In this document: positions 1 through 50,597 of the stretch, piece after piece | Numbering within the stretch: the stretch's first letter is position 1 | Layout: the number at the start of each line of letters is the position of its first letter | Position numbers and translations under genes: made by a program | Sequence record: OQ223306 | Length of the DNA: 50,597 bases | From: Shigella phage S2_02 | Reading direction: 5' to 3' (one strand) | Notes under the pieces: model-generated | Told to the model about the DNA's origin: nothing | The model's input: the letters and a program-made list of their open reading frames with translations, nothing else | Database searches by the model: none

Positions 1-127
1 GGGGGGGGAATTGGTGTTACCCAGTTCACCTGGTAGTCATCTCCATTTTTAGCAAAAAGTGCTATCCATTACGATTACGCTTGATTGTGTGTTAATCCAT
101 GTATATGATTTGCCTAAATCGCAATCG
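1..127. repeat. Terminal direct repeat copy 1 (identical to 50471-50597); probable circular-assembly overlap
   Basis: Bases 1-127 (starting with a G8 run) are repeated exactly at the window end; 127 bp is a typical assembler k-mer overlap. Confidence 0.9.
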
Positions 128-342
128 TAGACAAAATTACACCAAATTACGACTTATAATATACATATAGATATATGTATATATATAATATATAAGTGTT
201 TTTTTTATTTATATATATAGATACTATTATTTGTAATATGGCTGTATAGCGTGTCTACTATGTTAATCGTTGGATGCTCTGGTTATGATATTCATGTTTA
301 TATATACAGTAGTTTTATCGGCTCATATTTATATGGGAAAAG

Positions 343-369
343 CGATTAACACGATTAACACGATTAACC
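343..369. repeat. 3 x 9-bp tandem repeat CGATTAACA in early control region
   Basis: cgattaaca cgattaaca cgattaacc read directly; upstream of first rightward gene. Confidence 0.8.
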
Positions 370-413
370 ACACTTAAAATAGGCTCGCAAGCCTTGACGC
401 AAGAGGGTCGCCG

Positions 414-445
414 TGTAACACTATGATTAGAGACATAGTGTTACA
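414..445. promoter_or_regulatory. Perfect 12-bp inverted repeat TGTAACACTATG-N8-CATAGTGTTACA abutting first early gene; candidate operator
   Basis: Palindrome read directly; shares GTGTAACA core with motifs in 30596-30950; a TTGACG -35-like hexamer lies at 394-399. Confidence 0.45.
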
Positions 446-483
446 TGTTAATCATGGTGTATATTGAAAATGAGGAGAAAGAT

Positions 484-1059
484 ATGAGTTCTTACCAATC
501 AGACGCAGTACAGGCAGCAATTCAGGCGGCTTACGAGAAATCTGGCGTGACCGTTGAGAAGCGCCAGGAGGCAAAAGTGACCGATGTTATCCGTGCCGCT
601 TGCGATCAGCTTTATGGTGATGGCGAGAGTGTCGAGTTCTCATTCGACGCTACTCAGATGGCTGAGGCAGCAGTGAGAAAGTCAGTCCCTGACGCTGATG
701 ATGATGCTGTTAGCGGATATGCCGAGTCCTGGTTGCTCGGGAAGACGGAAGAGATTAACGAGAAGTTTAAATCATCATTCATCACCCCGATCGTATCGCG
801 ACACTTCTCCAAAATCGGCAAGTCGGTCAAGGTGAGCGTAACCATGAACGATGAGAAGTTGCGAGTCGTTACTATCTCAGTGAGCGACGAAGAAGTTCCA
901 GTGAAGAAGCGCCGCAGTCGGAAAAAAGTTAGCCTGGCTGATTGCCTGGATTCGTTTGTGGTTGATGTGGGTAAACTGGCTGATAGCGAATTGATGACTC
1001 GCGATGTAAATGAGATCGTGCGCCAGATGAAAGCGCATATCGAAAAATGTGGATTATAA
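484..1059 (+). CDS. hypothetical early protein (191 aa)
   Basis: ORF-track frame 445..1059; ATG 484 preceded by GAGGAG SD at 472-477; first gene of rightward early region. Confidence 0.6.
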   Translation: MSSYQSDAVQAAIQAAYEKSGVTVEKRQEAKVTDVIRAACDQLYGDGESVEFSFDATQMAEAAVRKSVPDADDDAVSGYAESWLLGKTEEINEKFKSSFITPIVSRHFSKIGKSVKVSVTMNDEKLRVVTISVSDEEVPVKKRRSRKKVSLADCLDSFVVDVGKLADSELMTRDVNEIVRQMKAHIEKCGL

Positions 1060-1065
1060 GGAGAG

Positions 1066-1401
1066 GTGACTATGTTTACTAATATGTTTGATCCGAAGGT
1101 GATGGAAAGACGAAAACTGGAAAGCGAGAAGCAGGAAGAGAACATCAAGAAGATAGCTGATGCCGTGACTGGTAAAAAATTAATCAAAGTAAACCTTAAT
1201 ACCATTGGCCCAGCTTACGACTTAAGAGGTCTTGGCAAGAAAGAGGCGTCAGTGAAGGTTCTTAGACTTATTCACGAAATCAAGAATCAGTACAAGATAG
1301 CCCTCAAGATGAAGAGCCTTAATGTTCCGCATTGCGAGCTTGAGAACATTACTGAGCCGGACTGGTGGGAAATCACCGACGTCGAGTTTACCGTAGAATA
1401 G
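1066..1401 (+). CDS. hypothetical protein (111 aa)
   Basis: ORF track; SD AAGGAGAGG before ATG; stop TAG lies inside conserved box 1397-1417. Confidence 0.6.
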   Translation: MTMFTNMFDPKVMERRKLESEKQEENIKKIADAVTGKKLIKVNLNTIGPAYDLRGLGKKEASVKVLRLIHEIKNQYKIALKMKSLNVPHCELENITEPDWWEITDVEFTVE

Positions 1402-1441
1402 CACTTTTTGTTAAAACCGGATCGGGATAACGCGGTATAGT
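1397..1441 (+). promoter_or_regulatory. Early promoter module: 21-bp box (AATAGCACTTTTTGTTAAAAC) + 18 bp + TATAGT
   Basis: Box 1397-1417, -10-like TATAGT 1436-1441 embedded in hairpin GGGATAAC/GTTATCCC; CATCGA start-like motif follows; gene ATG at 1473. Confidence 0.5.
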
Positions 1442-1472
1442 TATCCCATCGACAACGAATGAGGAAACGAAG

Positions 1473-1667
1473 ATGGAAACGAAAATTGACGTAGTGGTTG
1501 TTCAGCGCGATTCAACTCACGAGAAGGGTCTGTTCAAGAAAGGAACCGAAATCACGATCGACCTTGAGGATATGGTTTCGTATCACTCTAGCCTTACCTG
1601 GAATGTTGTGCGCGTAGGTAGCGACTACAAACTCAAAGGCTTTAACACTTACTTTGCGGAGGCTTAA
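1473..1667 (+). CDS. hypothetical protein (64 aa)
   Basis: ORF track; SD GAGGAAACG; about 25 nt downstream of predicted start of module 1397-1441. Confidence 0.55.
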   Translation: METKIDVVVVQRDSTHEKGLFKKGTEITIDLEDMVSYHSSLTWNVVRVGSDYKLKGFNTYFAEA

Positions 1668-1669
1668 TC

Positions 1670-2140
1670 ATGGCGACAATTACCGTATTCCTGGCTAAAG
1701 ATGAGATTGATGGCGAAATGTCATTCTTCGCGTTTGAGCACAAAACCGGATCGCACTGGCACACTTACAGCCATTACACGGTTATCTCAATCGAAGCGTA
1801 CGACGGCGAACTGCTCACTGATAAACTGAGTAATTTCATTGAAGCCGTTAAAGCTAGCGGCGGCTGCGAGTGGAAGGAAGATCACGAAGTTATGCGAATG
1901 TTTGAGATGGTCAATCCGGTTCGCCTTGAGTCGTTCGAGCTTGATGCTAATGTGACTATCAAGGTGAGAAAGTCGGGTGAGTTATTGCCAGGGATGCGTG
2001 TGCTGACTGGTTACTCTGGCCGTAAGGTGTGGCGCACTGTATCCAAGATTCGCCAGCGCTCGGCAACATGCTATAGCGTATTCTTTGATGATGGTTGGAA
2101 TATGATGTCCGGTAGTGAGGTAAAGTATCTCACCAAATAG
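1670..2140 (+). CDS. hypothetical protein (156 aa)
   Basis: ORF track; GAGG SD; stop TAG inside box 2136-2156. Confidence 0.6.
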   Translation: MATITVFLAKDEIDGEMSFFAFEHKTGSHWHTYSHYTVISIEAYDGELLTDKLSNFIEAVKASGGCEWKEDHEVMRMFEMVNPVRLESFELDANVTIKVRKSGELLPGMRVLTGYSGRKVWRTVSKIRQRSATCYSVFFDDGWNMMSGSEVKYLTK

Positions 2141-2180
2141 CACGAATTGCTAAAACCGGATCGGGGTATCTTGCTATAGT
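2136..2180 (+). promoter_or_regulatory. Early promoter module: box AATAGCACGAATTGCTAAAAC + 18 bp + TATAGT
   Basis: Box 2136-2156; TATAGT 2175-2180 in hairpin GGGGTA/TACCCC; CATCGA follows; gene at 2219. Confidence 0.5.
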
Positions 2181-2218
2181 TACCCCATCGAGACGAGATA
2201 CCAATCAGAGGATTCACC

Positions 2219-2449
2219 ATGTCAATCGTAAAAAACCAGCAAGCCATCGATTCAACCAATAACAACCGCTTTGCTATTTTCATCACTCGCGACAACAAGC
2301 GTTTTGCGGTCAAGGTAGTACCGGGTGGATACAATACATACATGGAAGATAACGGAAAATGGGTTCGGTGTGACAACCTCTCAAACTTCCTGGTCTGGAA
2401 TGCAGAACTCCAGGGATTTGATGATATCAGCACTTTAATTGAGGAGTAA
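2219..2449 (+). CDS. hypothetical protein (76 aa)
   Basis: ORF track; SD CAGAGGA in conserved CCAATCAGAGGA context. Confidence 0.55.
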   Translation: MSIVKNQQAIDSTNNNRFAIFITRDNKRFAVKVVPGGYNTYMEDNGKWVRCDNLSNFLVWNAELQGFDDISTLIEE

Positions 2450-2454
2450 TAATC

Positions 2455-2682
2455 ATGCCACGTTACAGCAACCTAACTCAACTGACCCGCGTTAACGGGC
2501 ACATGATTCCAGCAAAATCCACTCACTACGCTATTGGCGCAAAACACGGAGTCTATTTCAAGTGGCGCGGTCAATGGAACTTCACGGCGGTGAGTAATTT
2601 CTACATGCGCGTTCCAGGTGACGACCCGCAATCGGTAGTCGAGAACTCAATCGGCGACCACAAGATCGAGGTACTGAAATGA
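2455..2682 (+). CDS. hypothetical protein (75 aa)
   Basis: ORF track; SD GAGGAG. Confidence 0.55.
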   Translation: MPRYSNLTQLTRVNGHMIPAKSTHYAIGAKHGVYFKWRGQWNFTAVSNFYMRVPGDDPQSVVENSIGDHKIEVLK

Positions 2683-2789
2683 ACTTCAACACGATTGCAT
2701 TATGGTCTGCCGTCTGGTTCTTCTGCATGGGTCACGCCATTGTTGGGATCGTAATCATGTTACTACTGTGTGCCGGAGCGTTTGAATGA
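2679..2789 (+). CDS. small hydrophobic peptide (36 aa), putative membrane micro-protein
   Basis: ATGA overlap with upstream stop; hydrophobic translation MNFNTIALWSAVWFFCMGHAIVGIVIMLLLCAGAFE; below ORF-track size cutoff. Confidence 0.3.
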   Translation: MNFNTIALWSAVWFFCMGHAIVGIVIMLLLCAGAFE

Positions 2790-2959
2790 TGCGCATTCTA
2801 ATTTGCATGATGGCGGCAGTCGCCATAACTATCCTGGTAGTGTCCGGCTGCGGAGAGGTCAAAGAGAGATGCCATGAAACCGGAAACCAGGTTACTACTT
2901 TCGTGATGGTTGGAAACGTATTGCTACCAATCACATCAAATGAAATCACTTGCGAATAA
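2786..2959 (+). CDS. putative small lipoprotein (57 aa)
   Basis: ATGA overlap with previous micro-ORF; N-terminal signal-like segment with lipobox-like VVSGC; stop TAA falls inside box variant 2955-2975. Confidence 0.4.
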   Translation: MMRILICMMAAVAITILVVSGCGEVKERCHETGNQVTTFVMVGNVLLPITSNEITCE

Positions 2960-2999
2960 CACTTTTTGTTAAAACTCAATTCCGGGGTTGCGATATAGT
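2955..2999 (+). promoter_or_regulatory. Early promoter module (variant box AATAACACTTTTTGTTAAAAC + 18 bp + TATAGT) with no sizeable ORF downstream
   Basis: Box shows symmetric half-site change TAACA/TGTTA; TATAGT 2994-2999; only a 24-codon ORF (3069-3143) before next module. Confidence 0.45.
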
Positions 3000-3139
3000 T
3001 ACCCCATCGACAACAACCTGGTCTGCGTCAGCAATGAGCATCTCAAGGCTGTAGGATTCACTGGCGGTATGCATAAAGAGGATTTGTGCTTCGTTCTCGA
3101 AGAAATGCACGGTTACTATCCTGAGTGCGAGTTAGTTTA

Positions 3140-3184
3140 CTAAGCACGAATTGTTAAAAGGGGATTTGTCCTGACTGGTATAAT
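3140..3184 (+). promoter_or_regulatory. Early promoter module: box CTAAGCACGAATTGTTAAAAG + 18 bp + TATAAT
   Basis: TATAAT 3179-3184 in hairpin GGGGATT/AATCCCC; box contains stop TAA of 24-codon ORF; gene at 3215. Confidence 0.5.
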
Positions 3185-3214
3185 CCCCACATCAACCACT
3201 AAGAGGAAATCATT

Positions 3215-3700
3215 ATGTTGAAATTAAACGAGATTAAATTCCCTGTAGTTTTTAACACTATTAGCTGCGGAAAAATAACCTGCCATAGCAAAGATCGCGC
3301 AACTGACTCATCACTTAATGAGTGTCACCCGTCTATTATTTGCAACTTGATTGATTTACACAATAAGCATAATCCTGACAATATCTCATCACTCCCTTAT
3401 TACGTTGAGTATTTTGGTTCTGGCTGGAAAACTGGTCGAGCCATCTTTCATAGCGCAAAGCCAGAAATCAAGCCAATGCTACAGTGTACTCAGATCGAGA
3501 ACATGCCATTGAGCGCCACGATAAAAGGCGTTCAGATTAGCGATGAATCATGGATCGAGATTACCGCCACGCCTAAAACTATTGAGGTACATGATGATGT
3601 GGTGATTCTCCTGTTGCATTACGGCAGCTTTAAGCACAAGACTGTATCAGGAGAAATCAGCATTAAGCGCGGAACGCTTGTACGCTACGAGGTGAAATAA
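3215..3700 (+). CDS. hypothetical protein (161 aa)
   Basis: ORF track; SD AAGAGGAAA. Confidence 0.6.
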   Translation: MLKLNEIKFPVVFNTISCGKITCHSKDRATDSSLNECHPSIICNLIDLHNKHNPDNISSLPYYVEYFGSGWKTGRAIFHSAKPEIKPMLQCTQIENMPLSATIKGVQISDESWIEITATPKTIEVHDDVVILLLHYGSFKHKTVSGEISIKRGTLVRYEVK

Positions 3701-3762
3701 TGAGCAACTGGTATAACGAACATGTAATGCAGTTTTACCGCAATCGCATCAAGAAAGTTTTA

Positions 3763-3807
3763 AATAGCACGAATTGCTAAACCTTCCGCAAGGCCATTTG
3801 ATATAGT
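3763..3807 (+). promoter_or_regulatory. Early promoter module: box AATAGCACGAATTGCTAAACC + 18 bp + TATAGT
   Basis: TATAGT 3802-3807 in hairpin AAGGCCA/TGGCCTT; predicted start about 3814 supports ATG 3848 as gene start. Confidence 0.5.
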
Positions 3808-3847
3808 GGCCTTATTGAAGCATGGCAACCAATCAGAGGAATCAGCT

Positions 3848-4147
3848 ATGAAAATCAGATTAACCAGCAACTACTTTAACCGTGAATCTTTCAAACAATA
3901 CATAATCACAGACGGAATGAATCCTGGCATCATCCTTGATGTGTCCTACAACATTGGCGACGTTATGTTTGTATCAGCAACTGAGCTTGCAAAGTACGCA
4001 AAGCCAGAACATTGTCACCTGGCAGAGCCTCACTTGATCGATGGAAAGGTTACAGATTACGCATTCACCAAAGGTGAGTATGAAATCGTGAGATCTGGAC
4101 CTTTCAGCTTCTGGAACAAACTTAAATCAGGGGAGTTATTCAAATGA
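3848..4147 (+). CDS. hypothetical protein (99 aa)
   Basis: ORF-track frame (track start is GTG 3806); ATG 3848 has SD CAGAGGA and lies downstream of predicted start of module 3763-3807. Confidence 0.55.
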   Translation: MKIRLTSNYFNRESFKQYIITDGMNPGIILDVSYNIGDVMFVSATELAKYAKPEHCHLAEPHLIDGKVTDYAFTKGEYEIVRSGPFSFWNKLKSGELFK

Positions 4148-4431
4148 GCAAAACTCATAAGTTAAAAATTGCCCCGATACATTTCATTGGTGTAATGAAC
4201 GGAGCCAAAACGGCAGAGTTCCGCATCAATGACCGCAACTTCCAGGTTGGTGATATCCTTGAGCTACGCGAGTTCGATCGTGACGAGTTTACCGGGTGGG
4301 AAGTTCACGCCAGGGTGTCCGATGTTACAGACGTGACGCCATACATCAATCGCGGTTATGACGAGCAAGAATGCGACTTCACGCAATACGTGATGTTATC
4401 AATCAAGCCTTACAGGAAGGTTAGACCATGA
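4144..4431 (+). CDS. putative ASCH/PUA-like (DUF3850-like) domain protein (95 aa)
   Basis: ORF track; N-terminal pattern KLKIAPIHF...GAKTAEFRINDRNFQVGDILELRE recalls ASCH-type small phage proteins (from memory, unverified). Confidence 0.4.
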   Translation: MSKTHKLKIAPIHFIGVMNGAKTAEFRINDRNFQVGDILELREFDRDEFTGWEVHARVSDVTDVTPYINRGYDEQECDFTQYVMLSIKPYRKVRP

Positions 4432-5066
4432 AATTTGAGTGCGTATCAAGTAGCGGATCTGGTTTTAAGTGGGGAAAAACTTACAAAGGTGTTCGCGTAA
4501 ATGATGACAGCTTCATCATTACTGATGAGAACGATTGCAACGTGAACGTTGTACGGCGTCACGAATATCAGGAAATTTTCCTGCCTTATGGCGGTAGCTC
4601 AAAATATATCTTCCATCGAATCGTGGATGGTGTTAAATTTAAAGACGTAATCGAAGCAATCAACCAACTGCATAATAAAGAGGTCAAATTTATGAAATTC
4701 GAATGTATCAGTGATAACACCAAAAAATTTACCGTTGGCAAAATCTACGACGTGCCTACTGAGCACGCAAAGCACACTGTAGCACTGACCGACGACACGG
4801 GTCGCCACCGCATTGCAACCGTAACGCACAACTGTGAAGGTCTTCGCTGGAATAGCGGCGGAACTAAGTTCGCAACGTTCGGCAAGAAGCGCAAGCGTAC
4901 TTTCTGCGTTAATGGAAAGGTTACAGCGAACAAGATCCACAACGTCAAGCCGTCAGAAGTTGACCGTAAGCCAGCGACGAAGTTTGAAGAAAAGGCAGAT
5001 TTGTCTGGTCTGGCTATCGCTCTTGTTCTCCTGGTTGCTTCGATTTCGCTGCTATTCATCATGTAA
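4428..5066 (+). CDS. membrane-anchored protein with internally duplicated N-terminal domain (212 aa)
   Basis: ORF track; two segments each starting MKFEC(V/I)S; C-terminal hydrophobic helix LSGLAIALVLLVASISLLFIM. Confidence 0.6.
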   Translation: MKFECVSSSGSGFKWGKTYKGVRVNDDSFIITDENDCNVNVVRRHEYQEIFLPYGGSSKYIFHRIVDGVKFKDVIEAINQLHNKEVKFMKFECISDNTKKFTVGKIYDVPTEHAKHTVALTDDTGRHRIATVTHNCEGLRWNSGGTKFATFGKKRKRTFCVNGKVTANKIHNVKPSEVDRKPATKFEEKADLSGLAIALVLLVASISLLFIM

Positions 5067-5073
5067 TGCTAAT

Positions 5074-5107
5074 GGGGAATCGGCTCTGAACGGTTCCCCT
5101 TTCTTTT
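5074..5107 (+). terminator. Rho-independent terminator
   Basis: GGGGAA...TTCCCC hairpin followed by TTTCTTTT directly after stop of 4428..5066. Confidence 0.6.
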
Positions 5108-5214
5108 GGAGAAAACACTATGCCAGACTTTTCTAATTGGAATAACGAGCCGCCATCATTTCAGGAGTTGCTATTTTGCCTCCTGATCCTGACACTATCT
5201 CTTAAGGGTGTTTT

Positions 5215-5433
5215 ATGGCTACTATCATGACAGCAGAAGATGCAGCACGCGAAGCAGTGGAAGGAATGCGCCCAAATAGCTCCAGAATCGCCCACTACTA
5301 CAAATTTGAGGTGTCGGCAGTGCAATTGGTCCATGAAATTTTAAGGCTCCCACAAGTCGATTCAGCGCGCGTGGTGACGTGCTTAAAAAATTATTTTTGC
5401 ATCACTATTAAAACGAATAGCACGAATTGCTAA
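5215..5433 (+). CDS. hypothetical protein (72 aa)
   Basis: ORF track; weak SD; C-terminus NSTNC and stop are encoded by box 5416-5436; an alternative 36-codon hydrophobic ORF 5120-5230 has a better SD. Confidence 0.4.
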   Translation: MATIMTAEDAAREAVEGMRPNSSRIAHYYKFEVSAVQLVHEILRLPQVDSARVVTCLKNYFCITIKTNSTNC

Positions 5434-5460
5434 AACTTGCTCAAGGGCATTTGTTAGAAT
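5416..5460 (+). promoter_or_regulatory. Early promoter module: box AATAGCACGAATTGCTAAAAC + 18 bp + TGtTAGAAT
   Basis: -10-like TAGAAT 5455-5460 in hairpin AAGGGCAT/ATGCCCTT; gene at 5501. Confidence 0.5.
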
Positions 5461-5500
5461 GCCCTTCGTTGAGTTAAGCAACTAATCAGAGGAATAAATC

Positions 5501-6034
5501 ATGGATAAAATCACAATTTGGGGCCAGACAATCAACCTGTTTCTCGGCACTCGCCGCGTGGCAATCTTTGACTTCGACGGAACACTGAGTGACGGCTCAA
5601 AACGTCTTCACCTGCTACCGACGAAAGATTTGCACTTAACGGAAAGCTGGTCTGAGTTCAACCGCGCGGCAATATTTGACAATCCTATACGTAGTACGAT
5701 TGATGTGATGAACTCCATGTTTGCAGCTGGGTATCATGTGATCATTTTAACCGGGCGAAGCGATGAGGTGCGTTACGCATCTGAGTTATGGCTTAAGCAT
5801 CACGGCGCGCGATATGATTACTTAATCATGAGGCCGCATACCGACAACCGCAAAGACACGGTAATGAAAGAAGAGGCAGTGCGCGCTATCGGCATTGAGA
5901 ACATCCTGGCGGCTTGGGAAGACTCACCGCAAATTATTCCATTATTCCGGTCGCTTGGGATAACCACTTACGCTGTAGTTGACTATGGCGATAAAGTCCA
6001 CGATCATTTAAAATCTCACGGGGTAGAGAAATGA
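5501..6034 (+). CDS. HAD-superfamily phosphatase-like protein (177 aa)
   Basis: ORF track; N-terminal IFDFDGTLSD (DxDGT) motif and downstream ILTGR motif typical of HAD phosphatases. Confidence 0.65.
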   Translation: MDKITIWGQTINLFLGTRRVAIFDFDGTLSDGSKRLHLLPTKDLHLTESWSEFNRAAIFDNPIRSTIDVMNSMFAAGYHVIILTGRSDEVRYASELWLKHHGARYDYLIMRPHTDNRKDTVMKEEAVRAIGIENILAAWEDSPQIIPLFRSLGITTYAVVDYGDKVHDHLKSHGVEK

Positions 6035-6141
6035 ACCTATACGAATTTATTGCAGAACATCCGGTATTGACGGTTATCATCCTGCTAATCATCAATCACA
6101 CTATCATCAATGTAGCAAAATTATTTTTAGGGAGATACTGA
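6031..6141 (+). CDS. small hydrophobic peptide (36 aa)
   Basis: ATGA overlap with phosphatase stop; translation MNLYEFIAEHPVLTVIILLIINHTIINVAKLFLGRY; ends 1 nt before kinase ATG. Confidence 0.3.
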   Translation: MNLYEFIAEHPVLTVIILLIINHTIINVAKLFLGRY

Positions 6142-6142
6142 C

Positions 6143-6715
6143 ATGAAAACAGCTATCGTTTTAAACGGCGCGCCTGGAGCGGGAAAAGACACTATCGGAT
6201 GCATCCTGGCTGACACTTACGATCACGTAGCCTTGCGCAGCTTCAAAGCGCCAATGTTTGAGATTGCCCGGGCAATCCTGGGTGAAGCTAACTACGAGTA
6301 TTTCATGTTCTTGTATGAGGACCGTCGATATAAAGAAGAGCCAGCATCCATCCTGAACGGTAAAAGCCCACGCCAGTTTATGATCTGGATTAGCGAAGAA
6401 GTCATCAAGCCGCAGTTCGGAAATCGCTTCTTCGGTATGCGAGCGGAAAGCAAGGTGAAAGAGTCGCACTCCCTTTCGGTATTTACTGACGGTGGATTCA
6501 AAGATGAGATCTTGCAAATGATTGAAGGCGATATCCAAGTCAAGCTATGCCGCATACATCGCAACGGCTGCAACTTCGATAACGACAGTCGAGATTATAT
6601 CTACCTGGATAATATGATCGGTGTCAACGGTTATCAGGAATGTGACTTCTTCTCTGTCGAAGGTCATCCAGAAATTACCGCTCAGCACATAGCCGCCACG
6701 TTCATCAATAAATAG
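6143..6715 (+). CDS. P-loop nucleotide/nucleoside kinase-like protein (190 aa)
   Basis: ORF track; Walker A GAPGAGKDT at N-terminus; stop TAG inside box 6711-6731. Confidence 0.65.
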   Translation: MKTAIVLNGAPGAGKDTIGCILADTYDHVALRSFKAPMFEIARAILGEANYEYFMFLYEDRRYKEEPASILNGKSPRQFMIWISEEVIKPQFGNRFFGMRAESKVKESHSLSVFTDGGFKDEILQMIEGDIQVKLCRIHRNGCNFDNDSRDYIYLDNMIGVNGYQECDFFSVEGHPEITAQHIAATFINK

Positions 6716-6755
6716 CACGAATTGCTAAAACGTCGATGGGGTGATTTGATATAGT
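6711..6755 (+). promoter_or_regulatory. Early promoter module: box AATAGCACGAATTGCTAAAAC + 18 bp + TATAGT
   Basis: TATAGT 6750-6755; flanking 9-bp stem CGATGGGGT/ACCTCATCG has one G-T (G.U) pair; gene at 6788. Confidence 0.5.
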
Positions 6756-6787
6756 TACCTCATCGACAACGAAGAGAGAAAATCGAA

Positions 6788-6997
6788 ATGATGGTATCAA
6801 CTGATAAGTTTTTCACTTGCACTAAAACCTCTGAAGTATTCGAACTCGTTCATACTGATAACGGTGATTTCATGCATGACGGTTGCGACGTTTTTATCGA
6901 AGTGAAAGAAAGCGACTATGATGACGGAGTTTATTATAACCCGGCAGTGAACACTCAGTTCTTTACACCGATCGAAGAAGAAGGAGAAGAGGCATGA
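6788..6997 (+). CDS. small acidic protein (69 aa)
   Basis: ORF track; strongly acidic C-terminus (ESDYDDGVYY...EEEGEEA). Confidence 0.5.
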   Translation: MMVSTDKFFTCTKTSEVFELVHTDNGDFMHDGCDVFIEVKESDYDDGVYYNPAVNTQFFTPIEEEGEEA

Positions 6998-7338
6998 TTA
7001 CGATTAACTTGTCAGATAAACAAGCGCGCGAACTCCTGGGCACGATTGGTGAACAGCTTCACGTAAAAGGTGCTACGGCTGAATTGCTTAACCAGATCGA
7101 CAGGAAGCTTACACCAGTGTCGACGAATCAAGCTGAGTTTGCAGCATGGAAAAGCGAACGCATTACGCCAAACATTATCAGGGCGTGGAAGAGTAAGCAC
7201 AAAAAAGAAATCAATGTTGAGGATTTATTTACCGATGAATTAAGCCCTTCAAAGGTTGCTCAATATCAGTTGCGATACATGGAGTCGGTTTGCAATCAGG
7301 TTTTAGATGTTAACTTCTCATTTGGTGGAGGTAAATAA
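6994..7338 (+). CDS. hypothetical protein (114 aa)
   Basis: ORF track; ATGA overlap with upstream gene. Confidence 0.55.
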   Translation: MITINLSDKQARELLGTIGEQLHVKGATAELLNQIDRKLTPVSTNQAEFAAWKSERITPNIIRAWKSKHKKEINVEDLFTDELSPSKVAQYQLRYMESVCNQVLDVNFSFGGGK

Positions 7339-7568
7339 TGTTCGGTTTAAGTGAAGTGGAATGGAACGTAGTAAAGCGCGCGGCGAAGGAATTAAATAAA
7401 TTCGTTAGCGGCATGAAGAAGGAAGATCGTAAAAACGACAAGATTATGATTGACGTAATCTCAACTCACCACAAAAAGGTCGAGCCACTCATCGACCGCT
7501 ACAAATTTGTCTGGACTGCCGGGTATATTGCCGGTCGCGTAGGTAACAAAGAATGGGATTACGAATAA
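7338..7568 (+). CDS. hypothetical protein (76 aa)
   Basis: ORF track; TAATG overlap with upstream stop. Confidence 0.5.
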   Translation: MFGLSEVEWNVVKRAAKELNKFVSGMKKEDRKNDKIMIDVISTHHKKVEPLIDRYKFVWTAGYIAGRVGNKEWDYE

Positions 7569-7771
7569 TGGCTAATTTACCGAAGAAAGGCGATCAGGTT
7601 CGATGCATCACGTCACGCAATAGCGATGCTTTCTCGGCGGGATGCGCGTACGACGTTGAAAAAGTCAGTAAATCAAAGAAAATTGTATTCGTGTACGGGG
7701 ATGATGGAAATCTGCATGAGATTGACTACCCGCAGGATGTGACTAATGGTCAATTCGAAATTAATGATTGA
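7568..7771 (+). CDS. hypothetical protein (67 aa)
   Basis: ORF-track frame 7553..7771; ATG 7568 overlaps upstream TAA (TAATG) so preferred over 7553. Confidence 0.45.
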   Translation: MANLPKKGDQVRCITSRNSDAFSAGCAYDVEKVSKSKKIVFVYGDDGNLHEIDYPQDVTNGQFEIND

Positions 7772-7935
7772 CCTACGCCACTGAGCGGTGATAGCATTAA
7801 TCCCGTAGACAGACTAGGCGCAATTAAGCGCAACGCGTGAGACGACTCTCACACTCCCAGCTAACAAGCTCGGTTGCATAGTGGTTAAGCAACGCCGCAG
7901 ACCCGTAAGCGGCAATAATTCAAGAGGATTGCATA

Positions 7936-8097
7936 ATGCAAAACACTAAAGATGAATCAGTCAAAATTGAAATTAAAGTAACTCGCAACGGTGAAACCAC
8001 TAGTTATAAAAAACGATTAAATCCTGGCGAGGCTGTTATTGGTCGAATTGCTGGCGTTATGATTAAGGCGCAGGAAGATGAAGCGATTCAAAGTTAA
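7936..8097 (+). CDS. hypothetical small protein (53 aa)
   Basis: ATG with SD AAGAGGA; below ORF-track cutoff; follows a 164-bp non-coding gap. Confidence 0.35.
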   Translation: MQNTKDESVKIEIKVTRNGETTSYKKRLNPGEAVIGRIAGVMIKAQEDEAIQS

Positions 8098-8264
8098 ATT
8101 AATCATTCGAAAGATGGGAATGTTTTGCCAGTCGTGCAAGCAATCTTTCGAAACTGAATTATCAGCAACCAGTCAGGCAGAAGCCATCACGAAAGCAAAA
8201 AAACTTTCCGGCGCTAATCTTGACACTCACAAAATAAACATTGAATTAATCAAGGAGATTTAAC

Positions 8265-8492
8265 ATGACCATTTTTTTATTGATTCTTGCTGGTATCGTT
8301 ATTTTTGGTGCTGGTTTGTTTGCTGGATTCGCACTTGTGGCGGCAGCAATTGCGATGGACGCGAAGAATAAAACTGGTGTATGGCTGACCTACTCGCCTA
8401 AGAAGGACCAATGGGAAATGACTGGCGACCTTGCTCACTGCTACTCTAAAGCACAGACCCACCCAAAAGGCATTAAACGACGATTATCGTGA
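8265..8492 (+). CDS. small membrane protein (75 aa)
   Basis: ORF track; SD AAGGAG; N-terminal hydrophobic segment IFLLILAGIVIFGAGLFAGFALVAAAIA. Confidence 0.55.
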   Translation: MTIFLLILAGIVIFGAGLFAGFALVAAAIAMDAKNKTGVWLTYSPKKDQWEMTGDLAHCYSKAQTHPKGIKRRLS

Positions 8493-8501
8493 TAAATACT
8501 A

Positions 8502-8524
8502 ACCCGCTTCGGCGGGTTTTTTTA
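8502..8524 (+). terminator. Rho-independent terminator closing the rightward early region
   Basis: CCCGC-TTCG-GCGGG hairpin followed by T7. Confidence 0.7.
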
Positions 8525-8535
8525 TGCCTGCAATA

Positions 8536-8561
8536 TGGTAAAATAACACTAAATGTTAAAC
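8536..8561 (+). promoter_or_regulatory. Putative late promoter (extended -10 TGgTAAAAT) overlapped by box copy AATAACACTAAATGTTAAAC
   Basis: TGGTAAAAT 8536-8544; box 8542-8561 spans predicted start and abuts TerS SD. Confidence 0.4.
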
Positions 8562-8576
8562 AAAGAGGATGGATTT

Positions 8577-9101
8577 ATGAGTGAACCTAAGAACGTTCCC
8601 GTTGTTCAGGGGGGTAATTTCAAAGAGCTATACAAGAAAAAGTTCGGCACTGTTCTTGCGAAGAACCGGGCAATGACACCAGAGCAACTATTCGATCTGT
8701 CAGTGAAGTATTTCGAATGGGCCGAGGACAACGCAATCAAGGCGTCAGAATCAGCCAGCTTTCAGGGTGGCGTTTATGAATCGCTTGTCCATAAGCCGCG
8801 CGTCTTCACCTGGACCGGATACCGACTATTTATCGGTGCAAGCGAGGCTGCAATCATTAAGTGGAAGCGAGAGGAAGAGTACAGTGAGGTTATGGAGTTT
8901 GTGGAATCGGTAATCAACGAGCAAAAATTCCAGCTTGCCGCCAACGGTGTTATTAATGCCTCCTTTATCGGTAAGGATCTCGGAATCGATAAGCCAACCT
9001 CAATAAATATCGAAAACTCGTCAGCCTCCGCATCGACAGTAGTCGCCACTACTGAGGATGCAATGAAGGACGCGGTAGACAAGGTTATTGGATTGCTGTA
9101 G
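8577..9101 (+). CDS. terS: terminase small subunit (174 aa)
   Basis: ORF-track frame 8553..9101; ATG 8577 has SD AGAGGA; position immediately upstream of TerL in packaging module. Confidence 0.55.
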   Translation: MSEPKNVPVVQGGNFKELYKKKFGTVLAKNRAMTPEQLFDLSVKYFEWAEDNAIKASESASFQGGVYESLVHKPRVFTWTGYRLFIGASEAAIIKWKREEEYSEVMEFVESVINEQKFQLAANGVINASFIGKDLGIDKPTSINIENSSASASTVVATTEDAMKDAVDKVIGLL

Positions 9102-9129
9102 TATCTTACCCACGGATGGGTAACATTTT

Positions 9130-9705
9130 ATGGGTTTGACTATGAACACAGGATTAGCAAGAGAAGTAAGTTCAGATGATGAGGCGTGGTTGTTGGAGCA
9201 CGTATATTACGACGAATCATCACCTACATCGTTGAGATTTAAGAACATGTTTCATAGGAATAAGGAAAACTCCGCCGCATTCAGGGAGGTTACTAAAGAC
9301 GGTTATTTTAGAGGTCAGCGCGGTAGTAGGGGTAGGAGGTTTTTTGCTCATCGCGTGGTGTGGTTCCTTCATTATGGGGTATGGCCTGAAAAAATAGATC
9401 ACATTGATGGTGACAGACAAAACAATGCAGTAAAAAACCTGCAAGAAACTGACGCGATGAGGAATCAGCAGAATAGAGATTGCAATGATATTGCTGGTGG
9501 ATATTTTGAGAAAAGGGTTGGTCGATGGCATTGCAGGATTAAGAGGAAAGGCAAGGTAACATTCATTGGTTATTTTGACACTCCGGAAGAATGTAGAGCA
9601 GCATACGCGAAAGCGAAATTAGAAATTCATGAAAACTTGTGTGAAAGGTCATTTAATGAAGGGGAGTTGAAAAATGTTGCAATGGGAAGAGTTAAACAAT
9701 CTTGA
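9130..9705 (+). CDS. HNH endonuclease with AP2-like domain (191 aa)
   Basis: ORF track; HNH motif region HRVVWFLHYG...IDHIDGDRQNN; paralog of 38762..39241 and 49475..50002; overlaps TerL start by 32 nt. Confidence 0.75.
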   Translation: MGLTMNTGLAREVSSDDEAWLLEHVYYDESSPTSLRFKNMFHRNKENSAAFREVTKDGYFRGQRGSRGRRFFAHRVVWFLHYGVWPEKIDHIDGDRQNNAVKNLQETDAMRNQQNRDCNDIAGGYFEKRVGRWHCRIKRKGKVTFIGYFDTPEECRAAYAKAKLEIHENLCERSFNEGELKNVAMGRVKQS

Positions 9706-11242
9706 GAAGCTGGCTATAAAGAAAATATCTGAGGCAAGCTTCTCTGGAATGATTAGGGCATGGTTCCAGATTATGCAGGCGCAAAAATACTCAATGAACT
9801 GGCATCACATTTACTTGTGTCATGAGGCTGAAGAGATTGTTGCGGGTCGTCGCGGTAACACCATCTTTAACGTAACGCCAGGATCATCAAAAACTGAGAT
9901 ATTCTCAATCCACCTCCCGGTGTACGCAATGCTTAAGTGTAAAAAGATTCGTAACCTTAACGTGTCGTTTGCCGACAGCCTGGTGAAGCGTAACAGTAAG
10001 CGAGTTCGTGAGATTATCAGCAGCAACGAATTCCAGGAGCTATGGCCCTGCAAGTTCGGCACATCTAAAGACGAAGAGATTCAGGTTCTGAATAGTGACG
10101 GAAAGGTTTGGTTTGAGCTAATCTCCGCAGCGGCTGGCGGTCGTATTACAGGTTCTCGTGGTGGCTACATGATGCCGGGATTCTCAGGGATGGTAATGCT
10201 CGACGACATCGACAAGCCTGATGATATGTTCTCAAAGGTTAAGCGTGAGCGTACGCACATGCTATTGAAAAACACCATCCGTTCCCGTCGTATGCATAAC
10301 GAGACTCCTATTATTGCAATTCAGCAACGACTACATGCTCAGGATTCAACATGGTTCATGATGAATGGCGGGATGGGTATTGAGTTTGACCAAATATCAA
10401 TACCGGCACTGGTGACGGAAGAATACGGAAAGACACTTCCTGATTGGTTGCAGCCTTACTTTGAGCGTGATGTTTTATCGTCTGAGTATGTAGAATTGGA
10501 TGGCGTTAAGCATTACTCTTTTTGGCCCAGCAAGGAAAGCGTTCACGACCTGTTAGCGTTACGAGAAGCAGATCAGTATACCTTTGATTCTCAGTATCAG
10601 CAGAAACCGATCGCGCTGGGTGGCTCCGTGTTTAACTCAGAGTGGTGGACTTATTACGGCAGCAGCCTTGACGCTGATGAGCCAGATCCGGGTAAATATG
10701 ATTACAGATTCATCACTGCCGATACCGCTCAGAAGACAGGTGAGCTAAACGACTACACAGTCTTTTGCTTGTGGGGTAAGAAGAACGATAAGGTTTACTT
10801 TATTGACGGCATTCGCGGTAAGTGGGAAGCGCCGGATATGGAGAAACAATTTACCGCTTTCGTTAATCAGGCATGGAGACACAATAAATCAATGGGCGTG
10901 CTTCGAAAAATCTACGTGGAAGATAAAGCGAGCGGTACGGGCCTTATCCAGAACCTCAGGAAAAAGACTCCGATCTCTATCACTCCGTTGCAGCGTAACA
11001 AAGACAAAGTTACCCGCGCTATGGATGCTCAGCCAGTTATTAAAGCCGGGCGTGTGGTTCTGCCAGAAGAGCACCCTATGCTTGCTGAAATTATCACTGA
11101 ACACAGCGCCTTCACTTACGATGACACCCATCCGCATGATGATATCGTCGATAACTTCATGGATGCGGCGAACATCGAATTGCTGACCATTGATGATCCT
11201 ATCGAGAGAATGAAGCGGCTCGCCGGGATGGTTAAGCGGTAA
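9674..11242 (+). CDS. terL: terminase large subunit (522 aa)
   Basis: ORF track; ATPase Walker-A-like PGSSKT and Walker-B-like VMLDDID; size and position typical of TerL. Confidence 0.9.
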   Translation: MLQWEELNNLEKLAIKKISEASFSGMIRAWFQIMQAQKYSMNWHHIYLCHEAEEIVAGRRGNTIFNVTPGSSKTEIFSIHLPVYAMLKCKKIRNLNVSFADSLVKRNSKRVREIISSNEFQELWPCKFGTSKDEEIQVLNSDGKVWFELISAAAGGRITGSRGGYMMPGFSGMVMLDDIDKPDDMFSKVKRERTHMLLKNTIRSRRMHNETPIIAIQQRLHAQDSTWFMMNGGMGIEFDQISIPALVTEEYGKTLPDWLQPYFERDVLSSEYVELDGVKHYSFWPSKESVHDLLALREADQYTFDSQYQQKPIALGGSVFNSEWWTYYGSSLDADEPDPGKYDYRFITADTAQKTGELNDYTVFCLWGKKNDKVYFIDGIRGKWEAPDMEKQFTAFVNQAWRHNKSMGVLRKIYVEDKASGTGLIQNLRKKTPISITPLQRNKDKVTRAMDAQPVIKAGRVVLPEEHPMLAEIITEHSAFTYDDTHPHDDIVDNFMDAANIELLTIDDPIERMKRLAGMVKR

Positions 11243-11260
11243 TAAATGAGATATAATCAA

Positions 11261-11287
11261 GGCTGTCAATTGACGGCCTTTTTTATT
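11261..11287 (+). terminator. Hairpin + T-run between TerL and portal (attenuator-like)
   Basis: GGCTGTCAATTGACGGCC palindrome followed by TTTTTTATT, then SD GGAGGA of portal. Confidence 0.45.
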
Positions 11288-11296
11288 GGAGGAAAC

Positions 11297-12580
11297 ATGA
11301 AAATTGTTAAGCATGATGGATATAACGATATCTTTAACGGCGGTGCAGACGGATCGCCTAAGCCATTCTTTATGTCTGATGCATCATATCACGTAGGATC
11401 TTTCTACAACGACAACGCAACCGCGAAGCGAATTGTGGATGTTATCCCGGAAGAGATGGTGACGGCTGGATTTAAAATGTCAGGCGTCAAGGATGAAAAA
11501 GAGTTCAAGTCTCTGTGGGATAGTTACAAAATTGATTCTAGCTTGGTTGACGTTCTTTGCTGGGCGAGACTATACGGTGGGGCTGCTATTGTGGCAATCA
11601 TCAAAGACAACAGAATGCTAACCAGCCCCGTTAAACCTGGCGCTAAACTTGAGGGCGTGCGTGTTTACGATCGATTTGCAATCACCGTTGAAAAGAGAGT
11701 AACCAATGCTCGATCGCCTCGCTATGGTGAGCCTGAGATATACAAGGTATCTCCTGGCGATAATCTTCAACCTTACTTAATCCACCACACAAGAATTTTT
11801 ATTGCTGATGGTGAGCGAGTAACCCCTCAGATTCGCAAGCAGAATCAGGGGTGGGGTGCTTCAGTTTTGAATAAGTCACTGATTGATGCAATCTGCGACT
11901 ACGACTATTGCGAATCACTTGCGACTCAGATCCTGCGGCGTAAGCAACAGGCGGTATGGAAGGTCAAAGGTCTTGCCGAAATGTGCGATGATGACGATGC
12001 TCAGTATGCTGCGCGCCTGCGACTTGCTCAGGTTGATGACAACTCCGGAGTAGGCCGTGCGATCGGTATCGATGCTGAGACGGAAGAATACGATGTTCTA
12101 AACTCTGATATCAGCGGAGTGCCTGAGTTCTTATCGAGCAAGATGGATCGTATTGTTTCCCTTTCAGGGATTCATGAGATTATCATCAAAAATAAGAACG
12201 TAGGCGGCGTATCAGCGAGCCAAAACACAGCGCTTGAGACTTTCTATAAGCTGGTAGATCGTAAGCGTGAGGAAGATTACAGGCCTCTTCTTGAGTTCTT
12301 GCTGCCGTTCATTGTTGACGAGCAAGAGTGGTCGATCGAGTTTGAGCCTTTGTCTGTTCCGAGTAAGAAAGAGGAATCAGAGATCACGAAGAATAACGTT
12401 GAGTCAGTCACGAAAGCTATCACTGAGCAAATCATCGATCTGGAAGAAGCTCGAGACACGTTGCGATCCATTGCCCCTGAGTTCAAACTCAAGGATGGTA
12501 ATAACATCAACATTCGCGAACAGGAAGAAACAACCGAACCGGAACCGGGATTAGGGGAGAAGTTAGAAGATGAAAATTAA
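11297..12580 (+). CDS. portal protein (427 aa)
   Basis: ORF-track frame 11246..12580; ATG 11297 has SD GGAGGA; size and position after TerL. Confidence 0.85.
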   Translation: MKIVKHDGYNDIFNGGADGSPKPFFMSDASYHVGSFYNDNATAKRIVDVIPEEMVTAGFKMSGVKDEKEFKSLWDSYKIDSSLVDVLCWARLYGGAAIVAIIKDNRMLTSPVKPGAKLEGVRVYDRFAITVEKRVTNARSPRYGEPEIYKVSPGDNLQPYLIHHTRIFIADGERVTPQIRKQNQGWGASVLNKSLIDAICDYDYCESLATQILRRKQQAVWKVKGLAEMCDDDDAQYAARLRLAQVDDNSGVGRAIGIDAETEEYDVLNSDISGVPEFLSSKMDRIVSLSGIHEIIIKNKNVGGVSASQNTALETFYKLVDRKREEDYRPLLEFLLPFIVDEQEWSIEFEPLSVPSKKEESEITKNNVESVTKAITEQIIDLEEARDTLRSIAPEFKLKDGNNINIREQEETTEPEPGLGEKLEDEN

Positions 12581-13331
12581 TGGCGTTGCAACACAGTGGC
12601 GCTATCCTGAAATGAGCGAGCGCGCAATGTCGCGCTCCCTACAGGATGTTGCAGCCAAACTAACTGAAAAAATGCGTGACGAATTAAAGCCGATGAAATT
12701 TGATGCTACCGACGAAGAGATAGATCAGACAGAAAGGTCATTGCTTGATTACGTTGAATCACTCATCGCTCCGATTATTGGTTCTCTATCATCCGTTGCG
12801 CTCACGATCTATAAATTCAACTCTAAGCAGTGGCTGCGTATCGCTCGCAATGCTGGAGGTAAGAAGAATCAAGCCGTGATGCTACTTGCCCTGATTGGTC
12901 CTGCCGCTGCCGAAAGCTGGTACTCAGGACAATATAATCTGTGGCGATCGCAGGTGACTACTTCTATCAGGAAATTTGCTGCCAACATGGTTACTGATTT
13001 CACTGATAAACTTCGTGCGGCATCCGGTCAGGGTAAAAGCAAGGATTTTGTTGTTGAACTTGCTAATGAGCGATTTGGTGTTTACCGGAATTGGGCCAAA
13101 AATAGAGCATCGGGAATTGTTGGAACCTGGAACAGTAGACTAATGCGTCAGCGCATAAAAGACGCTGGAGTCTCTTACTATTTCTGGCGTGGGGTGATGG
13201 ATTTACGTGAACGTGAAAAACATGTAAGATGGGAAGGAAAACGCATAGCGGTAGATTCCGATCACGTATTCCCAGGTGAAGAATACAACTGCCGTTGTTG
13301 GGCTGTTCCAGACTTTTCTACAGGAGATTAA
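12570..13331 (+). CDS. head morphogenesis protein (Mu F / SPP1 gp7-like) (253 aa)
   Basis: ORF track; position after portal; assignment by synteny and composition. Confidence 0.55.
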   Translation: MKINGVATQWRYPEMSERAMSRSLQDVAAKLTEKMRDELKPMKFDATDEEIDQTERSLLDYVESLIAPIIGSLSSVALTIYKFNSKQWLRIARNAGGKKNQAVMLLALIGPAAAESWYSGQYNLWRSQVTTSIRKFAANMVTDFTDKLRAASGQGKSKDFVVELANERFGVYRNWAKNRASGIVGTWNSRLMRQRIKDAGVSYYFWRGVMDLREREKHVRWEGKRIAVDSDHVFPGEEYNCRCWAVPDFSTGD

Positions 13332-13333
13332 AA

Positions 13334-14446
13334 ATGAAGGCAAAGCAAAGATTCGATTCAGTAAAAATCAAGGCTCACTTTGATGATAACGGTTTTTTAG
13401 TTGACCGCCCAATCGTGGCGCGAATCGGCGCTCAGGTTTACAAAACGCCGCACGGCGATCGAGTTGAGTTCCGTCCGGCGTCCGAAGTTTTCAAGCAAGA
13501 TTCCTTGCAAAGTTTTGCAGGCAAGCCGATCACAGTCGGTCACGTAACGGTGACACCCCAAAATGCTAAGGATGTTGTTGTCGGATCGTGTGCTGGCGCT
13601 GGTATTGCTTCAGGGGTTGGCGTTGAAGTTCCTTTAAGTATTTACAGCGACTACGCGATCAGTAAAGCTAAAGCGAAGGAGGCCGGGGAATTATCTGTAG
13701 GGTATACGTCGGTAGATATTGATAAGCCAGGCTGGGGTTCAAATGAGACTGGAGAATATATCTTCGAAGAGGATATGAAACAGGACGAAGCGCCGCCTGA
13801 AGGTTGGGTGAAATTCGACGCGGTACAAACTAATATCAAGGTCAACCATATCGCCCTAGTTTTTAAAGGTCGTGCTGGAATTGCTAAATTAAACCTTGAT
13901 GCCGAACAGGAGTTCCCGTATGATAATAACGTTCAATTAACTAACGAGGACAAGCAAATGAAAAAAATTAAGATCGACTCAGTTGATGTGGAAGTAACCG
14001 AAGACGTTGCGAACCATATCGAAAAATTAACCGCGCAGATTGCCACCATTCAGGGGAAAGCTGATGGCTTTGAAGCTGAGCGCGATGCGCTGAAGGTTAA
14101 GGTTGACTCTCTGCCGGAACTTGTGAAGGCCGAGGTAGAGAAGCAAAAAGCCGATGCCGCCGCACGCGCAGAAGTTACCGCAGTAGCAGAAACCGCAGGC
14201 GTCAAACATGATGGTCTTGATATCAAAGACGTCAAGATTGCCGTAGTTAAAGCCATGCTTGATAAAGATGTTAGTGAAAAATCAGACGCATATATCGACG
14301 CTATGTTTGATGTTGCTAAAGATTCTGATATCATGGCTATTCAGCGTAAAGCAGTAAAAGGCGACTCTATCGAAGGCGGTAAGCCGGAAGAGAAAAACGA
14401 CGCCGCGCCTGTTACGCCAAATTCACGTTTAAGCAAAGTAATGTAA
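13334..14446 (+). CDS. putative capsid scaffolding / prohead-protease-like protein (370 aa)
   Basis: ORF-track frame 13295..14446; ATG 13334 has SD AGGAGA; C-terminal half is Ala/Glu/Lys-rich coiled-coil-like. Confidence 0.45.
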   Translation: MKAKQRFDSVKIKAHFDDNGFLVDRPIVARIGAQVYKTPHGDRVEFRPASEVFKQDSLQSFAGKPITVGHVTVTPQNAKDVVVGSCAGAGIASGVGVEVPLSIYSDYAISKAKAKEAGELSVGYTSVDIDKPGWGSNETGEYIFEEDMKQDEAPPEGWVKFDAVQTNIKVNHIALVFKGRAGIAKLNLDAEQEFPYDNNVQLTNEDKQMKKIKIDSVDVEVTEDVANHIEKLTAQIATIQGKADGFEAERDALKVKVDSLPELVKAEVEKQKADAAARAEVTAVAETAGVKHDGLDIKDVKIAVVKAMLDKDVSEKSDAYIDAMFDVAKDSDIMAIQRKAVKGDSIEGGKPEEKNDAAPVTPNSRLSKVM

Positions 14447-14457
14447 GGGGAAATATC

Positions 14458-14934
14458 ATGGCACAAATTAATGCATCTTATCAGCGAGATATGGCGATTG
14501 CGCTTCCGGGTATGGTTGCGGATACTTCAAAGTACAATATTGACGGCGCTTGTGTCGTTAATGAAGGTGATGTTCTTGTTGGCGCTGCCGTACAGGTCGT
14601 TCAAGCTCAGGCGGTTGATGGTCATAAGTTGGTTAAGGCTCTTACTACCGGAGCAACTCCTTACGGCGTGGCAATCCGATCTCACTGGCAGACTGTTAAC
14701 GCTCAAAATCAGATGATTTACGAAGATGGCGGCGCTATCAACGTGATGACTTCAGGTCGAGTATGGATGCTTTCCAAATCCACCGAAGCACCAACTTTCG
14801 GCTCTGCCGTTAAACTTGATGTTGATGGTCAGGAAAAATCTGATGGCACGATCGAAACAACCTGGACCTACGCTGGCGGTTGGACTAAATACAAAGATAT
14901 TCAGCTTGTTGAGGTTCAGTTGCATCAACTGTAA
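14458..14934 (+). CDS. capsid-associated protein, paralog A (158 aa)
   Basis: ORF track; shares N-terminal motif TSKYNIDGACV...GAAVQVV...TPYG with 14996..15763. Confidence 0.5.
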   Translation: MAQINASYQRDMAIALPGMVADTSKYNIDGACVVNEGDVLVGAAVQVVQAQAVDGHKLVKALTTGATPYGVAIRSHWQTVNAQNQMIYEDGGAINVMTSGRVWMLSKSTEAPTFGSAVKLDVDGQEKSDGTIETTWTYAGGWTKYKDIQLVEVQLHQL

Positions 14935-14948
14935 TTAGCGTTTAATAT

Positions 14949-14982
14949 GGGGACTATCCTTTTTTGGATAGTCCTTTTTTTA
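14949..14982 (+). terminator. Rho-independent terminator between capsid paralogs
   Basis: 9-bp stem GGACTATCC/GGATAGTCC, T6 loop, T7 tail. Confidence 0.65.
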
Positions 14983-14995
14983 TGGAGAAATCATT

Positions 14996-15763
14996 ATGGC
15001 TTACGAAAATTTAATGTTGCGCCCAGCGTGTCCGGGAAATCTTTCTGATACTTCAACCTACAATATTGATGGCGCTTGCGTGGCTCAAGGTGACATTGAG
15101 TTCGGCGCGGCGGTTCAGGTTGTCGGCATCGTTGATGGTGTAAAAGTCGTCAAAGTACTTTCTGATGGCGGGACTCCTTACGGTATCGCTTTCCGTTCTC
15201 AATATGAACACCTGAGCGGTAAAATTCTCGACGGCGAAGTTTGCAACGTCGTTTCTCACGGTCGCATGTGGGCGCTTACTTCTCTTGATGAGGCTCCCGG
15301 CTTGTTCTCAAAGTTGCAGTTTGGATCTGGTGGAGTTGTTACTGGTGGGTCTGGTTCCGCAGGATGGACCTTTGCTGGCGGCTTTGTTAAGCATGAAGAT
15401 GGCTACATTATTGAGGTTCAGGTGAAACAAAATGCTTTCATTGTTCCACCGCCGCCGCCCCCTGTCGTTCTTGTTGAATCCGCTACAATCACCACTGACA
15501 AGGAAAGCCCTCAGCCAAACAACGTTACGATCCAGTGTGTAGCTAATGTTATTCCAGCTAATGCAACTGATAAGACTGGCAAGTGGTCAATAGACGCTAC
15601 CAATATCGCTACTATCGATCCTGACTCAGGTCTTGTAACTCCTGCTGGTGGAGAATCGGTCGGTGATTTCAATATCACATGGACGGCTAACGATGCCAGC
15701 AAGACGACGGCAACCATTGCTTATCGCGTAGAAGCAGTGCCAGAGCCAGAGGTTGATGCATAA
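14996..15763 (+). CDS. capsid-associated protein, paralog B, with poly-Pro linker and Ig-like C-terminal domain (255 aa)
   Basis: ORF track; N-terminus paralogous to 14458..14934; PPPPPP linker; C-terminal beta-rich segment resembling Big_2-type Ig domain. Confidence 0.5.
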   Translation: MAYENLMLRPACPGNLSDTSTYNIDGACVAQGDIEFGAAVQVVGIVDGVKVVKVLSDGGTPYGIAFRSQYEHLSGKILDGEVCNVVSHGRMWALTSLDEAPGLFSKLQFGSGGVVTGGSGSAGWTFAGGFVKHEDGYIIEVQVKQNAFIVPPPPPPVVLVESATITTDKESPQPNNVTIQCVANVIPANATDKTGKWSIDATNIATIDPDSGLVTPAGGESVGDFNITWTANDASKTTATIAYRVEAVPEPEVDA

Positions 15764-15775
15764 CATAAAAACACT

Positions 15776-15803
15776 TTGACGCTTTAACAAAAAGTGCTAT
15801 TAT
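15776..15803 (+). promoter_or_regulatory. Putative sigma70-type promoter for major capsid gene (TTGACG-16-TATTAT) with box copy in the spacer
   Basis: TTGACG 15776-15781, TATTAT 15798-15803; reverse-orientation box 15781-15801 fills the spacer. Confidence 0.45.
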
Positions 15804-15806
15804 TGA

Positions 15807-15836
15807 AGCCGTGAACATAATCACGGCTTTTTTATT
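15807..15836 (+). terminator. Hairpin + T-run upstream of major capsid gene
   Basis: GCCGTGA-acataa-TCACGGC followed by T6. Confidence 0.5.
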
Positions 15837-15854
15837 AACTACGGAGAAGTAATC

Positions 15855-16814
15855 ATGACTACTAAAAAATTTGATGAAGCAGATAAAAGCAATGTTGAAA
15901 TGTATCTGATCCAGGCTGGCGTAAAACAGGATGCAGCCGCAACAATGGGTATCTGGACCGCTCAGGAACTACACCGCATCAAAAGCCAATCTTACGAAGA
16001 AGACTATCCGGTAGGGTCAGCACTACGAGTATTCCCGGTTACAACCGAACTCTCTCCTACCGACAAGACGTTTGAGTACATGACCTTTGATAAGGTTGGT
16101 ACTGCTCAGATTATCGCTGACTATACCGATGACCTGCCTCTGGTTGATGCACTTGGTACTTCTGAATTTGGTAAGGTGTTCCGTTTGGGTAACGCGTATC
16201 TGATCTCAATTGATGAAATCAAAGCAGGTCAGGCAACTGGTCGCCCACTGTCAACTCGCAAGGCAAGCGCTTGTCAGTTAGCACACGACCAACTGGTTAA
16301 CCGCCTGGTGTTCAAAGGTTCTGCTCCGCACAAGATCGTGTCTGTGTTCAATCATCCGAACATCACCAAAATCACCTCGGGTAAGTGGATGAATGCAGCA
16401 ACTCCGAAGCCGGAAACTGCTGAAGCGGAATTGACTCAGGCGATCGAAACCATCGAGACGATTACACGCGGCCAGCATCGTGCAACCAACATCCTGATCC
16501 CTCCGTCCATGCGTAAGGTTCTGGCGATCCGTATGCCTGAAACTACCATGTCTTACCTGGACTATTTCAAGTCTCAGAATGCGGGTATCGAAATCGACTC
16601 CATCGCAGAGCTTGAAGATATCGACGGTGCGGGTACTAAAGGCGTGCTGGTGTACGAAAAAAATCCGATGAACATGTCCATCGAGATCCCGGAAGCATTT
16701 AACATGCTGCCAGCGCAGCCGAAAGACTTGCACTTCAAAGTGCCTTGCACCTCTAAGTGTACTGGTCTTACAATTTATCGCCCGATGACTATTGTCTTAA
16801 TTACTGGCGTGTAA
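15855..16814 (+). CDS. major capsid protein (319 aa)
   Basis: ORF track; size, position in head module, own promoter and terminator; not verified by homology. Confidence 0.65.
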   Translation: MTTKKFDEADKSNVEMYLIQAGVKQDAAATMGIWTAQELHRIKSQSYEEDYPVGSALRVFPVTTELSPTDKTFEYMTFDKVGTAQIIADYTDDLPLVDALGTSEFGKVFRLGNAYLISIDEIKAGQATGRPLSTRKASACQLAHDQLVNRLVFKGSAPHKIVSVFNHPNITKITSGKWMNAATPKPETAEAELTQAIETIETITRGQHRATNILIPPSMRKVLAIRMPETTMSYLDYFKSQNAGIEIDSIAELEDIDGAGTKGVLVYEKNPMNMSIEIPEAFNMLPAQPKDLHFKVPCTSKCTGLTIYRPMTIVLITGV

Positions 16815-16821
16815 TATTATA

Positions 16822-16848
16822 GGGGCTAACTTAGTTAGTCCCTTTTTT
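16822..16848 (+). terminator. Rho-independent terminator after major capsid gene
   Basis: GGGGCTAA/TTAGTCCC stem (one G-T) followed by T6. Confidence 0.6.
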
Positions 16849-16863
16849 ATTGGAGAAATCAAA

Positions 16864-17151
16864 ATGGCTAAAGAAAAAACTGTTGTTATCGTAAACGTTG
16901 GTGTAGCTCTTCAGATGTTCCGTCTTGAAGATGGCTCCTTTGCTAAAGTTCTTCCAGATGAAGAGGTCACGCTTCCGGCGTCCGTTCTTGATTTACCTGG
17001 CCTGCGTTGCTTAATTGCTCGCGAAGAAATCGAAGTTAAAGACGACAGTGCAACCAACCGCGAAATCCGCGATGAAATGGCAAAGATCACGAAACCAGAT
17101 CCGTGGGATAGCAAAAGCGTTAAAGAGCTTGAGGACGGCGGCGAATATTAA
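16864..17151 (+). CDS. hypothetical head-associated protein (95 aa)
   Basis: ORF track; SD GGAGAAA in recurrent TTTTTTATTGGAGAAATCA context. Confidence 0.5.
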   Translation: MAKEKTVVIVNVGVALQMFRLEDGSFAKVLPDEEVTLPASVLDLPGLRCLIAREEIEVKDDSATNREIRDEMAKITKPDPWDSKSVKELEDGGEY

Positions 17152-17156
17152 TCATC

Positions 17157-17183
17157 AAGGCGCTCACGTAGCGCCTTTTTTTA
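17157..17183 (+). terminator. Rho-independent terminator
   Basis: AAGGCGC-tcacgta-GCGCCTT followed by T7. Confidence 0.6.
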
Positions 17184-17195
17184 TGGGGGTAAATT

Positions 17196-17606
17196 ATGAA
17201 TCAAGAAACTTTAATTGCAGTTATCGAGCAAATGAGAAAGCTGGTTCCGGCACTTCGCAAGGTTCCAGACGAAACGCTTTATTCTTGGGTAGAAATGGCT
17301 GAGCTATTTGTATGCCAGAAGACCTTTAAAGATGCATACATCAAGGCGCTTGCTCTTTATGCATTACACCTTGCTTTCCTTGATGGGGCGCTAAAAGGTG
17401 AAGATGAGGATCTTGAATCTTACTCACGACGCGTTACGTCATTCTCCCTGAGCGGTGAATTTAGCCAGACTTTCGGAGAGGTGACGAAGAACCAGTCAGG
17501 AAACATGATGCTTTCGACGCCGTGGGGTAAGATGTTCGAACAGCTTAAAGCGAGACGCCGTGGTCGATTCGCATTAATGACAGGACTCCGTGGAGGATGC
17601 CACTAA
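17196..17606 (+). CDS. putative head-tail connector / head completion protein (136 aa)
   Basis: ORF track; synteny between capsid and tail genes. Confidence 0.4.
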   Translation: MNQETLIAVIEQMRKLVPALRKVPDETLYSWVEMAELFVCQKTFKDAYIKALALYALHLAFLDGALKGEDEDLESYSRRVTSFSLSGEFSQTFGEVTKNQSGNMMLSTPWGKMFEQLKARRRGRFALMTGLRGGCH

Positions 17607-17977
17607 TGAACTACTCACAGATTGAAAGGATGGCTCGCAAAGGCGTGGCTTTCTTCACCGATCCGTCAAGACCTATGAACCTGATAAAACAAGGTGAATA
17701 CGGATATGATGAAAACGGATTCGAGATCCCACCAATGGAAAAGGTTATTCCAATATCCGGCGCGACGCGAAGACCGAACGCGCGTGAGGTTGACGGTGAA
17801 ACTATCCGCGCCTCAGATATTTTGGGGATCTTCAATAATGATCATGAAATAAACGAAGGTGACTATATAGAGATTGATGGCATTCGTCATGTTGTCGTTG
17901 ATGCTCGCCCGGTTCAGGCGTCACTGGAACCAATCGCCTATCGTCCAGTATTGCGGAGGGTATCAGTCGGTGGCTAA
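17597..17977 (+). CDS. putative head-tail joining protein (126 aa)
   Basis: ORF track; synteny. Confidence 0.4.
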   Translation: MPLMNYSQIERMARKGVAFFTDPSRPMNLIKQGEYGYDENGFEIPPMEKVIPISGATRRPNAREVDGETIRASDILGIFNNDHEINEGDYIEIDGIRHVVVDARPVQASLEPIAYRPVLRRVSVGG

Positions 17978-18413
17978 TTATCAAATTCGTAGATTTCAAG
18001 GTGAGATTGATGCGTGGATTAAGGCCGCAGAAAGCACGTTAGAACATGCTATTGAGATATTCGTAAGGGATGTTCACAACGCTCTTGTTAGTCGCTCTCC
18101 GGTCGATACAGGTCGTTTCAAGGGCAACTGGCAGATAACCTTTAACGAGATACCTAACCACGCATTAAACCGATACGATAAAACTGGCGGTGTCGTCAGA
18201 GGTGAGGAGCAAGCCAAAACTTATGGCATGTTCAGCCGTGGCGGCGCGATAACATCAGTTCACTTTTCAAACATGTTGATTTATGCAAACGCTCTTGAGT
18301 ACGGTCATTCACAGCAAGCACCGAGCGGCGTTGTCGGTCTTGTGGCATTAAGGCTGAGATCATATATGGCTGACGCAATCAAGCAGGCAAGGAGACAGCA
18401 AAATGCACTATGA
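17970..18413 (+). CDS. putative neck / tail-completion protein (147 aa)
   Basis: ORF-track frame 17874..18413; GTG 17970 preferred (SD GGAGGG 9 nt upstream, 8-nt overlap with upstream gene). Confidence 0.4.
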   Translation: MANYQIRRFQGEIDAWIKAAESTLEHAIEIFVRDVHNALVSRSPVDTGRFKGNWQITFNEIPNHALNRYDKTGGVVRGEEQAKTYGMFSRGGAITSVHFSNMLIYANALEYGHSQQAPSGVVGLVALRLRSYMADAIKQARRQQNAL

Positions 18414-18801
18414 GTTATCAGCGGCGGCGCGAGCCGCTTTTCTATCAAAGTACAGGGACTTTCCTCACTACATGGAAAACAGAAATTTCACACCGCCTAA
18501 GGATGGCGGTATGTGGCTGAGGTTCAACTACATTGAAGGGGATACGCTTTATCTATCCATTGACAGAAAGTGTAAATCTTACATCGCAATCGTTCAGATC
18601 GGCGTAGTGTTCCCGCCAGGATCAGGAGTTGATGAAGCAAGATTGAAAGCAAAAGAGATTGCTGATTTTTTCAAAGATGGTAAAATGCTTAACGTTGGTT
18701 ATATTTTCGAGGGTGCAATTGTGCATCAAATTGTTAAACACGAAAGCGGATGGATGATTCCGGTTCGCTTTACAGTACGAGTAGATACAAAGGAGACTTA
18801 A
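18403..18801 (+). CDS. putative tail terminator protein (132 aa)
   Basis: ORF track; synteny immediately before major tail protein. Confidence 0.4.
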   Translation: MHYELSAAARAAFLSKYRDFPHYMENRNFTPPKDGGMWLRFNYIEGDTLYLSIDRKCKSYIAIVQIGVVFPPGSGVDEARLKAKEIADFFKDGKMLNVGYIFEGAIVHQIVKHESGWMIPVRFTVRVDTKET

Positions 18802-18803
18802 TT

Positions 18804-19472
18804 ATGCACTTACCAAATGGCGCACAAATTTTCGTGGAAACCTCTCGCGGAGAAGAGATTGAGGCAACCGCTATTACTAACGCAGCAAATCCTGTTGCTA
18901 CAGTTGCATCTAAGGGGGACTTAGTAAAAGGTGATTACGTTATTGTAACTCAGTCAACCTGGGCAAAGATGGTTAGTCGAGTGCTAATTGTTACTGACGC
19001 TAAGGAAACAAGCATCACTCTTGCTGGGATTGACACCTCTGATACTCTTGTTTTCCCGGCTGGCGGTACGATGAGCTTTGCAAAAATTACTGGCTGGACT
19101 GAGATTCCTTGCGTACAGGAGATTGGTCAGGACGGCGGCGAGCAGCAGTATTATACTTATCAGTGCTTGTCCGACGATAAAGAACAGCAGATCCCAACGT
19201 TTAAATCTGCAGTCTCGCTAACGTACACTTTCGCGCACGAATTTGATAACCCGATCTACCCGATTCTGCGTAAGCTTGATTCGTCTGGTCAGGTGACAGC
19301 GGTTCGAATGTACGTTCCGAAAGCGAGCGAAATGCGTATGTGGGCTGGCATCTTGTCGTTTAACGATATCCCATCCACGCAGGTTAACGAAATGGAAACG
19401 GTGGAACTCGACGTATCCCTGAAAGGTGACTTTACTTTCATTTCCTCCACTCTGGCATCTCCTGGTGCTTAA
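18804..19472 (+). CDS. major tail protein (222 aa)
   Basis: ORF-track frame 18750..19472; ATG 18804 has SD AAGGAGA; position before chaperone and tape measure. Confidence 0.6.
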   Translation: MHLPNGAQIFVETSRGEEIEATAITNAANPVATVASKGDLVKGDYVIVTQSTWAKMVSRVLIVTDAKETSITLAGIDTSDTLVFPAGGTMSFAKITGWTEIPCVQEIGQDGGEQQYYTYQCLSDDKEQQIPTFKSAVSLTYTFAHEFDNPIYPILRKLDSSGQVTAVRMYVPKASEMRMWAGILSFNDIPSTQVNEMETVELDVSLKGDFTFISSTLASPGA

Positions 19473-19484
19473 ATCATATCCATA

Positions 19485-19510
19485 GGGGGCTTGCGCCCCC
19501 TTGTTCATTT
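19485..19510 (+). terminator. Hairpin after major tail gene (weak U tract)
   Basis: GGGGGC-ttgc-GCCCCC followed by TTGTTCATTT. Confidence 0.45.
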
Positions 19511-19565
19511 CTGTAAAATCATCCTATCAACTTTATTCAATTAACTTTTAACAAAAAGTGCTATC
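19491..19565 (+). promoter_or_regulatory. Putative promoter for tail chaperone (TTGCGC-17-TAAAAT) with box copy in 5' UTR
   Basis: -35 TTGCGC 19491-19496 inside hairpin, -10 TAAAAT 19514-19519, reverse-orientation box 19545-19565 just before SD. Confidence 0.4.
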
Positions 19566-19585
19566 AACCAATCAGGAGAAACATC

Positions 19586-19903
19586 ATGGCTAAATTCAAT
19601 TTCGTGTTGGGCCAGCTTCCAGACTTCAAACTTCCGGTGACGTTCACCATGCCAAACGGCGAGGATGCGACTATTATTTTTACAGTACGCCACCTTTCCA
19701 GTAAAGAAGTGCAAGATATGTATGCAAAGCAGGGCGAAATGAATGATAGCGATTTCATCACTAAGATCGCGTCAGGCTGGAATCTGGAAGAAGAATTTAA
19801 CGAAGAGAATGCGCGTAAACTGGTGCAGTATTATCCTTCCGCAGCATACAATCTGACGGCAACTTACATCAAGGCGCTCGCCGGACACCGCGCAAAAAAC
19901 TAA
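19586..19903 (+). CDS. tail assembly chaperone (G-like) (105 aa)
   Basis: ORF track; position before tape measure; ends at TAA directly after slippery heptamer. Confidence 0.7.
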   Translation: MAKFNFVLGQLPDFKLPVTFTMPNGEDATIIFTVRHLSSKEVQDMYAKQGEMNDSDFITKIASGWNLEEEFNEENARKLVQYYPSAAYNLTATYIKALAGHRAKN

Positions 19904-20220
19904 AAAGGGCGGTTTATCTGTTATATCAGAAACCGCCAACAGAAGAGCAATTAAGATCGGTTGGCCTCAGTCTTTCTGACTATGAAGACGAGGAACCGGA
20001 AACGATAATCGGCGATGCTGAAATGGTGAAGGCGTGGAATGTTTTTACGTCAATGCTCACTCAGTGGAGAAGTTCAGGCGCTGGAGCTTATGGTCTTGAC
20101 TATAATGTTTTGCCTATGTTGTTCAAAATCTATAAAATAGAAGATGAAGAACTGGCATTGCAGGACGTTAGGATCATGGAAGCGAAAGCGCTTGAAATGA
20201 TTGCTAAGCAAAACAACTAA
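19586..20220 (+). CDS. tail assembly chaperone frameshift fusion product (G-T-like)
   Basis: -1 shift at 19894-19900 joins 19586 frame to frame of ORF 20023..20220 with no intervening stop. Confidence 0.6.
19894..19900 (+). other. -1 programmed ribosomal frameshift slippery heptamer A_AAA_AAC
   Basis: X_XXY_YYZ heptamer in chaperone frame immediately before its stop; -1 frame is open to 20220. Confidence 0.65.
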
Positions 20221-20242
20221 GCCGCCGTTTGGCGGTTTTTTC
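20221..20242 (+). terminator. Hairpin + T-run between chaperone and tape measure genes
   Basis: CCGCC-gttt-GGCGG followed by T6. Confidence 0.45.
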
Positions 20243-20258
20243 GTATATAGGGGGTTAT

Positions 20259-23225
20259 ATGGTTGATAAGGTAGCAGGTCTATCTCTTGACGTTGACGTG
20301 TCAACAGTTCAGCGCGCGGTCAAGTCACTGAAAGAGTTTTCAAGGGCCAACGACCAGGCCGCTGATTCTATGGGTTCTTTAATCAATGAGGCCGAGGTTG
20401 CAAAACAGAAGGCTAAAGAACACGCAGAGCAACTCAAGCGACAGAGAAAAGAGTACGAAGCGGTAGAGAAAGCAATCGATCCTACAGTTGCAAAAATGGA
20501 GAGGTTAAAAGTTACTTCCCAGCAGCTTGATAAACTCTGGCAGCAAGGCGTTATTCCAGATGACACGTTTTTCCGTTTAGGTGAAATGCTTGAGACGCAG
20601 AATAACGCGCTCATCAAGTCACGCTCTATGTTGACAGTGGAGGGGCGTGCTGCGGCGGAGAATGCCAAGCAGAAAGCCAGGGCCAAAGTTGATGCTGATA
20701 ACTTCATTCGAAGCCTTGAGCGTCAAGCTCAAGCGGCTACGATGACGAAGCAAGAAATGCTTGAGCTTAGGGCGGCTGAGTTGGGCGTATCGGACAAAGC
20801 GTCTCCTTTGATTTCTAAGTTAAATCAGCAAACGGAAGCATTCAAACTCAGCGGAATCTCAGCGGGTCAATACCGAAACGCAATGAAGATGCTACCTGCG
20901 CAGATTACTGATGTTGTAACATCAATGGCGACTGGGATGCCGATATGGATGGTTGCCATCCAGCAGGGCGGACAGATCAGCGATTCATTCGGCGGAATTG
21001 GTAACGCGATGCAGTTAGCGAAGGATGGCGTGATTGATTATATATCATCTATTACAGAGCTTAAATCAGCATTCGCAGATGTAAGAACCTTGGGTCAAGA
21101 TGCGATTGCCAGATTCGGACGTGCGGCAACGATTTTCGGCGGCGGCATTTTCACAGCGGTTGCTGCTATTGGTTATGCGGCTTACTCCTCATACTCTGAG
21201 CTGAGTGAGCTTCAAAGAGCTATCGTTCTGAGCGGTGGATATGCGGTTCAATCAGCGGCTGAAATGGATACATTGACCGATTCGATCACCAAAAACAGCA
21301 AGGGAAGCGGAGGAGCGGTTAAGGATATCGCTGCATCCATGGCTAAGTCTGGCAAGTACACATCCGATCAAATCAAAATCATCACCGCATCCACTGCGGA
21401 TTGGGCGACAGTAACAGGAACAAGCGCAGATAAGATCATTGCGGAGTTCGATAAGATTGCAAAAGATCCGGTTAGCGGACTGGCGGAGTTAAACAAGACA
21501 TATAACTTCCTAGAGAAAGGCCAGTTAACATACATCAACAATCTTAAGAAAACGGAAGGTCAAACTGCGGCGGTTACTGCTGCGACGAAAATTTTCGCCG
21601 ATGTAATGGATGATCGAATTGAAAAGCTTGCGGAATCAGCAAACCCACTAGAGAAAATGTGGTGGAATATCAAGAAATGGTCTAGCGACGCGTGGGATTC
21701 CGTTTCCGACAGGACGCTAGGGGCGCTAAATCTGATCACCGATGTAGTTGCTGGCACGCTTGAGCAGGTCAAGGTTATCCTCAACTATGGCGATCAGTAC
21801 ATTGGGGAGTTCGTCATTTCAGCTACAAAGGCGATGCAAGGGATTCCTGGTATGGGAACTTTCGGTCAATCGGTGATCGACGAGCAGCAGAAAATTGTTG
21901 ACGCAGCCAAAAAACAAAACGATGAGTTGTCAAAATCCATCGCAGAGCGAGACGCTAGGATCAGAAAGGGGGAAATGGGCTACTCGGAAGCGAGCAAGAA
22001 TGAGAAGGTAGGAGACGGTTATTCGTCAAAAACAAAAGACGCTGTAGACAAAGAGGCCGAGGCTCTAAAAAAAGTAAACAAGGAAAAGAAATATTCAGTA
22101 GATCAGGGGAATAAAATCACCGATCAGTACGAAATGGATATTGTCGCCTTGCAGTCTCAGCTAAAAGTACTGCAGGAGCATAAGACCATCAACGACAGCA
22201 TCAGCCATCAGCGCAAAACGCAATGGAACGAGCAAGCGCGGATACTGATTCTGGAGGGTATCGCGGCGGATCAGAAAAGTAGAGCGCTGACGCAGGAAGA
22301 GAAATCAATCCTTTTAAACAAGGCCAAGATTCTAGACCTTGCGGAACAGAAAGCGGTGTTGGGGGATCAGATTGTTAAGCAGCAGCAGTTGAACGATCTT
22401 ACCGATAAATCACTGAAATTTGTTAATGATTTTACGGCAGCTACAGAGCGGCTAAACGCGTCTCGCGGGATGAGCACCCGAGAAATGGAACGGCAAGCTG
22501 AGTTGGCTAAGATCACCACTGATTATATTAATGCAGGTGGCAGCGAAGGAGACGAGAAACTTCAGAACATGATTAAGGCGCAAAATGATTACTACGCTGC
22601 GGAAGATGCCAAGCGAGCTGACTGGTTGGCAGGTGCTGAAAGTGCTTTTGCTGATTACGGTGATGCAGCAATGGATATGTACGGCAATGTTAACGAGATC
22701 GCGTCAAGTGCCCTTAACGGAATGTCAGATATGATGGTTCAATTTCTAACCACAGGAAAAGCGAACTTTGAGGACTTTGCGAAAAATATCATCGGCATGA
22801 TTATAAAGATGATTGCTCAGATGGTAATCTTCAATACGATCTCAGGCATGATGGGCGGTAAGACGTGGAGCTTTGCTGGAGGGGCGTCGTCTGGTGCTTC
22901 TGCGGCATCACAGGCAACCCCTACGCCTGCTGCTTCTGTTTTTAGATCTGTATCTTCCGGCGGGGCCGCTGTATCACTTGCTGCCGCAGCGGGTAGCGTG
23001 GCAACCTCTGGATTCAACGCATCAAACTCGGCGCCAAAGGTGGTAAACCATTCAGGAGGTGGAACAGTCGTTGATGTAAGTGGCATGGAGGTGAGAGTTG
23101 ACAACGGTTCAGATCCGAGGGGGATTTCTCAGGGTGTAGAAATGATGTTCAAAAAAATGATTCGTGAGTCTTGTTCGCAGGGCGGCGAGGTTTATAATTA
23201 CATTCAGGAAAAAACAGGAGGTTAA
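20259..23225 (+). CDS. tail tape measure protein (988 aa)
   Basis: ORF-track frame 20229..23225; ATG 20259; long Ala/Gln/Lys-rich protein with C-terminal Gly/Ala/Ser-rich hydrophobic region, downstream of G/GT. Confidence 0.85.
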
Positions 23226-23227
23226 TA

Positions 23228-23581
23228 ATGGCGACACTTGACACTTTCGGTTGGTGTACGCAGGTTCAAGGGGGCGGTGGCTCCCTTACCACTACCAATA
23301 ATGACCGCTCAATCCAGTTTGGTAACGGCTACATGCAGCTTGCATCGTCTGGATTTAACACCACTCGACGAGAGTATTCAGTTGTCTATGCTGGGGAAGA
23401 TTTCATGTCTGTTTACGACTTCTGTGACTCTCACCGCATTAAGCCGTTCGCATGGACGCCGCCGGACGGTAAGGTCGGGATATGGGTAGTAAAGCCTAAC
23501 AGTTTGGGAGCGAAGCCAGTATCACGCGACGTGATGGAGATTAACGTCACGTTTATGGAGCAGTTTACATCTATGGATTAA
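23228..23581 (+). CDS. minor tail protein (lambda M-like) (117 aa)
   Basis: ORF track; size and position after tape measure. Confidence 0.6.
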   Translation: MATLDTFGWCTQVQGGGGSLTTTNNDRSIQFGNGYMQLASSGFNTTRREYSVVYAGEDFMSVYDFCDSHRIKPFAWTPPDGKVGIWVVKPNSLGAKPVSRDVMEINVTFMEQFTSMD

Positions 23582-23596
23582 CGCTACATAACAAAA

Positions 23597-23619
23597 GCCC
23601 GCCTTGCGCGGGTTTTTTT
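23597..23619 (+). terminator. Rho-independent terminator (hairpin CCCGCCTTGCGCGGG + T7), copy 1
   Basis: Same 15-nt hairpin recurs at 25777-25791. Confidence 0.65.
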
Positions 23620-23632
23620 GTAGCTGTAGAAT
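23604..23632 (+). promoter_or_regulatory. Putative promoter TTGCGC-17-TAGAAT overlapping terminator
   Basis: -35-like hexamer lies inside the terminator hairpin; -10 at 23627-23632. Confidence 0.35.
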
Positions 23633-23660
23633 GGTTGCAGGTAAACAAGAGGAAAAATCA

Positions 23661-24443
23661 ATGAGCGAAAACAAAAAACTTTATGATGAAGAAAGCGGAA
23701 GAAGCCTGTTTCACAACTGCCTTCAATCACTGTATCCTGGAGAGATAATCACTCTGATCGAAGTGGATGGCAGCAAGTTCGGCGCTCAGGTGTACCGATT
23801 CCACGGTGAGAATATCCAGTACACTCCAGAAGAAATCATGCAGGCCCAGCAAACTGGAACGCTACCGCCGAAAGAAATTACATTCCGTGGCGAGAAATAC
23901 GGGGCGCGACCGTTCGGTATATCCGGGATCTCGTTTGACAGTTCCGGGAAGGCAACAAAACCACAATTAACGGTGGCAAACATTGATAGTCGCGTATCTG
24001 CGATGATTCGTGCATATAACGGACTAATGCAAGCTAAGGTGACTATCTGGATAACTCAGCGTGATCTTATTAACTCCGATGGCTCAATCGCTGATGGAGC
24101 TTACCGTAAACTGGTATACTATATCGAGCGCCCTAACTATGTTGATAAAAGCGTTGCGCGGTTCGATCTCACATCACCTTACGATATGGACGGCATCATG
24201 ATCCCATCTCGACTCACGCAAAGCGCTTGCTATTGGGCACAGAGGGGATGGTATAAAACCGGAAAAGGGTGCGGATACAACGGGCAAAATGGTTACTTCG
24301 ATAAAGACAATAATCCTGTAGACGATCCATCGCTGGATTTTTGCCCAGGAACGGTAACGGCCTGCCGCCTGAGATTCGGCGCAAACAATGAATTGGATTT
24401 TGGCGGTTGCGCTGTCGCTTCACTACAGAGGAAAAATCAATGA
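23661..24443 (+). CDS. minor tail protein (lambda L-like) (260 aa)
   Basis: ORF-track frame 23604..24443; ATG 23661 has SD GAGGAAAAA; Cys-rich C-terminus. Confidence 0.7.
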   Translation: MSENKKLYDEESGRSLFHNCLQSLYPGEIITLIEVDGSKFGAQVYRFHGENIQYTPEEIMQAQQTGTLPPKEITFRGEKYGARPFGISGISFDSSGKATKPQLTVANIDSRVSAMIRAYNGLMQAKVTIWITQRDLINSDGSIADGAYRKLVYYIERPNYVDKSVARFDLTSPYDMDGIMIPSRLTQSACYWAQRGWYKTGKGCGYNGQNGYFDKDNNPVDDPSLDFCPGTVTACRLRFGANNELDFGGCAVASLQRKNQ

Positions 24444-25174
24444 TTAGTGCAAAAATTAAACTTGAAATTATGACTCACGCTCAGGAAGAATACCCCCGCG
24501 AATGCTGCGGGGTAGTCACCCAAAAGGGCCGCGTGCAAAAATACCATCGCATTGATAATGTGCATCGTGATCCCGAGAATCATTTCATGATGGATGCTGT
24601 ACAATACGCTTGCATTGAGGACGATGCGGAATCAACAACAATAGCAATTGTTCACAGCCACACAGGAGACGGGGCTACAACCCTACCAAGCGCTCACGAT
24701 ACGTGCATGTGCAACGAGATGGAAGTTACCTGGATTATTGTTAGCGTGCCGGAAGGGGATATGCGATTTGTGAAGCCGGAGAAATTGCCTCTGATTGGTC
24801 GTCCGTGGTCATTAGGATCATTCGACTGTTACGGTCTTGTTATGGCGTGGCACAAAGAGCACGGCGTAGAATTGCGCGATCGCCGATTGAATTTTGAATG
24901 GTGGAAACCTGAGTACGGAATTAATCTCTATCAGGATTATTACAAGCAGGATGGCTTCGTTGAGATTCCAGATCAGAATAATCCGTCATTCGGTGATATG
25001 GTAATCATGCAGATAGGGCAAAACGTTCCGGTATGGAACCATGCAGGGATTTACCTGGGAGATAATCAGATCTTGCATCATGCCTTCGGTAAGTTATCGC
25101 GACGTGATATTTATTCAGGCTGGTATCAGGATCACACCGTTTTGATTGTTCGCCATAAGGATCTCAAATTATGA
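24440..25174 (+). CDS. tail assembly protein (lambda K-like; JAMM/MPN + NlpC/P60-like) (244 aa)
   Basis: ORF-track frame 24407..25174; ATGA overlap; HSHTGDG...SAHD metal-binding motif and Cys-containing second domain. Confidence 0.8.
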   Translation: MISAKIKLEIMTHAQEEYPRECCGVVTQKGRVQKYHRIDNVHRDPENHFMMDAVQYACIEDDAESTTIAIVHSHTGDGATTLPSAHDTCMCNEMEVTWIIVSVPEGDMRFVKPEKLPLIGRPWSLGSFDCYGLVMAWHKEHGVELRDRRLNFEWWKPEYGINLYQDYYKQDGFVEIPDQNNPSFGDMVIMQIGQNVPVWNHAGIYLGDNQILHHAFGKLSRRDIYSGWYQDHTVLIVRHKDLKL

Positions 25175-25770
25175 ACGATGTAAAAGTAATCAAATTATCC
25201 GGTTCACTTGGGAGACGCTTCGGCGTCTTTCACCGATTTGCTGTTGACTCTTACCCGGAAGCTATCCGGGCGCTATCCAGTCAGGTGGACGGATTTAAAG
25301 AATACATGCAAAGCGAGGTAGGATCTCGTAGCAAGTTTGCAATATTTGTGGATGGCGTTAACGTGGGCCACCATGAAGAGGAAAAATTCAAGTGCGCGAA
25401 AGAGATAAGAATCGTACCTATCCCTACTGGCTCTAAGACAGGAGGTCTATTCCAGGTTGTATTGGGCGCGGCAATAATGGTTGCAGCATTCTATACTGGC
25501 GGCGCGTCTCTAGCTTTAATGGGAACAATGTCCTCGTCTCTGTTTATGATGGGCGGCGCTATGGTGCTTGGCGGTGTGATGCAGATGATTTCACCTCAGC
25601 CTGGTGGCGCAAACTTTGAAGTTCAATCAAGCAAGAATAAACCTTCGTACGCGTTCGGCGGTGCTGTCAATACGACGGCGGCGGGATACCCTCTCCCGGT
25701 CCCGTATGGATATCGCGCCGGAGGTGGCGCAACTTTCTCAGCAGGTTCTTATGCCGAGGATATGAGTTAA
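25171..25770 (+). CDS. tail assembly protein (lambda I-like) (199 aa)
   Basis: ORF track; hydrophobic Gly/Ala-rich central segment; position between K-like and J-like genes. Confidence 0.7.
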   Translation: MNDVKVIKLSGSLGRRFGVFHRFAVDSYPEAIRALSSQVDGFKEYMQSEVGSRSKFAIFVDGVNVGHHEEEKFKCAKEIRIVPIPTGSKTGGLFQVVLGAAIMVAAFYTGGASLALMGTMSSSLFMMGGAMVLGGVMQMISPQPGGANFEVQSSKNKPSYAFGGAVNTTAAGYPLPVPYGYRAGGGATFSAGSYAEDMS

Positions 25771-25775
25771 AATTA

Positions 25776-25799
25776 ACCCGCCTTGCGCGGGTTTTTTTT
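25776..25799 (+). terminator. Rho-independent terminator (hairpin CCCGCCTTGCGCGGG + T8), copy 2
   Basis: Hairpin sequence identical to 23598-23612. Confidence 0.65.
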
Positions 25800-25839
25800 C
25801 GCCTGTATAATGGGTTCACCGATAAATAGCACAAAAAGG
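25783..25839 (+). promoter_or_regulatory. Putative promoter for J (TTGCGC-17-TATAAT) with box-like AATAGCACAAAAAGG in 5' UTR
   Basis: -35 inside terminator hairpin, TATAAT 25806-25811, box-like sequence 25825-25839 adjoining SD. Confidence 0.4.
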
Positions 25840-25847
25840 TAAACATC

Positions 25848-28800
25848 ATGATTCAAAAAGTGATAAGCGGATCTAAAGGTGGGTCACAGAAGCCTCATAA
25901 CCCAGTTGAGATGGAAGACAATCTAATCTCAATCAACAAAATCAAGATCCTGTTAGCTGTGTCTGATGGTGAAATTGACGAAACATTCAGCCTAAAGCAG
26001 TTGATGTTTAACTCAGTTCCGGTGCAAAACGAGGATGGATCGTTCAACTTCGAAGGGGTAAAGGCTGAGTTCAGACCGGGAACTCAGACGCAGGAATACA
26101 TCAAGGGCATGGAAGATAGCTCCAGTGAGGTAACTGTAAATCGTGAGGTTACTACCGATAACCCATACACGATCTCAGTAACCAACAAAACGCTGTCGGC
26201 AATCCGTATCAAAATGTTCATGCCTCGCGGCGTACGAATTGAAAGTAACGGAGATAAAAACGGCGTTCGCGTTGAGTACGAAGTGCAACAAGCGGTTGAT
26301 GGCGGTTCGTTTGAGACTGTTCTTACTGACGTAATCGAAGGCAAAACAATGTCAGGTTATGATCGAAGCCGTCGCGTAAACCTTCCTAACTTCAACAATC
26401 AGGTAATATTCAGAGTTGTTCGAAAGACTCCTGACTCCAGTGATTCGAATGTCGTTGATGCAATTCAGGTGAAAAGCTATGCCGAGGTGATTGATGCCAA
26501 ATTCCGTTATCCTCTGACTGGTCTTCTTTTCGTGGAGTTCGATTCGAAGATGTTCCCCAACCAGTTACCTACGATTTCAATTCGTAAGCGCTGGAAGATT
26601 GTAAACGTTCCGTCGAACTACGATCCAGAATCGCGAACATACAACGGCAATTGGGATGGCACTTTCAAAAAAGCATGGACGAATAATCCGGCGTGGGTTC
26701 TTTATGACCTGATGATTAATCAGCGTTACGGCTTGGATCAGAAAGAGCTTGGTATCGCTGTCGATAAATGGGCGCTCTACGAGGCTGCGCAATATTGCGA
26801 TCAGATGGTTCCTGATGGGAAGGGCGGGACGGAACCTCGATACCTTTGCGATGTGATAATCCAGTCTCAAACTGACGCTTACAAGGTTATTCGAGATATT
26901 TGCTCAATCTTTCGAGGTATGAGCTTTTGGAATGGCGAAAGCATTTCGGTAATCATCGACAGGCCGCGTGAGCCTGCGTACATCTTCACTAACGACAACG
27001 TGGTTAATGGTGACTTCTCCTACACGTTTGCAAGCGAAAAGAGCATGTACACGACGTGTAATGTGATGTTTGACGACGAGCAAAACATGTATCAGCAGGA
27101 CGTTGAGCCAGTATTCGATCGTGAGGCTACTCTACGGTTCGGGAACAACGTAACGAGCATTACAGCGATCGGCTGCACACGTCGAAGTGAGGCCAACCGA
27201 CGCGGGAGATGGATTCTGAAAACTAACCTCCGCAGCACTACGGTAAACTTCGCTACCGGGCTTGAAGGTATGATCCCGACAATCGGAGATGTTGTGGCAA
27301 TAGCTGATAACTTCTGGTCAAGCAACTTGACTATGAACCTGTCAGGGCGCTTGCTTGAAGTGTCTGGAAGCCAGATTTTCTTACCGTTCCGAGTGGATGC
27401 GCGCGCAGGTGACTTTATTATCGTAAATAAGCCCGATGGCAAGCCCGTGAAGCGCACAATCTCAAGTGTTAGTGCGGATGGTAAGACTATAGAGATTAAC
27501 ATCGGCTTTGGCTTTCCTGTGAAGCCTAACACGGTATTCGCTATCGACCGCACCGACATTGCGTTACAACAGTACGTCGTGACAAAAATCGACAAGGGAG
27601 ATGATGATGATGAATTTACCTACAAAATCACGGCGGTGGAGTACGATCCTAACAAGTACGATGAGATTGATTACGGAGTTAACATCGACGACAGGCCGAC
27701 GAGCATCGTTGAACCAGATCAGATCCCTAGACCGGAAAACGTGCAAGTGTCCTCAGAGTCACGAATCGTCCAGGGTATGAGCGTAGAAACGATGATCGTT
27801 AGCTGGGATAAAGTGCCGTACGCAGTTTTCTATGATGTCCAGTGGCGAAAGGATAACGGCAACTGGCAAAATGTACCGCAGACGGCAAATAAAGAGGTAT
27901 ACGTTGAAGGTATTTACGCTGGCAACTATCAGGTTCGTGTTCGCTCCGTCGCTGGTTCCGGTACGACTTCAGGATGGTCAAATATCGTAGCTGCGACGCT
28001 GACGGGTAAACAAGGTGAGCCGGGTCGACCGATTAACCTTGCAGCTACGGATGATGTTGTTTTTGGTATCCGTACAAAATGGGGGTTCTCTGATGGTTCT
28101 GGAGATACAGCCTATACGGAGTTGCAACAGTCACCGGATGGAACAGTGGATAACGCAAGTTTGCTTTCTTTGATTCCGTATCCGCAGCATGAGTATTATC
28201 ACTCACCGATGCCTGGAGGGAATATTGTGTGGTATAGGGTAAGGACGGTTGACAGGATCGGTAACGTATCTCAGTGGACTGATTTTGTCAGAGGCATGGC
28301 ATCAACAAACGTTGACGATATCATCGGAGAGATTTCTGTCGATATCGAAAACTCGCCGGGTTACGAGTGGCTTGTTGATAACGCAACCGACAACGCGGCG
28401 CAGAACTCAGCGAACGCAGAGGCAGCAATTGAGAACGCTCTAGCTAATGACAAAGACGCGATCTACATGAAGAAGGAGAACGGAAAACGAAAAGCAGAGT
28501 ACACCAAATCACTGCAACTTATTGCTGATGAGACTCAGGCGAGAGTAACAGCAGTTGAGCAGTTAAGGGCAAGTTTTGGTGATCAGATTAGTGCAAGCAA
28601 TAGCGAATTGCGTGAGGTTATCGCAACCGAGACTGGAGCACTATCGCGTGAGATTGACCAGCTTAAGGCTCAGATTGGTGACGACATTCAGGCAAGTCTG
28701 ACTGATATTCGGGAGGCTATCGCGAACGAGACTGAGGCGAGAACGCAAGCTGACTTGTCGTTAAGCGCGAGGCTTGGAGATAACGAGGCAGCGCTTGCTC

Positions 28801-29297
28801 AAAAATTAGACTCCTGGAGTAATGCTAGTTCGACCGGGGCAATGTACGGCGTCAAGCTGGGTCTGAAATATAACGGTCAGGAATACAGTGCAGGCATGGC
28901 TATGTCTCTGATTGGTTCCGGCGCAGCGGTTAAGGCGCAAATTCTATTCGAAGCGTCACGATTTGCAATCATGACAGGGATGAAAGGCCAGACTCAGTAT
29001 CCTTTCGTGGTTGAGAATGGTCAAGTTATCCTGAGTAGCGCGATCATTAAGGATGGCTTTATTACTAATGCCATGATTGGAAACTGGATTCAATCTAACA
29101 ATTGGGATGGGAATAATGGATGGGCCATAAACAAGAATGGCGACGCTTCATTCATGAATGCAACAGTGAGGGGTAGAATTTACGCAAATAACGGAGAGTT
29201 TGCATTTAACGGAACAAATAACACGGTTCAGATAAACAATAACGGTATCACGGTCAACCTACCTAACGGGGGCCGAGTGGTTGTTGGTGTCTGGTAA
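25848..29297 (+). CDS. central tail fibre / host specificity protein (lambda J-like) (1149 aa)
   Basis: ORF track; size and position at end of tail module. Confidence 0.85.
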   Translation: MIQKVISGSKGGSQKPHNPVEMEDNLISINKIKILLAVSDGEIDETFSLKQLMFNSVPVQNEDGSFNFEGVKAEFRPGTQTQEYIKGMEDSSSEVTVNREVTTDNPYTISVTNKTLSAIRIKMFMPRGVRIESNGDKNGVRVEYEVQQAVDGGSFETVLTDVIEGKTMSGYDRSRRVNLPNFNNQVIFRVVRKTPDSSDSNVVDAIQVKSYAEVIDAKFRYPLTGLLFVEFDSKMFPNQLPTISIRKRWKIVNVPSNYDPESRTYNGNWDGTFKKAWTNNPAWVLYDLMINQRYGLDQKELGIAVDKWALYEAAQYCDQMVPDGKGGTEPRYLCDVIIQSQTDAYKVIRDICSIFRGMSFWNGESISVIIDRPREPAYIFTNDNVVNGDFSYTFASEKSMYTTCNVMFDDEQNMYQQDVEPVFDREATLRFGNNVTSITAIGCTRRSEANRRGRWILKTNLRSTTVNFATGLEGMIPTIGDVVAIADNFWSSNLTMNLSGRLLEVSGSQIFLPFRVDARAGDFIIVNKPDGKPVKRTISSVSADGKTIEINIGFGFPVKPNTVFAIDRTDIALQQYVVTKIDKGDDDDEFTYKITAVEYDPNKYDEIDYGVNIDDRPTSIVEPDQIPRPENVQVSSESRIVQGMSVETMIVSWDKVPYAVFYDVQWRKDNGNWQNVPQTANKEVYVEGIYAGNYQVRVRSVAGSGTTSGWSNIVAATLTGKQGEPGRPINLAATDDVVFGIRTKWGFSDGSGDTAYTELQQSPDGTVDNASLLSLIPYPQHEYYHSPMPGGNIVWYRVRTVDRIGNVSQWTDFVRGMASTNVDDIIGEISVDIENSPGYEWLVDNATDNAAQNSANAEAAIENALANDKDAIYMKKENGKRKAEYTKSLQLIADETQARVTAVEQLRASFGDQISASNSELREVIATETGALSREIDQLKAQIGDDIQASLTDIREAIANETEARTQADLSLSARLGDNEAALAQKLDSWSNASSTGAMYGVKLGLKYNGQEYSAGMAMSLIGSGAAVKAQILFEASRFAIMTGMKGQTQYPFVVENGQVILSSAIIKDGFITNAMIGNWIQSNNWDGNNGWAINKNGDASFMNATVRGRIYANNGEFAFNGTNNTVQINNNGITVNLPNGGRVVVGVW

Positions 29298-29300
29298 CAG

Positions 29301-29330
29301 AAAGGGGCCGATTGGCCCCCTTTTTTTTAA
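29301..29330. terminator. Bidirectional Rho-independent terminator
   Basis: GGGGCC-gatt-GGCCCC flanked by A3 upstream and T8 downstream; sits between convergent genes. Confidence 0.7.
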
Positions 29331-30292
29331 TACATGTTCGGAGTGAAAGGAATTGGCATTGAAATGTTTATATTGAAGGGGAATCGCGCTCCGCTTTGGG
29401 TGGAATAATTACCTACTCTTGTTCCTGGGGCGCTTCTAACGTTACCGCCGCTCATGCAAACGCCCTTGTATCGAATGTTATTATATCCACCTGTAACTCT
29501 GCATATCGTACCTGTTCTCAGTATTGGGAAAAATCCACCGCACCACTGCCAACCATCATTTATCGCCATAGTCCCGCCAAGAACGAAGGGGCGTCTAACG
29601 CTTGAGAAAACGATCTGGCCAGCAGGGTTACTCATAGTTATTCCCGGCCCAGGAGGTGGTGGGGTGTTATTAAATATTACGAGTTGAACGTATACGCTCG
29701 CGCCAACGTCATCAATCCCGTTATAGTTTGCATCCCTGCACCATATTGTATTGCCGTCAGATTCAAGTGTTACGTTTGGATTATCCCACATACCGAAAGG
29801 AACGCCCTGTACTGGCAACTGAGCCTGACCGTTAACCTGAATCCCCCCAACAAATGCAGCGCTCATCAATCTGGCGTTATTCGGTATCGCTGCGAAGTTC
29901 GTTGAATCGTTAACAAGTACCCCCTGATTTCCAGCTTGAGCGGGGAGGATTTCGTAGCAGTTTCCATAAAATCTCATCCTCCTTCCACCGTGCCCGTTAA
30001 AATTACCTACCGTTATTCGTCCGGTTGAATCATTGACCTTCTGAAAACTAGTCAAATAATACACCTCCGGGATGTAATCCATATCGTCTATGTAGATAGC
30101 CTGAGATGGAAGGCAAAAAGCGGTAGATCCTGGACTCATTTGCAGACCAAAATCAAAAACCGATCCAGATGAATCAACTCCGTCAGCCTGTATAGGTCCA
30201 CACCATGACGGGGCGCGAAGCCCTGAAGTTATCTCCATTGCCGGGCGACCGTCGTTTAGGTTTATATATATTCCTTGCCCCATAATTACCAC
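29327..30292 (-). CDS. hypothetical protein co-transcribed with cor-like gene; possible receptor-recognition / tail-fibre-associated protein (321 aa)
   Basis: ORF track; Gly/Asn/Ser-rich with PPPPGPG linker; start overlaps stop of cor-like gene; product assignment speculative. Confidence 0.45.
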   Translation of the reverse strand: MVIMGQGIYINLNDGRPAMEITSGLRAPSWCGPIQADGVDSSGSVFDFGLQMSPGSTAFCLPSQAIYIDDMDYIPEVYYLTSFQKVNDSTGRITVGNFNGHGGRRMRFYGNCYEILPAQAGNQGVLVNDSTNFAAIPNNARLMSAAFVGGIQVNGQAQLPVQGVPFGMWDNPNVTLESDGNTIWCRDANYNGIDDVGASVYVQLVIFNNTPPPPGPGITMSNPAGQIVFSSVRRPFVLGGTMAINDGWQWCGGFFPILRTGTICRVTGGYNNIRYKGVCMSGGNVRSAPGTRVGNYSTQSGARFPFNINISMPIPFTPNMY

Positions 30293-30516
30293 TCTTTAGT
30301 TTTGATTGACACTTTGCCGCTAAAGTTGCCCTGATCGTCGTCGGATGACAGACCTTTGAATCGCATATCAATTTCGCCAGCAGGAACCTTTTGACCATCA
30401 ACGAATCGCATCATGCAAGAACCGTATGCGTAAGTAACGCAGTCGCCATTTTTAAGATTCTGAGCACAACCAGTCAGGATGAATGCCGCAGCAATAATGG
30501 TGATTAACTTTTTCAT
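30286..30516 (-). CDS. cor: Cor-like outer-membrane lipoprotein (superinfection exclusion candidate) (76 aa)
   Basis: ORF track; signal peptide with lipobox LTGC; size and position next to tail-fibre genes as in T1/phi80-type phages (from memory). Confidence 0.55.
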   Translation of the reverse strand: MKKLITIIAAAFILTGCAQNLKNGDCVTYAYGSCMMRFVDGQKVPAGEIDMRFKGLSSDDDQGNFSGKVSIKTKEW

Positions 30517-30545
30517 TCGTGTGTCCTCGTCGTTAGTGTGATTGC

Positions 30546-30574
30546 ATTGTATGTCGCATTTACTTTTATTGCAA
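30546..30574 (-). promoter_or_regulatory. Putative sigma70 promoter for cor operon (TTGCAA-17-TACAAT on minus strand)
   Basis: Minus-strand -35 at 30569-30574 and -10 at 30546-30551, 17-bp spacer; SD GAGGA before cor ATG. Confidence 0.5.
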
Positions 30575-30595
30575 TAGCACGATTACAATTTTTTA

Positions 30596-30950
30596 GTGTA
30601 ACAGGTGTCTATTTTTGTAACCGGAACGGGTGTTACAAAATCCACCACATCCGATCGCAGAGGGATATGATAAAAACTCTATATAATATATATAGATAGA
30701 TAATATTTAATTTTAGCTTTATATATATAATTATTGCTGTGTAACAGTTGTCTATCGTGTAACAGGTGATTTTATTGATTCGTCAAATTTCTATCATATA
30801 TGTTCAAAATTTAATCAATATTGATTCTATTCATGGATATCTGTGTATTTCTAAGAAAATGCTGTTACAAGTATTACACAATAGACACCACATAAAAACA
30901 GCTCTAAGCTATTGATTACGTTGACACTGGTTGTAACTTGAGCGATATAG
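30596..30950. repeat. Array of GTGTAACAG / GTGTCTAT motifs (direct and inverted) with AT-rich tracts in divergent control region
   Basis: Copies read at about 30596-30613, 30616-30637 (palindrome TGTAACC...GTGTTACA), 30736-30768, 30861-30889 (inverted), 30930-30950. Confidence 0.6.
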
Positions 30951-30983
30951 ACACGCAATTACACACCAATTACATGTATTCGA

Positions 30984-31011
30984 TTGACTAAACTCTGTTA
31001 ATGGCTATAAT
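30984..31011 (+). promoter_or_regulatory. Putative strong sigma70 promoter for exonuclease operon (TTGACT-16-TATAAT)
   Basis: TTGACT 30984-30989, TATAAT 31006-31011; about 30 nt upstream of ATG 31043. Confidence 0.6.
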
Positions 31012-31042
31012 GGATTCATCGTAAACGAGGGAGATAAACGAA

Positions 31043-32107
31043 ATGTTCCAGGTATTCACATCAAGTCAGCTTTCTAATGACGAGTATCATAGCAACGAAG
31101 GTTGGGCGGCAGAGTATGTAAGCGGTTCGAGCCTTGCAGAAATTTATCAGACTTGCCCGGCTAACTGGCGATTCAAGAAGAACGAGACTACTAAAGCGCT
31201 GGAGTTCGGCACTCAGTCGCACACTAACTTTGAGAGTCGAGATCTGTTTACTGCAACGTATGCGCGTTGTCCTGCTCCGTCAGAGTTTAAAGATCTTATT
31301 ACTTCGCAAACGGCACTGGCAGCAAAATTAAAATCTTTTGGCCTGAAAGGTACATCCGGTAAGCAGTACCCTGACCTCATCAAAATGATGGTTGATTGCG
31401 GTGAAGATCTCAATGTTCAATATCTTATTGAACTGATTGCTGAAGCTGAGGCGCGCGCTGAAGGAAAGCAACTGGTTGACGCTGATAAATATGATGCCTG
31501 CATGAAGATGAGGGCCATTCTTGAGCAAAACCCAGATCATGAATCGTGCATCAATAGCGAAACTGCGCAGCGTGAGATCTCAATTTTCGGTGAGATATCC
31601 GGCGTCAAGGTTAAGGTTCGACTTGACCATTTGGACTACAAAGAGAATGTACCAGGTCGTGTACTGACTGGTTATGATGAGAATGGTGATCCGGTATTTG
31701 AAGACGTAATTTTCCCGGAAGCACTGATTATCACAGATTTCAAAACTACGATGAGCGCCAACCCGTTAGAGTTCCCGAGACTGGCATACAATCACGGCTA
31801 TTACCTGAAGATGGCATTGCAGCATGACCTGCTACGTCGCGCAATCCAGGCTGGCGCTTTTGAAGGAAACTTCCCGGAAGATATTCCGATCGTAGTTCGA
31901 TTGCTTGCGCAGGAGAAAAAAGAGCCTTATATCGCACTGGCTTACCGTATGACTATGGAGCAAATCAGGATCGGTCGTAACCAGTACATTAGCGTAGTCC
32001 ACACTTACAAGGCTTGCTCTGAAATGGATGTTTGGCCTGGGTACGCTGGCGACGCAAGCGAGATCGAACTTGAAACGCCATCATGGGTGCGTTACCAAAA
32101 TAAGTAA
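31043..32107 (+). CDS. putative recombination exonuclease (PD-(D/E)XK-type) (354 aa)
   Basis: ORF track; motif region IITDFKTT...YNHGYYLKMALQ resembles D..E.K nuclease core; adjacent to Erf and SSB. Confidence 0.55.
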   Translation: MFQVFTSSQLSNDEYHSNEGWAAEYVSGSSLAEIYQTCPANWRFKKNETTKALEFGTQSHTNFESRDLFTATYARCPAPSEFKDLITSQTALAAKLKSFGLKGTSGKQYPDLIKMMVDCGEDLNVQYLIELIAEAEARAEGKQLVDADKYDACMKMRAILEQNPDHESCINSETAQREISIFGEISGVKVKVRLDHLDYKENVPGRVLTGYDENGDPVFEDVIFPEALIITDFKTTMSANPLEFPRLAYNHGYYLKMALQHDLLRRAIQAGAFEGNFPEDIPIVVRLLAQEKKEPYIALAYRMTMEQIRIGRNQYISVVHTYKACSEMDVWPGYAGDASEIELETPSWVRYQNK

Positions 32108-32115
32108 ACGGCACA

Positions 32116-32150
32116 AATAGCTAAACAAATAATTAATGAGGTGTTATAAT
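32116..32150 (+). promoter_or_regulatory. Degenerate box + hairpin carrying TATAAT upstream of erf
   Basis: AATAGCTAAAC at 32116-32126; hairpin ATGAGGTG-ttataatg-CACCTCAT with TATAAT 32145-32150. Confidence 0.4.
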
Positions 32151-32181
32151 GCACCTCATACACCAATCAGGAGAAGTTAAG

Positions 32182-32829
32182 ATGCAATTATCACCAGAAA
32201 CAAACGAAATCCTTCCTGCACTGTTCAATGCTCGCAACAAATTCGCGAAAGCAAAGAAGGACGCTAAAAACAATCACCTGAAAAATTCATACGCAACTCT
32301 TGATGCAATGATGGCGGCAGTAAGCCCGGCGCTAACCGACAACGATATTATGATCCTGCAATCAATGCTGGACACCAGCACGGAAACAACCTTCCATCTT
32401 GAAACGATGCTGATTCACAAATCCGGGCAGTGGGCCAAATTCTTCATGATGATGCCTATTGCAAAGCGCGATCCTCAAGGTGTAGGATCCGCAATGACTT
32501 ACGCTCGGCGCTACTCACTCGCTGCGGCGCTGGGGATTAGTCAGAGTGATGACGATGCTCAGCTTGCAGTGAAATCTGTCAAGGACTGGAAAAAAGAACT
32601 TGATGCGTGTGAAGATATCGAATCACTGAAAGAGGTATGGGCCAGCGCATATCGTCAGACTGACACGGCGAGCAAATCAATCATTCAGGATCATTACAAC
32701 GCACTTAAGGCGAAGTTTGAGGTCGGAAAGGCTCGCGGCATTCGCCCGGCGCAACCGGAACAGAAAAAACAGGTTGAAGCAACGAGCGCGAAACCTGTAC
32801 AATCACAATCAATAACCAACTTTGAATAA
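32182..32829 (+). CDS. Erf-like single-strand annealing protein (215 aa)
   Basis: ORF-track frame 32149..32829; ATG 32182 has SD CAGGAGAAG; central region typical of Erf-family recombinases; followed by SSB. Confidence 0.65.
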   Translation: MQLSPETNEILPALFNARNKFAKAKKDAKNNHLKNSYATLDAMMAAVSPALTDNDIMILQSMLDTSTETTFHLETMLIHKSGQWAKFFMMMPIAKRDPQGVGSAMTYARRYSLAAALGISQSDDDAQLAVKSVKDWKKELDACEDIESLKEVWASAYRQTDTASKSIIQDHYNALKAKFEVGKARGIRPAQPEQKKQVEATSAKPVQSQSITNFE

Positions 32830-32875
32830 CAACTCGGGCGGCTTCGGTCGCCCATAAATTTTAGGAGAGAAAATC

Positions 32876-33289
32876 ATGCATATTATCACTGGCGAGATCC
32901 GAAAAGAACCTAAGATTCTTGAACGTAATGGCGGGAATACTTATATAATCGAACTGGCAGAAAGCTACAAGCCTCGTGATGGCGATCGCGAATACACAAA
33001 CTACACATTCTTTTTTAGCGATGGTGGAAAGCCTGGTCTTGCTGACTGGTATCGTGAGGCATTCCAGGTTGGTCGCGTAGTGTCAGTATCGTGCGAGACG
33101 TTGAAGATCTCATCCCGTGAGCACAACGGAAATGTTTACAATTCATTGCAGGCTGCTGATTTTCCGAAACTGGTATTCAGTCAACGAGGTCAAGGTAATC
33201 AACAACGAGCACCGCAGCAACAACAACGAACGCAATCACAGCCACAGCCAAATCCTCAATCAACTTTCGATGATGATATCCCGTTCTAA
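32876..33289 (+). CDS. ssb: single-stranded DNA-binding protein (137 aa)
   Basis: ORF track; Gln/Pro-rich linker and acidic C-terminal tail DDDIPF typical of SSB. Confidence 0.8.
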   Translation: MHIITGEIRKEPKILERNGGNTYIIELAESYKPRDGDREYTNYTFFFSDGGKPGLADWYREAFQVGRVVSVSCETLKISSREHNGNVYNSLQAADFPKLVFSQRGQGNQQRAPQQQQRTQSQPQPNPQSTFDDDIPF

Positions 33290-33317
33290 CAAAAATCCCC
33301 GCAATGCGGGGATTTTA
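33290..33317. terminator. Bidirectional Rho-independent terminator
   Basis: AAAAATCCCCGC-aat-GCGGGGATTTT between convergent ssb and tail-fibre genes. Confidence 0.7.
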
Positions 33318-35102
33318 TCATTTGGACTTCAACATTTTTATCTCTTCTTGTAACTCTTCAACTTTCTTTATTGTATCCTGCAAAGCTCTCATAGTGTCAA
33401 GCAATAAAGGAGTTGTATCAAGCTCAAGCCTTTCAACTTTTGGCCCGTTTAGCTCGTGGCTCTCATACATCCTTCTCTTAACATATAGATTGTCGATCTC
33501 TTCTATCTCCTGAGCTATAACACCTCGCCTTACCCTTTCTTGCTCATCATCGTTAAATATAAAGTTCCTAAATCTCATTGATTTTATATTGTTGTATGCA
33601 ATGCTTGATTCATCATCCTTTATGCTGTGCTTTATATTTCTGTCAGATGCCGGAACTTGTTGGAAACTTCCAGTCTCTTGTGGTCCAGCGTAAGATATTT
33701 GCCCTGAAGCCATAAACCTGAAATGCATTTGCAGACCAATATTGCCTGCTCCATCCCTATCTTGAGTGCCTACTGATATTTGTGCTCTGGGCCATTCAGC
33801 ATTACCCGTAGTCATCATGCCAAATGCTACGCCGCCAACATACCCTTGCCCCCTTGTATCACACGATCCAGCAACAAGTGATTGATAGTTTTCAGCGCCA
33901 CTATCGGCGGTGTAAGAATTACCCTGGAAGCATGAAGCAGACCACATCTGGTTGTAACCCATAGATGTTTTCTGGCATAAAAACTGATTGGCTCTAAATC
34001 TATTGTTAGTCTCGAAGTAGTTTGCCCCTTCAGAAAATAATAAAGTCCCAGCATAACCATTATCGCTACGTTCTTTTCTGACGTAAATACCTGGCGTAGA
34101 CATTCCATCAGGTGACATAATCATCAATGATGACAATATGGACTTACTACCCCAGCTAGAACCGTCCCATGAATTCCTTCCTGCACCTATAGCGCCAGTG
34201 GTGTTAATAGTAAGAAAGTTAACAGCATCATTTTCACCTAACCCAATATTTTTTCTTGACTCTTTTTTATCCTCAAGACCAGCTAGATTGCCATCCTTAG
34301 TTAAAAGATTTTCAGCATTGATGCTGTTAGCTGCGTCTTTTGCTTCTTGAGCACTTACCGCAGCCGCATCTTTTGAGCTTACCGCATCGTCACGCGCTGC
34401 CTGAGCGTCGTTTTTTGCAGAGGTCGCTGTTTGTGCCGCTGTTTGAGCGTCATTAACGTAACCTGACAGATCGCCTTTTGCGTCATTAATTGCCTGAATC
34501 GCCGCCGCTTCTTCTGAGTCAATGTGAGTGATGGATGAATTTTCTTTTTGCTGCACATCGGTTATAGCCTGATCCTTCGCCGCATTGATGCTACCGACAG
34601 CACCGTCAACAATCTGTTGCGTCTGATTCTTGATTGAGTTAGTTTCATCGCGTGCAGCGTTGGCTGCGTCACGCGCTAATTCAGCCTGATTTTGCGCAGC
34701 TTGAGAATCAGATTTCGCCTGATTCACATCAGCAACTATTTGCTCAAGTTTATTCATATCAAGCTGATTTATCAGATCTATAGCTGCCGCGATCTCAGTC
34801 TCTTTGCTTTGATAGTATCGAAGCGTCTCAGCAACGTTTTGAGCTAATCCGTTAACAGTCAACGAATCGTTAAGCAGGATCACATACTTACCGTCAGCGG
34901 CAGTCTGACCATCCGTAGAGATAGCCTTTAACTCTGTGTCGCTAACGATATCGCTAATCACCGCCAGCTTAATTGGTTGCTCCAGGAATACGATAGTTGC
35001 ACCGACTCGAATCAGAGCAAGTTGATCTTTCCATTTTGTATCGGTTCCGTGAACCGTGCCGTCTGCATCCATTGATGCAGTGCCGCGTCTATATAAAGCC
35101 AT
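33318..35102 (-). CDS. tail fibre protein with C-terminal intramolecular-chaperone (peptidase S74-like) domain (594 aa)
   Basis: ORF track; Ala/Gln/Asp-rich repeats in N-terminal half; C-terminal segment ...SDRNIKHSIKDDESSIAYNNIKSMRFRNFIF... followed by coiled-coil tail, as in auto-cleaving fibre chaperone domains. Confidence 0.7.
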   Translation of the reverse strand: MALYRRGTASMDADGTVHGTDTKWKDQLALIRVGATIVFLEQPIKLAVISDIVSDTELKAISTDGQTAADGKYVILLNDSLTVNGLAQNVAETLRYYQSKETEIAAAIDLINQLDMNKLEQIVADVNQAKSDSQAAQNQAELARDAANAARDETNSIKNQTQQIVDGAVGSINAAKDQAITDVQQKENSSITHIDSEEAAAIQAINDAKGDLSGYVNDAQTAAQTATSAKNDAQAARDDAVSSKDAAAVSAQEAKDAANSINAENLLTKDGNLAGLEDKKESRKNIGLGENDAVNFLTINTTGAIGAGRNSWDGSSWGSKSILSSLMIMSPDGMSTPGIYVRKERSDNGYAGTLLFSEGANYFETNNRFRANQFLCQKTSMGYNQMWSASCFQGNSYTADSGAENYQSLVAGSCDTRGQGYVGGVAFGMMTTGNAEWPRAQISVGTQDRDGAGNIGLQMHFRFMASGQISYAGPQETGSFQQVPASDRNIKHSIKDDESSIAYNNIKSMRFRNFIFNDDEQERVRRGVIAQEIEEIDNLYVKRRMYESHELNGPKVERLELDTTPLLLDTMRALQDTIKKVEELQEEIKMLKSK

Positions 35103-35121
35103 AGTATAAACTCCTTAAGTA

Positions 35122-35174
35122 AATAGCACGAATTGCTAAGCACAGATTTTATCATTGTGCCACCTGCCTTGCAA
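35122..35174 (-). promoter_or_regulatory. Putative sigma70 promoter for tail-fibre gene (TTGCAA-17-TAAAAT, minus strand) with box copy at the start site
   Basis: Minus-strand -35 at 35169-35174, -10 at 35146-35151; box AATAGCACGAATTGCTAAG 35122-35140 between start site and SD AAGGAG. Confidence 0.45.
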
Positions 35175-35182
35175 TGGGCAAT

Positions 35183-35204
35183 AAAAAACCGCCCGAAGGC
35201 GGTT
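35183..35204 (-). terminator. Rho-independent terminator after primase gene (minus strand)
   Basis: AACCGCC-cgaa-GGCGGTT preceded on plus strand by A6 (U-run on minus transcript). Confidence 0.6.
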
Positions 35205-36138
35205 AGAGTAGGTCACTTGCTGAGAATAATTTGGCTTGCATTCCTGAGCGGTATCCTCCAGGATTCGGGATGATTATTTTTAATTGTCTGTCGTCTGCCA
35301 TGTATAAAGTTTCTTTATCAGATGGTTCGCACGCAACCCTTACCTCCCGCTCTCCCTTGTATCTGTACGCAACCATTTCTAGGTTTTCAGGAGTGAAGCA
35401 GGCCCACACTTCCTGTTTTGTGTGAAAGGCTATGTGCTGAGCGTCAATCCAGTTTAGACACAAGTAGATCGCCTTCTCAGTTTTACCAGTCACGGCAACC
35501 GAGCAACTTGTGTATTTCTTAGCGTAAAATGACTCCCTTCCTTCCTCGTCAATAATCAAAATATTGCAAAACTCGTCATCAAGCCCGTCCTCATGCACAA
35601 GTTGACACGGGATAGTGTGAAATACGCTCTCCCCGCCATCGTCGCGACGTTTTACGCCAACGTCGAATGATTCAGTAGGTAGCGACTCAAACATGCTTAG
35701 TGGTGTGTTTACGCGCTTCTCTGTGCGCTCCATGACTTTCATCACCGCTTCATGATCTGCCATCATGACATTGACGCCAGCTACCGGAGTCCGGCGCGCT
35801 TTCTTGTTCGCCTTGACGATATATTCCTGCGGAACTTTTCCGAGAAATCTCCCCAGGATGTTTATACATTCACTGTACGGCATACCAGTTAATTTCATTA
35901 GCCACCCGATCCCGGAGTCGTTCCCGCATGAGTTGCAGATCGCGCCGCCGTCGCCCGGAGTGTTTAAGTTATCGGTCCATCGAAAGCGGTCTTTACCGCC
36001 GCAGTTTGGGCAAGGTTGGTGCTTCTTATTAAACACCTCATTCTGCAACCCGCAGATTGATTGGAAAGCCTCGCGCCATAACCCCTTCATGTACGGCAAA
36101 ACGTCCTCTTTCTGAAACATCATAAATTCTTCGTTCAC
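35203..36138 (-). CDS. putative DNA primase (N-terminal zinc-binding domain) (311 aa)
   Basis: ORF track (GTG start with SD GGAGAT); CPNCGG...CNSCG zinc-finger-like motifs typical of phage primases. Confidence 0.6.
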   Translation of the reverse strand: MNEEFMMFQKEDVLPYMKGLWREAFQSICGLQNEVFNKKHQPCPNCGGKDRFRWTDNLNTPGDGGAICNSCGNDSGIGWLMKLTGMPYSECINILGRFLGKVPQEYIVKANKKARRTPVAGVNVMMADHEAVMKVMERTEKRVNTPLSMFESLPTESFDVGVKRRDDGGESVFHTIPCQLVHEDGLDDEFCNILIIDEEGRESFYAKKYTSCSVAVTGKTEKAIYLCLNWIDAQHIAFHTKQEVWACFTPENLEMVAYRYKGEREVRVACEPSDKETLYMADDRQLKIIIPNPGGYRSGMQAKLFSASDLL

Positions 36139-36150
36139 TTCCAGATCTCC

Positions 36151-36217
36151 AAAATAAAAAACGCGTAGAAGGATGTTAACCCGCTACGCGTCGTTTGTTT
36201 TAACTAAAAATGCTATT
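36151..36217 (-). promoter_or_regulatory. Minus-strand module: box + 18 bp + TAACAT overlapping hairpin/T-run terminator, upstream of primase
   Basis: Box (revcomp AATAGCATTTTTAGTTAAAAC) 36197-36217 contains stop of upstream gene; -10-like at 36173-36178; hairpin ACGCGTAG/CTACGCGT 36161-36191 then U-run. Confidence 0.45.
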
Positions 36218-36652
36218 GGTCGTTCCGATATCTTCCTTCTTCACGACGCGCATAAATTTCTTGTTCTTGCATCTCTTCTCTAGGCACTTGCCGTTACCGT
36301 CAAACTTGAGGTCGAATCGCAACCATGCGGCGCGGAATCCTTTACAACCCTGACGACGGTAAGCACGATGTGCAGCTTCAGCACCTTGCCACGAAATCAT
36401 GTTGCGCTCCTTCCATCCCTGCACGGTCTGATTGCTAACTTTCAGAGCCTTTGCGCAAGCCGCCGGACCACCATAATATTCAATAAGAGCATCCAATCGC
36501 GCTCTCAGTCCTGCGCGCGTTTCTTCTTTATGGATATAAAATCCGCAGCGCTGGCGAGGCTTTTTATCTTTACCGCGTCGTGTTCCGTTGTTACCATTGA
36601 TGTGACGTTTATCGATTTCACCAGTAGACTCTGCGATACGTTTCATATTCAT
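36200..36652 (-). CDS. putative helix-turn-helix DNA-binding protein (150 aa); candidate regulator
   Basis: ORF-track frame 36200..36724; ATG 36652 has SD AGGAG; basic N-terminus and HTH-like segment PAACAKALKVSNQTVQGWKER; function unverified. Confidence 0.5.
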   Translation of the reverse strand: MNMKRIAESTGEIDKRHINGNNGTRRGKDKKPRQRCGFYIHKEETRAGLRARLDALIEYYGGPAACAKALKVSNQTVQGWKERNMISWQGAEAAHRAYRRQGCKGFRAAWLRFDLKFDGNGKCLEKRCKNKKFMRVVKKEDIGTTNSIFS

Positions 36653-36663
36653 CTTAATTCTCC

Positions 36664-36732
36664 TGTAGCACTTTTTGCTAAAAACGTTTACTGTATGCCG
36701 TGTATTATATCGTAAACGATACAACGATTCAA
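36664..36732. promoter_or_regulatory. Overlapping divergent promoters: box + 18 bp + TATTAT (plus, helicase) and TTGAAT-17-TATAAT (minus, HTH gene)
   Basis: Box 36664-36684; plus -10 at 36703-36708; minus -35 at 36727-36732 and -10 at 36704-36709; box lies in 5' UTR of the minus transcript. Confidence 0.45.
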
Positions 36733-36746
36733 AGGATTAAATAGCC

Positions 36747-38765
36747 GTGACAATTAACATCAAAAAGCAAATCGCATTACTTGGCGAGGACTATATAAAA
36801 CGCACTCAAGAACGATTCACTGTCGGTGAGGTCGTTCCTTATCCGTATCAGGTTGTTGCTTATGCCGAGATCGCAAAACGCCTTTCAAATTACGAGCATC
36901 CATTCTTTGTTAAAGCGTCAGTATCTGCTGGTAAAACAATCATATTCGCTATGGTGGCAAAGCAGTGTCAAAAAATGGGATTGAAAATGCTTGTGCTTGC
37001 GAGGCAGGGTGAGATTGTCGATCAGGATAGTGAGGAGATCGATAACTTCGGGGTAACGAACTCCATCTTCTCAGCGTCGCTTGGAATCAAGTCCTGCTAC
37101 TTCCCGATCGTGGTTGGCTCTGAGGGTACTGTTGCAAATGGCCTAAACAATGAGTTGGCTGATTTTGTCCCGCATGTAATTGGGATCGACGAATGTCACC
37201 AGGTGGATTGGGAAGACCTTGCTCAAGCCATTGAAGGAAAGGAAACGATGGAGCAGATGAAGGGGGAGAAAGGGAAAGTTATTATGGACGGGGAGATTCC
37301 TCTGATTGGTAATGATGGGAAACCTTTACTTGGAACTAAGCGAAGCCAGTACACTATCGTAATCATGGAGATGATGCGTCGCTGTAAAGAGATTCACGGG
37401 CATGACCTCAGAATATTTGGCATGACAGGATCTGAATTTAGGGGCGTTGTTCCGATTCTGGTGGAGAATACAAAGGCGTTAGGATTCTGGCGTGAGCGCG
37501 TAACTGATATCGATACAAACTATCTGATTGAGTTCGGCTCTGTTGTGCCGACGATATTCGGTTCAACTGACGGAGTACACTACGATCTGGATAAGTTCAA
37601 GGCGTCAAGCGAGGACGGCGTACAGGACTTTACAGAGAAAGATATGAAGGCTATGGAAGATGAGATCCTTCATGATAAATCCCTGACTCAGCGAATCATG
37701 CAAATGGTCGCCAAAAAGGCAGAAGAACGCAATGCGGTCCTGATTACATGTGCCGGGGTGCGTCACTGTAAAGAGGCGGCGGCGGCACTTCCACCTGGAA
37801 GTACCTATGCAATTATCACTGGCGAAACAGACACCAAAACGCGCAAGAAGATTCTTGATGATGTGAGGGCCGGGAAAATTAAATACACCTTTCAGGTAAT
37901 GGCGCTCACTACTGGCGTTAACGTTCCAAATTGGGATTTCAGTGTCATACTCCGCAAGATAGGGTCGCTCACACTGTTGATTCAACTTTTGGGTAGGGGT
38001 ATGCGTCTGCTTAAACCCTGGCAGGTTGCTGAGGGAATGGTTAAGCAGGACCATCTGGTATGGGATTTCGCAGGTACGATGGATGAATTGGGTCAGCTTT
38101 ATTTCGATCCGATACTTGAGCAGGCACAATTCCAAAAGCGTTTTGAAAACGGCAAAGATCCGAAAACATGTCCGAAATGCGGTTGCGTAAATAGCTTCTA
38201 TGCTCGACGATGCGTTAACGTTATCGACGGCGAGCGCTGCGATCACTTCTGGACTTCTCAGATTTGCGAGGACCAGGTTGATGAACGTACCGGGAAAATT
38301 CTTGTTAAAGGGTGTGGTGCTGAGAATGACGTTGTGGCACGAGTCTGTCGTTGCTGTGATGTTTCTCTCGTCGATCCGAACCTGAAGTTGTCCGGTAAGG
38401 CGTACACTAAGAATGACTGGTACGAGGTCAAGAATTTTGAGGTTACGCTAACCAAAAACCAAAAGGGCGTGATATACAAATATACGCTGATTAATGATGA
38501 CGGCGATGAGTTCAAGGCGTATGAAAAATTCTTCCCTGAGTCCGACTCTAAGATTTGCGGTACGCTATGGAAAACGAAAGGTGTATTACCTCATGTGTCA
38601 GATCCTAAAATGCGTCGCTACTTTATTGGAATGAAGAACGCTATCAAGATCGTGCAATACTCGCATCATATAGCGCATCCGGTGCGCGTAACTCATCGCC
38701 GCAACCAGAAGAAAGAAGATATTATCTCACGCAAAGACTTCGGTATGGAGGATATCCCGGAATGA
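36747..38765 (+). CDS. superfamily-2 DNA helicase (DEAH-type) with C-terminal zinc-finger region (672 aa)
   Basis: ORF track (GTG start); Walker A SAGKT and motif II DECH; C-terminal Cys clusters. Confidence 0.8.
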   Translation: MTINIKKQIALLGEDYIKRTQERFTVGEVVPYPYQVVAYAEIAKRLSNYEHPFFVKASVSAGKTIIFAMVAKQCQKMGLKMLVLARQGEIVDQDSEEIDNFGVTNSIFSASLGIKSCYFPIVVGSEGTVANGLNNELADFVPHVIGIDECHQVDWEDLAQAIEGKETMEQMKGEKGKVIMDGEIPLIGNDGKPLLGTKRSQYTIVIMEMMRRCKEIHGHDLRIFGMTGSEFRGVVPILVENTKALGFWRERVTDIDTNYLIEFGSVVPTIFGSTDGVHYDLDKFKASSEDGVQDFTEKDMKAMEDEILHDKSLTQRIMQMVAKKAEERNAVLITCAGVRHCKEAAAALPPGSTYAIITGETDTKTRKKILDDVRAGKIKYTFQVMALTTGVNVPNWDFSVILRKIGSLTLLIQLLGRGMRLLKPWQVAEGMVKQDHLVWDFAGTMDELGQLYFDPILEQAQFQKRFENGKDPKTCPKCGCVNSFYARRCVNVIDGERCDHFWTSQICEDQVDERTGKILVKGCGAENDVVARVCRCCDVSLVDPNLKLSGKAYTKNDWYEVKNFEVTLTKNQKGVIYKYTLINDDGDEFKAYEKFFPESDSKICGTLWKTKGVLPHVSDPKMRRYFIGMKNAIKIVQYSHHIAHPVRVTHRRNQKKEDIISRKDFGMEDIPE

Positions 38766-39241
38766 TTGAATGGTCAAAATACCTTAAGTACAACTACGGT
38801 AATCTTTACTGGCTCGTCACTAGAAATAATAGAGTTCAAGCTGGAACGCTTGCTGGAACTATAAGTGATGAGGGTTACGTGAAAGTCATGATGCGCAAGA
38901 AGGCGTATCATGCTCATAGAATAATATGGGAGATGCACTACGGAAAAATACCCGAAGGGATGGAAGTAGACCATATAAATCACGACAGGACTGACAACAG
39001 AATAGAAAACCTTCGTCTTGTCACTAAGCAAGTTAACATGAAAAATAAATCATCATATTCAAATAACAAATCTGGCGTTACTGGAGTAAGCTGGCACTCA
39101 AAGAAAAAGAAATGGGTAGCTCAGATACAAAGCAACAAGAGGAAAAAGATGTTATATGAAGGGGATAGCTTTGATGATGCAGTGAAGGCGAGAAAGTCAG
39201 CAGAGATAGAGCTTGATTTTCATAAAAATCACGGGGTGTAA
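38762..39241 (+). CDS. HNH endonuclease with AP2-like domain (159 aa)
   Basis: ORF track; HRIIWEMHYGKIPEGMEVDHINHDRTDNRIENL HNH core; paralog of 9130 and 49475 genes. Confidence 0.8.
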   Translation: MIEWSKYLKYNYGNLYWLVTRNNRVQAGTLAGTISDEGYVKVMMRKKAYHAHRIIWEMHYGKIPEGMEVDHINHDRTDNRIENLRLVTKQVNMKNKSSYSNNKSGVTGVSWHSKKKKWVAQIQSNKRKKMLYEGDSFDDAVKARKSAEIELDFHKNHGV

Positions 39242-39242
39242 A

Positions 39243-39662
39243 ATGGCTGTACTAGATAAGGGTGATTATTTAGAATATTATGAACGAGATCCCAGCGATA
39301 CTCGAAAGGAGGTTGCTCATCAGATTGATAGCTTCCAGTGGCTAAAGCACAATCATCCGGAATTGCTTGCTTGGCATAGCGTTAATGAAAATAAGAAGAC
39401 AAAAGTTACCGCGATGATTGACCAGCAGTCAGGATTACTTAAGGGCGTATCAGACTTCGTTATCCTGATTGGTGTAAACTCACGTTACCCGTTCGCAGCT
39501 ATCGAACTCAAACGGGTTAATAAGTCCGGCAAAGGAAAAGCGTCACCAGTCAGCGATAAGCAAATTGAGTTTCTCAAAAAGGTTCGTGAACGCGGTGGAT
39601 TCTCTGCCGTTGCATACGGATTTGAGCAATTCAAGCTGGCAATATGCGATTTAACTAAATAG
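39243..39662 (+). CDS. putative VRR-NUC / PD-(D/E)XK nuclease (139 aa)
   Basis: ORF-track frame 39213..39662; ATG 39243 follows upstream stop; GVSDFVIL ... AIELKRVN resembles D...E.K nuclease motif. Confidence 0.5.
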   Translation: MAVLDKGDYLEYYERDPSDTRKEVAHQIDSFQWLKHNHPELLAWHSVNENKKTKVTAMIDQQSGLLKGVSDFVILIGVNSRYPFAAIELKRVNKSGKGKASPVSDKQIEFLKKVRERGGFSAVAYGFEQFKLAICDLTK

Positions 39663-39702
39663 CACTTTTTGCCAAACACGCCGGAATGGAATCTGGCATT
39701 AT
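39658..39702 (+). promoter_or_regulatory. Early-type promoter module upstream of dam (box + 18 bp + CATTAT)
   Basis: Box AATAGCACTTTTTGCCAAACA 39658-39678 includes upstream stop TAG; weak -10-like at 39697-39702. Confidence 0.4.
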
Positions 39703-39729
39703 TACCTCACCAAAACGAGAGGAATAAAA

Positions 39730-40443
39730 ATGAAAGACTTTAATGATATCTAAACCATAGACTTTGCAGATACTGGGTGCTCATTCACTCGTGAAGCAAT
39801 AGCATCAGGCGGTTATTATCAGGCATTGAAAACGCCAACCTGCAAAGAGATTTCAGGCCGTCGATACAAGGGAACCAATACACCTGACGCCGTTCGTGAT
39901 TTATGGTCAACTCCACGCGAGGTTATTGCATACCTTGAGGGGCGTTATGGGAAATATGATCTCGACGCTGCTGCAAGCGAGGAAAATAAAGTTTGCGAGA
40001 AGTTTTACTCCCAGGAAACAAACTGCTTAAAGCGTTGGTGGGGAAAGAATAAGCACGTTTGGTTAAATCCTCCTTATAGCCGACCTGATATATTCGTCAA
40101 GAAAGCGATTGAGCAAATGGAGCACAACAACCAGATCGATATGCTTTTACCTGCTGATAATTCTACAGCTTGGTTTACTGAGGCGCGACAGCACGCGGCT
40201 GAGATTATCTGGATTGAAGCGGATTTGACTGAGGATATCGACGGGAACGAGTACGCACGATCAGGTCGACTGGCGTTCATATCCGGTGAAACCGGAAAGG
40301 CCGTAGATGGTAATAACAAAGGTTCGGTAATTTTTATCATGCGCGAACTTAAAGAGGGTGAGACACAGCAAACTCACTATATCCCAATCACAAGCATTTG
40401 CCCTTCGGTGAAAAACAAGCGAGCAAAAGTGAGGAAAGTATAA
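39730..40443 (+). pseudogene. dam: dam-like gene in its full-length frame, interrupted by in-frame TAA at 39751-39753
   Basis: ATG 39730 with SD GAGAGGAA is in frame with the methyltransferase ORF but separated by TAA after 7 codons; could be nonsense mutation, sequencing error or recoding. Confidence 0.4.
39826..40443 (+). CDS. dam: DNA N6-adenine methyltransferase (phage Dam family) (205 aa from TTG start)
   Basis: ORF track; catalytic NPPYS motif and DLDAAAS region; only TTG start available downstream of the in-frame stop. Confidence 0.6.
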   Translation: MKTPTCKEISGRRYKGTNTPDAVRDLWSTPREVIAYLEGRYGKYDLDAAASEENKVCEKFYSQETNCLKRWWGKNKHVWLNPPYSRPDIFVKKAIEQMEHNNQIDMLLPADNSTAWFTEARQHAAEIIWIEADLTEDIDGNEYARSGRLAFISGETGKAVDGNNKGSVIFIMRELKEGETQQTHYIPITSICPSVKNKRAKVRKV

Positions 40444-40691
40444 TGAACGAGAAAATGACTCCGGTTAAGTTAACTGATCAAGGTTTATGGCTACTTTATC
40501 GAGCTACATGCTGCGAAATTATGGAGCAAAACGGATTGACTCAGGATGTTATTGGTTGCGATCTGTGGGAGTTCACTAGTTCTCTTGATATGTCTTTTGA
40601 TGAGATAAAAAATGAATACATTGAGAATTGGCCCTCAATCATCCAAAAAGACGTAGAAGAACTTTCTTCTGAGATAATTACGCAGCACTAA
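40443..40691 (+). CDS. hypothetical protein (82 aa)
   Basis: ORF-track frame 40398..40691; ATG 40443 overlaps dam stop (TAATG) with SD GAGGAAAG. Confidence 0.5.
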   Translation: MNEKMTPVKLTDQGLWLLYRATCCEIMEQNGLTQDVIGCDLWEFTSSLDMSFDEIKNEYIENWPSIIQKDVEELSSEIITQH

Positions 40692-40725
40692 TTGCTAAAA
40701 CTACCCGGCGAAAGTCGGGTATAGT
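40681..40725 (+). promoter_or_regulatory. Early-type promoter module: box CGCAGCACTAATTGCTAAAAC + 18 bp + TATAGT
   Basis: TATAGT 40720-40725 after hairpin ACCCG/CGGGT; CATCGA follows; box contains upstream stop TAA. Confidence 0.5.
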
Positions 40726-40757
40726 TATTTCATCGAAACGAAATGAGGAATCAGAGG

Positions 40758-40967
40758 ATGGCACGCATTAACGCAAACTTTTTCAATATCGCTCAACAGT
40801 CAGCAAAAATGGCTGTTCATATCACTGACAAGAAAGGCGGCAACTTCGATTGGGATATTGCTATGAACTTCCTTAAAATGTCTTATTACCGTTGCTCGGT
40901 TGAAGAAGTCGAAGGCCTCATCTCTGACGTGGAGAAATTAACTAATGATGATAAAAAAACAAGGTAA
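40758..40967 (+). CDS. hypothetical protein (69 aa)
   Basis: ORF-track frame 40743..40967; ATG 40758 has SD AATCAGAGG and lies downstream of predicted start. Confidence 0.5.
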   Translation: MARINANFFNIAQQSAKMAVHITDKKGGNFDWDIAMNFLKMSYYRCSVEEVEGLISDVEKLTNDDKKTR

Positions 40968-41217
40968 ACGAGAGGTTTGGGAGCACGCGAAGGAATGCGG
41001 AATCTCAGAAGATATAGCACTAATAGCGAAATATTTCGATATAAAGGATGTTAGCATTATCTCAAATGGCAAGATTTCATTTATGGAAGATATGCCGAGA
41101 AAAATGCATAGAGTTCCAGCAACTCCATCACTTGAGTTTTATCGTGAAGAAGGAAAGAGAATTGAGCGAGAACGAAAAAACGCAAAGAACAACAAGACTT
41201 CCAGGCTTAAATATTAA
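40945..41217 (+). CDS. hypothetical protein (90 aa), overlaps next ORF
   Basis: ORF track; SD GGAGA; overlaps 41048..41449 by 170 nt in another frame. Confidence 0.35.
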   Translation: MMIKKQGKREVWEHAKECGISEDIALIAKYFDIKDVSIISNGKISFMEDMPRKMHRVPATPSLEFYREEGKRIERERKNAKNNKTSRLKY

Positions 41218-41449
41218 CGAAGAAGATTACCAGACTATATGGATCGGAAATAAGCAGGTTAAGCAAATCCCTTTCTCTAACTGGTTGCCACCTGACTTTG
41301 TTAATGTGCTTTGCACTATCGGTATTGAGCAGGAGTTGCATATAGGTTACTACTCACCAGGCCGAAACAGTATGATGCTTGAGGTTGACGGAAAACTGGT
41401 TGAGTTTAAATCTTCAGATCTAGGATTCTGGTTAAAGGCTGTGGCATGA
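41048..41449 (+). CDS. hypothetical protein (133 aa as drawn); true start unclear
   Basis: ORF track; region 41218-41449 is open only in this frame; no good start after 41217. Confidence 0.35.
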   Translation: MLALSQMARFHLWKICREKCIEFQQLHHLSFIVKKERELSENEKTQRTTRLPGLNINEEDYQTIWIGNKQVKQIPFSNWLPPDFVNVLCTIGIEQELHIGYYSPGRNSMMLEVDGKLVEFKSSDLGFWLKAVA

Positions 41450-41527
41450 AACTTTATTTTGCTGTAGTATTAACACCGCTAATTTCATTTTCAGTAATGT
41501 ATTTCATTATCATGTAAGGATTAAAAT

Positions 41528-42679
41528 ATGTCACAAGCTAAAATCACCACCGAGCAACTTATTGAAGAGCGCATGAGCGGCCTAACACTTCGCGAAATCG
41601 CGGAAAAATACGGTATGCACATTCGCACTGTTGAAGCGCGACATGCCAAGCTGGCAAAAGAAGGTCATTTTCACGGTAACGAGCATGTTGCTAAAAACGT
41701 GCCCGAGGGATTCATGGTAAAAGGCACGTCGACGATGATTCGCGGCGATGGGACCGAGGTAGTGCGCTGGGTAAAAACCGATCAGGACCGTGAGAAGATT
41801 GCGGCAATGATGGAAGCAGCGCGTATTGCATTCTGTGAAGACCTGCCGAGAGCGAAGCCAACCGAGCTACTAACCTCGCAAGGGCTTACGACAGCGATGG
41901 GTAAGCTGGCACTCTATCCGGTATTCGATCTTCATATTGGCGCGCTTGCTCACAAGCATGAATGCGGAGAGAACTACTCTACCGACGTAGCTGAAAAAGT
42001 GCTTGGCGACTTCTTCAATTACGCGATCGATATTGCCCCGAACGCAGAGAAAGCTGTTCTGTTAATCGGCGGTGACTTCCTTCACTCGGACGGTCTTGAT
42101 GCTGTTACCCCGGCAAGCGGTCACGTTCTGGATCAGGATTCACGATATGCAAAATTGGTGCATGTGGCTATTCGATCGGTGCGTCGCGCTATCGACAAAA
42201 TGCTACTGAAGCACAAAGAAGTCGAAGTCCAGGTTATCGAAGGGAACCACGACCAGGCCGGGATGATTTGGCTACGCGCTGCAATGGCTGCATACTATGA
42301 AGACGAGCCGCGAGTATTCGTTGACGTCAGTCCTATGATTCTGCATAAGACTCGCTGGGGAAATACCTTACTGGGATACACTCACGGTCACACGATGAAA
42401 AAGGCAGACACGCGACTTGCAGCGATGGCGGCAGACTTCCGCGCAGACTTTGGAGAAAGCAAATACGTGTATACTCACAGTGGGCACTGGCATCATCAGA
42501 CAATCACTGAACACTCACTCGGTATTGATGAAGTTCACGGTCAGCTTGGGGCGAAAGACGCATATGCGGCGCGCGGCGGGTGGCGCTCATATCGCCAGGC
42601 GGCGGTAATCATTTACGATAAGCAGTTTGGTGAAATCGGTCGATTCATCTATCGTCCAGAAATGACAGGATCGCACTAA
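41528..42679 (+). CDS. calcineurin-like metallophosphoesterase with N-terminal HTH-like domain (383 aa)
   Basis: ORF track; motifs DLHIG, GGDFLHSDG, GNHD, GHTM, HSGHWHH; N-terminal LTLREIAEKYGMHIRTV HTH-like segment. Confidence 0.65.
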   Translation: MSQAKITTEQLIEERMSGLTLREIAEKYGMHIRTVEARHAKLAKEGHFHGNEHVAKNVPEGFMVKGTSTMIRGDGTEVVRWVKTDQDREKIAAMMEAARIAFCEDLPRAKPTELLTSQGLTTAMGKLALYPVFDLHIGALAHKHECGENYSTDVAEKVLGDFFNYAIDIAPNAEKAVLLIGGDFLHSDGLDAVTPASGHVLDQDSRYAKLVHVAIRSVRRAIDKMLLKHKEVEVQVIEGNHDQAGMIWLRAAMAAYYEDEPRVFVDVSPMILHKTRWGNTLLGYTHGHTMKKADTRLAAMAADFRADFGESKYVYTHSGHWHHQTITEHSLGIDEVHGQLGAKDAYAARGGWRSYRQAAVIIYDKQFGEIGRFIYRPEMTGSH

Positions 42680-42713
42680 TTACTAAAAATACCCGAAGGG
42701 ATTCGGGTATAGT
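42669..42713 (+). promoter_or_regulatory. Early-type promoter module: degenerate box + 18 bp + TATAGT
   Basis: Box GATCGCACTAATTACTAAAAA contains upstream stop; TATAGT 42708-42713 after hairpin ACCCGAA/TTCGGGT. Confidence 0.45.
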
Positions 42714-42742
42714 AACCACATCGAAAACAAAGAGGATATATC

Positions 42743-42919
42743 ATGAAGCGAGTTAAGTGCATCCGAAATGACTCCAAAACACTTCCATTCCGCGTAAATC
42801 AGATCTATAGTGTTGGTTATGATTTCGGTGGTGGATTATTTGAGATTTACGACGGGCGAGATTCAGCAATCCAATCTCCCCTGAATGGTCATTATCTGGA
42901 ATTTATTGAGATAGATTAA
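42743..42919 (+). CDS. hypothetical small protein (58 aa)
   Basis: ATG with SD AAAGAGGA downstream of module 42669-42713; below ORF-track cutoff; followed by terminator. Confidence 0.45.
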   Translation: MKRVKCIRNDSKTLPFRVNQIYSVGYDFGGGLFEIYDGRDSAIQSPLNGHYLEFIEID

Positions 42920-42940
42920 CAATATCATTCATCACCTTAC

Positions 42941-42971
42941 GGGCTGGCATGATTTACATGCTGGCCTTTTT
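42941..42971 (+). terminator. Rho-independent terminator upstream of lysis cassette
   Basis: 10-bp stem GGCTGGCATG/CATGCTGGCC (two G-T pairs) followed by T5. Confidence 0.55.
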
Positions 42972-43037
42972 GCGTTGTATCGAGTAAATTTGAAGGTTAA
43001 AATCGACTCACTTGTTCAAAAAATATATGGTGAGATT

Positions 43038-43253
43038 ATGAAAGAATTTTTAACAGCGGCTACGTCCAGCACGGGCGGTGCTTCATTGGTGGGGGCGGCG
43101 ACCGGGCAGCTTTATATTGCTGGCGCTACATTCATTTGCTTTCTTCTTTTTGGTGTATGGGGCGCGTACTGGAAGTATCGCGATAGCAAGGCAATCCATG
43201 AGGCGCTGAACGATGGAGATCTCAATAAGGCACTTAAGATTAGGGGGCGGTAA
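43038..43253 (+). CDS. putative holin (71 aa)
   Basis: ORF-track frame 42975..43253; ATG 43038 has SD GGTGAG; hydrophobic core and charged C-terminus; directly upstream of endolysin. Confidence 0.55.
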
Positions 43254-43741
43254 TGGGATTAAAAAATAACGTTATAGGCGCATCGATCGGGGCAGCTTTG
43301 ACGTTGACACCAACGCTACTGGAGCGAATCGAAGGGATAGAATACGAAGTGTATTACGATATAGCCGGAGTCCCTACAGTATGCAGCGGAATAACCGGGA
43401 CGGACGTCATACCTGGAAAGAAATACACTAAGCGAGAGTGCGATGCGTTGCTGATAAAACATATCGGCGTCGCTCAGCGATACGTTGACAAAAAGGTTAA
43501 GGTTGACATTCCGGTAACGATGCGAGCCTCACTCTACAGCTTCACATTCAACGTTGGTACTGGCGCGTTCGGATCTTCTACAATGCTTAAGCTAATAAAT
43601 CAGAGTAAGCACAAGGAAGCGTGCAATCAGTTATGGCGATGGGTATACTACTACAACCCAAAAACCAAAAAGCGCGAAGTGTCTAGAGGACTCAAGAACC
43701 GACGCGCTGAAGAATACGCGTATTGCGTTAAGGAATTATGA
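43253..43741 (+). CDS. endolysin (T4-lysozyme-like) (162 aa)
   Basis: ORF track; N-terminal catalytic pattern E...D...T in [26 protein letters not shown]. Confidence 0.8.
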
Positions 43742-44142
43742 TGAGACTTAAGAAAACGTGCATTGCGATTGCAGTGGCTGTTGGTGTTATTTCTCTATCC
43801 GGTTGCTCGACAGCATCTGCCCTGAGCGGTTTAATCGGATCTAAACCGGAAGTTACAGCACAAATCGGAGAGGAGAATACAAAGCAATTAGCAGGAGTAA
43901 CCGCAAAATCCGAAGATAAGCGAGATGTTAAAGTTGAGAAGTCCAATGTAGGAAAGATTGACTCTTCCTTGAAGAAGTCAATTGAAGTGTCAACCATTAA
44001 GGCCAACACAGTTAACGCTGAAAGCATCACAGTAACAAAACCGGAAAACTGGTACGACGCTATCGTTGGCTGGATTCTCGTTTTTATTGGTCTATTGCTG
44101 GTTTATTTTTCACTTCGTAAGGACGAAAAAAAGGAGGCTTAG
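43738..44142 (+). CDS. unimolecular spanin (134 aa)
   Basis: ORF track; N-terminal lipoprotein signal with lipobox LSGC plus C-terminal transmembrane helix in one polypeptide, as in T1-type u-spanin. Confidence 0.7.
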
Positions 44143-44153
44143 CCTCCTTTGTT
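44125..44153. terminator. Bidirectional Rho-independent terminator
   Basis: AAGGAGGC-tta-GCCTCCTT with A-run upstream and T-rich downstream; between convergent gene ends. Confidence 0.6.
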
Positions 44154-44355
44154 ATTTGTACCTTTTGACATGGAGAAGCAACTCCACATCCTGATCGCAA
44201 AGATTATGCTCGCTGTCATTGTTGGCCCTCATTGAAGTAAGTAACAGGCTGAGTAACCCCTGTTCAAATTCTTCCTTTGTAAGCTGGAGTCTTGCGCACA
44301 ATTCGACGTTCCGATCTATCAATGTTTCTACGTTCGCCAAACAAATCCTCATCAC
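44152..44355 (-). CDS. hypothetical protein (67 aa), overlaps end of upstream gene
   Basis: ORF track; SD GGAGAG before ATGATG; overlaps 44264..44671 by 92 nt. Confidence 0.3.
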   Translation of the reverse strand: MMRICLANVETLIDRNVELCARLQLTKEEFEQGLLSLLLTSMRANNDSEHNLCDQDVELLLHVKRYK

Positions 44356-44671
44356 TCATCTCTCCAATATGCATCATTTCCCATGTATACCGATTGTTGT
44401 AACCATCAATACACATCAGCTTCATCATTACCGGGCGCTTAATCTTTCCCTTGCACCAGTAAACACCATCCTTGCGATCCAAGTAACCCTCAGTCACACA
44501 ACGAGCGCAAAACTCCTTAGATAGCGAGCTTGTAAATTCACGGTGAGTCATTCCAGCAGCCTTAGCAAATCGCTCACTTTCCTTGTGGGCGTATATAAAT
44601 TTCGCTATGTGCTGTCGGGTGTATTTGTCGTAACCTTCGCAGAACCTGAACAGATCTAAAAGAAGCAGCAT
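44264..44671 (-). CDS. hypothetical protein (135 aa)
   Basis: ORF track; Cys/His-containing, basic C-terminus. Confidence 0.45.
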   Translation of the reverse strand: MLLLLDLFRFCEGYDKYTRQHIAKFIYAHKESERFAKAAGMTHREFTSSLSKEFCARCVTEGYLDRKDGVYWCKGKIKRPVMMKLMCIDGYNNRYTWEMMHIGEMSDEDLFGERRNIDRSERRIVRKTPAYKGRI

Positions 44672-44675
44672 ATCA

Positions 44676-46244
44676 TTAACCCATCAGTCTAGGATTGATG
44701 AAAACAATATCATCAATGCGGCAAGTGTAGTTCATCTCTTCGAGCGTGATCAGCAGGCTATCGATTCGCTCAGATACTTTCTGTTGACCGCTGAACGGCG
44801 TAACGTTCCGGCACTTTGCAACAATGCTATGAATAGGTGCGCGGCCTTTGTTCTTCTTCGCGATCTCAGTGATAACATCAATCAGCTTACGAGATTCAGC
44901 CTCATCACCAGCATACCCGGCAGCGCTGGCAGACGACAGATAAGTCCTGGAAAGCTCATTGAAAATCATGATCGCTTCCTGCATTGTTTCAAGGTCAATC
45001 TCACGGTTGGCCCGGTTCGGTGATTCACCCTCCCAATTCTTGATCGTGTGGAGAACTGAAGCAATACGCAGGGCGTGCTTATCGAACTTACCGAGATGAC
45101 CGCGTAGCATTGAGTGAGAGTATTTTCCCCCTGCGGCGAAATCCGGTTCCATCGCCTGACGCGCAAGGTTTAATTCACGCATAGCATTACGGCTCACAGA
45201 TAGAACAACGTTATCCTCTTTCATGATGTTGTGGACGAGTCGATAGTATTTGCTAACCAATCCGCGATCGACTTCCTTATACAGTGCATCACCATTTTCA
45301 TCGCAAAGAATACGAGTACCTAAAAGCGGTTCCTCGCGAACCAATAGGAAACGCTCAGATACACCGATACCGCGCTGGCCTGCGTCCATGATACCCTTGA
45401 TTGTTTCATCCTGCGCAATGACGCAGATCGAACCGACCGGGCAAAGAGATAAGTTGTTGTCCTGATTTGAACGCGCGACCTCCATATGGTTTTTATCCCA
45501 CGCCTTAAGGATAAGCTCGCTGTTTGATTTCTTATCAGAACCGCCATAGGTCAGTCCCAGCAATGTATTTATTGCTGTTGCCTCATCAGAGATTACGGAG
45601 AAGTGACCTTGAACAGCCGCCACCTTCGCAAGACCTTCAGGTGTAGGATCTGATACCGCGAAAACAATATCAGCCATCTTCTTGATCTTCTCTTCCAGTT
45701 TTTCTTTGTCCTCGTACAGAGCAGCCGTCGTGTTGCCTTTAGGATCGTTTTTTATTTCCTTCTCGACCTGACGTAGCTGACTGGTTAAACGGATACGTTC
45801 CTTTTTACGCTCTTCATTCAGTCGCTGAATCTCCGCACGCATAGGTGTAATCGCCGCTGAGTTAATCGCTGATTTACCTGTTGACGGTGGCTGGCTAATC
45901 ACCATATAAAGAGCGGTCGGTTGTTCTTCTCCGTGATATTGCACCCAAAACTTCCCGAGCATCGCGGCTGAGATGCACCCAATGAAATGAGCGTACGCAG
46001 ACGAAACAGGAAACTGTACAGACTCAGCCTTTGCCTTTGCATATTCGAATACCAGGTTATCGCCACCTAACGAAATCAGAGGGAACTTATCGTTTCCACT
46101 GTTGATATCGATCGGATCTTGCCAAAACGAAACTGAATCCCCATAGCTGTTTTCACGAATTGCGATCGCCACCGGATTAACTCCAGTGCTATTTGCGATC
46201 TCAATAATCTGTTGGTAATTCAGTTTTGGCTTAATATTAAACAT
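44676..46244 (-). CDS. putative P-loop ATPase, replication/recombination-associated (522 aa)
   Basis: ORF-track frame 44676..46307; ATG 46244 has SD AAGGAG; Walker-A-like PPSTGKSA. Confidence 0.6.
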   Translation of the reverse strand: MFNIKPKLNYQQIIEIANSTGVNPVAIAIRENSYGDSVSFWQDPIDINSGNDKFPLISLGGDNLVFEYAKAKAESVQFPVSSAYAHFIGCISAAMLGKFWVQYHGEEQPTALYMVISQPPSTGKSAINSAAITPMRAEIQRLNEERKKERIRLTSQLRQVEKEIKNDPKGNTTAALYEDKEKLEEKIKKMADIVFAVSDPTPEGLAKVAAVQGHFSVISDEATAINTLLGLTYGGSDKKSNSELILKAWDKNHMEVARSNQDNNLSLCPVGSICVIAQDETIKGIMDAGQRGIGVSERFLLVREEPLLGTRILCDENGDALYKEVDRGLVSKYYRLVHNIMKEDNVVLSVSRNAMRELNLARQAMEPDFAAGGKYSHSMLRGHLGKFDKHALRIASVLHTIKNWEGESPNRANREIDLETMQEAIMIFNELSRTYLSSASAAGYAGDEAESRKLIDVITEIAKKNKGRAPIHSIVAKCRNVTPFSGQQKVSERIDSLLITLEEMNYTCRIDDIVFINPRLMG

Positions 46245-46273
46245 CACAATAAACTCCTTAGTTGACGGTGTGA

Positions 46274-46318
46274 ATGATACACCGCCAATGGTACACGCGT
46301 TTTGCAAAAAGTGCTATT
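46274..46318 (-). promoter_or_regulatory. Leftward early promoter module (box + 18 bp + TATCAT on minus strand)
   Basis: Box (revcomp AATAGCACTTTTTGCAAAACG) 46298-46318; minus-strand -10 at 46274-46279. Confidence 0.45.
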
Positions 46319-46320
46319 GG

Positions 46321-46737
46321 TTATAAGTATTTGGCCTCAAAGGTTGTGCCGTCTGCAATGATGAATCCGACATCCGCACGAAATAAGGTCCAGCGGCAAC
46401 CGTCCTCATCAAAGATGTAACCAGCCACAGCACCGAGAGCGCGACCGCTTTCTACCTGGTAACGCTTTCCAACCTTGAATGATTTTTTCATCGGGTTGCG
46501 ATGGTCAAGTCCGGTGCACTTGAGCGTCTTTGTTTTCAACTCAGTGAACTTCGCGAAGAAGATTTCATCAGATCCGTGAATATGTAATTCATCATGCTTT
46601 TCAAGTTTTAAATACTTCCCGCATTTTAACTTGATTTCACGAGTGCCATCATATCGCTCACGACCTTTGTATAGGTTGTTTACTTCAAATCCTGTGATTT
46701 TATCTGCGTGAGTACATTTCAGTTTGATGGATTTCAT
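46321..46737 (-). CDS. hypothetical protein (138 aa)
   Basis: ORF track; SD AATCAGGAG. Confidence 0.55.
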   Translation of the reverse strand: MKSIKLKCTHADKITGFEVNNLYKGRERYDGTREIKLKCGKYLKLEKHDELHIHGSDEIFFAKFTELKTKTLKCTGLDHRNPMKKSFKVGKRYQVESGRALGAVAGYIFDEDGCRWTLFRADVGFIIADGTTFEAKYL

Positions 46738-46773
46738 TTCGTTAACTCCTGATTGGTTATCTTGAATAAGGTC

Positions 46774-46818
46774 ACTTTATCAAATGACCTTACGGCAACA
46801 TTAACAAATCGTGCTATT
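46774..46818 (-). promoter_or_regulatory. Leftward early promoter module (box + 18 bp + TAAAGT)
   Basis: Box 46798-46818; -10 inside hairpin AAGGTCA/TGACCTT (46768-46792), which differs from the 3791-3817 hairpin by compensatory changes. Confidence 0.5.
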
Positions 46819-47027
46819 TACCAGGGAATATAATCGTCGTCGTCTTCATTAATATCATCACTATGTAATTCAAAGTTAGGATCGTATTCGCTTTCAGCAT
46901 CCATATCCATATCGCCAAGAGCCTCATCAAGTGTTATTTCTTTATATGCAACCTTGACGCACCATTCGGCACTAAGTCCAGCATCAAGCGCTGCGAAATA
47001 ACGGGTCCAAAAATTATCCTGCTCCAT
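46818..47027 (-). CDS. small highly acidic protein (69 aa)
   Basis: ORF track; Asp/Glu-rich (DMDMDAESEYDPNFELHSDDINEDDDDYIPW). Confidence 0.5.
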   Translation of the reverse strand: MEQDNFWTRYFAALDAGLSAEWCVKVAYKEITLDEALGDMDMDAESEYDPNFELHSDDINEDDDDYIPW

Positions 47028-47030
47028 TAA

Positions 47031-47255
47031 TTAACTCCATGAATTAATATAAATTGAGTTTGCTTCAAGCGTAGCACGAACATCGGCATCTGTTGCATTT
47101 ACTAAGCGCGAGCATGGCGTGCTTCCGATAACGTTATTACCGTTACGAGTCTTAGTTACCGTCATTGAAATAAAGCCGGAAGACTTATCCATTTTGATAA
47201 CTACACGGCCTTTCGCGTTCAGGTGCTTGATGATATTCTCAACTTTAATGCTCAT
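47031..47255 (-). CDS. hypothetical protein (74 aa)
   Basis: ORF track; SD AAGGAA. Confidence 0.5.
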   Translation of the reverse strand: MSIKVENIIKHLNAKGRVVIKMDKSSGFISMTVTKTRNGNNVIGSTPCSRLVNATDADVRATLEANSIYINSWS

Positions 47256-47287
47256 TTTTAATTCCTTTGTTTGTTTGGTGTGGGAGT

Positions 47288-47333
47288 AATATACCTTACT
47301 CCCTGCTGATTGTCTTTAGCTATTCGTGCTATC
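47288..47333 (-). promoter_or_regulatory. Leftward early promoter module (box + 19 bp + TATATT)
   Basis: Box 47313-47333; -10 within hairpin GGGAGTAA/TTACTCCC (47282-47303). Confidence 0.45.
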
Positions 47334-47475
47334 AGTACTCAGAAATTACTTTGCACTCTTTGATTGTGCCGCCTAGAACTACTTTCTGCATCATTGCTTT
47401 TTGGTGGCTATCGTAGACGCGAACATTTTTTACGCTGTTAAATTTGCCAGTATAGAAAGTGTGAATATAAATCAT
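47332..47475 (-). CDS. hypothetical small protein (47 aa)
   Basis: ATGA overlap with upstream gene stop; stop TGA adjoins box; below ORF-track cutoff. Confidence 0.3.
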   Translation of the reverse strand: MIYIHTFYTGKFNSVKNVRVYDSHQKAMMQKVVLGGTIKECKVISEY

Positions 47476-47858
47476 TTTTTACCGTCCCATGTTTGATATG
47501 CCGTAACCAGGTTAATGCTATGGTCGAACTCGTCAACGCTAAGCGATCCAATTCGAACAATCTCCTTGTTGTGCTTAATGTCAATCATCCGGCTGCATGG
47601 ATGACCTGGAACGTATTTAAATAGACGCTTGCTGTCGGCAATGTCTGCGTTAATTCCGTAGAATCGGCCTACTGCCGCCTTAACGCGCTCCATGATGTTT
47701 TTTTCGTGGATTGCTGCCGCGTTATTTAGTGCCGCAACCGTGCTTCCGTTAATCTTCGGTGACTTCGTTGTGATTTTGTAAGTGTGGTTCATTATTCCCC
47801 CTAACCAGTCAGGATAGCTTCCGCGCTTCATCAATGATAACAGGTTCGAGACGCTCAA
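47472..47858 (-). CDS. hypothetical protein (128 aa)
   Basis: ORF track. Confidence 0.55.
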   Translation of the reverse strand: MSVSNLLSLMKRGSYPDWLGGIMNHTYKITTKSPKINGSTVAALNNAAAIHEKNIMERVKAAVGRFYGINADIADSKRLFKYVPGHPCSRMIDIKHNKEIVRIGSLSVDEFDHSINLVTAYQTWDGKK

Positions 47859-48009
47859 GTCGAACGCGGAACGTGTTCATAAATCCCTCGTTATTCTTCA
47901 ATAACTCGAAGGCGTCCGTAGCTTCAATGGCGCTACTACCCATGTAAGCGATTACTTTTTTCTTAGTCTTGCGTGAGATCGCCACCACGCGGTAAATATT
48001 ATCACTCAT
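47809..48009 (-). CDS. hypothetical protein (66 aa)
   Basis: ORF-track frame 47809..48027; ATG 48009 preferred (SD AAGGAGG 7 nt upstream). Confidence 0.5.
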   Translation of the reverse strand: MSDNIYRVVAISRKTKKKVIAYMGSSAIEATDAFELLKNNEGFMNTFRVRLERLEPVIIDEARKLS

Positions 48010-48202
48010 ACAATGCCTCCTTAACACGATCCGCTACACATGAGTTAACGGTGATTGAATAGTTTGTCACGCCCCATAATGCAATATTGCCAAGCTCGGT
48101 ACGCATAGATGGATTGTTTAGCTGGATGATTGTCTCGCCAGTATCGTCATCGAAGAAACGAGACGCGCCAGAACGGTCCACCACGCGCGTTACGCGGTTC
48201 AC
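48002..48202 (-). CDS. hypothetical protein (66 aa)
   Basis: ORF track (GTG start); weak SD. Confidence 0.4.
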   Translation of the reverse strand: MNRVTRVVDRSGASRFFDDDTGETIIQLNNPSMRTELGNIALWGVTNYSITVNSCVADRVKEALYE

Positions 48203-48205
48203 GCA

Positions 48206-48373
48206 CTACATTACATCACTTACGCCGTAATAAGCGCTCAGAGCGGATCTCAAGGCCTTCTCTTGCTTGTTGTAAATATTGCGCGCGATGTTCTCGATCG
48301 CCACGCTTTCTTTCTCGTCAGTCTGGATTGCAGTGCTGGCTGAGAAGTCCAGATCTGTGAACTGATTAAACAT
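48206..48373 (-). CDS. hypothetical protein (55 aa)
   Basis: ORF-track frame 48206..48418; ATG 48373 (SD GAGGAAAG) is the first start downstream of predicted start of module 48405-48449. Confidence 0.45.
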   Translation of the reverse strand: MFNQFTDLDFSASTAIQTDEKESVAIENIARNIYNKQEKALRSALSAYYGVSDVM

Positions 48374-48404
48374 GATTCTTTCCTCGTTCTCTGTTGGTGG
48401 GATG

Positions 48405-48449
48405 ACTATACCAGCCATCCCGGATGCGCGTTTAGCAAAAAGTGCTATT
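48405..48449 (-). promoter_or_regulatory. Leftward early promoter module (box + 18 bp + TATAGT)
   Basis: Box 48429-48449; minus-strand TATAGT at 48405-48410; CATCC start-like motif. Confidence 0.5.
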
Positions 48450-48609
48450 CGATAACTTCCTTTGGAACGACCTTGATCTCATCAAAGAAGTTAGTCCTGT
48501 CATTCTCAGTGAGATTCTTGATCTCGTTAGCTTTGCTCTCGGTCGAGCATATCTCGATCAGTTCGTCACCTTCATAGTAGATGGTTCCAACCACGCAATA
48601 TACGATCAT
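48445..48609 (-). CDS. hypothetical small protein (54 aa)
   Basis: ATGA overlap with stop of 48606..48986; stop TAG inside box 48429-48449; below ORF-track cutoff. Confidence 0.35.
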   Translation of the reverse strand: MIVYCVVGTIYYEGDELIEICSTESKANEIKNLTENDRTNFFDEIKVVPKEVIE

Positions 48610-48986
48610 AATTTTTCCTCCAGCACTTCACGGATGCGGTTGATTGCATCCAACTTGTCGCAATCCCAACGAGTCGTTCCGTTATCCGGTCGCCCTTCAA
48701 ACGCGAGACTCACCTCTTCGAGAAGGTTGTCAATGATAGCCTCCTTCTCGTCGCCGTCCATCTTTCCGAACTCAACCGATCCGACGTAGCGATTGATATA
48801 AGCAATCATGCTTTTATGCTCTTCAATGGTAAAGATATCCGTGATACTGATCCCGGTATCGCGTTGAGTGATAATTACTCGATTGCTCGGGCGAATGATG
48901 CCGCCCACCAGGCGATTGCAAATCTCAACGGTAAAACCTTTCTCATTTGCGCGGTCAATTGCTGCCTGAAGTTTTGAATCTGTCAT
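48606..48986 (-). CDS. hypothetical protein (126 aa)
   Basis: ORF track; SD AATCAGGAGAA. Confidence 0.55.
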   Translation of the reverse strand: MTDSKLQAAIDRANEKGFTVEICNRLVGGIIRPSNRVIITQRDTGISITDIFTIEEHKSMIAYINRYVGSVEFGKMDGDEKEAIIDNLLEEVSLAFEGRPDNGTTRWDCDKLDAINRIREVLEEKL

Positions 48987-49016
48987 CTGGTGATTCTCCT
49001 GATTGGTTTATGTGTT

Positions 49017-49062
49017 CAATATACCCCGATTACCTTCGGGGCGTTTAGCAATTCGTGCTGTT
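49017..49062 (-). promoter_or_regulatory. Leftward box copy with hairpin; -10 weak
   Basis: Box (revcomp AACAGCACGAATTGCTAAACG) 49042-49062 with hairpin CCCCGA/TCGGGG; no good -10 at the expected spacing. Confidence 0.35.
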
Positions 49063-49396
49063 AATCAATATCGAACTCAGCGGCATACGCTTTCTTGAAG
49101 CCAGCTTCACGCATGGTACGCTTACTGATTTTTCGCGGGAACTTGTACTGGCTGTTAGGCTTAACCCACCAGAAGCAGGCAGTTTCGCGAACGATTTCAT
49201 ATTTACCATAGCGGGTGAAGGTGTCACGTTCAGCGTCCGGCTGGTTAACACAGGTCAGGAATTTAGCAGCTTTGTCTTCAGTTTTGATTTCTTCCCATAC
49301 GAAGGAATCCATACCGTTAACTTTGCAAGCTACCATGATGTACTCAACGCCGTTTTCGATTTTGATGATTTCGTTACCGCGATTTTCGTATTTCAT
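49061..49396 (-). CDS. hypothetical protein (111 aa)
   Basis: ORF track. Confidence 0.55.
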   Translation of the reverse strand: MKYENRGNEIIKIENGVEYIMVACKVNGMDSFVWEEIKTEDKAAKFLTCVNQPDAERDTFTRYGKYEIVRETACFWWVKPNSQYKFPRKISKRTMREAGFKKAYAAEFDID

Positions 49397-49434
49397 TTTC
49401 CTGCCCCTGATGTGTATCTCGTTTCGATGAAGTA

Positions 49435-49479
49435 ATTATGCCAAATCACACCGATCGAGTTTTAACAAAAAGTGCTATT
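49435..49479 (-). promoter_or_regulatory. Leftward early promoter module (box + 18 bp + CATAAT)
   Basis: Box 49459-49479 contains stop of HNH gene; minus-strand -10 at 49435-49440. Confidence 0.45.
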
Positions 49480-50002
49480 TGCCGTGGTTTTCATGGTATC
49501 CGTGTTCATATTCAGCGGCTTTCTTTGCGGAAATCGCATCATCAAAACTTGAGAAGCACCCTATGTAAATTCTCCTTCCTCGCTTTCCCCCTCCAATCCT
49601 TACAACCCATTTGCCATGTTTATTTTTATGCACACCTGGTATGCCACTTGTATTGTTTTTCTGTTTTGATGTGTTTCGCATATTTCCTTTGTGATCTTTT
49701 AGCTCAAAGTTTATTGCTCTGTTATCAGTCGTAATGTGATTTACGTGATCAACCTCCTTTCCTTCAGGTATAGTCCCATAGTGCATTTCATAGCATATTC
49801 TATGAACTTTTAGGTTATAACGTTTTCCGTTTATAGTAAGTGCGGTTTCTAAATATCTGCCACCACTACCCAAAGAGCCAACCTCATTACCAGCATTGCA
49901 AGCATTCCATTGTTTAACTCTTGATTTGTGGATATCTTTTCTTTCTTTCCAGAACAGCTTTCCAGTTTTCGGATTGTATGTAAAGTAATCATGCCAATTC
50001 AT
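49475..50002 (-). CDS. HNH endonuclease with AP2-like domain (175 aa)
   Basis: ORF track; HRICYEMHYGTIPEGKEVDHVNHITTDNR HNH core; paralog of 9130 and 38762 genes. Confidence 0.8.
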   Translation of the reverse strand: MNWHDYFTYNPKTGKLFWKERKDIHKSRVKQWNACNAGNEVGSLGSGGRYLETALTINGKRYNLKVHRICYEMHYGTIPEGKEVDHVNHITTDNRAINFELKDHKGNMRNTSKQKNNTSGIPGVHKNKHGKWVVRIGGGKRGRRIYIGCFSSFDDAISAKKAAEYEHGYHENHGK

Positions 50003-50114
50003 TCATCACCTCAAAACGGAAGATATCGCGCAAAGTTAAGTTCATGACCAGCAAGGCCGGAACCGTCAAATAGTGACCAGATTAATTTCACTTGTTGCAT
50101 TCTCCTGATTAACC

Positions 50115-50249
50115 TTATCGCTTACCCTGACCGTTGCAGGCCGGACACGTAATTCTCTGCATCATCCAGACTCCAGAGACTTCAGTGAATAACGGAACCA
50201 TAGTAAATCCACGACCAGCACACTGACTACAAATCTGTTTAACTCTCAT
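50115..50249 (-). CDS. small zinc-ribbon-like protein (44 aa)
   Basis: ATG with SD AGAGGAAG; two CxxC pairs (CSQC ... CPAC); below ORF-track cutoff. Confidence 0.4.
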   Translation of the reverse strand: MRVKQICSQCAGRGFTMVPLFTEVSGVWMMQRITCPACNGQGKR

Positions 50250-50283
50250 TTTTGCTTCCTCTTCTGATTGGTTGATGTGATGA

Positions 50284-50329
50284 ATCATACCCTGCCAACA
50301 TAGCTAAGTCGTTAGCAAAAAATGCTATT
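50284..50329 (-). promoter_or_regulatory. Leftward early promoter module (box + 19 bp + TATGAT), first of leftward early region
   Basis: Box (revcomp AATAGCATTTTTTGCTAACGA) 50309-50329; minus-strand -10 at 50284-50289; CATCA start-like motif. Confidence 0.45.
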
Positions 50330-50470
50330 CCAATAATTGCTCATTATTCCATCAATAGTGGAATATGTGGAATAATTTTGATTGTGATTGATTGCGAATG
50401 ATGAAACGTGATTATTGCATGGTGCGCAACAGTTGGTTGATTTGTTGCTGAGAATGCAATGATTGTGAGA
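50330..50470. repeat. Repeat-rich non-coding control region (TGGAAT/ATTCCA and GATTG repeats) ending in G8
   Basis: Short direct and inverted repeats read directly; continues across the assembly junction into 1-445. Confidence 0.5.
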
Positions 50471-50597
50471 GGGGGGGGAATTGGTGTTACCCAGTTCACC
50501 TGGTAGTCATCTCCATTTTTAGCAAAAAGTGCTATCCATTACGATTACGCTTGATTGTGTGTTAATCCATGTATATGATTTGCCTAAATCGCAATCG
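50471..50597. repeat. Terminal direct repeat copy 2 (identical to 1-127)
   Basis: Exact match to window start; repeat may continue beyond window end. Confidence 0.9.

Follow-up and report, generated by a model that had tools for sequence, protein, structure and literature searches.

Two small, coupled early genes of a T1-like phage encode a stand-alone homologue of the 3'-phosphatase domain of polynucleotide kinase/phosphatase (Pnkp) and a predicted kinase of the T4 gp1 deoxynucleotide kinase superfamily. With moderate confidence, we read the pair as a nucleotide-salvage module that would recycle host DNA and thereby serve deoxynucleotide supply. Both proteins belong to known families and keep their catalytic residues; their genes are coupled, are fused in some phages, and recur in the company of nucleotide metabolism and nuclease genes. 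The window, that is, the whole stretch of 50,597 nucleotides that was analyzed (Shigella phage S2_02, record OQ223306), is a complete Tunavirus (phage T1-like, Drexlerviridae) genome that is collinear throughout with phage EF3-1, and the locus shows 93-97% DNA identity to 64 Tunavirus records. The open reading frame (ORF) listing and direct reading of the sequence place three tightly packed genes on the + strand of positions 5501-6715, in the order HAD phosphatase, micro-ORF, and P-loop kinase (Table 1). This confirms an earlier note on this DNA, which had described a DxDGT-type HAD gene, a 36-codon hydrophobic micro-ORF, and a GAPGAGKDT kinase gene as separate, adjacent genes. Judging from the matches of the HAD to PF25109 and phrog_415 and of the kinase to phrog_139, their many homologues, and the conservation of the DNA, the three predicted ORFs are real genes rather than chance ORFs. 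One kilobase upstream, at 4144-4431, lies a gene for a PUA-like DUF3850 protein.

Table 1. Features of the phosphatase-kinase locus (positions in the window)
Feature	Coordinates	Strand	Remarks
Conserved 20-mer ATAGCACGAATTGCTAAAAC	5417..5436	+	Upstream of the operon
8-bp hairpin AAGGGCAT/ATGCCCTT	5443..5466	+	Encloses extended -10-like TGTTAGAAT (5452-5460); sequence reading
Shine-Dalgarno-like AGAGGA	5488..5493	+	7 nt 5' of the HAD start codon; sequence reading
Predicted stand-alone HAD phosphatase, Pnkp 3'-phosphatase clade, 177 aa	5501..6034	+	DFDGT = residues 24-28
Hydrophobic micro-ORF, 36 aa, MNLYEFIAEHPVLTVIILLIINHTIINVAKLFLGRY	6031..6141	+	ATG overlaps the HAD stop as ATGA
Predicted P-loop kinase, T4 gp1 deoxynucleoside-monophosphate kinase superfamily, 190 aa	6143..6715	+	GAPGAGKDT = residues 9-17
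Second 20-mer copy (6712-6731), then extended -10-like TGATATAGT (6747-6755)	6712..6755	+	

The three genes look like a single small early transcription unit with translational coupling, since they are bracketed by copies of the 20-mer (at 5417 and 6712) and by -10-like sites and are joined by overlapping or abutting stop and start codons, the kinase starting 1 nt past the stop of the micro-ORF. A DNA search with the 20-mer gave 8 matches against 0 expected; on the + strand, the early region has four copies that are exact or nearly so. The alignment of these four copies, which is the one basis for a promoter-like reading of the repeat, places an extended -10-like TGnTAnAnT at a fixed offset after each copy and retains AGAGGA in three of the four. 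A simple scan for sigma-70 promoters and terminators found nothing above the shuffled expectation and called neither the hairpin nor its -10-like site; in the relative SA32RD, a terminator is annotated at this hairpin. The hairpin is probably the upstream transcription boundary of the unit, by way of a promoter and/or the hairpin itself, and the element that begins within the last codons of the kinase gene is predicted to close the unit on its downstream side and to open the one that follows. The micro-ORF peptide, which is present in 14 of the 19 related Drexlerviridae loci examined and missing from T1 and four others, matched no family in Pfam and PHROG profile searches; possible roles are those of a small membrane peptide or of a mere spacer for translational coupling.

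The HAD protein is a stand-alone homologue of the Pnkp 3'-phosphatase domain and a predicted enzyme. It matches the Pfam family HAD_PNKP (PF25109) at 57.9 bits (cut-off, 27.6; profile positions 3-138 of 143) and phrog_415 at 1.6e-65, the latter being the family that the phosphatase domain of T4 Pnkp matches at 3e-24, and it has 442 homologues in the database. A PDB sequence search recovered Pnkp1 of the Capnocytophaga RNA repair complex together with the T4 Pnkp phosphatase domain, and structure comparison likewise places its fold nearest the Pnkp phosphatase domains. When aligned by hhalign with residues 151-298 of T4 Pnkp (probability, 97.4%), D24-F-D26-G-T28 falls on T4 D165-V-D167-G-T169, and the residue map continues with R35=R176, D60=D187, T84=S211, R86=R213, R111=R246, D119=D254, K123=K258, E140=D277, and D141=D278. 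Across 39 homologues, D24 and D26 never vary and at least 90% retain T28, and R35, D60, R86, and D119 are invariant in the family alignment. At position 140, at least 90% of the homologues have Asp, and the window protein has Glu. In T4 Pnkp, D165 is the nucleophile and D167 the acid/base, S211 and K258 attend to the phosphate, and D278 to Mg (PMC3592404). By this mapping, the HAD would use the same aspartyl-phosphate chemistry as the T4 phosphatase, with D24 as the nucleophile and D26 as the acid/base, the phosphate being held by T84 and K123 and Mg2+ being bound by D141 (with E140). T4 D277 forms, with D278, the Mg-binding acidic pair of the Pnkp phosphatase. Mutagenesis in the Shuman laboratory reportedly found T4 R176, D187, R213, and D254 to be essential, and the T4 enzyme is said to tolerate Thr at 211 and Glu at 277 (a result attributed to Zhu et al., 2007).

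Beyond the catalytic core, T1-type HADs depart from T4 Pnkp in several respects. R111 is conserved, and its T4 counterpart R246 has been proposed to bind, as a pair with R279, the penultimate phosphodiester of a polynucleotide; R279 is the only mapped T4 residue that is lost, an invariant Ser (S142) standing in its place in T1-type HADs. These proteins also carry a strongly conserved insert of about 16 residues after motif I (HRLxLLP...ESWxEFNxA), which is not found in T4 Pnkp. Other Tunavirus genomes have an in-frame 78-bp extension of the HAD gene encoding VCNHEPSEPLPPFGDKICIKCKELLK, a 26-aa Cys/His, zinc-knuckle-like tail, and different CxxC-containing tails are seen in other lineages; the window HAD is the short form without this tail, as is that of T1 (P0090, 176 aa). 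In the GenBank records of relatives, the first gene is named "polynucleotide kinase/phosphatase" and the third often "deoxynucleoside monophosphate kinase". Since the HAD protein lacks any kinase domain, the name "polynucleotide kinase" for its gene is a misnomer: what it is predicted to encode is the phosphatase half only.

The kinase, judged by profile and structure comparison, is a homologue of the T4 gp1-type deoxynucleotide kinase and not of the T4 Pnk-type 5'-kinase. It matches phrog_139 at 7.6e-46 (profile positions 82-260), as T4 gp1 does at 1.8e-65 (positions 83-261), whereas T4 Pnkp matches phrog_505 and not phrog_139. An hhalign comparison of the kinase family with the gp1 family (probability, 97.7%; E, 1.5e-12; 176 columns) aligned the GKDT loops and paired R77, D116, E122, and R140 with gp1 R132, D175, E181, and R197. 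In the P-loop (G9-APGAG-K15-D16-T17), G14, K15, and D16 are invariant and T17 is nearly so, and these residues align with gp1 G13-K14-D15-T16. In contrast, T4 Pnkp could be aligned over just 25 columns, those of the P-loop, and this alignment shows no similarity in the kinase to the Pnk acceptor-site residues beyond it. PDB sequence searches with the kinase returned P-loops only; by structure comparison its fold is nearest to gp1, and far nearer to gp1 than to any polynucleotide kinase, and its viral structural neighbors carry the dNMP kinase annotation.

A Pfam search with the kinase gave nothing above noise, with no match to DNMK (PF21448) even at E values up to 1, and a precomputed Pfam domain is present in none of its 83 database homologues, whereas PF21448 is recorded on all gp1 homologues. 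Given these two absences, the kinase is best described as belonging to a putative sister family of Pfam DNMK, inside the gp1 superfamily and outside the Pfam family as drawn. An exhaustive search brought this family to 4768 cluster representatives at E values up to 1e-3. Several residues that are invariant in gp1 differ here, with R177 and T140 replaced by G118 and E85, respectively, and H206 having no aligned counterpart; hence, the specificity of the kinase could differ from that of gp1. In a published tree, PP_1964 of Pseudomonas putida, the source of the thymidylate kinase activity on which that bacterium depends, clusters with the dNMP kinases of T4 and T5 (PMC10653934).

The two genes travel together well beyond the window. 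In about 72 of the 80 IMG/VR contigs with the kinase, mostly Drexlerviridae, the HAD gene lies upstream on the same strand at a distance of 0-2.7 kb, and an adjacent, overlapping HAD-kinase pair is also found in Aeromonas phage LAh2 (Autographiviridae). Among the cluster representatives, P0219 (403 aa) and P0240 (461 aa) are single-polypeptide fusions with the HAD N-terminal and the kinase C-terminal, in which both active sites are intact and a conserved linker is common to the two. Translational coupling, conserved synteny, recurrence in unrelated phages, and natural fusions thus support a predicted functional link between the HAD and the kinase, and they bear out the suggestion of the earlier note that the two activities work together. 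In phage EF2-1, the pair forms a three-gene operon in which it follows a metallophosphoesterase annotated as a "DNA repair exonuclease" (phrog_704), and P0219 is found on three contigs, of which the longest is a 60-kb phage contig with a phrog_704 gene directly after the fusion; in EF2-1 and L090 alike, a phrog_704 gene lies next to the pair or to the fusion. We considered the metallophosphoesterase-HAD-kinase triad as an RNA-repair cassette comparable to Clostridium thermocellum Pnkp and rejected it, the Metallophos matches being weak and no ligase module being found.

Where the two genes occur apart, their neighborhoods are informative. We sampled kinase diversity through the contigs that encode cluster representatives; single distant kinases used as queries gave close relatives only. 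The kinase without the HAD lies near thymidylate synthase in a Vequintavirus, beside an exonuclease and fused to an extra N-terminal domain in a Kuravirus, and among the DNA-metabolism genes of T7-like and T4-like contigs. The HAD without the kinase follows a 5'-3' exonuclease and endonuclease VII in Drulisvirus, two genes that, by analogy with T7, we take to break down host DNA for reuse. In the T4-like phage RB49, a T1-type HAD with the diagnostic insert stands last in the order nrdA-nrdB-HAD, its start overlapping the nrdB stop, and the same genome keeps a complete pseT and RNA ligase 1 (rnlA) a few kilobases away. That RB49 combines this HAD with its own pseT and rnlA indicates that the T1-type HAD is no substitute for Pnkp. 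The earlier note had recognized no ligase nearby, and this holds for the whole phage: none was found among the 17 window ORFs of at least 250 aa or in the annotation of the collinear EF3-1, which is PHROG- and structure-based. All 17 have counterparts among the structural, packaging, recombination, or replication genes of EF3-1, having been placed by collinearity, with the packaging and head ORFs assigned by matching their interval to the terminase-to-head genes of that phage. The nrdAB, nuclease, and thymidylate synthase neighbors, the lack of a ligase, and the separate pseT and rnlA of RB49 together point to deoxynucleotide metabolism as the likely setting, in preference to RNA or DNA end repair.

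In the salvage role that we favor, the kinase would act as a broad-use deoxynucleoside-monophosphate kinase (dNMP + ATP -> dNDP), speeding the passage of dNMPs from the degraded host chromosome to phage DNA precursors. The HAD, for its part, would most likely strip 3'-phosphates from deoxynucleotides or from fragments of DNA breakdown, and the dephosphorylated material could then be degraded further by exonucleases to feed the 5'-dNMP pool that the kinase would use. What we infer here comprises the substrates, which of the two reactions comes first, and the connection with the recycling of host DNA. Consistent with such a role, the phosphatase of T4 Pnkp hydrolyzes 3'-dTMP at 24 per second, in addition to 3'-phosphorylated oligonucleotides (PMC3592404), and T1 and TLS break down the DNA of the host and reuse its nucleotides by means of genes still to be identified (PMC11447400). 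The authors of the KanT1 paper remark that in many Drexlerviridae both genes come after the "DNA repair exonuclease" and propose that they enhance nucleotide supply (PMC13164509). Certain features fit less easily. The zinc-knuckle-like HAD tails predicted in some relatives fit a nucleic-acid substrate better than a mononucleotide. Further, T1 infection has no known source of 3'-dNMPs or of DNA with 3'-phosphates, and the common nucleases of E. coli and phages leave 3'-OH ends; thus, salvage by itself does not explain why a 3'-phosphatase would be needed. The fusion of a kinase to a phosphatase is, moreover, a hallmark of end-healing enzymes.

The tails and the fusion lend some appeal to a noncanonical form of end-healing, in which the HAD would remove 3'-phosphates, the gp1-like kinase would phosphorylate the 5'-OH of nicked DNA or cleaved RNA, and a host ligase would seal the ends; on balance, we regard this as unlikely. 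Among stand-alone proteins, the HAD is the nearest relative of the Pnkp phosphatase domains in enzymes proven to repair RNA, and it has kept the counterpart of T4 R246, the optional tails suggest nucleic-acid binding, and the coupling or fusion of the two activities resembles the arrangement in T4 and mammalian PNKP. However, the counterpart of R279 is an invariant Ser, the kinase aligns with T4 Pnk at the P-loop only and is structurally far nearer gp1, and it is found alone in contexts of nucleotide metabolism. The phage lacks a ligase, and to our knowledge E. coli lacks an RNA ligase that would join 3'-OH/5'-P ends. In RB49, the HAD sits behind nrdB in addition to a complete pseT and rnlA set. 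The more specific proposal of the earlier note, that the pair heals ends produced by host anticodon nucleases, finds no support in much the same observations, namely, the lack of a ligase, the lack of similarity to the Pnk acceptor site, and the RB49 HAD located beside nrdAB in a phage that also has pseT and rnlA.

Another idea, which is more speculative and which we hold to be decidedly unlikely, is that the HAD and the gp1-like kinase, which are separate in the window but joined in P0219 and P0240, constitute an undescribed class of bifunctional phosphatase-kinases. Such a class would combine a Pnkp-type phosphatase with a kinase of the dNMP kinase type and would perform neither classical end-healing nor plain dNMP phosphorylation. 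One possibility for its chemistry is that deoxynucleotides would have their phosphate shifted from the 3' position to the 5' position (Np -> pNp -> pN -> ppN), by which 3'-phosphorylated breakdown products would be reused; another is the destruction of nucleotides, either signals or modified forms such as m6-dAMP, that host defenses sense during chromosome degradation.

A related scheme, which we find very unlikely, would have the pair sanitize the nucleotide pool or act in counter-defense, the HAD being a nucleotidase that singles out undesirable mononucleotides released from the host's DNA or RNA, for instance dUMP, ribonucleotides, or methylated dNMPs such as m6-dAMP, while the kinase pushes canonical dNMPs onward. 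Inserts at the cap position of HAD enzymes usually shape specificity for small molecules, and the conserved insert of about 16 residues after motif I, absent from T4 Pnkp, occupies that position; the HAD also reaches the model of the class B acid phosphatases, a nucleotidase family, at 28.6 bits (cut-off, 27). Moreover, m6-dAMP released by phage-induced breakdown of host DNA triggers the PUA-Cal-HAD defense (PMC12871103), and the PUA-like DUF3850 gene upstream of the locus would accord with an involvement in that conflict. On the other hand, the insert in the HAD was modeled at low confidence, and, unless very selective, a 5'-nucleotidase that is fused to a dNMP kinase would be in competition with that kinase for substrate. 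Finally, that the two proteins have unrelated roles and are adjacent through the packing of small early genes is highly improbable: the HAD does occur alone in Drulisvirus and RB49 and the kinase alone in Kuravirus, Vequintavirus, and T7-like contigs, and up to 2.7 kb of other genes separate the two in many Drexlerviridae, but they are translationally coupled in the window, keep the same gene order in at least three unrelated phage groups, and are naturally fused in two distinct protein clusters.

The earlier note had weighed a split polynucleotide kinase/phosphatase against a dNMP kinase with a nucleotidase, and the outcome takes a half from each: the phosphatase is of the Pnkp type and the kinase of the dNMP kinase type, whereas a Pnk-type kinase and an unrelated nucleotidase both drop out. 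The homology search proposed in that note likewise returned clear dNMP kinase homology for the kinase and a Pnkp-type phosphatase in place of the unrelated nucleotidase that would have spoken against end-healing. Public databases already contain the genes, their adjacent arrangement, and their labels, and the copies in the window are near-identical to those deposited. The TLS paper labels the pair polynucleotide kinase and dNMP kinase (PMC11447400), and the KanT1 paper mentions it (PMC13164509), in both cases without experiments. Absent from the literature that we searched are the points that the "PNK" is phosphatase only, that its partner kinase is of the gp1 type, and that the two are fused in some phages. 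Thus, this work is a refinement of annotation joined to a testable hypothesis and does not describe a new kind of system; the pair consists of early genes that are ordinary and widely conserved among T1-like phages. The neighboring kinase does not supply the missing Pnk half but is predicted to be a gp1-type nucleotide kinase. If the pair belongs to the recycling of the host chromosome, it offers a testable entry to a process whose genes are still unidentified (PMC11447400), and it may also bear on defenses that sense or starve nucleotide pools.

Among known systems, the closest to the HAD are the phosphatase domain of T4 Pnkp (pseT; PDB 1LTQ and 5UJ0) and Capnocytophaga Pnkp1 (4XRP). Unlike these, the window HAD is a separate 177-aa protein that is not fused to a Pnk-type kinase and has no associated RNA ligase, and it is further set apart by the conserved insert of about 16 aa after motif I, an N-terminal beta-hairpin, and the Ser in place of T4 R279. 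The fusions of relatives reverse the domain order of the end-healing enzyme encoded by T4 pseT, placing the phosphatase first, and their kinase is of the gp1 type. Mammalian PNKP (FHA-phosphatase-kinase), an enzyme that heals DNA ends, does have the phosphatase before the kinase, as do P0219 and P0240, but its kinase domain is Pnk-type rather than gp1-type. Compared with T4 gp1 (PDB 1DEK; PF21448), the window kinase has about 12% identity, scores below the Pfam threshold, and is minimal, with 190 aa against 241 aa and without the insertion of about 50 residues in gp1; it has invariant residues of its own (N8, K35, Y58, S84-E85, K89, DGGF, and DSR). T5 Dnk and T7 gp1.7, the latter without a P-loop, resemble the proposed role in being accessory dNMP kinases that enhance nucleotide salvage from the host in phages that recycle host DNA. 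A published tree places T5 Dnk and T4 gp1 in one dNMPK group (PMC10653934). The T5 dnk gene is not annotated in the 40-86 kb region of NC_005859. T5 also offers a parallel to the phosphatase in its Dmp 5'-deoxyribonucleotidase, a phage phosphatase of the HAD superfamily that acts on the breakdown products of host DNA. However, Dmp belongs to a different HAD family, with no match to it in the Pfam, PHROG, and PDB searches with the window HAD, and the two strategies diverge in their outcome: T5 discards the nucleotides of its host, whereas T1-like phages reuse them.

The HAD phosphatase and the dNMP kinase homologue, separate genes in the window, are joined in a single polypeptide elsewhere: two fusions, P0219 and P0240 (see table), share a conserved linker of ~60-100 aa between their phosphatase and kinase parts. 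On the 60-kb phage contig that encodes one of these fusions, the next gene directly after it codes for a metallophosphoesterase of the phrog_704 ("DNA repair exonuclease") family. More generally, phrog_704 genes adjoin either the pair or the fusion in other phages, and in the window itself the phrog_704 gene lies ~35 kb downstream of the pair. Its product has no PDB match by sequence, and its relatives yield weak matches to calcineurin-like metallophosphoesterases, with nothing stronger.

Coordinates of the features discussed (window positions unless another locus is named)
Feature	Location	Strand	Details
20-mer ATAGCACGAATTGCTAAAAC	2137-2156, 3764-3783, 5417-5436, 6712-6731	+	sequence search of window
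Weaker copies of ATAGCACGAATTGCTAAAAC	35123, 40682	+	sequence search of window
Weaker copies of ATAGCACGAATTGCTAAAAC	47313, 49042	-	sequence search of window
DUF3850 protein	4144-4431	+	95 aa; PF12961, 2.9e-16
ORF after DUF3850 gene	4428-5066	+	212 aa
HAD tail deletion point	6028-6030
Micro-ORF	6031-6141	+	36 aa
Stretch around membrane-protein gene	29343-30204
Stretch between helicase and VRR-NUC genes	38768-39253
phrog_704 protein	41528-42679	+	383 aa
HAD tail segment	L002 3733-3810; L003 2750-2830		Tunavirus genomes
HNH-like gene, phage T1	L011 4504-4998		164 aa
RB49p229	L093 (phage RB49) 3998-4474		stand-alone T1-type HAD
Kuravirus kinase version	L005 (phage SU10) 2689-3582		297 aa
Fusion P0219	L090 8001-9212		403 aa; T1-type HAD N-terminal, gp1-type kinase C-terminal
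Fusion P0240	L092 498-1883		461 aa; T1-type HAD N-terminal, gp1-type kinase C-terminal

Each partner also occurs in variant forms. RB49p229, labeled "polynucleotide kinase" in the database, has DLDFT as its motif I versus the usual DxDGT. Its gene begins at the very end of nrdB, start and stop overlapping, and the same genome also encodes pseT and rnlA. The SU10 kinase carries an additional N-terminal domain of ~100 aa with a PHROG of its own (26149, likewise labeled dNMP kinase), and its gene is overlapped by an exonuclease gene.

Within Tunavirus, the end of the HAD gene is polymorphic for the presence of an in-frame 78-bp segment encoding a 26-aa Cys/His tail (C-x2-H ... C-x2-C), which is absent from the window and from T1. 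At the same site, other Drexlerviridae bear unrelated CxxC...CxxC tails or an extension of ~60 aa. This combination of presence-absence polymorphism and unrelated tails at one site suggests, from sequence, that the variable tail is an optional zinc-binding appendage, possibly for nucleic acid. The hydrophobic micro-ORF that follows is retained independently of this tail, being seen both with and without it, and encodes a near-identical peptide in 14 of the 19 related Drexlerviridae loci examined. In T1 and two other loci, it is replaced by a gene resembling HNH homing endonucleases, and there the HAD C-terminus is remodeled. Two further stretches of the window, at 29343 and 38768, have no equivalent in the collinear relative EF3-1 and may represent small accessory or homing-endonuclease insertions.

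In the early region ATAGCACGAATTGCTAAAAC recurs at intergenic sites, whereas 0 copies would be expected by chance in the window search. Every early-region copy is followed, ~15 nt 3', by an extended -10-like TGnTAnAnT that lies inside a hairpin; at three of these four sites AACCAATCAGAGGAAT comes next, ahead of the following gene. Judged by these motifs, the repeats have the appearance of a conserved element family, serving as early promoters or in regulation; in one relative they carry a terminator annotation.

Upstream of the HAD gene, the 212-aa ORF is evidently duplicated internally (MKFECVSSSGSGFKWGKTYKG... and MKFECISDNTKKFTVGKIYDV...), its C-terminal segment is hydrophobic, and Pfam gives no match for it. 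Two genes 5' of the HAD gene is that for the DUF3850 protein, which one relative annotates as an ASCH/"activating signal cointegrator" (PUA-like) domain. PUA and ASCH domains have modified nucleotides as ligands. A host PUA-Cal-HAD defense senses m6-dAMP (PMC12871103); a connection between it and the phage DUF3850 gene would be pure speculation.

Follow-up and report, generated by a model that had tools for sequence, protein, structure and literature searches.

A marbox-like repeat at predicted early and late promoters of a T1-like phage

The 50,597-nucleotide record OQ223306 (Shigella phage S2_02), analysed at its full length and called the window below, is the genome of a T1-like coliphage (Tunavirus). 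A box of 18–20 bp with the pattern ATAGCAC-N3-TTGYTAAA is repeated across this genome, and we report that the box matches the Escherichia coli marbox consensus. The repeat itself is already known, with its function left open; the match is new. Judged by its sequence, the chance that the box is a marbox-type site, meaning an asymmetric 20-bp target for one MarA/SoxS/Rob-like AraC/XylS monomer, is in our estimate about even. We give the same weight to a regulatory scheme in which such a monomer, probably the host's, would activate the early promoters and block the late ones.

Results

The repeat and the marbox consensus

As the probe for scanning the window we took the E. coli marbox consensus in its published form, AYNGCACNNWNNRYYAAA, rather than a pattern derived from the phage. 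Across the whole window there were 16 exact matches, where 0.02 were expected, and 27 matches with at most one mismatch, against an expectation of 2.1; no shuffled sequence reached either count. The phage box satisfies the marbox consensus in the form AYnGCACnnWnnRYYAAAY (PMC3709825), in the form GCAHWWWWTGYYAAA (PMC6900184) and in the refined form (PMC2453137), the last including the boxes of the GAATT class, and it belongs to the 20-bp asymmetric degenerate consensus AYnGCACnnWnnRYYAAAYn, with GCAC as RE1 and YYAAA as RE2. Conservation of the box is asymmetric: G4 is conserved at 98%, whereas C accounts for 67% and T for 32% at its dyad partner, and the positions C7/T11 and A1/A17 are non-palindromic. 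The box is the same in T1, in Klebsiella phage KP36 (55% capsid identity) and in Pantoea phage PSKM (46%), and besides T1 and KP36 the element is found in 80 metagenomic relatives. The ends of the window share 127 nt, so that the following box is the same site as that at 48–65:

50518–50535, minus strand: orphan box from the consensus scan, without a −10 at class II distance

The element is identical to the 21-nt direct repeats (aaATAGCACnnnTTGnTAAAA) described by German and Kropinski in 2024 for phage TLS, and also for T1, Rtp and Rogue1 (PMC11447400), and the window belongs with the Drexlerviridae that carry about 20 intergenic copies of this repeat per genome. TLS repeat DR7 (minus strand, beside terminator T35) corresponds to the capsid site described below, and DR8 (after T49) to the J site. 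In that paper the repeats are co-directional with transcription and lie about 76 nt before start codons, and their function is left open between stoperator, enhancer and UP-like element (PMC11447400); it gives neither the marbox identity nor the 18-bp link to a −10 nor the operator positions. We found no literature linking T1-like phages to MarA, SoxS, Rob or the marbox.

Predicted early promoters of class II type

At 20 of the 27 consensus sites a TAnnnT hexamer lies 17–19 bp past the 20-mer (at 18 bp in 18 cases, at 17 in one and at 19 in one), and the gap is 19 bp at two additional variant boxes, 50311 and 40050. All class II boxes point the same way as the genes downstream of them. Class II mar/sox/rob promoters share this arrangement: a forward box covers the −35 position, about 18–19 bp from the −10, with its centre near −41.5. 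The transcription starts in the window are predicted ones. At the roughly 20 early and replication promoters the box points toward the gene; its GCAC occupies about −47 to −44 and its centre lies near −41. The predicted promoters are:

1398–1441, plus strand: early class II-type promoter (box, 18 bp, TATAGT)
2137–2180, plus strand: early class II-type promoter (box, 18 bp, TGcTATAGT)
2956–2999, plus strand: early class II-type promoter (ATAACAC variant)
3141–3184, plus strand: early class II-type promoter (TAAGCAC variant, TGgTATAAT)
3764–3807, plus strand: early class II-type promoter
5417–5460, plus strand: early class II-type promoter (TAGAAT)
6712–6755, plus strand: early class II-type promoter
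32108–32150, plus strand: class II-type promoter, recombinase gene downstream (17-bp gap, TGtTATAAT)
36173–36216, minus strand: class II-type promoter, primase gene downstream (TAACAT within a terminator-like hairpin)
36665–36708, plus strand: helicase class II-type promoter; box in the pir 5′UTR, −10 overlapping the pir −10 (36709–36704, minus strand)
39659–39702, plus strand: dam class II-type promoter (CATTAT); Pdam is Pir-responsive (PMC6737242)
40682–40725, plus strand: class II-type promoter
41014–41057, plus strand: class II-type promoter candidate (TAGCAT)
42670–42713, plus strand: class II-type promoter
46274–46317, minus strand: early class II-type promoter
46774–46817, minus strand: early class II-type promoter
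47288–47332, minus strand: early class II-type promoter (19-bp gap)
48405–48448, minus strand: early class II-type promoter
49018–49061, minus strand: early class II-type promoter
49435–49478, minus strand: early class II-type promoter
50284–50328, minus strand: early class II-type promoter (TATGAT at 19 bp)

The E. coli micF promoter, with ACAGCACTGAATGTCAAAAC, 18 bp and then TAGAAT, has the same gap. Its box is centred at −41.5, and MarA, SoxS and Rob activate from this forward box (PMC9638938); in the Rob–micF complex Rob touches G-47 and A-45 (PMC9178005). Like mar/sox/rob class II promoters of the micF type, the phage promoters combine an extended or otherwise good −10 with no usable −35; TTGCTA was considered as a −35 and rejected, as it lies 22 nt from the −10. 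Unlike the E. coli regulon, they occur at about 20 per 50 kb in the genome of a virulent phage, their boxes are closer to consensus than the host's own mar box (1 mismatch), and their −10s are bracketed by a variable GC-rich hairpin.

Boxes on or beside late promoter cores

A sequence-only reading of this DNA had placed the same box at five σ70-like late promoters, away from −41: over the extended −10 and start of terS, within the TTGACG-16-TATTAT spacer of the major capsid gene, in the 5′UTRs of the tail chaperone and J, and at the start site of the minus-strand tail-fibre promoter. All five boxes were recovered at these places, on or beside the promoter core, and are among the 27 matches, 15783(−) and 19547(−) as exact matches and 8543(+), 25826(+) and 35123(+) with one mismatch. 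The description of the promoters needs some revision: the cores are conserved, but those of J, the chaperone gene and terS are not classical TTGACA promoters, and the TTGCGC −35-like element of the J and chaperone promoters sits in the preceding terminator. Promoter-like matches as a class numbered 27 in this region where 26.2 were expected, which is not above chance, and the predicted promoters therefore rest on conservation in relatives. The late features are:

8536–8544, plus strand: terS late promoter, extended −10 TGgTAAAAT, past the terminator at 8501–8518; aligns with TGgTATAAT/TGcTATAAT in all relatives
8543–8560, plus strand: terS box ATAACACTAAATGTTAAA, forward, about −8 to +10, over the end of the −10 and the start site; 1 mismatch
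15776–15803, plus strand: major capsid promoter TTGACG-16-(TGc)TATTAT with an A-tract upstream; −35/−10 kept family-wide
15783–15800, minus strand: capsid spacer box ATAGCACTTTTTGTTAAA, backward relative to the capsid gene, about −27 to −10; exact consensus
15805–15830, plus strand: terminator hairpin right after the capsid −10, predicted start in its 5′ arm
19491–19519, plus strand: tail-chaperone late promoter P_R, TTGCGC (terminator loop)-17-TAAAAT; 17-nt spacing and TAnAAT in all genera
19521–19564, minus strand: predicted antisense class II promoter P_L, box, 18-bp gap and TGaTAGGAT (−10 at 19526–19521), start at about 19514
25783–25811, plus strand: J (tail tip) late promoter TTGCGC (terminator loop)-17-TATAAT; spacing kept across genera
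25826–25843, plus strand: J box ATAGCACAAAAAGGTAAA, forward, about +9 to +26, including the J ribosome-binding site; 1 mismatch
35146–35174, minus strand: tail-fibre promoter TTGCAA-17-(TGa)TAAAAT past the terminator at 35204–35187; hexamers kept and spacer varying in 13 relatives
35123–35140, plus strand: fibre box ATAGCACGAATTGCTAAG, backward relative to the fibre gene, about −1 to +17; 1 mismatch

The capsid promoter (TTGACG at 15776–81, TATTAT at 15798–15803) was picked up independently by a consensus scanner (10/12, TG present) and is annotated as a promoter in T1 (AY216660). The TGc and TAT of its extended −10 come from the ATAGCAC end of the box. Throughout the family, in relatives with as little as 55% capsid identity, the box stays between −35 and −10, and it switches among relatives between the TTTTT class (T-class) and the GAATT class. 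An antisense promoter at this site was rejected, since the minus-strand hexamer at 18 bp is almost never T-final.

A backward box between or overlapping −35 and −10 is the repressive marbox placement of the rob type. The rob promoter of E. coli is repressed by MarA, SoxS and Rob (PMC12282887). When rob (CAGCAAAAAATGCTATTAT) and the phage capsid promoter (TAACAAAAAGTGCTATTAT) are compared, the junction of box and −10 is nearly identical, a backward RE1 being fused to the −10 in both (rob ...CAAAAAATGCTATTAT, capsid ...CAAAAAGTGCTATTAT), whereas RE2 has the full consensus at the phage site and is poor in rob. Schneiders and Levy are said to have ascribed rob repression, in 2006, to a backward box between −35 and −10. 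On the marbox reading of the phage box, micF activation and rob repression thus give a direct precedent for one factor acting in both ways.

The chaperone box (19547–19564) lies downstream of the P_R core and 22 nt before the ATG region. It is in the 5′UTR as had been claimed, but is no mere UTR operator, since it is predicted to drive the antisense promoter P_L, which converges on and overlaps P_R. TAnnnT lies exactly 18 bp from the box in 24 of 24 relatives, with TG in 21 of the 24, and the spacer is variable. On this evidence we place the chaperone box in a conserved antisense class II promoter, as its predicted activator site; this promoter overlaps the late one. Relative to the late promoters none of the five boxes is at −41. 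A TAnnnT hexamer 17–19 bp past the 20-mer is present at 19547(−) and absent at the four other sites.

At terS (TG at 8536–37, hexamer at 8539–8544) the box begins within the −10; it is confined to Tunavirus (at least 84% capsid identity), where most relatives read ATAGCAC. The J box starts 14 nt past TATAAT (25806–11), and ACAGCACAAAAGGTTAAAA is found at equal distance from TATAAT in relatives to about 60% capsid identity; the box is kept in most genera and absent in Webervirus. In 13 Tunavirus relatives the fibre box does not vary while spacer and linker drift; it is absent in Tlsvirus-like relatives. No forward −10 was found at 18 bp past the terS, J or fibre boxes. Judged by the conservation of the capsid box across the family, of the J box in most genera and of the fibre box beside a drifting spacer, the late placements are under selection.

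Candidate readers of the box

A Pfam scan of about 58 early or function-unassigned proteins found no AraC/HTH_18 domain; Serglycin matches in the scan stem from inserted linkers, and no MotA or AsiA homolog was found in it. With PSKM gp47 and E. coli MarA as queries, tblastn found no homolog of either in the window, T1 or KP36, and the relatives of gp47 in the phage database are only from Dibbivirus and unrelated phages. After these Pfam, tblastn and phage-database searches, an AraC/MarA protein encoded by T1-like genomes was rejected.

Pantoea phage PSKM carries the same boxes together with its own 136-aa AraC-family protein, gp47; among solved structures its best relatives are MarA and RamA. 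The residues with which helix 3 of MarA reads DNA are not kept in gp47, so it need not be the protein that reads the box. The Dibbivirus phages (PSKM, AAM37, DIBBI) share with T1-like phages the box with a −10 at 18 bp and the head and replication genes; they encode the MarA-like gp47, whereas T1-like phages have no detectable AraC-type protein. No box was seen at the PSKM capsid or terS promoters.

Discussion

If the box is a marbox, the protein that reads it is most likely a host one, namely Rob, MarA or SoxS (in Klebsiella, RamA). We infer that protein bound at the box would recruit RNA polymerase to the early promoters, which have no −35 of their own. The same protein would hinder the capsid promoter by occupying the spacer between −35 and −10, as the resemblance to the rob junction suggests, and the terS, J and fibre promoters by occupying the start region. 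The chaperone promoter P_R would be hindered by polymerase drawn to the box-driven P_L, whose −10 abuts the late −10, and the helicase promoter, predicted to be box-driven as well, overlaps the pir promoter in the same P_L/P_R manner. The earlier proposal of one factor that activates early units and represses structural promoters gains from the dual placement of the box and the conservation of the late sites; the repression itself we infer. Late genes would come on once the regulator leaves the boxes. Here we are guessing, and the release we imagine is more speculative still: replicating DNA, with about 25 near-consensus boxes per genome, might outnumber a fixed pool of host protein. That a host stress regulator times the whole T1-like programme, with replication titrating the pool so that early transcription goes down and late transcription on, the programme coupled in the gut to signals of bile, antibiotic or oxidative stress, and the phage DNA acting as a regulator sink that disables the mar/sox/rob defence response of the host, strikes us as unlikely.

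Several points weigh against the host-reader model. Unstressed cells contain little MarA or SoxS, and most of their Rob is kept in an inactive state; T1 nonetheless multiplies well in ordinary cultures, and we know of no report of rob, marA or soxS mutants that resist T1. The boxes at terS, chaperone and fibre are lineage-specific, hence not essential to the programme of the family. Furthermore, two promoters that carry a box, Pdam and Ppir, change in activity in response to the T1 regulators Pir and Orf65 (PMC6737242). A phage regulator (Pir/Orf23, Orf65 or another small HTH protein) might then be what reads the box, perhaps as a dimer on TAGCA-N5-TGCTA, activating from about −42 as lambda cI does at PRM and repressing on overlap, with the likeness to the marbox due to mimicry or chance. 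In reporter assays Pir activates Pdam and represses its own promoter (PMC6737242), and the box lies where it is predicted to activate at Pdam and to block at Ppir; Pir, whose HTH is Cro/YdaS-like, has a conserved counterpart in KP36 (54% identity), and the 5+5 dyad is present in GCTA variants. We nevertheless consider this alternative somewhat unlikely. Phol and PrecE, two of the four Pir-responsive promoters, are box-free within the cloned 150 bp; conservation of the box is asymmetric and its orientation fixed; all 17 specified positions of the marbox, as well as the micF spacing, would have to agree by chance; and nearly every early unit, in both arms, would depend on a protein that must be made first.

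The late boxes could also be by-products or building blocks rather than operators, namely −10 modules, antisense promoters or remnants of inserted early modules without effect on late timing. GTGCTAT, the reverse complement of ATAGCAC, is the start of an extended −10 (TGcTAT), which makes a backward box a handy −10 module; at the capsid gene its junction with TAT gives TGcTATTAT, the chaperone box belongs to an antisense promoter, and the terS, chaperone and fibre boxes are restricted to lineages. Such an origin is distinctly unlikely in our view, as the whole capsid box including RE2 is kept family-wide and swaps classes, while spacers normally drift (compare the fibre promoter), and as five late promoters have each gained a box within about −30 to +46, none of them in an activating position for the late gene. 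It is very improbable that RNA polymerase itself reads the box, be it as an UP-like element or enhancer for the α C-terminal domains, as an unusual −35 or as a stoperator-like roadblock. TTGCTA, the A/T-rich stretches and a position at about −50 to −31 would suit these roles, but TTGYTA at 22 nt from the −10 is beyond the reach of σ70 region 4. UP elements are A/T-rich tracts from −59 to −38 that are read by the α C-terminal domains and have no invariant G/C core, unlike the box with its conserved GCAC (G4 98%) and G13. The stoperators of L5 lie within transcription units in one orientation, where they are bound by the phage repressor and halt elongation; most boxes here are instead upstream of promoters, fixed 18 bp from the −10, and the late ones occur in both orientations. 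To our knowledge the box has no role for a prophage repressor. The UP-like, enhancer and stoperator suggestions are those of the TLS paper (PMC11447400). Finally, the sequence-only reading had offered action in RNA as its alternative. On this view the box would be a leader element that binds a protein or small RNA and controls translation or stability of late messages. The J box includes the ribosome-binding site, and the chaperone and fibre boxes adjoin theirs. This possibility has become barely credible: RNA would contain the box itself at terS and J but its complement at capsid, chaperone and fibre, the early boxes are upstream of the start, the leaders are unstructured (z −0.2 to +1.4), and no Rfam family matched.

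Two phage systems invite comparison with the proposed marbox scheme. In T4 middle promoters (MotA/AsiA) a box likewise replaces the −35, a good −10 is kept and an activator redirects the host polymerase. The MotA box is centred at −30 and read by phage proteins, whereas the box described here lies at about −41 and resembles a host site. The cI protein of lambda, bound at OR, activates PRM from −42 and represses PR, the two promoters overlapping and facing opposite ways, a layout like that of the helicase/pir and P_L/P_R pairs; cI, however, is a phage-encoded dimer that acts on symmetric operators in a lysogenic switch, in contrast to an asymmetric site present in about 25 copies in a virulent phage.

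T1 is a classic phage in whose genome annotators found almost no standard promoters. Read as a marbox, the repeat yields about 20 predicted early promoters that lend themselves to testing, a concrete candidate for the factor and a simple account of early versus late control. Terminator-embedded promoters, and activator-driven antisense promoters that may shut an overlapping promoter, are compact designs of general interest. If host regulators read the boxes, a whole family of common enterobacterial phages, many Klebsiella therapy candidates among them, would depend on drivers of multidrug resistance. The success of the phage could then vary with antibiotic, bile or oxidative stress, and phage DNA could soak up the mar/sox/rob regulators.

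A marbox-like element at a fixed distance from early −10 hexamers

The element ATAGCAC-N3-TTG(C/T)TAAA (the box) is common to the terS, major capsid, tail chaperone, J and tail-fibre promoter sites cited in the sequence-only reading, all five of which are real at their window coordinates, and to about 20 other sites in the window. The published consensus of the E. coli marbox, the MarA/SoxS/Rob site, is AYnGCACnnWnnRYYAAAY (PMC3709825); a ChIP-derived form, GCAHWWWWTGYYAAA (PMC6900184), and a refined form (PMC2453137) have also been published. The window contains 16 exact matches to this consensus vs 0.02 expected, and 27 with at most one mismatch vs 2.1 expected, the five late sites being among the latter.

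In the early and replication regions, all copies are oriented toward the downstream gene. At a constant distance beyond each copy comes a hexamer resembling TATAGT/TATAAT, in many cases TG-extended; a conserved ATCGAnAACGA comes next, together with a ribosome-binding site. This −10 hexamer lies exactly 18 bp past the 20-mer at 18 sites, and at 17 or 19 bp at two more. The early promoters share the 18-bp gap with the E. coli micF promoter (K-12 genome), which reads ACAGCACTGAATGTCAAAAC + 18 bp + TAGAAT. The micF box is centred at −41.5 (PMC9638938), matching the '−41' position named in the sequence-only reading. In the Rob–micF cryo-EM structure, Rob touches G-47 and A-45 within GCAC and sits over the −35 position (PMC9178005). 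Conservation across the phage box is asymmetric (G4 98%, vs 67% C and 32% T at its would-be dyad partner), with symmetry broken at C7/T11 and A1/A17 and orientation relative to the −10 fixed. The asymmetry and the fixed orientation are both more in keeping with a monomer carrying two HTHs than with a symmetric dimer.

At most early promoters (including 2164–2186, 1425–1449 and 40705–40719) a GC-rich inverted repeat brackets or directly precedes the −10. Its arms differ in sequence among promoters with complementarity kept, and the start-region motif ATCGAnAACGA follows it. Transcripts from the early promoter would lack the 5′ arm, which leaves read-through RNA or DNA as the only places for the hairpin to form.

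The repeat has already been published, in the 2024 re-annotation of TLS, where 18 intergenic 'direct repeats' (consensus aaATAGCACnnnTTGnTAAAA) are listed and similar ones are noted in T1, Rtp and Rogue1. No single role is assigned to them there, stoperators, enhancer sites and UP-like elements all being offered as possibilities; the paper mentions no match to the MarA/SoxS/Rob site (PMC11447400). The capsid and J sites correspond to its DR7 (minus strand, adjoining a terminator) and DR8. The marbox identity, the 18-bp class II rule (forward box, 18 bp, −10) and the operator-type late placement were not found in the searchable literature.

Genome and gene order

The window is about 95% identical to T1, Lg3 and SH6 and represents a T1-like coliphage (genus Tunavirus, family Drexlerviridae). 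Its nt 1–127 recur as nt 50471–50597, which marks the sequence as that of a circularly permuted genome, closed by a 127-nt assembly overlap (unique length 50,470 nt). Gene order is as in T1:

0.4–8.5 kb: rightward early genes
8.6–29.3 kb: head and tail genes
31–43 kb: recombination and replication genes
between replication and leftward early genes: lysis genes
44–50.5 kb: leftward early genes

The box at 48–65 (= 50518–50535, inside the overlap) has no −10 at class II distance. In a long AT-rich non-coding stretch (30540–30900), GTGTAACAGGTG-like repeats recur and position 30574 has a half box, ATAGCACGATTACAA; the stretch may be an origin, or a site set for the T1 regulators Pir or Orf65. For one small early protein (1473–1667) the Pfam hit is Gp54 (4.7e-31), described as 'phage antiviral trigger protein'; several others hit the recent families DUF7274, DUF7180, DUF7244 and DUF3850.

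Operator-type positions at late promoters

Positions at the late sites were counted from predicted start sites:

8536–8544, just past the terminator 8501–8518: terS promoter TGgTAAAAT; box 8543–8560, about −8 to +10
15776–15781 and 15798–15803: capsid promoter TTGACG, 16 nt, TATTAT; box 15783–15800, minus strand, about −27 to −10
19491–19496 and 19514–19519: chaperone promoter TTGCGC, 17 nt, TAAAAT; box 19547–19564, in the leader, just 5′ of the ribosome-binding site
25783–25788 (in a terminator) and 25806–25811: J promoter TTGCGC, 17 nt, TATAAT; box 25826–25843, about +9 to +26
35174–35146, minus strand: fibre promoter TTGCAA-17-TAAAAT; box 35123–35140, about −1 to +17

The capsid spacer is filled by the box, whose ATAGCAC end gives the TG and TAT of the extended −10. 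The capsid and fibre promoters were each recovered independently by the promoter scanner. Because promoter-like matches in this region were at chance as a class (27 vs 26.2 expected, consensus scanner) and starts are predicted only, 80 relatives (99–55% capsid identity) and 17 fibre relatives were fetched for comparison. The capsid −35, −10 and whole backward box are kept family-wide, and in some lineages the spacer box is of a GAATT class (TTTAGCAATTCGTGCTAT) replacing the TTTTT class; this switching favours selection acting on the box itself over mere inheritance of the spacer. In most genera the distance between the J box and TATAAT is preserved, and there the box reads ACAGCACAAAAGGTTAAAA, a full consensus match; among the relatives compared, Webervirus lacks it. 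A classical footprint is seen at the fibre promoter, where 13 relatives share the same −35, −10 and box but differ in the spacer and the 5-nt linker. Among the relatives compared, the terS box occurs only in Tunavirus, whereas the terS −10 is family-wide.

Two late promoters (19484–19519 and 25775–25811) are built into preceding terminators, whose loop and 3′ arm give the −35-like TTGCGC exactly 17 nt 5′ of TAAAAT/TATAAT, a spacing kept across genera. Another terminator hairpin (15805–15830) lies directly 3′ of the capsid promoter; the predicted start is in its 5′ arm, so only read-through RNA would terminate.

Proposed mode of action

Sequence, geometry and conservation are the basis on which we infer binding, activation, repression and timing. 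A protein bound at −8 to +10, −1 to +17 or +9 to +26 would lie within the polymerase footprint and should exclude polymerase. The E. coli rob promoter is repressed by MarA and SoxS (PMC12282887). It reads ...CAGCAAAAAATGCTATTAT and the phage capsid promoter ...TAACAAAAAGTGCTATTAT; in both, RE1 (the GCAC half) is fused to the −10. The rob marbox reportedly lies backward between the hexamers, with polymerase trapped there by MarA (Schneiders & Levy 2006).

The chaperone box does lie in the 5′ UTR, but its reading as a leader operator gives way to another. On the minus strand TGnTAnnnT occurs exactly 18 bp on in 24/24 distinct relatives, and this constancy despite free spacer drift points to a conserved antisense class II promoter, P_L (−10 19526–19521, predicted start ~19514). 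Its −10 is one base from the late chaperone −10 on the opposite strand, and polymerase recruited to P_L would cover the late promoter. The helicase/pir pair (36653–36746) repeats this layout, also in T1 and KP36: the box-driven helicase −10 (36703–08, plus strand) overlaps the pir −10 (36709–04) of the minus-strand promoter TTGAAT-17-TATAAT, with the box inside the leader of pir, adjoining the ribosome-binding site. This arrangement fits the published negative control of Ppir.

An antisense promoter at the capsid site was rejected, as the last T of the corresponding minus-strand hexamer is missing in nearly all relatives. At 15760–15766, about −50 to −44 of the capsid promoter, there is a half box resembling RE1, together with an A-tract; it reads ATAACAT here and ATAACAC in most relatives. 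It is conserved family-wide and occupies the RE1 position of class II promoters. Read on the minus strand it yields TGtTAT, also conserved and at class II distance from the backward box, but not ending in T.

Candidate readers of the box

It is unlikely that the box acts in RNA. It is on the transcribed strand at terS and J, but its complement is transcribed at the capsid, chaperone and fibre sites, and at early promoters it lies upstream of the predicted start; late leaders have no structure beyond shuffled controls, and Rfam gave no match. The main rival to a MarA-like reader is Pir (T1 Orf23), which in reporter assays activated Phol and Pdam and repressed Ppir and PrecE, Orf65 being a second T1 regulator (PMC6737242). 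In the window, the box of Pdam does lie where activation would be expected and that of Ppir where blocking would be, but Phol (TTGTAT-17-TAAAAT) and PrecE (TTGACT-17-TATAAT) have none within the cloned 150 bp, so these data neither identify Pir as the reader nor count it out.

When ~58 proteins, early or of unknown function, were scanned against Pfam, none had an AraC/HTH_18 domain, and tblastn found no E. coli MarA homolog in the window, T1 or KP36, a Klebsiella phage in which the box is unchanged. Counting against reading by a host factor, Rob activity is low in unstressed cells, and we know of no phage-resistance phenotype reported for rob, marA or soxS mutants. Pantoea phage PSKM (Dibbivirus), a T1-related myovirus whose head and replication genes are T1-like, carries these boxes too, again with a −10 18 bp away. 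Its gp47 is a 136-aa member of the AraC family (HTH_18, 3.7e-13), and MarA and RamA are its best relatives among solved structures. The gp47 gene (PSKM 36886–37296) is in an operon behind a box-type promoter (~35447), so gp47 may activate itself, as marA does. In a phage-database search gp47 homologs were confined to Dibbivirus, one member of which is reported on Xanthomonas, and tblastn found none in T1-like genomes. This lends indirect support to a MarA-like reader but does not settle the matter, as the helix-3 contact residues of MarA are missing from gp47. With a MarA-like reader, enterobacterial T1-like phages would borrow the host's protein, whereas Dibbivirus would bring one along; more speculatively, late promoters might be released once replicating DNA titrates a fixed host pool.

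Follow-up and report, generated by a model that had tools for sequence, protein, structure and literature searches.

Three genes of Shigella phage S2_02 (OQ223306), here called HNH-1, HNH-2 and HNH-3 (Table 1), are best read, with a probability of about 0.85, as independently acquired, free-standing homing endonucleases of an HNH_3 + AP2 family. Each of them is putatively specialised for one site, namely terS/terL, helicase/VRR-NUC and the 5' end of dcm, respectively.

The window, i.e. the whole stretch of 50,597 nucleotides that was analysed, was identified by megablast of the terminase region and whole-genome blastn against T1 (NC_005833) as a complete T1-like genome (Tunavirus, Drexlerviridae), which the blastn comparison showed to be collinear with T1 at ~90–95% nucleotide identity over most blocks. 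Nucleotides 50471–50597 duplicate nucleotides 1–127 exactly, and this 127-nt end duplication is an assembly overlap of k-mer size in a genome assembled as a circle, for which the unit length is 50,470 bp.

Three intergenic genes of one protein family

An earlier note on this DNA had placed three HNH-AP2 genes at 9130, 38762 and 49475. ORFs are present at each of these positions and belong to one HNH_3 + AP2-like family; their neighbours are also as that note described, with HNH-1 between terS and terL and overlapping terL by exactly 32 nt (9674–9705), HNH-2 after the helicase gene and HNH-3 in the leftward early region. All three are intergenic and either overlap complete neighbouring genes or are separated from them by gaps of 1–28 nt. 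No fourth family member was detected in S2_02 by blastp of all six-frame ORFs of at least 40 aa, and pairwise amino acid identity among the three proteins was 27–41%. A search of the S2_02 genome for group I introns and other structured RNAs matched no Rfam family; thus HNH-1, HNH-2 and HNH-3 are free-standing genes, unlike that of I-HmuI, and an intron-encoded origin of the I-HmuI type was rejected on the basis of this genome-wide result and the intergenic location of all three ORFs.

Table 1. Coordinates of the three HNH genes of S2_02, their neighbours and associated features.
Feature	Position	Strand	Description
HNH-1	9130–9705	+	191 aa; between terS and terL; putative free-standing endonuclease gene, HNH_3 + AP2 fold
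HNH-2	38762–39241	+	159 aa; putative HNH_3 + AP2-like endonuclease gene between helicase and VRR-NUC genes
HNH-3	49475–50002	-	175 aa; putative HNH_3 + AP2-like endonuclease gene, leftward early region
terS	8553–9101	+	GP3_package / phrog_606, P22 gp3-like pac type; upstream neighbour of HNH-1
terL	9674–11242	+	Follows HNH-1, of which it is the likely target
Helicase gene	36747–38765		Upstream neighbour of HNH-2
HNH-1 insertion relative to empty site	9082–9673	+	592 nt vs 59 nt in T1 (T1 8901–8959)
HNH-1-linked divergent tract	9674–9907	+	First 78 codons (~235 nt) of terL
HNH-2-linked divergent tract	39243–39436	+	5' ~65 codons (~195 nt) of VRR-NUC gene
HNH-3 cassette	49476 to ~50032–50038	-	~560 bp: HNH-3 and ~30 nt upstream
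dcm remnant	50011–50100	-	29 codons: dcm codons 1–21, 8 cassette-derived codons and stop
Empty site of T1 gp63	5970–6141
Empty site of T1 gp15	42664–42706
Empty site of T1 gp8	46318–46323

The Pfam HNH_3 profile was matched above its gathering score by all three proteins (HNH-1, E = 4e-12; HNH-2, E = 3e-25; HNH-3, E = 3e-13), with HNH-1 scoring lower and aligning only to profile positions 2–38 of 46, and PHROG 99 ('HNH endonuclease') was matched full-length over the same region in each (E = 3e-41, 2e-63 and 2e-51, respectively). Across 109 homologues, residues D90, H91, N103 and N115 were invariant, while N99 and N112 were conserved in at least 90%; all of these residues are found in HNH-1, HNH-2 and HNH-3, each of which has an HNH (beta-beta-alpha-metal) nuclease domain with intact catalytic His/Asp and Asn. 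AP2 was the top Pfam match of each C-terminal segment (E = 7.7e-4, 3.7e-6 and 1.5e-3), in every case below the 33.3-bit cut-off, and was matched at E ≤ 0.001 by 45 of the 109 aligned homologues, which bears out, at this sub-threshold level for AP2, the claim that the genes share an HNH core plus an AP2-like segment. In an AlphaFold model of HNH-1 built on the 109-sequence alignment (pLDDT 80.4), residues 124–166 form three strands and then a helix, and the C terminus is accordingly modelled as an AP2/ERF fold with a three-stranded sheet packed on the helix. An AP2-type DNA-binding domain is thus indicated by sub-threshold sequence matches in all three proteins and by a structure model for HNH-1. 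In phmmer searches against PDB sequences, I-HmuI was matched by HNH-1 and HNH-2, over an alignment that spans the DH...N motif, and the AP2 domain of WRI1 was matched by HNH-1.

The three genes had also been called paralogous. They do form one protein family, but each belongs to a clade of its own, is tied to a single site and has closer relatives in other phages; in a neighbour-joining tree, genes clustered by insertion site and not by genome. Relatives of HNH-1 at 55–79% amino acid identity, in mar001J1 (where the gene is already annotated as a homing endonuclease) and the metagenomic T1-like contigs L008, L009 and L011, are all flanked by a GP3_package terS and a Terminase_6C terL, while a 39% relative sits elsewhere, off this junction. 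Relatives of HNH-2 at 64–66% identity lie between helicase and VRR-NUC genes (contigs L014 and L016), and those of HNH-3 adjoin dcm. Insertion sites are therefore constant across diverged Drexlerviridae, and HNH-1, HNH-2 and HNH-3 look, from their sequences, like independent acquisitions rather than within-genome duplications. Within each of the three lineages dN/dS was 0.10–0.20, indicating that the proteins are under purifying selection and maintained. Among INPHARED phage records there was one other close carrier each for HNH-1 and HNH-2, a small carrier sample to which metagenome assemblies added P0001 and P0002 (HNH-1) and P0009 and P0010 (HNH-2).

Three members of this family are also present in phage T1, where gp63 follows pnk, gp15 follows the exonuclease gene and gp8 lies beside helicase gene gp9. 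Their products are 28–51% identical to the S2_02 proteins and of the same size; HNH-2 is closer to T1 gp8 (51%) than to HNH-1 or HNH-3. At the gp63, gp15 and gp8 sites S2_02 has 42–170 bp or nothing, and the sites of HNH-1, HNH-2 and HNH-3 are all empty in T1. The 25-aa C-terminal extension of T1 gp8 corresponds to 75 nt that S2_02 keeps as ordinary sequence, and this retention suggests that gp8 read into pre-existing DNA after its insertion. A ~1-kb stretch of S2_02 (41600–42650) that is 58–78% identical to T1 ends near the empty gp15 site (~42664–42706) and looks like another nuclease-associated exchange boundary, viewed from the empty-site side. Further HNH_3 genes occur in metagenomic T1-like contigs (L009 3870–4376, L008 1–23 and L014 6078–6483), where they lie directly after terL, at a site like that of T1 gp63 and downstream of dam, so the number of sites that the family uses in Drexlerviridae is far greater than six.

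Empty sites and divergent tracts at two junctions

When a 4-kb query around HNH-1 was used, 53 phage records covered at least 80% of it. Among the matches listed, Lg3 alone covered HNH-1 in one piece, while 39 other listed records (of the 53) gave a two-piece match with a span ~534 bp shorter, which corresponds to a terS/terL junction of T1 length. Homologues with at least 50% amino acid identity were found by tblastn only in Lg3 (98%) and in records of Warwickvirus mar001J1 (56%). T1 and relatives without HNH-1 have terS and terL genes that are 90–92% identical to those of S2_02. The ribosome-binding site of terL, AAGGGGAG, is contained in the last 32 nt of HNH-1, 8 nt before the terL ATG; terL expression is thus preserved by a ribosome-binding site that the 3' end of HNH-1 supplies.

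Divergence from T1 was asymmetric about the insertion. Identity of terS to T1 was 95–100% up to ~20 nt before the terS stop codon, whereas the start of terL was 57–77% identical to T1 in 40-nt windows (~70% over the whole tract, cf. 94% in the rest of terL), and identity returned to 90–100% in windows past the tract. In the phage-record search, Lg3 matched this terL tract at 100% identity, and none of 262 other records exceeded 72.2%. S2_02 and Lg3 were 98–100% identical across HNH-1 and the tract, relative to 91–97% in the backbone. The metagenomic Tunavirus-like contig L008, which encodes an HNH protein 79% identical to HNH-1, likewise has a terL tract that is not of T1 type (70% identical to T1 and 82% to S2_02), with the rest of its terL 93–94% identical to both. 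The proportion of synonymous differences (pS) was 0.81, i.e. saturated, in the tract and 0.23 in the rest of terL, which indicates that the tract came from a distant donor lineage and does not reflect a few escape mutations. We predict that it holds the recoded, cleavage-immune target region of HNH-1.

A perfect 7-bp hairpin (TTACCCA-CGGA-TGGGTAA, 9106–9123) lies between the terS stop codon and the HNH-1 start, and the terS–terL spacer of T1 has a different, GC-rich hairpin (GGGCGC-GAGA-GCGCCC); a hairpin at this junction may be a conserved regulatory feature. Terminator-like sequences were more numerous than expected (6 found, 1.3 expected), the hairpin beside HNH-1 being a weak one. A search for a promoter of HNH-1's own gave a promoter-like count at chance level (3 found, 2.5 expected), and neither count is taken as evidence of a promoter or terminator belonging to HNH-1.

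The location of HNH-1 could instead reflect its function, and the earlier note had raised a packaging-associated HNH protein as an alternative: an accessory nuclease like HK97 gp74 or the phi12/SaPI HNH protein that cuts concatemers together with terminase. HNH-1 does lie inside the terminase operon, shares 32 nt with terL, includes the terL ribosome-binding site in its coding sequence, and has relatives that, down to 55% identity, are always at the terS/terL junction; homing and packaging roles also need not exclude each other (PMC10448857). Against this, HNH-1 is absent from T1 and all 39 other listed relatives, which are isolated, propagated phages with terminase genes 90–92% identical to those of S2_02; HNH-1 is dispensable there. 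The terS of S2_02 is of the P22 gp3 (pac) type, whereas known HNH packaging factors serve cos phages, and T1 is a classical headful/pac packager. Proteins of the HK97 gp74 type, which like HNH-1 are encoded beside terminase genes, are conserved and required in cos phages, are small and of PF01844 type, and lie by the terminase genes and the cos site. HNH-1 differs in being dispensable in relatives, in lying between a pac-type terS and terL, and in its HNH_3 + AP2 make-up; neither conservation at the terminase side in relatives nor cos packaging with a single PF01844 domain was found. It matched HNH_3 and AP2 and gave no match to PF01844, and this I-HmuI-like subtype is the same as that of the two copies away from the terminase genes. 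Moreover, the saturated divergence of the HNH-1-linked terL tract is a prediction of homing. A packaging function for HNH-1 is therefore highly improbable.

Homing as the preferred reading is matched at the second junction. The start codon of HNH-2 overlaps the helicase stop codon (ATGA), and a single nucleotide separates the end of HNH-2 from the start codon of the VRR-NUC gene. The insertion lies exactly at this VRR-NUC start codon, and the helicase/gp21 junction measures 486 nt in S2_02 vs 2 nt in T1. At least 80% of a query covering the HNH-2 region was matched by 52 records; among the matches listed, LHE71 alone carries HNH-2 (already annotated there as 'HNH homing endonuclease') and 39 other listed records are ~485 bp shorter. 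The 5' tract of the VRR-NUC gene was 60–80% identical to T1, cf. ~90% beyond it, while the 3' end of the helicase gene was mostly 88–97% identical, an asymmetry as at HNH-1. LHE71 shared the tract at 96.9% identity, and every other listed full-length match was at or below 75.3%; S2_02 and LHE71 were 96–100% identical across HNH-2 and the tract and ~90% identical in the backbone. After LHE71, the best listed full-length matches of the tract were the Tempevirinae tunus, JK16 and JLBYU07 (75.3%) and not Tunavirus, a small difference that hints at the donor lineage.

The comparison with insertion-less relatives that had been proposed for these genes thus returned empty sites at the HNH-1 and HNH-2 junctions in 39 other listed records each. 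Since such relatives are common, a conserved presence at identical positions in all relatives, which would speak against homing, is not what we observed. Both tracts (~0.70 identity to T1) rank among the lowest 4% of aligned 200-nt windows across the genome, and in the phage-record search tract type was linked to gene presence for both genes. Carrier-specific variants of the likely target, such as co-conversion would leave, accordingly accompany HNH-1 and HNH-2; this comparison does not apply to HNH-3, as its target gene is deleted.

HNH-3 and the lost dcm gene

The HNH-3 cassette is 90.5% identical at the nucleotide level to JLBYU07 (Tempevirinae) and ~93% identical to Poky, BEK12A, PeterMerian, Salmonella phages and other Drexlerviridae. 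Its flanks were unalignable with JLBYU07 and the other carriers, in which the neighbouring gene is a cytosine methylase gene (dcm), and no record was found with the same arrangement as S2_02. In SA30RD, Shfl1 and others, the position of HNH-3 is occupied by dcm: S2_02 47807–49482 and 50039–50542 match SA30RD on either side of ~630 bp of this gene. On this alignment, the cassette has evidently replaced ~630 bp, i.e. most of dcm, at the position equivalent to SA30RD.

Both ends of dcm persist. Codons 1–21 are kept as MQQVKLIWSLFDGSGLAGHEL, including motif I (LFDGSG), and HNH-3, preceded by a GAGGTGA Shine-Dalgarno sequence, begins 8 nt past the stop codon of this remnant. Just 3' of the HNH-3 stop lie the last ~5 dcm codons (~49457–49475), and at this 3' joint ~7 nt are shared, with 49476–49482 aligning to JLBYU07 and SA30RD alike.

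According to its annotation, JLBYU07 would have an HNH-3 homologue that splits dcm. This was rejected, as the downstream ORF there has motif I (FDGSG) near its start and a reading of the sequence revealed no methylase motif in the 75-aa ORF that precedes it; the nuclease gene of JLBYU07 thus lies just upstream of a complete dcm, the start of which it overlaps. On these sequences the simplest reading is that the HNH-3 lineage targets the 5' region of dcm. In S2_02, HNH-3 would have arrived from a poorly homologous donor, with the event resolved illegitimately and the body of dcm deleted; because its target gene is destroyed, HNH-3 is possibly stranded now.

The dcm gene of SA30RD (L004 ~2213–2330, minus strand) has an in-frame TGA after ~codon 29, and the annotation starts past this TGA as a 182-aa 'DNA methylase'; the TGA could reflect a pseudogene, a sequencing error or recoding. 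HNH-3 itself is part of ~1.8 kb at the right end of S2_02 (48450–50271) that has no T1 counterpart and otherwise consists of ORFs 48606–48986 and 49061–49396 (both minus strand) and a 57-aa ORF with two CxxC pairs (50115–50288, minus strand). Parts of this block are also present in SA30RD, Shfl1 and others.

Homing, passive carriage and relation to known systems

By themselves, the distribution data fit either endonuclease-driven homing or ordinary recombination that carries the gene along. The three genes might then be relics or passive passengers that no longer home, or that have been domesticated (for competitor exclusion or against satellites), with their patchiness arising from ordinary modular recombination and deletion. 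Drexlerviridae genomes are indeed mosaic, and S2_02 has several tracts of low identity to T1 without HNH polymorphism (for example, 901–1300, 20450–20850 and 34500–34750); HNH-3, in a wrecked dcm with microhomology-type joints, is no clean homing product; and active homing is beyond proof by bioinformatics alone, a limitation stated in PMC10448857. However, the dN/dS values of 0.10–0.20 and the intact catalytic residues speak against decay, the insertion points coincide exactly with the start codon or ribosome-binding site of the downstream gene, and the gene and the divergent tract are strictly linked in their occurrence. In addition, carriers share near-identical islands on more diverged backbones, and the HNH-3 cassette is 90–94% identical across subfamilies with unalignable flanks. 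Together these observations indicate recent, gene-centred transfer, and the relic or passive-passenger reading is unlikely.

The earlier proposal of candidate homing endonucleases therefore holds up, with empty sites being the rule in close relatives and the units of gene and flank appearing as laterally moving islands. The divergent tracts are what intronless homing would be expected to leave, given co-conversion and a carrier allele immune to its own nuclease. On this reading, when carrier and gene-less relative infect the same cell, the enzyme would bind a specific sequence via its AP2-type domain and would nick or cut within the conserved 5' portion of the gene that immediately follows the insertion point. 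Repair by recombination with the carrier genome would then bring the endonuclease gene into the recipient along with a few hundred bases of the donor's flanking DNA, while the carrier would be protected because its own flanking tract is heavily recoded. We infer cleavage as such, the position of the cut and its form (nick or double-strand break) from these patterns.

A more specific proposal, which we put forward tentatively and hold at somewhat less than even odds, is that the mobile unit comprises the nuclease gene and, as its immunity determinant, a recoded stretch of ~200–235 nt from the 5' end of the essential gene downstream, the two being passed on as a single block across Drexlerviridae, and that the HNH-3 locus records a cross-subfamily homing attempt (from a Tempevirinae-type donor into a Tunavirus dcm) in which microhomology repair deleted the enzyme's own target gene. 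If true, this locus would be a case of homing-endonuclease-driven gene loss caught in a natural genome.

Homing endonucleases that combine HNH and AP2, first described by Magnani et al. 2004 (as cited in PMC10448857), form an established family known from phages, cyanobacteria and protists. HNH-AP2 endonucleases cluster near terminase genes and at recombination boundaries, and the S2_02 tracts agree with the published generalisation that nuclease genes lie at the boundaries of genetic exchange (both PMC10448857). HNH genes shift position among T1-like phages (PMC13164509), and homing-endonuclease 'infestation' with gene conversion was described in the BASEL collection (PMC8594841). One close parallel, the IPA-HNH HEGs (Barth et al. 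2023, PMC10448857), resembles the S2_02 genes in having an N-terminal HNH and a C-terminal AP2-type domain, and in being free-standing beside essential or conserved genes including terminase, patchily distributed and located at exchange boundaries. Whereas HMM-HMM searches were needed for the ICP1 IPA-HNH, the S2_02 genes match canonical Pfam HNH_3 directly; their hosts are T1-like siphoviruses, and their activity is putative, the genes being known from sequence. T1 gp63, gp15 and gp8 (NC_005833 annotation) are of the same family and size and occur in the same kind of phage, at three other sites.

I-HmuI (PDB 1U3E), the HNH nicking homing endonuclease of Bacillus phage SPO1, is similar to HNH-1 and HNH-2 in sequence and to HNH-1 in fold. 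It is encoded inside a group I intron, whereas the S2_02 genes are intergenic and free-standing and have an AP2 fold instead. The C-terminal DNA-binding region of I-HmuI we take to be a helix-turn-helix domain. By analogy, the S2_02 tracts match the intronless homing of the T4-type SegF, SegG and MobE, in which a free-standing gene lies beside a conserved target, flanking markers undergo co-conversion and sequence differences shield the carrier allele. Seg proteins are GIY-YIG enzymes and MobE is an HNH enzyme without AP2, both unlike the HNH_3 + AP2 proteins of S2_02.

The main relevance of these findings is to the annotation and comparative genomics of T1-like phages. The evidence supports the S2_02 HNH genes as additional members of a well-known type of phage passenger and not as packaging machinery, and we suggest that HNH-1, HNH-2 and HNH-3 be labelled HNH-AP2 homing endonucleases and not packaging factors. 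Since the 5' tracts of terL and the VRR-NUC gene are laterally imported, and terL is a standard marker, these tracts should be masked in phylogenies. The predicted targets are the 5'-most ~235 nt of T1-type terL and ~195 nt of T1 gp21, together with the 5' end of dcm, and T1-like phages growing on E. coli K-12 would be an easy experimental system for these predictions. The chief interest lies in the clean linkage of HNH-1 and HNH-2 to a recoded 5' tract in the neighbouring gene and in the replacement of dcm, which offers a natural example of such elements remodelling or deleting neighbouring genes.

What the first reader, a model, noticed from the sequence alone, without database searches (positions are those of the whole stretch)
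14458..15763. Tandem paralogous capsid-associated genes separated by a terminator; second copy has a poly-Pro linker and Ig-like domain
The two proteins share an N-terminal domain. Only the second has PPPPPP followed by a beta-rich module resembling a bacterial Ig-like domain, as in capsid decoration proteins. A strong terminator sits between them, suggesting different stoichiometry.
Basis: partly seen in the sequence, partly recalled or inferred. Interest (0 to 1): 0.5.

Follow-up and report, generated by a model that had tools for sequence, protein, structure and literature searches.

The report
Phage T1 capsid cement protein pair

Summary
The window is a T1-like coliphage, 99.6% identical to phage ADB-2. 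Gene A (14458-14934, 158 aa) and gene B (14996-15763, 255 aa) are paralogues: 43% identity, E = 2e-33. Both match Pfam Phage_cement. Only B carries a six-proline run (P151-P156) followed by a Big_2 Ig-like domain. An 11-bp hairpin with a U-tract lies between them (14949-14983).

All of this is already known. The proteins are 95-99% identical to T1 gp49 and gp48, which are resolved in cryo-EM capsid structures (PDB 9kzj, 9kmg, 9kmh). The T1 head carries 80 gp49 homotrimers and 60 heterotrimers of one gp48 with two gp49. That gives 360 gp49 and 60 gp48 per capsid. The curated T1 GenBank record already annotates both decoration proteins and the terminator.

- **Pair and terminator:** both are present in all 17 Drexlerviridae loci examined, and the terminator stems differ in sequence between lineages.
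- **Gene history:** all A copies form one clade, while the B copies fall outside it, do not cluster together and are far more divergent. Among 16 scanned, B carries 0, 1 or 2 Big_2 matches.
- **Promoter:** a conserved promoter-plus-hairpin cassette precedes the major capsid gene.

That the terminator sets the 6:1 ratio is plausible but untested.

The parts
13334..14446 (+). Upstream head maturation protease/scaffold gene (DUF2213). It ends 11 nt before gene A, so gene A is probably co-transcribed with it.
   Evidence: Pfam DUF2213 and PHROG 530 'head maturation protease'. The start at 13334 is inferred from the 1113-nt CDS annotated in T1.
14445..14451 (+). Shine-Dalgarno-like AAGGGGA for gene A.
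   Evidence: Read from the sequence. T1 annotates an RBS at the equivalent place.
14458..14934 (+). Gene A: the major cement/decoration protein, 158 aa, orthologue of T1 gp49 and FCWL1 gp28. The cement domain covers residues 4-155.
   Evidence: Pfam Phage_cement E = 2e-30. PDB 9kmg_a E = 1.6e-102, with one substitution in 158 residues. PMC11945409 gives 360 copies per capsid.
14949..14983 (+). Intrinsic-terminator-like element between the paralogues: 11-bp stem at 14949-14976, 6-nt loop, then a U-tract.
   Evidence: z = -3.85. Annotated as a rho-independent terminator in T1. A hairpin plus U-tract is present at this position in 17 of 17 Drexlerviridae loci, z = -3.1 to -5.9, with different stem sequences.
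14984..14987 (+). Shine-Dalgarno GGAG for gene B, immediately after the U-tract.
   Evidence: Sequence and the T1 RBS annotation.
14996..15763 (+). Gene B: the minor cement protein with an Ig-like display domain, 255 aa, orthologue of T1 gp48 and FCWL1 gp29.
   Evidence: PDB 9kzj_H E = 2.5e-162 and 9kmh E = 4.9e-158. PMC11945409 places one gp48 with two gp49 in each of 60 heterotrimers.
15017..15424 (+). Cement domain of gene B (residues 8-143), paralogous to gene A.
   Evidence: Pfam PF22758 E = 3.1e-17. 43% identity to A.
15446..15463 (+). Six-proline linker (P151-P156).
   Evidence: Read. A five- to seven-proline run is present in the T1-group, AV106 and Sip homologues, but BrunoManser/IME-JL8 and the K50/Salmonella 36 homologues have their C-terminal extension without it.
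15521..15715 (+). Big_2 bacterial Ig-like domain (residues 176-240 of gene B).
   Evidence: Pfam PF02368, 35.4 bits against a cut-off of 22.8. PHROG Ig-domain families. Weak PDB matches to the Ig domain of a tail tube protein, 8hqz, E = 2e-4.
15776..15803 (+). Sigma-70-type promoter-like site TTGACG-16-(TG)cTATTAT in front of the major capsid gene.
   Evidence: 10 of 12 matches with an extended -10. Recognisable in all 13 loci compared; the automated scan scored it 8-10 of 12 in 11 of them. Annotated as a promoter in T1.
15805..15836 (+). Second hairpin plus U-tract. It starts 1 nt after the -10 hexamer.
   Evidence: Annotated as a terminator in T1.
15855..16814 (+). Major capsid protein, the binding partner of both cement proteins (T1 gp47 orthologue).
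   Evidence: Pfam PF09950 E = 1.9e-62 and PHROG 264. PMC11945409.

Best explanation
The two genes encode the paralogous capsid cement proteins of a T1-like siphophage (family Drexlerviridae, genus Tunavirus). Gene A is the T1 gp49 orthologue and gene B the T1 gp48 orthologue. After the T=7 shell of major capsid protein forms, trimers of the cement domain bind at the threefold and quasi-threefold positions and clamp neighbouring capsomers. Eighty positions take A3 homotrimers. Sixty positions take A2B heterotrimers. That gives 360 A and 60 B per head, or six A and one B per asymmetric unit. The N-terminal arm of A reaches the inner surface of the shell. B sits on the outside and holds a flexible Ig-like domain away from the capsid on a proline linker. 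This much is shown by published cryo-EM of near-identical proteins. The rest is inferred here. A is probably transcribed with the upstream head genes. The conserved intrinsic terminator after A probably lets only a fraction of transcripts continue into B, which would match supply to the 6:1 demand. A conserved promoter just before the next hairpin would then restore high expression for the major capsid protein. The Ig domain probably mediates weak adhesion to cell-surface or environmental glycans. That function was proposed by the T1 authors and has not been tested.
For: Identity: 99.6% DNA identity to phage ADB-2 and 96.9% to T1. Gene A matches PDB 9kmg_a at E = 1.6e-102, and gene B matches 9kzj_H and 9kmh at E = 2.5e-162 and 4.9e-158. 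Architecture and copy numbers: PMC11945409. The single gp48 chain in 9kzj fits one B per asymmetric unit. Domains. Terminator: and its retention in 17 of 17 loci across at least eight genera. Within that set Sip has a two-sided U-A to C-G change, and the K50, Salmonella 36, haarsle-group and ESP2949-1 lineages carry wholly different stems. No conserved promoter was found in the A-B spacer: candidates score 6-9 of 12 and their -35 hexamers lie in coding sequence. A strong conserved promoter does lie in the B-MCP spacer. The pair is old: all A copies form one clade, and B copies fall outside it and are more divergent.
Against: There are no transcript or protein-level data for T1 late genes in the searchable library, so termination efficiency is unknown. 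Terminator-like hairpins follow many genes in this genome: T1 has about 20 annotated, four of them in a row here. The one after A is therefore not unique. A shares its transcript with the portal gene, which is needed in only 12 copies, so translational control must also matter. Which sites take B may be fixed by capsid geometry regardless of supply. My own structure prediction of B failed (pLDDT 34.6). The Ig fold therefore rests on the Pfam and PHROG matches and on the published AlphaFold3 model.
Confidence: 0.9

Rival explanations
1. The 6:1 stoichiometry is set entirely by capsid geometry. Only one class of quasi-threefold sites accepts a B-containing trimer. The hairpin after A is then just one of the many operon-punctuating terminators or 3'-end stabilisers of this genome and plays no specific part in tuning B.
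For: The copy numbers are exact symmetry-related numbers, 80 and 60 (PMC11945409), as expected for site-specific binding. Hairpins with U-tracts also follow B, the major capsid gene and orf46. About 20 terminators are annotated in T1.
Against: The hairpin is retained at exactly this junction in 17 of 17 loci despite complete turnover of its sequence, which argues for selection on this element. The two ideas are compatible: geometry could fix incorporation while the terminator economises on synthesis.
Confidence: 0.35
2. The hairpins act mainly as RNA stability elements rather than as terminators. The one after A would protect the 3' end of the upstream head-gene message. The one just downstream of the capsid-gene promoter would form a protective stem-loop at the 5' end of the capsid mRNA.
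For: The hairpin before the capsid gene begins 0-4 nt after the -10 hexamer. Promoter-initiated transcripts would therefore start inside or at its 5' arm. In distant genera (haarsle, RCIP0096, Henu7, ESP2949-1) that hairpin has only a weak U-tract, which is poor for termination.
Against: The A-B hairpin keeps 5 to 8 U among the 9 nt that follow the stem in all 17 loci, the signature of an intrinsic terminator. A pure stability element would not need a U-tract.
Confidence: 0.2
3. Gene B is primarily an adhesin-display subunit, like T4 Hoc, and its cement domain is only an anchor. Its structural contribution to the capsid would be dispensable.
For: B sits only on the outer surface, whereas the arm of A inserts into the shell. 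The T1 authors suggest its C-terminus may aid adsorption (PMC11945409). The number of Big_2 matches varies from 0 to 2 among relatives, as expected for an adaptive surface module.
Against: Six of the 16 B homologues scanned have no C-terminal extension and no Ig domain at all, yet the B paralogue is still retained. B therefore has a role independent of Ig display.
Confidence: 0.25

Closest known systems
Coliphage T1 gp49 and gp48 (PDB 9kzj) and phage FCWL1 gp28 and gp29 (PDB 9kmg, 9kmh)
   Same: These are orthologues. A differs from the deposited gp49/gp28 chain by one residue in 158, and B is about 92-95% identical over its cement domain to gp29 and gp48. Gene order, spacer, terminator and downstream promoter are the same.
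   Different: There are only a few amino-acid substitutions. The window is closest to phage ADB-2 rather than to T1 itself.
Pfam PF22758 Phage_cement (E217 gp24, Pam3 gp6) and PF23982 (XM1 gp53 minor capsid protein)
   Same: Both window proteins pass the curated thresholds of both families. They are trimeric cement proteins at capsid threefold positions.
   Different: The namesake proteins match only distantly in sequence: PDB 8hdt 'Cement' matches A at E = 4.5e-5. I did not examine their loci, so I do not know whether they also have a second, Ig-bearing paralogue.
Lambda gpD and TW1 gp56 trimeric decoration proteins
   Same: They share the beta-tulip fold and the trimeric clamp at threefold and quasi-threefold sites of a T=7 HK97-fold shell, according to PMC11945409.
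   Different: No detectable sequence match appeared in the PDB search at E <= 1. In the published comparison those proteins are trimers anchored only to the outer surface, whereas the gp49 N-terminus inserts into the shell. From general knowledge they are homotrimers of a single gene product.
Herpesvirus triplex (one Tri1 with two Tri2)
   Same: The T1 paper lists the herpesvirus triplex proteins among structural analogues of the cement-domain fold. From general knowledge, the triplex is likewise a 1:2 heterotrimer clamping capsomers at local threefold positions.
   Different: This is a eukaryotic virus with no sequence relationship. In herpesviruses all triplex sites are heterotrimeric, whereas T1 mixes 80 homotrimers with 60 heterotrimers.
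Ig-domain capsid display proteins such as T4 Hoc, and Big_2 modules on phage tail tube proteins
   Same: They display an outward-facing Ig-like domain that may mediate weak adhesion. B's Ig module matches the PHROG families 'structural protein with Ig domain' and 'major tail protein'.
   Different: From general knowledge, Hoc binds at hexamer centres and is not fused to a cement domain. Here the Ig module is fused to a paralogue of the cement protein.

Membership tests
T1 gp49/gp48 orthologue pair (Tunavirus capsid cement proteins) | Near-identical sequence to the proteins modelled in the solved capsids | tested here: met
   A against 9kmg_a: E = 1.6e-102, 157 of 158 residues identical. B against 9kzj_H: E = 2.5e-162. 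B against 9kmh: E = 4.9e-158.
T1 gp49/gp48 orthologue pair (Tunavirus capsid cement proteins) | Synteny: protease, then A, terminator, B, promoter/hairpin, then major capsid protein | tested here: met
   The same gene order is found in 17 of 17 Drexlerviridae loci.
T1 gp49/gp48 orthologue pair (Tunavirus capsid cement proteins) | Presence in virions as 80 A3 and 60 A2B trimers | not testable with these tools
   Known for T1 from PMC11945409. For this phage it is inferred from 95-99% protein identity.
Pfam PF22758 Phage_cement | HMM score above the curated gathering threshold (27 bits) | tested here: met
   A scores 106.3 bits and B scores 63.5 bits.
Pfam PF22758 Phage_cement | Beta-tulip fold | tested here: inconclusive
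   My single-sequence AlphaFold2 model of B was unusable: pLDDT 34.6, pTM 0.18. The fold is reported for the T1 orthologues in PMC11945409.
Pfam PF02368 Big_2 (bacterial Ig-like domain, group 2) | HMM score above the gathering threshold (22.8 bits) | tested here: met
   B residues 176-240 score 35.4 bits, E = 1.1e-8. Supported by PHROG 215, 1280 and 341.
Pfam PF02368 Big_2 (bacterial Ig-like domain, group 2) | Ig-like beta-sandwich fold | tested here: inconclusive
   The prediction failed. In the T1 map this region is flexible and was modelled only with AlphaFold3.
Intrinsic (rho-independent) terminator | A G+C-containing stem-loop immediately followed by a U-tract on the coding strand | tested here: met
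   11-bp stem, 6-nt loop, then TTTTTAT; -17.4 kcal/mol; z = -3.85.
Intrinsic (rho-independent) terminator | Structure conserved while sequence changes | tested here: met
   A hairpin plus U-tract is present in 17 of 17 loci with at least eight different stems. There is one clear two-sided compensatory change (Sip, U-A to C-G), several one-sided changes that keep pairing, and wholesale stem replacement in distant genera.
Intrinsic (rho-independent) terminator | Transcripts actually end there, and with what efficiency | not testable with these tools
   No paper in the library combined Drexlerviridae with RNA-seq, terminator and promoter.
Lambda gpD-like decoration proteins | Detectable sequence similarity to gpD or its family | tested here: not met
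   gpD is absent from the PDB sequence hits at E <= 1, and no gpD Pfam family matched. The resemblance is in fold and role only, as reported in PMC11945409.

The most novel reading that the evidence does not exclude
The unpublished part is regulatory and evolutionary. The B paralogue is retained family-wide even where it has no Ig domain. B would therefore be an ancient symmetry-breaking cement subunit, specific for one class of quasi-threefold sites, onto which Ig modules were repeatedly gained and lost. Its 1:6 supply relative to A would be set by a conserved leaky terminator. A conserved promoter, overlapping a second hairpin, would then reset expression for the major capsid protein.
Probability: 0.4. 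Interest if true: 0.3.

Novelty: already known. Interest (0 to 1): 0.12.

Why it matters
It matters little as a discovery. The proteins, their fold, their positions on the capsid and their copy numbers were published in 2025, and the curated T1 GenBank record already carries the annotation.

- **Practical value:** many T1-like genomes still label these genes 'hypothetical protein', and some call gene A a 'putative zonula occludens toxin'. That label is a false virulence flag for phages considered for therapy.
- **Engineering:** the B protein is a natural scaffold that displays 60 copies per head, and its Ig module is demonstrably exchangeable (0 to 2 Big_2 matches among relatives). This could be useful for phage display.
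- **Gene regulation:** the terminator and promoter layout offers a simple, testable case of matching gene dosage to capsid stoichiometry.

Tried and rejected
- **Structure prediction:** single-sequence AlphaFold2 of gene B gave an unusable model (mean pLDDT 34.6, pTM 0.18), so no fold search was run.
- **Promoter in the A-B spacer:** I looked for one that would make B independently transcribed. The best candidates score only 6-9 of 12, are not conserved, and have their -35 hexamers inside the conserved 3' end of gene A. I rejected this idea.
- **Formal pair counting:** the MAFFT alignment of the A-B spacers placed gaps inconsistently within the stem. I read the stems locus by locus instead.
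- **Literature:** searches found no transcriptome of any Drexlerviridae phage and no open copy of the FCWL1 structure paper. Two 'heterotrimer / cement protein' hits, for phi92 and Jabs, were irrelevant.
- **RNA genes and opposite strand:** the Rfam and tRNA scans of the window found nothing. Minus-strand ORFs under the two genes are all 68 aa or shorter and have no support.

Full report
**1. What is in the sequence**

Gene A is 14458..14934 (158 aa) and gene B is 14996..15763 (255 aa). BLASTP between them gives 43% identity over 143 residues, E = 2e-33.

Both proteins pass the curated thresholds of Pfam PF22758 'Structural cement protein (E217 gp24/Pam3 gp6)' and PF23982 'XM1 gp53 minor capsid protein'. 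Only B has an additional Big_2 Ig-like domain, at residues 176-240 (35.4 bits against a cut-off of 22.8). PHROGs places both in phrog_1989. It also matches B's C-terminus to Ig-domain structural and tail families.

The six-proline run is P151-P156 (DNA 15446-15463), read directly.

The 61-nt spacer holds an 11-bp hairpin at 14949-14976 followed by TTTTTAT. Its centroid energy is -17.4 kcal/mol, with z = -3.85 against dinucleotide shuffles. A GGAG ribosome-binding site for B follows directly.

The neighbours are head genes. Portal, MuF-like protein and DUF2213 protease lie upstream. The major capsid protein (PF09950) and a DUF7444 protein lie downstream. Minus-strand ORFs under the two genes are short (68 aa or less) and unsupported.

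**2. What it is**

The region is 99.6% identical to Escherichia phage ADB-2 and 96.9% identical to coliphage T1. Full-length matches occur in 56 T1-like phage records.

A sequence search of the PDB finds both proteins in solved structures:
- Gene A matches 9kmg_a ('Decoration protein | cement protein II') at E = 1.6e-102, with one substitution in 158 residues.
- Gene B matches 9kzj_H ('BIG2 domain-containing protein') at E = 2.5e-162.
- Gene B matches 9kmh ('Decoration protein gp29') at E = 4.9e-158.

Comparison with the translated loci shows that 9kzj carries the T1 gp48 sequence and 9kmh the FCWL1 gp29 sequence.

The T1 cryo-EM paper (PMC11945409, Viruses 2025) reports the following:
- The T=7 head has 415 copies of major capsid protein gp47.
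- It carries 80 gp49 homotrimers and 60 heterotrimers of one gp48 with two gp49, at threefold and quasi-threefold axes.
- Both cement domains have a beta-tulip fold, like TW1 gp56, lambda gpD and the herpesvirus triplex proteins.
- The N-terminus of gp49 inserts to the inner surface of the shell, whereas gp48 sits only on the outside.
- Residues 154-255 of gp48 form a weak, flexible protrusion that was modelled with AlphaFold3 and was proposed to aid adsorption.

These numbers give 360 A and 60 B per head, which is six A and one B per asymmetric unit. The single gp48 chain in 9kzj fits that count.

The curated T1 GenBank record AY216660 already annotates, in order, 'capsid decoration protein', 'terminator, rho-independent', 'IgG-domain-containing decoration protein', 'promoter', 'terminator' and 'major capsid protein'. 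FCWL1 is annotated likewise.

*(a) Distribution.* I fetched 16 further loci spanning Tunavirus, Warwickvirus, Badaguanvirus, Sertoctavirus, Tlsvirus, Hanrivervirus, Henuseptimavirus, Kyungwonvirus and two unclassified Klebsiella phages. All have the order protease, A, B, major capsid protein.

*(b) History of the pair.* In a neighbour-joining tree of the cement domains, all A copies form one clade. The B copies lie outside it and are much more divergent. A is 48-100% identical to the window's A, whereas B's cement domain is 28-100% identical to the window's B. The duplication therefore predates the family, and B evolves faster than A.

*(c) The Ig module is optional*. I scanned 16 of the 17 B proteins by Pfam or read them off as near-identical. 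Salmonella phage 36 was not scanned.

| Big_2 result | B homologues |
|---|---|
| No match, and no C-terminal extension (144-168 aa) | IME347, haarsle, BEK12A, RCIP0096, ESP2949-1, Henu7 |
| No match, but an extension of about 100 aa | K50 (the unscanned Salmonella 36 also has such an extension) |
| One match | the window protein and its close T1, FCWL1 and UP30 relatives; Shfl1 (below threshold, 18.8 bits against 22.8); BrunoManser/IME-JL8 |
| Two matches | AV106, Sip |

Because B is kept without any Ig domain in six of the lineages sampled, its core role must lie in the cement domain itself.

*(d) The terminator is conserved as a structure.* Every one of the 17 A-B spacers has a hairpin followed by 5 to 8 U among the next 9 nt, with z-scores of -3.1 to -5.9. 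At least eight different stem sequences occur:
- Sip shows a two-sided U-A to C-G change.
- UP30, AV106 and BrunoManser show one-sided changes that keep pairing.
- K50, Salmonella 36, the haarsle group and ESP2949-1 have entirely different stems at the same place.

*(e) Promoters.* There is no conserved promoter in the A-B spacer. The B-to-capsid-gene spacer carries a conserved sigma-70-type promoter, TTGACG-16-TGcTATTAT, scoring 10 of 12 with an extended -10. It is recognisable in all 13 loci compared. The -10 hexamer ends 0-4 nt before a second hairpin in the 11 loci where the automated scan placed it.

**4. How it most likely works**

Shown by published structures of near-identical proteins:
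- A3 and A2B trimers clamp capsomers at local threefold positions.
- B displays an Ig-like domain outward.

Inferred here:
- A is co-transcribed with the upstream head genes, since only 11 nt separate it from the protease gene.
- The terminator after A passes only a fraction of polymerases into B, which would fit the six-fold lower requirement.
- The promoter before the capsid gene restores high expression for the 415-copy protein.
- The hairpin overlapping that promoter's start region may both stop upstream read-through and give the capsid mRNA a structured 5' end.

Caveats:
- No transcript data exist in the searchable library.
- Terminator-like hairpins are common in this genome.
- A shares its transcript with the 12-copy portal gene, so translation must also be tuned.
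- Site-specific binding could fix 60 B per head regardless of supply.

**5. Rivals**

I considered three alternatives. They are geometry-only control of stoichiometry, the hairpins acting as RNA-stability elements, and B acting primarily as an adhesin anchor. Each is set out with its evidence in the rival-explanations section. None of them changes the identity of the genes.

**6. Comparison and novelty**

The genes are orthologues of T1 gp49 and gp48, so every tested membership criterion for that pair is met. They belong to Pfam Phage_cement by the curated threshold. They resemble lambda gpD and TW1 gp56 only in fold and role, with no sequence match. From general knowledge, the 1:2 heterotrimer also parallels the herpesvirus triplex.

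The finding is correct but already known. The residual unpublished content is comparative and regulatory, and of modest interest.

**7. Dead ends**

- Single-sequence AlphaFold2 of B failed (pLDDT 34.6).
- The MAFFT alignment of the spacers was not good enough for formal pair counting.
- Two literature hits were irrelevant.
- The Rfam and tRNA scans were empty.

Noticed in passing
window 15776-15836: A strong sigma-70-type promoter (TTGACG-16-TGcTATTAT) ends 1 nt before a hairpin with a U-tract, just upstream of the major capsid gene. Transcripts starting at this promoter would begin inside or at the 5' arm of the hairpin. The element might therefore terminate upstream read-through yet spare, or stabilise, promoter-derived capsid mRNA. 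The promoter is recognisable in all 13 Drexlerviridae loci compared. The U-tract is weak in distant genera.
   Followed up: partly
window 14949-14983, 15805-15836, 16821-16849, 17157-17184: Four consecutive hairpin-plus-U-tract elements each bracket a single gene: A, B, the major capsid gene and the DUF7444 gene. This is an unusually fine punctuation of a late operon. All four are annotated as terminators in T1.
   Followed up: partly
L011:2744-3217, L012:2584-3096 (also the aaroes, tonn, slyngel, JLBYU41 and PHB07 records): Homologues of gene A, a capsid cement protein, are annotated 'putative zonula occludens toxin' in Salmonella phage 36 and in several later records that appear to have copied it. 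This looks like a propagated mis-annotation that wrongly flags a virulence factor. In Salmonella phage 36 gene B is labelled 'scaffolding protein SbcC-like protein'.
   Followed up: partly
window 11246-11299: The mechanical portal ORF starts at ATG 11246. However, a hairpin with a U-tract (11259-11280), then GGAGG, then ATG 11297 lie inside its first 17 codons. The real start is therefore most likely 11297, as in the T1 annotation (427 aa). FCWL1 annotates the longer 444-aa form.
   Followed up: partly
L004:2038-2838: Shigella phage Shfl1 gene B carries an exact tandem duplication of 12 residues (KPDNATNKTGVW twice) inside its Ig module. This makes it 266 aa, and its Big_2 score falls below the Pfam threshold.
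   Followed up: no
L007:2518-3075: Phage IME347 gene B (164 aa) stops just after a PEPEPE-rich tail. The same reading frame then continues as an acidic, proline-rich stretch for about 20 codons beyond the stop codon. There is no Ig module, and the spacer to the capsid gene is 150 nt instead of about 90 nt. This looks like a degraded or lost C-terminal domain.
   Followed up: no
L005:2042-3058, L006:2008-3021: AV106 and Sip gene B proteins (338 and 337 aa) carry two Big_2 domains in tandem after the proline linker. The displayed module has therefore been duplicated in some lineages.
   Followed up: partly
window 1-50597: No tRNA genes were found, and no Rfam family reached its gathering score anywhere in the window.
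   Followed up: yes

Follow-up and report, generated by a model that had tools for sequence, protein, structure and literature searches.

The G/GT system of phage lambda (Levin 1993; Xu, Hendrix & Duda 2004, 2013, 2014) provides the model for the type of tail chaperone cassette considered here, and it is used in this work in the form in which it is summarised in a review (PMC5009743). A 2017 paper gives lambda, P2, L5, TM4, phiC31, HK022 and HK97 as the confirmed cases. Tail chaperone frameshifting in the Acinetobacter siphovirus Loki (gp12/gp13) is, like the case described below, predicted only, and Loki belongs to an unrelated phage lineage. The closest described system is that of phage T1. 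Its GenBank record (AY216660) contains a joined CDS (18872..19506), labeled 'tape measure chaperone, frameshift product', beside the short chaperone (CPTT1_038/CPTT1_039; AAP49960.1, frameshift product AAP50000.2). The feature is therefore already known, because it is annotated in T1, the type phage of the genus. Joined CDSs are also found in the records of TLS (tfmS), Stevie and Pocis76, and in those of U136B, LL5 and Sazh, whose 210-aa proteins belong to the same protein cluster, and the genome announcements of Stevie and U136B mention the frameshift. Several other annotations, such as tfmB in TLS and gp42 in SH6, present the extension as a separate gene. The literature searched contained no experimental demonstration of the fusion for any T1-type phage.

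The stretch of DNA that was analyzed, referred to here as the window, consists of 50,597 nucleotides of Shigella phage S2_02 (OQ223306) and was assigned to the genus Tunavirus of the Drexlerviridae. The best match over 20 kb was Shigella phage SH6 (94.6%), and the 1-kb region around the chaperone cassette showed 97-98% nucleotide identity to T1, Lg3, JMPW2 and SH2. Approximately 100 nt around the proposed frameshift site, including the heptamer, the stop codon and the downstream hairpin, are identical in T1 and in the window, and the two fusion proteins differ at one amino acid over the predicted 211 aa. The gene order is the same in both phages, and in both a terminator precedes the tape measure gene. 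No substantive difference from T1 was seen, and the window represents another Tunavirus.

Pfam matches support the order tail tube, chaperone, extension and tape measure, with all of these features on the plus strand. The 5′ neighbor of the cassette is the major tail (tube) protein gene (18804-19472; Phage_tail_3, E=9.4e-70), whose start at 18804 was deduced from the 669-nt CDS annotated in T1 and from the internal ATG of the ORF at 18750-19472. Between the tube and chaperone genes, the consensus scan identified a terminator-like, G+C-rich hairpin of 7 pairs, 6 of which are GC, followed by a T-rich tail (19484-19501). The whole fusion coding region occupies 19586-20220 and is predicted to encode a long chaperone of 211 aa, in agreement with the joined CDSs of the relatives. 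The 3′ neighbor is the tape measure protein gene (20259-23225; TMP_2, E=3.4e-53; Tape_meas_lam_C, E=8.4e-26), and its ATG is preceded by a GGGGG Shine-Dalgarno sequence. A second terminator-like hairpin, with 8 pairs and a T-run, was detected by the same type of scan between the chaperone and tape measure genes (20219-20238); at the corresponding position, T1 has an annotated rho-independent terminator. When the window was scanned in full for Rfam families and tRNA genes, no matches were obtained.

The first gene of the cassette, which is the analog of lambda G, lies at 19586-19903 and consists of 105 codons and a TAA stop codon. Phage_TAC_4 (PF08748) covers residues 1-105 of its product with an E-value of 2.6e-37 and a score of 128.2 bits, compared to a curated cut-off of 21.1, and the protein matches PHROGs 569 and 17368. 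A Shine-Dalgarno sequence, AGGAG, is located 7 nt 5′ of the ATG at 19574-19578, where the T1 record annotates a ribosome binding site at the equivalent place. The duplex of this region with the anti-Shine-Dalgarno sequence was calculated at -7.4 kcal/mol, compared to a window median of -2.2 kcal/mol. Judged from sequence and comparison, the phage is a T1-like siphovirus, and this gene can be assigned with confidence to its short tail assembly (tape measure) chaperone. Single-sequence AlphaFold2 models of the chaperone and of the extension had pLDDT values of 47 and 49, respectively, which are too low for a fold search. Sequence matches of the fusion in the PDB to a proteasome alpha subunit were rejected because they were at chance level (E≥0.08). 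Tail assembly chaperones (TACs) reportedly have a spiral-forming fold, which is attributed to Pell et al. 2013.

The gene terminates in GCA AAA AAC TAA, with the four codons at 19892-19894, 19895-19897, 19898-19900 and 19901-19903. The preliminary description of this locus had placed the heptamer A_AAA_AAC (19894-19900) in frame directly before the chaperone stop codon, and this can be read from the sequence; the heptamer has the X_XXY_YYZ phase, and the zero-frame TAA abuts it. If a ribosome slips by -1 at this point, the next codon that it reads is CTA at 19900, so that the -1 frame passes through the stop as CTA-AAA (Leu-Lys). The -1 frame then remains open for 106 codons (19900-20217) and ends in TAA at 20218-20220, and these codons and their stop (19900-20220) make up the analog of lambda T. 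The length of 106 open codons had been correctly described earlier, but the accompanying statement that the frame is open up to the tape measure gene does not hold: the frame ends 38 nt before the ATG at 20259, and the terminator-like hairpin at 20219-20238 lies between the two. In the other direction, the same frame is open upstream to 19819.

Several lines of evidence indicate that this extension is protein-coding from its beginning. DUF1799 (PF08809) matches residues 24-101 of the extension (E=2.7e-12; 47.2 bits compared to a cut-off of 26), and PHROG 17368 matches both parts of the cassette in tandem, with the chaperone at positions 1-107 of the 213-position profile and the extension at positions 109-212. 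Because that profile covers the first protein and then the second, it must have been built from proteins that were already fused. A comparative set of 49 related loci (42 unique sequences) was assembled from GenBank phages and IMG/VR, covering Tunavirinae, Tempevirinae, Braunvirinae-type, Rtp-type, Nouzillyvirus and Webervirus phages, and the reading frame was examined by the per-column entropy at each codon position. In the 42 unique sequences, the entropies at codon positions 1, 2 and 3 were 0.68, 0.53 and 1.43 for the body of the chaperone in frame 0, 0.58, 0.44 and 1.26 for 19903-20022 in frame -1, and 0.69, 0.40 and 1.18 for 20023-20217 in frame -1. At the heptamer, frame 0 thus gives way to frame -1 in the codon periodicity of these Drexlerviridae sequences, and the pattern in 19903-20022 indicates that the 41 codons between the stop codon and the first ATG of the extension, at 20023, are coding.

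These results bear directly on whether the extension could be translated by itself, from the ATG at 20023 or from a non-canonical start further upstream, as a 65-aa protein that is never joined to the chaperone. An ORF with an ATG does exist at 20023-20220, and as noted above several deposited genomes call the extension ORF a separate gene. However, the ATG has no Shine-Dalgarno sequence, and its calculated pairing with the anti-Shine-Dalgarno sequence (-2.1 kcal/mol) equals the background median of the window. The 41 codons that precede this ATG show the -1 coding periodicity in the 42 unique sequences, and the DUF1799 match includes some of them, since it begins at residue 24, which is 18 codons before the first ATG at residue 42. 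A start within those 41 codons is not available in the window either: between 19819 and 20022 the -1 frame contains no ATG, GTG or TTG, and the TTG that serves as the start of an 89-aa version in some records is TTA here. Independent translation of the extension is therefore very improbable. The overlap of the two frames is only 37 nt long in Pocis76 and TR2, which means that the frame change must fall within the last 12 codons of the chaperone gene. Taken at the level of sequence and comparison, the conserved coding stretch 19900-20217 can be entered only by a -1 frame change in the last codons of the chaperone gene.

To place the heptamer in context, the window was surveyed for ORFs of at least 80 aa, and the 93 ORFs obtained were searched for X_XXY_YYZ heptamers in which Y is A or T. 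There were 43 such heptamers in phase, and in 15 of the 93 ORFs the -1 frame was open for at least 100 codons beyond the stop codon, in most cases as a result of overlap between the stop and the next gene. Neither an in-phase heptamer nor an open -1 frame is therefore rare in this window when taken alone. Among the real genes, A_AAA_AAC at 19894-19900 was the sole heptamer that abuts the stop codon and is followed by a -1 extension of more than 100 codons. A heptamer on the minus strand that also has a long -1 extension was dismissed since it lies in a shadow ORF opposite a real gene. The combination of the heptamer with the stop codon and the long extension, a coding stretch that has no start of its own, and conservation across the family is beyond chance.

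Of 28 unique site sequences, 25, from Tunavirinae, Tempevirinae, Braunvirinae-type, Rtp-type and Nouzillyvirus phages, have AAAAAAC-TAA without any change, while the flanking codons diverge. Positions 19894 and 19900, which are synonymous, do not vary, compared to entropies of 1.5-2.0 at the neighboring third positions. In the remaining three, a different lysine slip motif (A_AAA_G or A_AAG) occupies exactly the same position; the site reads GCA AAA GTC TAA in Klebsiella phage KingDDD and GCA AAG GTC TAA in IMG/VR loci L047-L051, which provide two unique sequences (L047 and L049). The zero-frame stop codon is TAA in all 42 unique sequences. Position 19902 never varies, although a G at this position would keep both the stop codon (TGA) and the leucine codon of the -1 frame (CTG).

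The position of the site, the chaperone domain, the coding extension that lacks a start, and the conservation of the heptamer in phase together support the programmed -1 frameshift that was proposed in the preliminary description. Ribosomal frameshifting by -1 at A_AAA_AAC (19894-19900), giving rise to a fusion protein of 211 aa, is thus very probable on the evidence of these sequences.

The same fusion could also arise, by standard translation, if RNA polymerase slipped on the run of six A residues at 19894-19899 and added an extra A to some of the mRNAs. The run is present at the site, an inserted A leads into the same reading frame, and the extra A would encode a Lys-Lys junction. Four deposited fusion proteins, those of T1, Pocis76, Stevie/LL5 and TLS, were checked by exact-sequence look-up, and all contain this Lys-Lys junction (...AKKLKR...); the junction predicted by tandem slippage of two tRNAs is Lys-Asn (...AKNLKR...). 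The Lys-Lys residues of the deposited proteins are an annotation convention and not a measurement. E. coli RNA polymerase requires approximately nine or more A/T residues for slippage (PMC5009743), so that a run of six is short. Conservation of the run in a defined codon phase is needed for ribosomal tandem slippage only, and slippage by the polymerase requires neither the invariant C at 19900 nor a hairpin at a spacing of 7 nt. In addition, only 3-4 A residues are present at the site in relatives whose sequence there is AAAGGTC or AAAAGTC. In view of the short run, the conserved codon phase and C 19900, and the 3-4 A residues of these relatives, polymerase slippage appears to be a most unlikely source of the fusion.

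A ribosomal shift may, on the other hand, involve only the tRNA in the P site, with the adjacent stop codon rather than the hairpin as the main stimulator. This could occur in two ways. The tRNA-Lys on AAA could slip before the A site is filled, which results in a Lys-Lys junction, or the tRNA-Asn could slip during the slow decoding of the TAA in the A site, which results in Lys-Asn. The invariant TAA touches the heptamer in every relative, and the fixation of position 19902 in spite of the TGA/CTG option is what would be expected if the stop codon takes part. The relatives with A_AAG_GTC or A_AAA_GTC can use no other route, and the clades that have no hairpin retain the heptamer and the stop codon. 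Against a single-tRNA slip as the principal mechanism, the full heptamer, including C 19900 and A 19894, is kept in 25 of the 28 unique sites, as tandem slippage requires. The single-tRNA mechanism, a variant of the main explanation with which the sequences are also compatible, is regarded as unlikely, but it is a considerably more serious alternative than slippage by the polymerase, and tandem slippage on A_AAA_AAC is preferred.

Downstream of the heptamer, a stem-loop is predicted at 19908-19937, 7 nt 3′ of the slip site, with a minimum free energy of -15.9 kcal/mol. Its two stems, GGCGGUU/AACCGCC and UCUG/CAGA, are accompanied by a UA bulge, and the loop has 6 nt. When the same peptide was recoded synonymously 5000 times using the phage's own codon usage, only 0.04% of the recodings reached this stability (mean -6.6, sd 2.7), and the same test gave p≤0.004 in 17 of 28 unique lineages. 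Within the 25 unique sequences that bear the hairpin, the third codon positions in the stem had a mean entropy of 0.32, compared to 0.89 at 94 downstream third positions (permutation p=0.0002), and the stem codons GCG, CTG and CCG were invariant. A hairpin with a different 3′ arm is formed at this location in P818 and in KingDDD. A spacing of 6-7 nt between heptamer and hairpin is the classical one. From the folding, the recoding test and the conservation, it is inferred with moderate confidence that this candidate structure stimulates frameshifting.

The structure may, however, have no stimulatory role, and its conservation may reflect codon preference and shared ancestry, or another function of the RNA such as mRNA stability. 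The stem-loop is missing in 11 of the 28 unique lineages. Among these, BubbaBully (in which the encoded peptide is the same), the Rtp-like clade and TR2 retain both the heptamer and the stop codon. The evidence from covariation is weak, since 3 pairs with double changes were found in the stem, which on that count was no better than shuffled controls. GCG, CTG and CCG are preferred codons in E. coli, so that codon bias may account for part of the synonymous conservation. These observations have to be weighed against the rarity of equally stable recodings (0.04%), the approximately three-fold lower variability of the stem third positions relative to the 94 others in the same 25 sequences, the P818 and KingDDD hairpins with their different 3′ arms, and the classical spacing. 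No T-run follows the stem-loop on the plus strand, which means that it is not an intrinsic terminator. A role as a terminator for the minus strand, suggested by a T-rich run in the complement, was rejected because the scan did not flag it and the neighboring genes are all on the plus strand. A stem-loop that plays no part in stimulation is a distinct possibility, but it is considered less probable than a stimulatory one.

The slip site itself provides a possible reason for the presence of a stimulator. According to the review by Atkins et al. (PMC5009743), frameshifting in E. coli occurs far less readily on A_AAA_AAC than on A_AAA_AAG. A weak heptamer is consistent with a low level of shifting that may benefit from a stimulator, and the stem-loop probably pauses the ribosome and raises the frequency of slippage at this poor site. 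An upstream element of the Shine-Dalgarno type was also looked for approximately 10 nt 5′ of the heptamer, and no conserved element was present among the relatives. The window has only a GGA at 19883-19885, which is a glycine codon whose third base is free to vary (entropy 1.97).

The lambda cassette is the system with which the earlier description had equated this locus, and the comparison holds in some respects and fails in others. In both cases two overlapping ORFs are located between the major tail and tape measure genes (V and H in lambda), the second ORF, read in the -1 frame, lacks a separate start, and an in-phase X_XXY_YYZ heptamer is present near the end of the first ORF. The mechanism and the synteny are therefore those of G/GT, while the protein families, the sequence similarity by BLASTP and the type of slip site are not. 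BLASTP comparisons of the window proteins gave E-values of 2.5 with lambda G and 0.3 with T, which represents no similarity. Lambda G and T are assigned to Phage_TAC_2 (PF06894) and Phage_tail_T (PF06223), whereas PF08748 and PF08809 were the only families matched by the window proteins. The two products are also smaller, at 105 and 211 aa compared to 140 and 279 aa in lambda. The lambda slip site, G_GGA_AAG, lies five sense codons before the stop codon of G, whereas A_AAA_AAC in the window touches the stop, and the candidate downstream hairpin is a feature of the window in this comparison. The cassette is predicted to work in the same way as lambda G/GT, and it is a member of the chaperone family of the T1 type.

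The dnaX gene of E. coli provides a second comparison. Its frameshift signal consists of A_AAA_AAG, an upstream Shine-Dalgarno-like element and a downstream stem-loop. The window resembles dnaX in having an A-rich lysine heptamer, in relying on the single tRNA-Lys of E. coli, and in the presence of a stable stem-loop 6-7 nt downstream. It differs from dnaX in that the heptamer ends in C and not in G, so that the tRNA in the A site is tRNA-Asn, and in that it does not have the conserved upstream element. The outcome of the shift is also different, because the shifted frame lengthens the protein in the window and truncates it in dnaX.

By analogy with lambda, most ribosomes that translate the chaperone gene would terminate at the TAA (19901-19903), yielding the protein of 105 aa. 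The remaining, less numerous ribosomes, in which AAA is occupied by tRNA-Lys and AAC by tRNA-Asn, would slip one base back on A_AAA_AAC, continue with CTA AAA AGG and the codons that follow, and add 106 residues, which include the DUF1799 domain, to form the 211-aa fusion. In T1-, TLS- and related phages the stem-loop at 19908-19937 probably pauses the ribosome and increases the frequency of this event, and that frequency would set a fixed, low ratio of the long form to the short form. If the lambda model applies, the N-terminal part common to both forms would coat the tape measure protein, the C-terminal extension would recruit the tail tube protein, and neither form would be retained in the virion. 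The role of the cassette in tail length and tail assembly would then be the same as that of lambda G/GT.

What the present analysis adds to the known annotation is modest, namely the family-wide evidence for the switch of frames, a downstream hairpin that is restricted to certain clades, and the question of whether the junction contains Asn or Lys. Taken together, the differences among the relatives can be read, tentatively, as one family with several tunings of the same event. Under this reading, T1- and TLS-like phages would combine a weak heptamer with a selected hairpin and an invariant, adjoining TAA, the Rtp-like phages would use the heptamer and stop codon after losing the hairpin or without ever having possessed it, others would depend on a single-tRNA slip at A_AAG-type sites, and the actual junction residue (Asn or Lys) might not be the one given in the databases.

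The main value of these findings lies in correct annotation. Many Drexlerviridae records list the extension as an ORF of 65 or 89 aa or as a hypothetical protein, and the annotation of the window should, like that of T1, include the joined chaperone of 211 aa. [quoted passage not shown] By analogy with lambda, tail assembly in these phages is expected to depend critically on the ratio of the long chaperone to the short chaperone. The family, in which the hairpin is present or absent and the heptamer alternates with A_AAG, constitutes a small natural series that may be used for studying how the efficiency of frameshifting is tuned in E. coli.

Tandem slippage on the heptamer A_AAA_AAC (19894-19900) is predicted to yield a Lys-Asn junction (...AKNLKR...), whereas all four of the deposited fusion proteins that were looked up in the protein collection, namely AAP50000.2 (T1), QVW27739.1 (Pocis76), YP_009148721.1 (Stevie) and YP_001285532.1 (TLS), are written with a Lys-Lys junction (...AKKLKR...). 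Such joined coding sequences are present in few records only, and in most deposited Drexlerviridae genomes the -1 extension is annotated as a separate ORF. In the related loci, which are designated here by L numbers, this separate ORF is annotated either from an ATG, with a length of 65 aa (window-equivalent 20023-20220; L002, L003, L006, L007, L009 and L012), or from a TTG, with a length of about 89-99 aa (window-equivalent 19951-20220; L004, L008, L010, L013, L020 and L021); the window has TTA in place of this TTG. The separate ORFs of the GenBank relatives are frequently named 'hypothetical' or 'tail length tape measure protein', and the separate-ORF records are likely to be mis-annotations.

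Position 19902 was unchanged across the 42 unique sequences. In the TAA stop codon this base is the middle one, and in the -1 frame it is the last base of the leucine codon CTA, which is rare in E. coli; a G at this position would keep both the stop (TGA) and the leucine (CTG). Judged from the aligned sequences, this suggests that 19902 is constrained by the frameshift signal or by termination efficiency.

On the minus strand, the hairpin at 19908-19937 resembles a terminator, as its complement precedes CTTTTTAGTTTTTT, the sequence complementary to the slippery run. No minus-strand terminator was flagged at 19908-19937 by the terminator scan and no minus-strand gene is located near it; the terminator-like appearance is probably a by-product. 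The chaperone gene is also flanked on both sides by plus-strand terminator-like G+C hairpins with T-rich tails, one located 3′ of the tail tube gene (19484-19501) and the other overlapping the extension stop, with the tape measure ATG 20 nt further on (20219-20238). In phage T1, the counterpart of the latter hairpin is annotated as a rho-independent terminator. The two hairpins could reduce transcription in steps, first between the abundant tube protein and the chaperones and then between the chaperones and the tape measure.

Two relatives were irregular. The slippery run of Citrobacter phage HCF1 (L016, UNVERIFIED_ASMBLY; around 700-720) consists of five A instead of six, which if real would leave both frames permanently fused, and L036 contains indels within the chaperone gene (around 1040-1120). 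Homopolymer or assembly errors are the most likely source of both irregularities.

Klebsiella phage KingDDD (L019:1018-1027) and five IMG/VR loci (L047-L051:1106-1115) carry GCA AAA GTC TAA or GCA AAG GTC TAA at the heptamer position. These sites contain no X_XXY_YYZ heptamer; their lysine slip motifs (A_AAA_G, A_AAG) are all of the single-tRNA type. Because these loci carry single-tRNA motifs instead of the heptamer, different slip-site types seem, from sequence comparison, to occur within one phage family.
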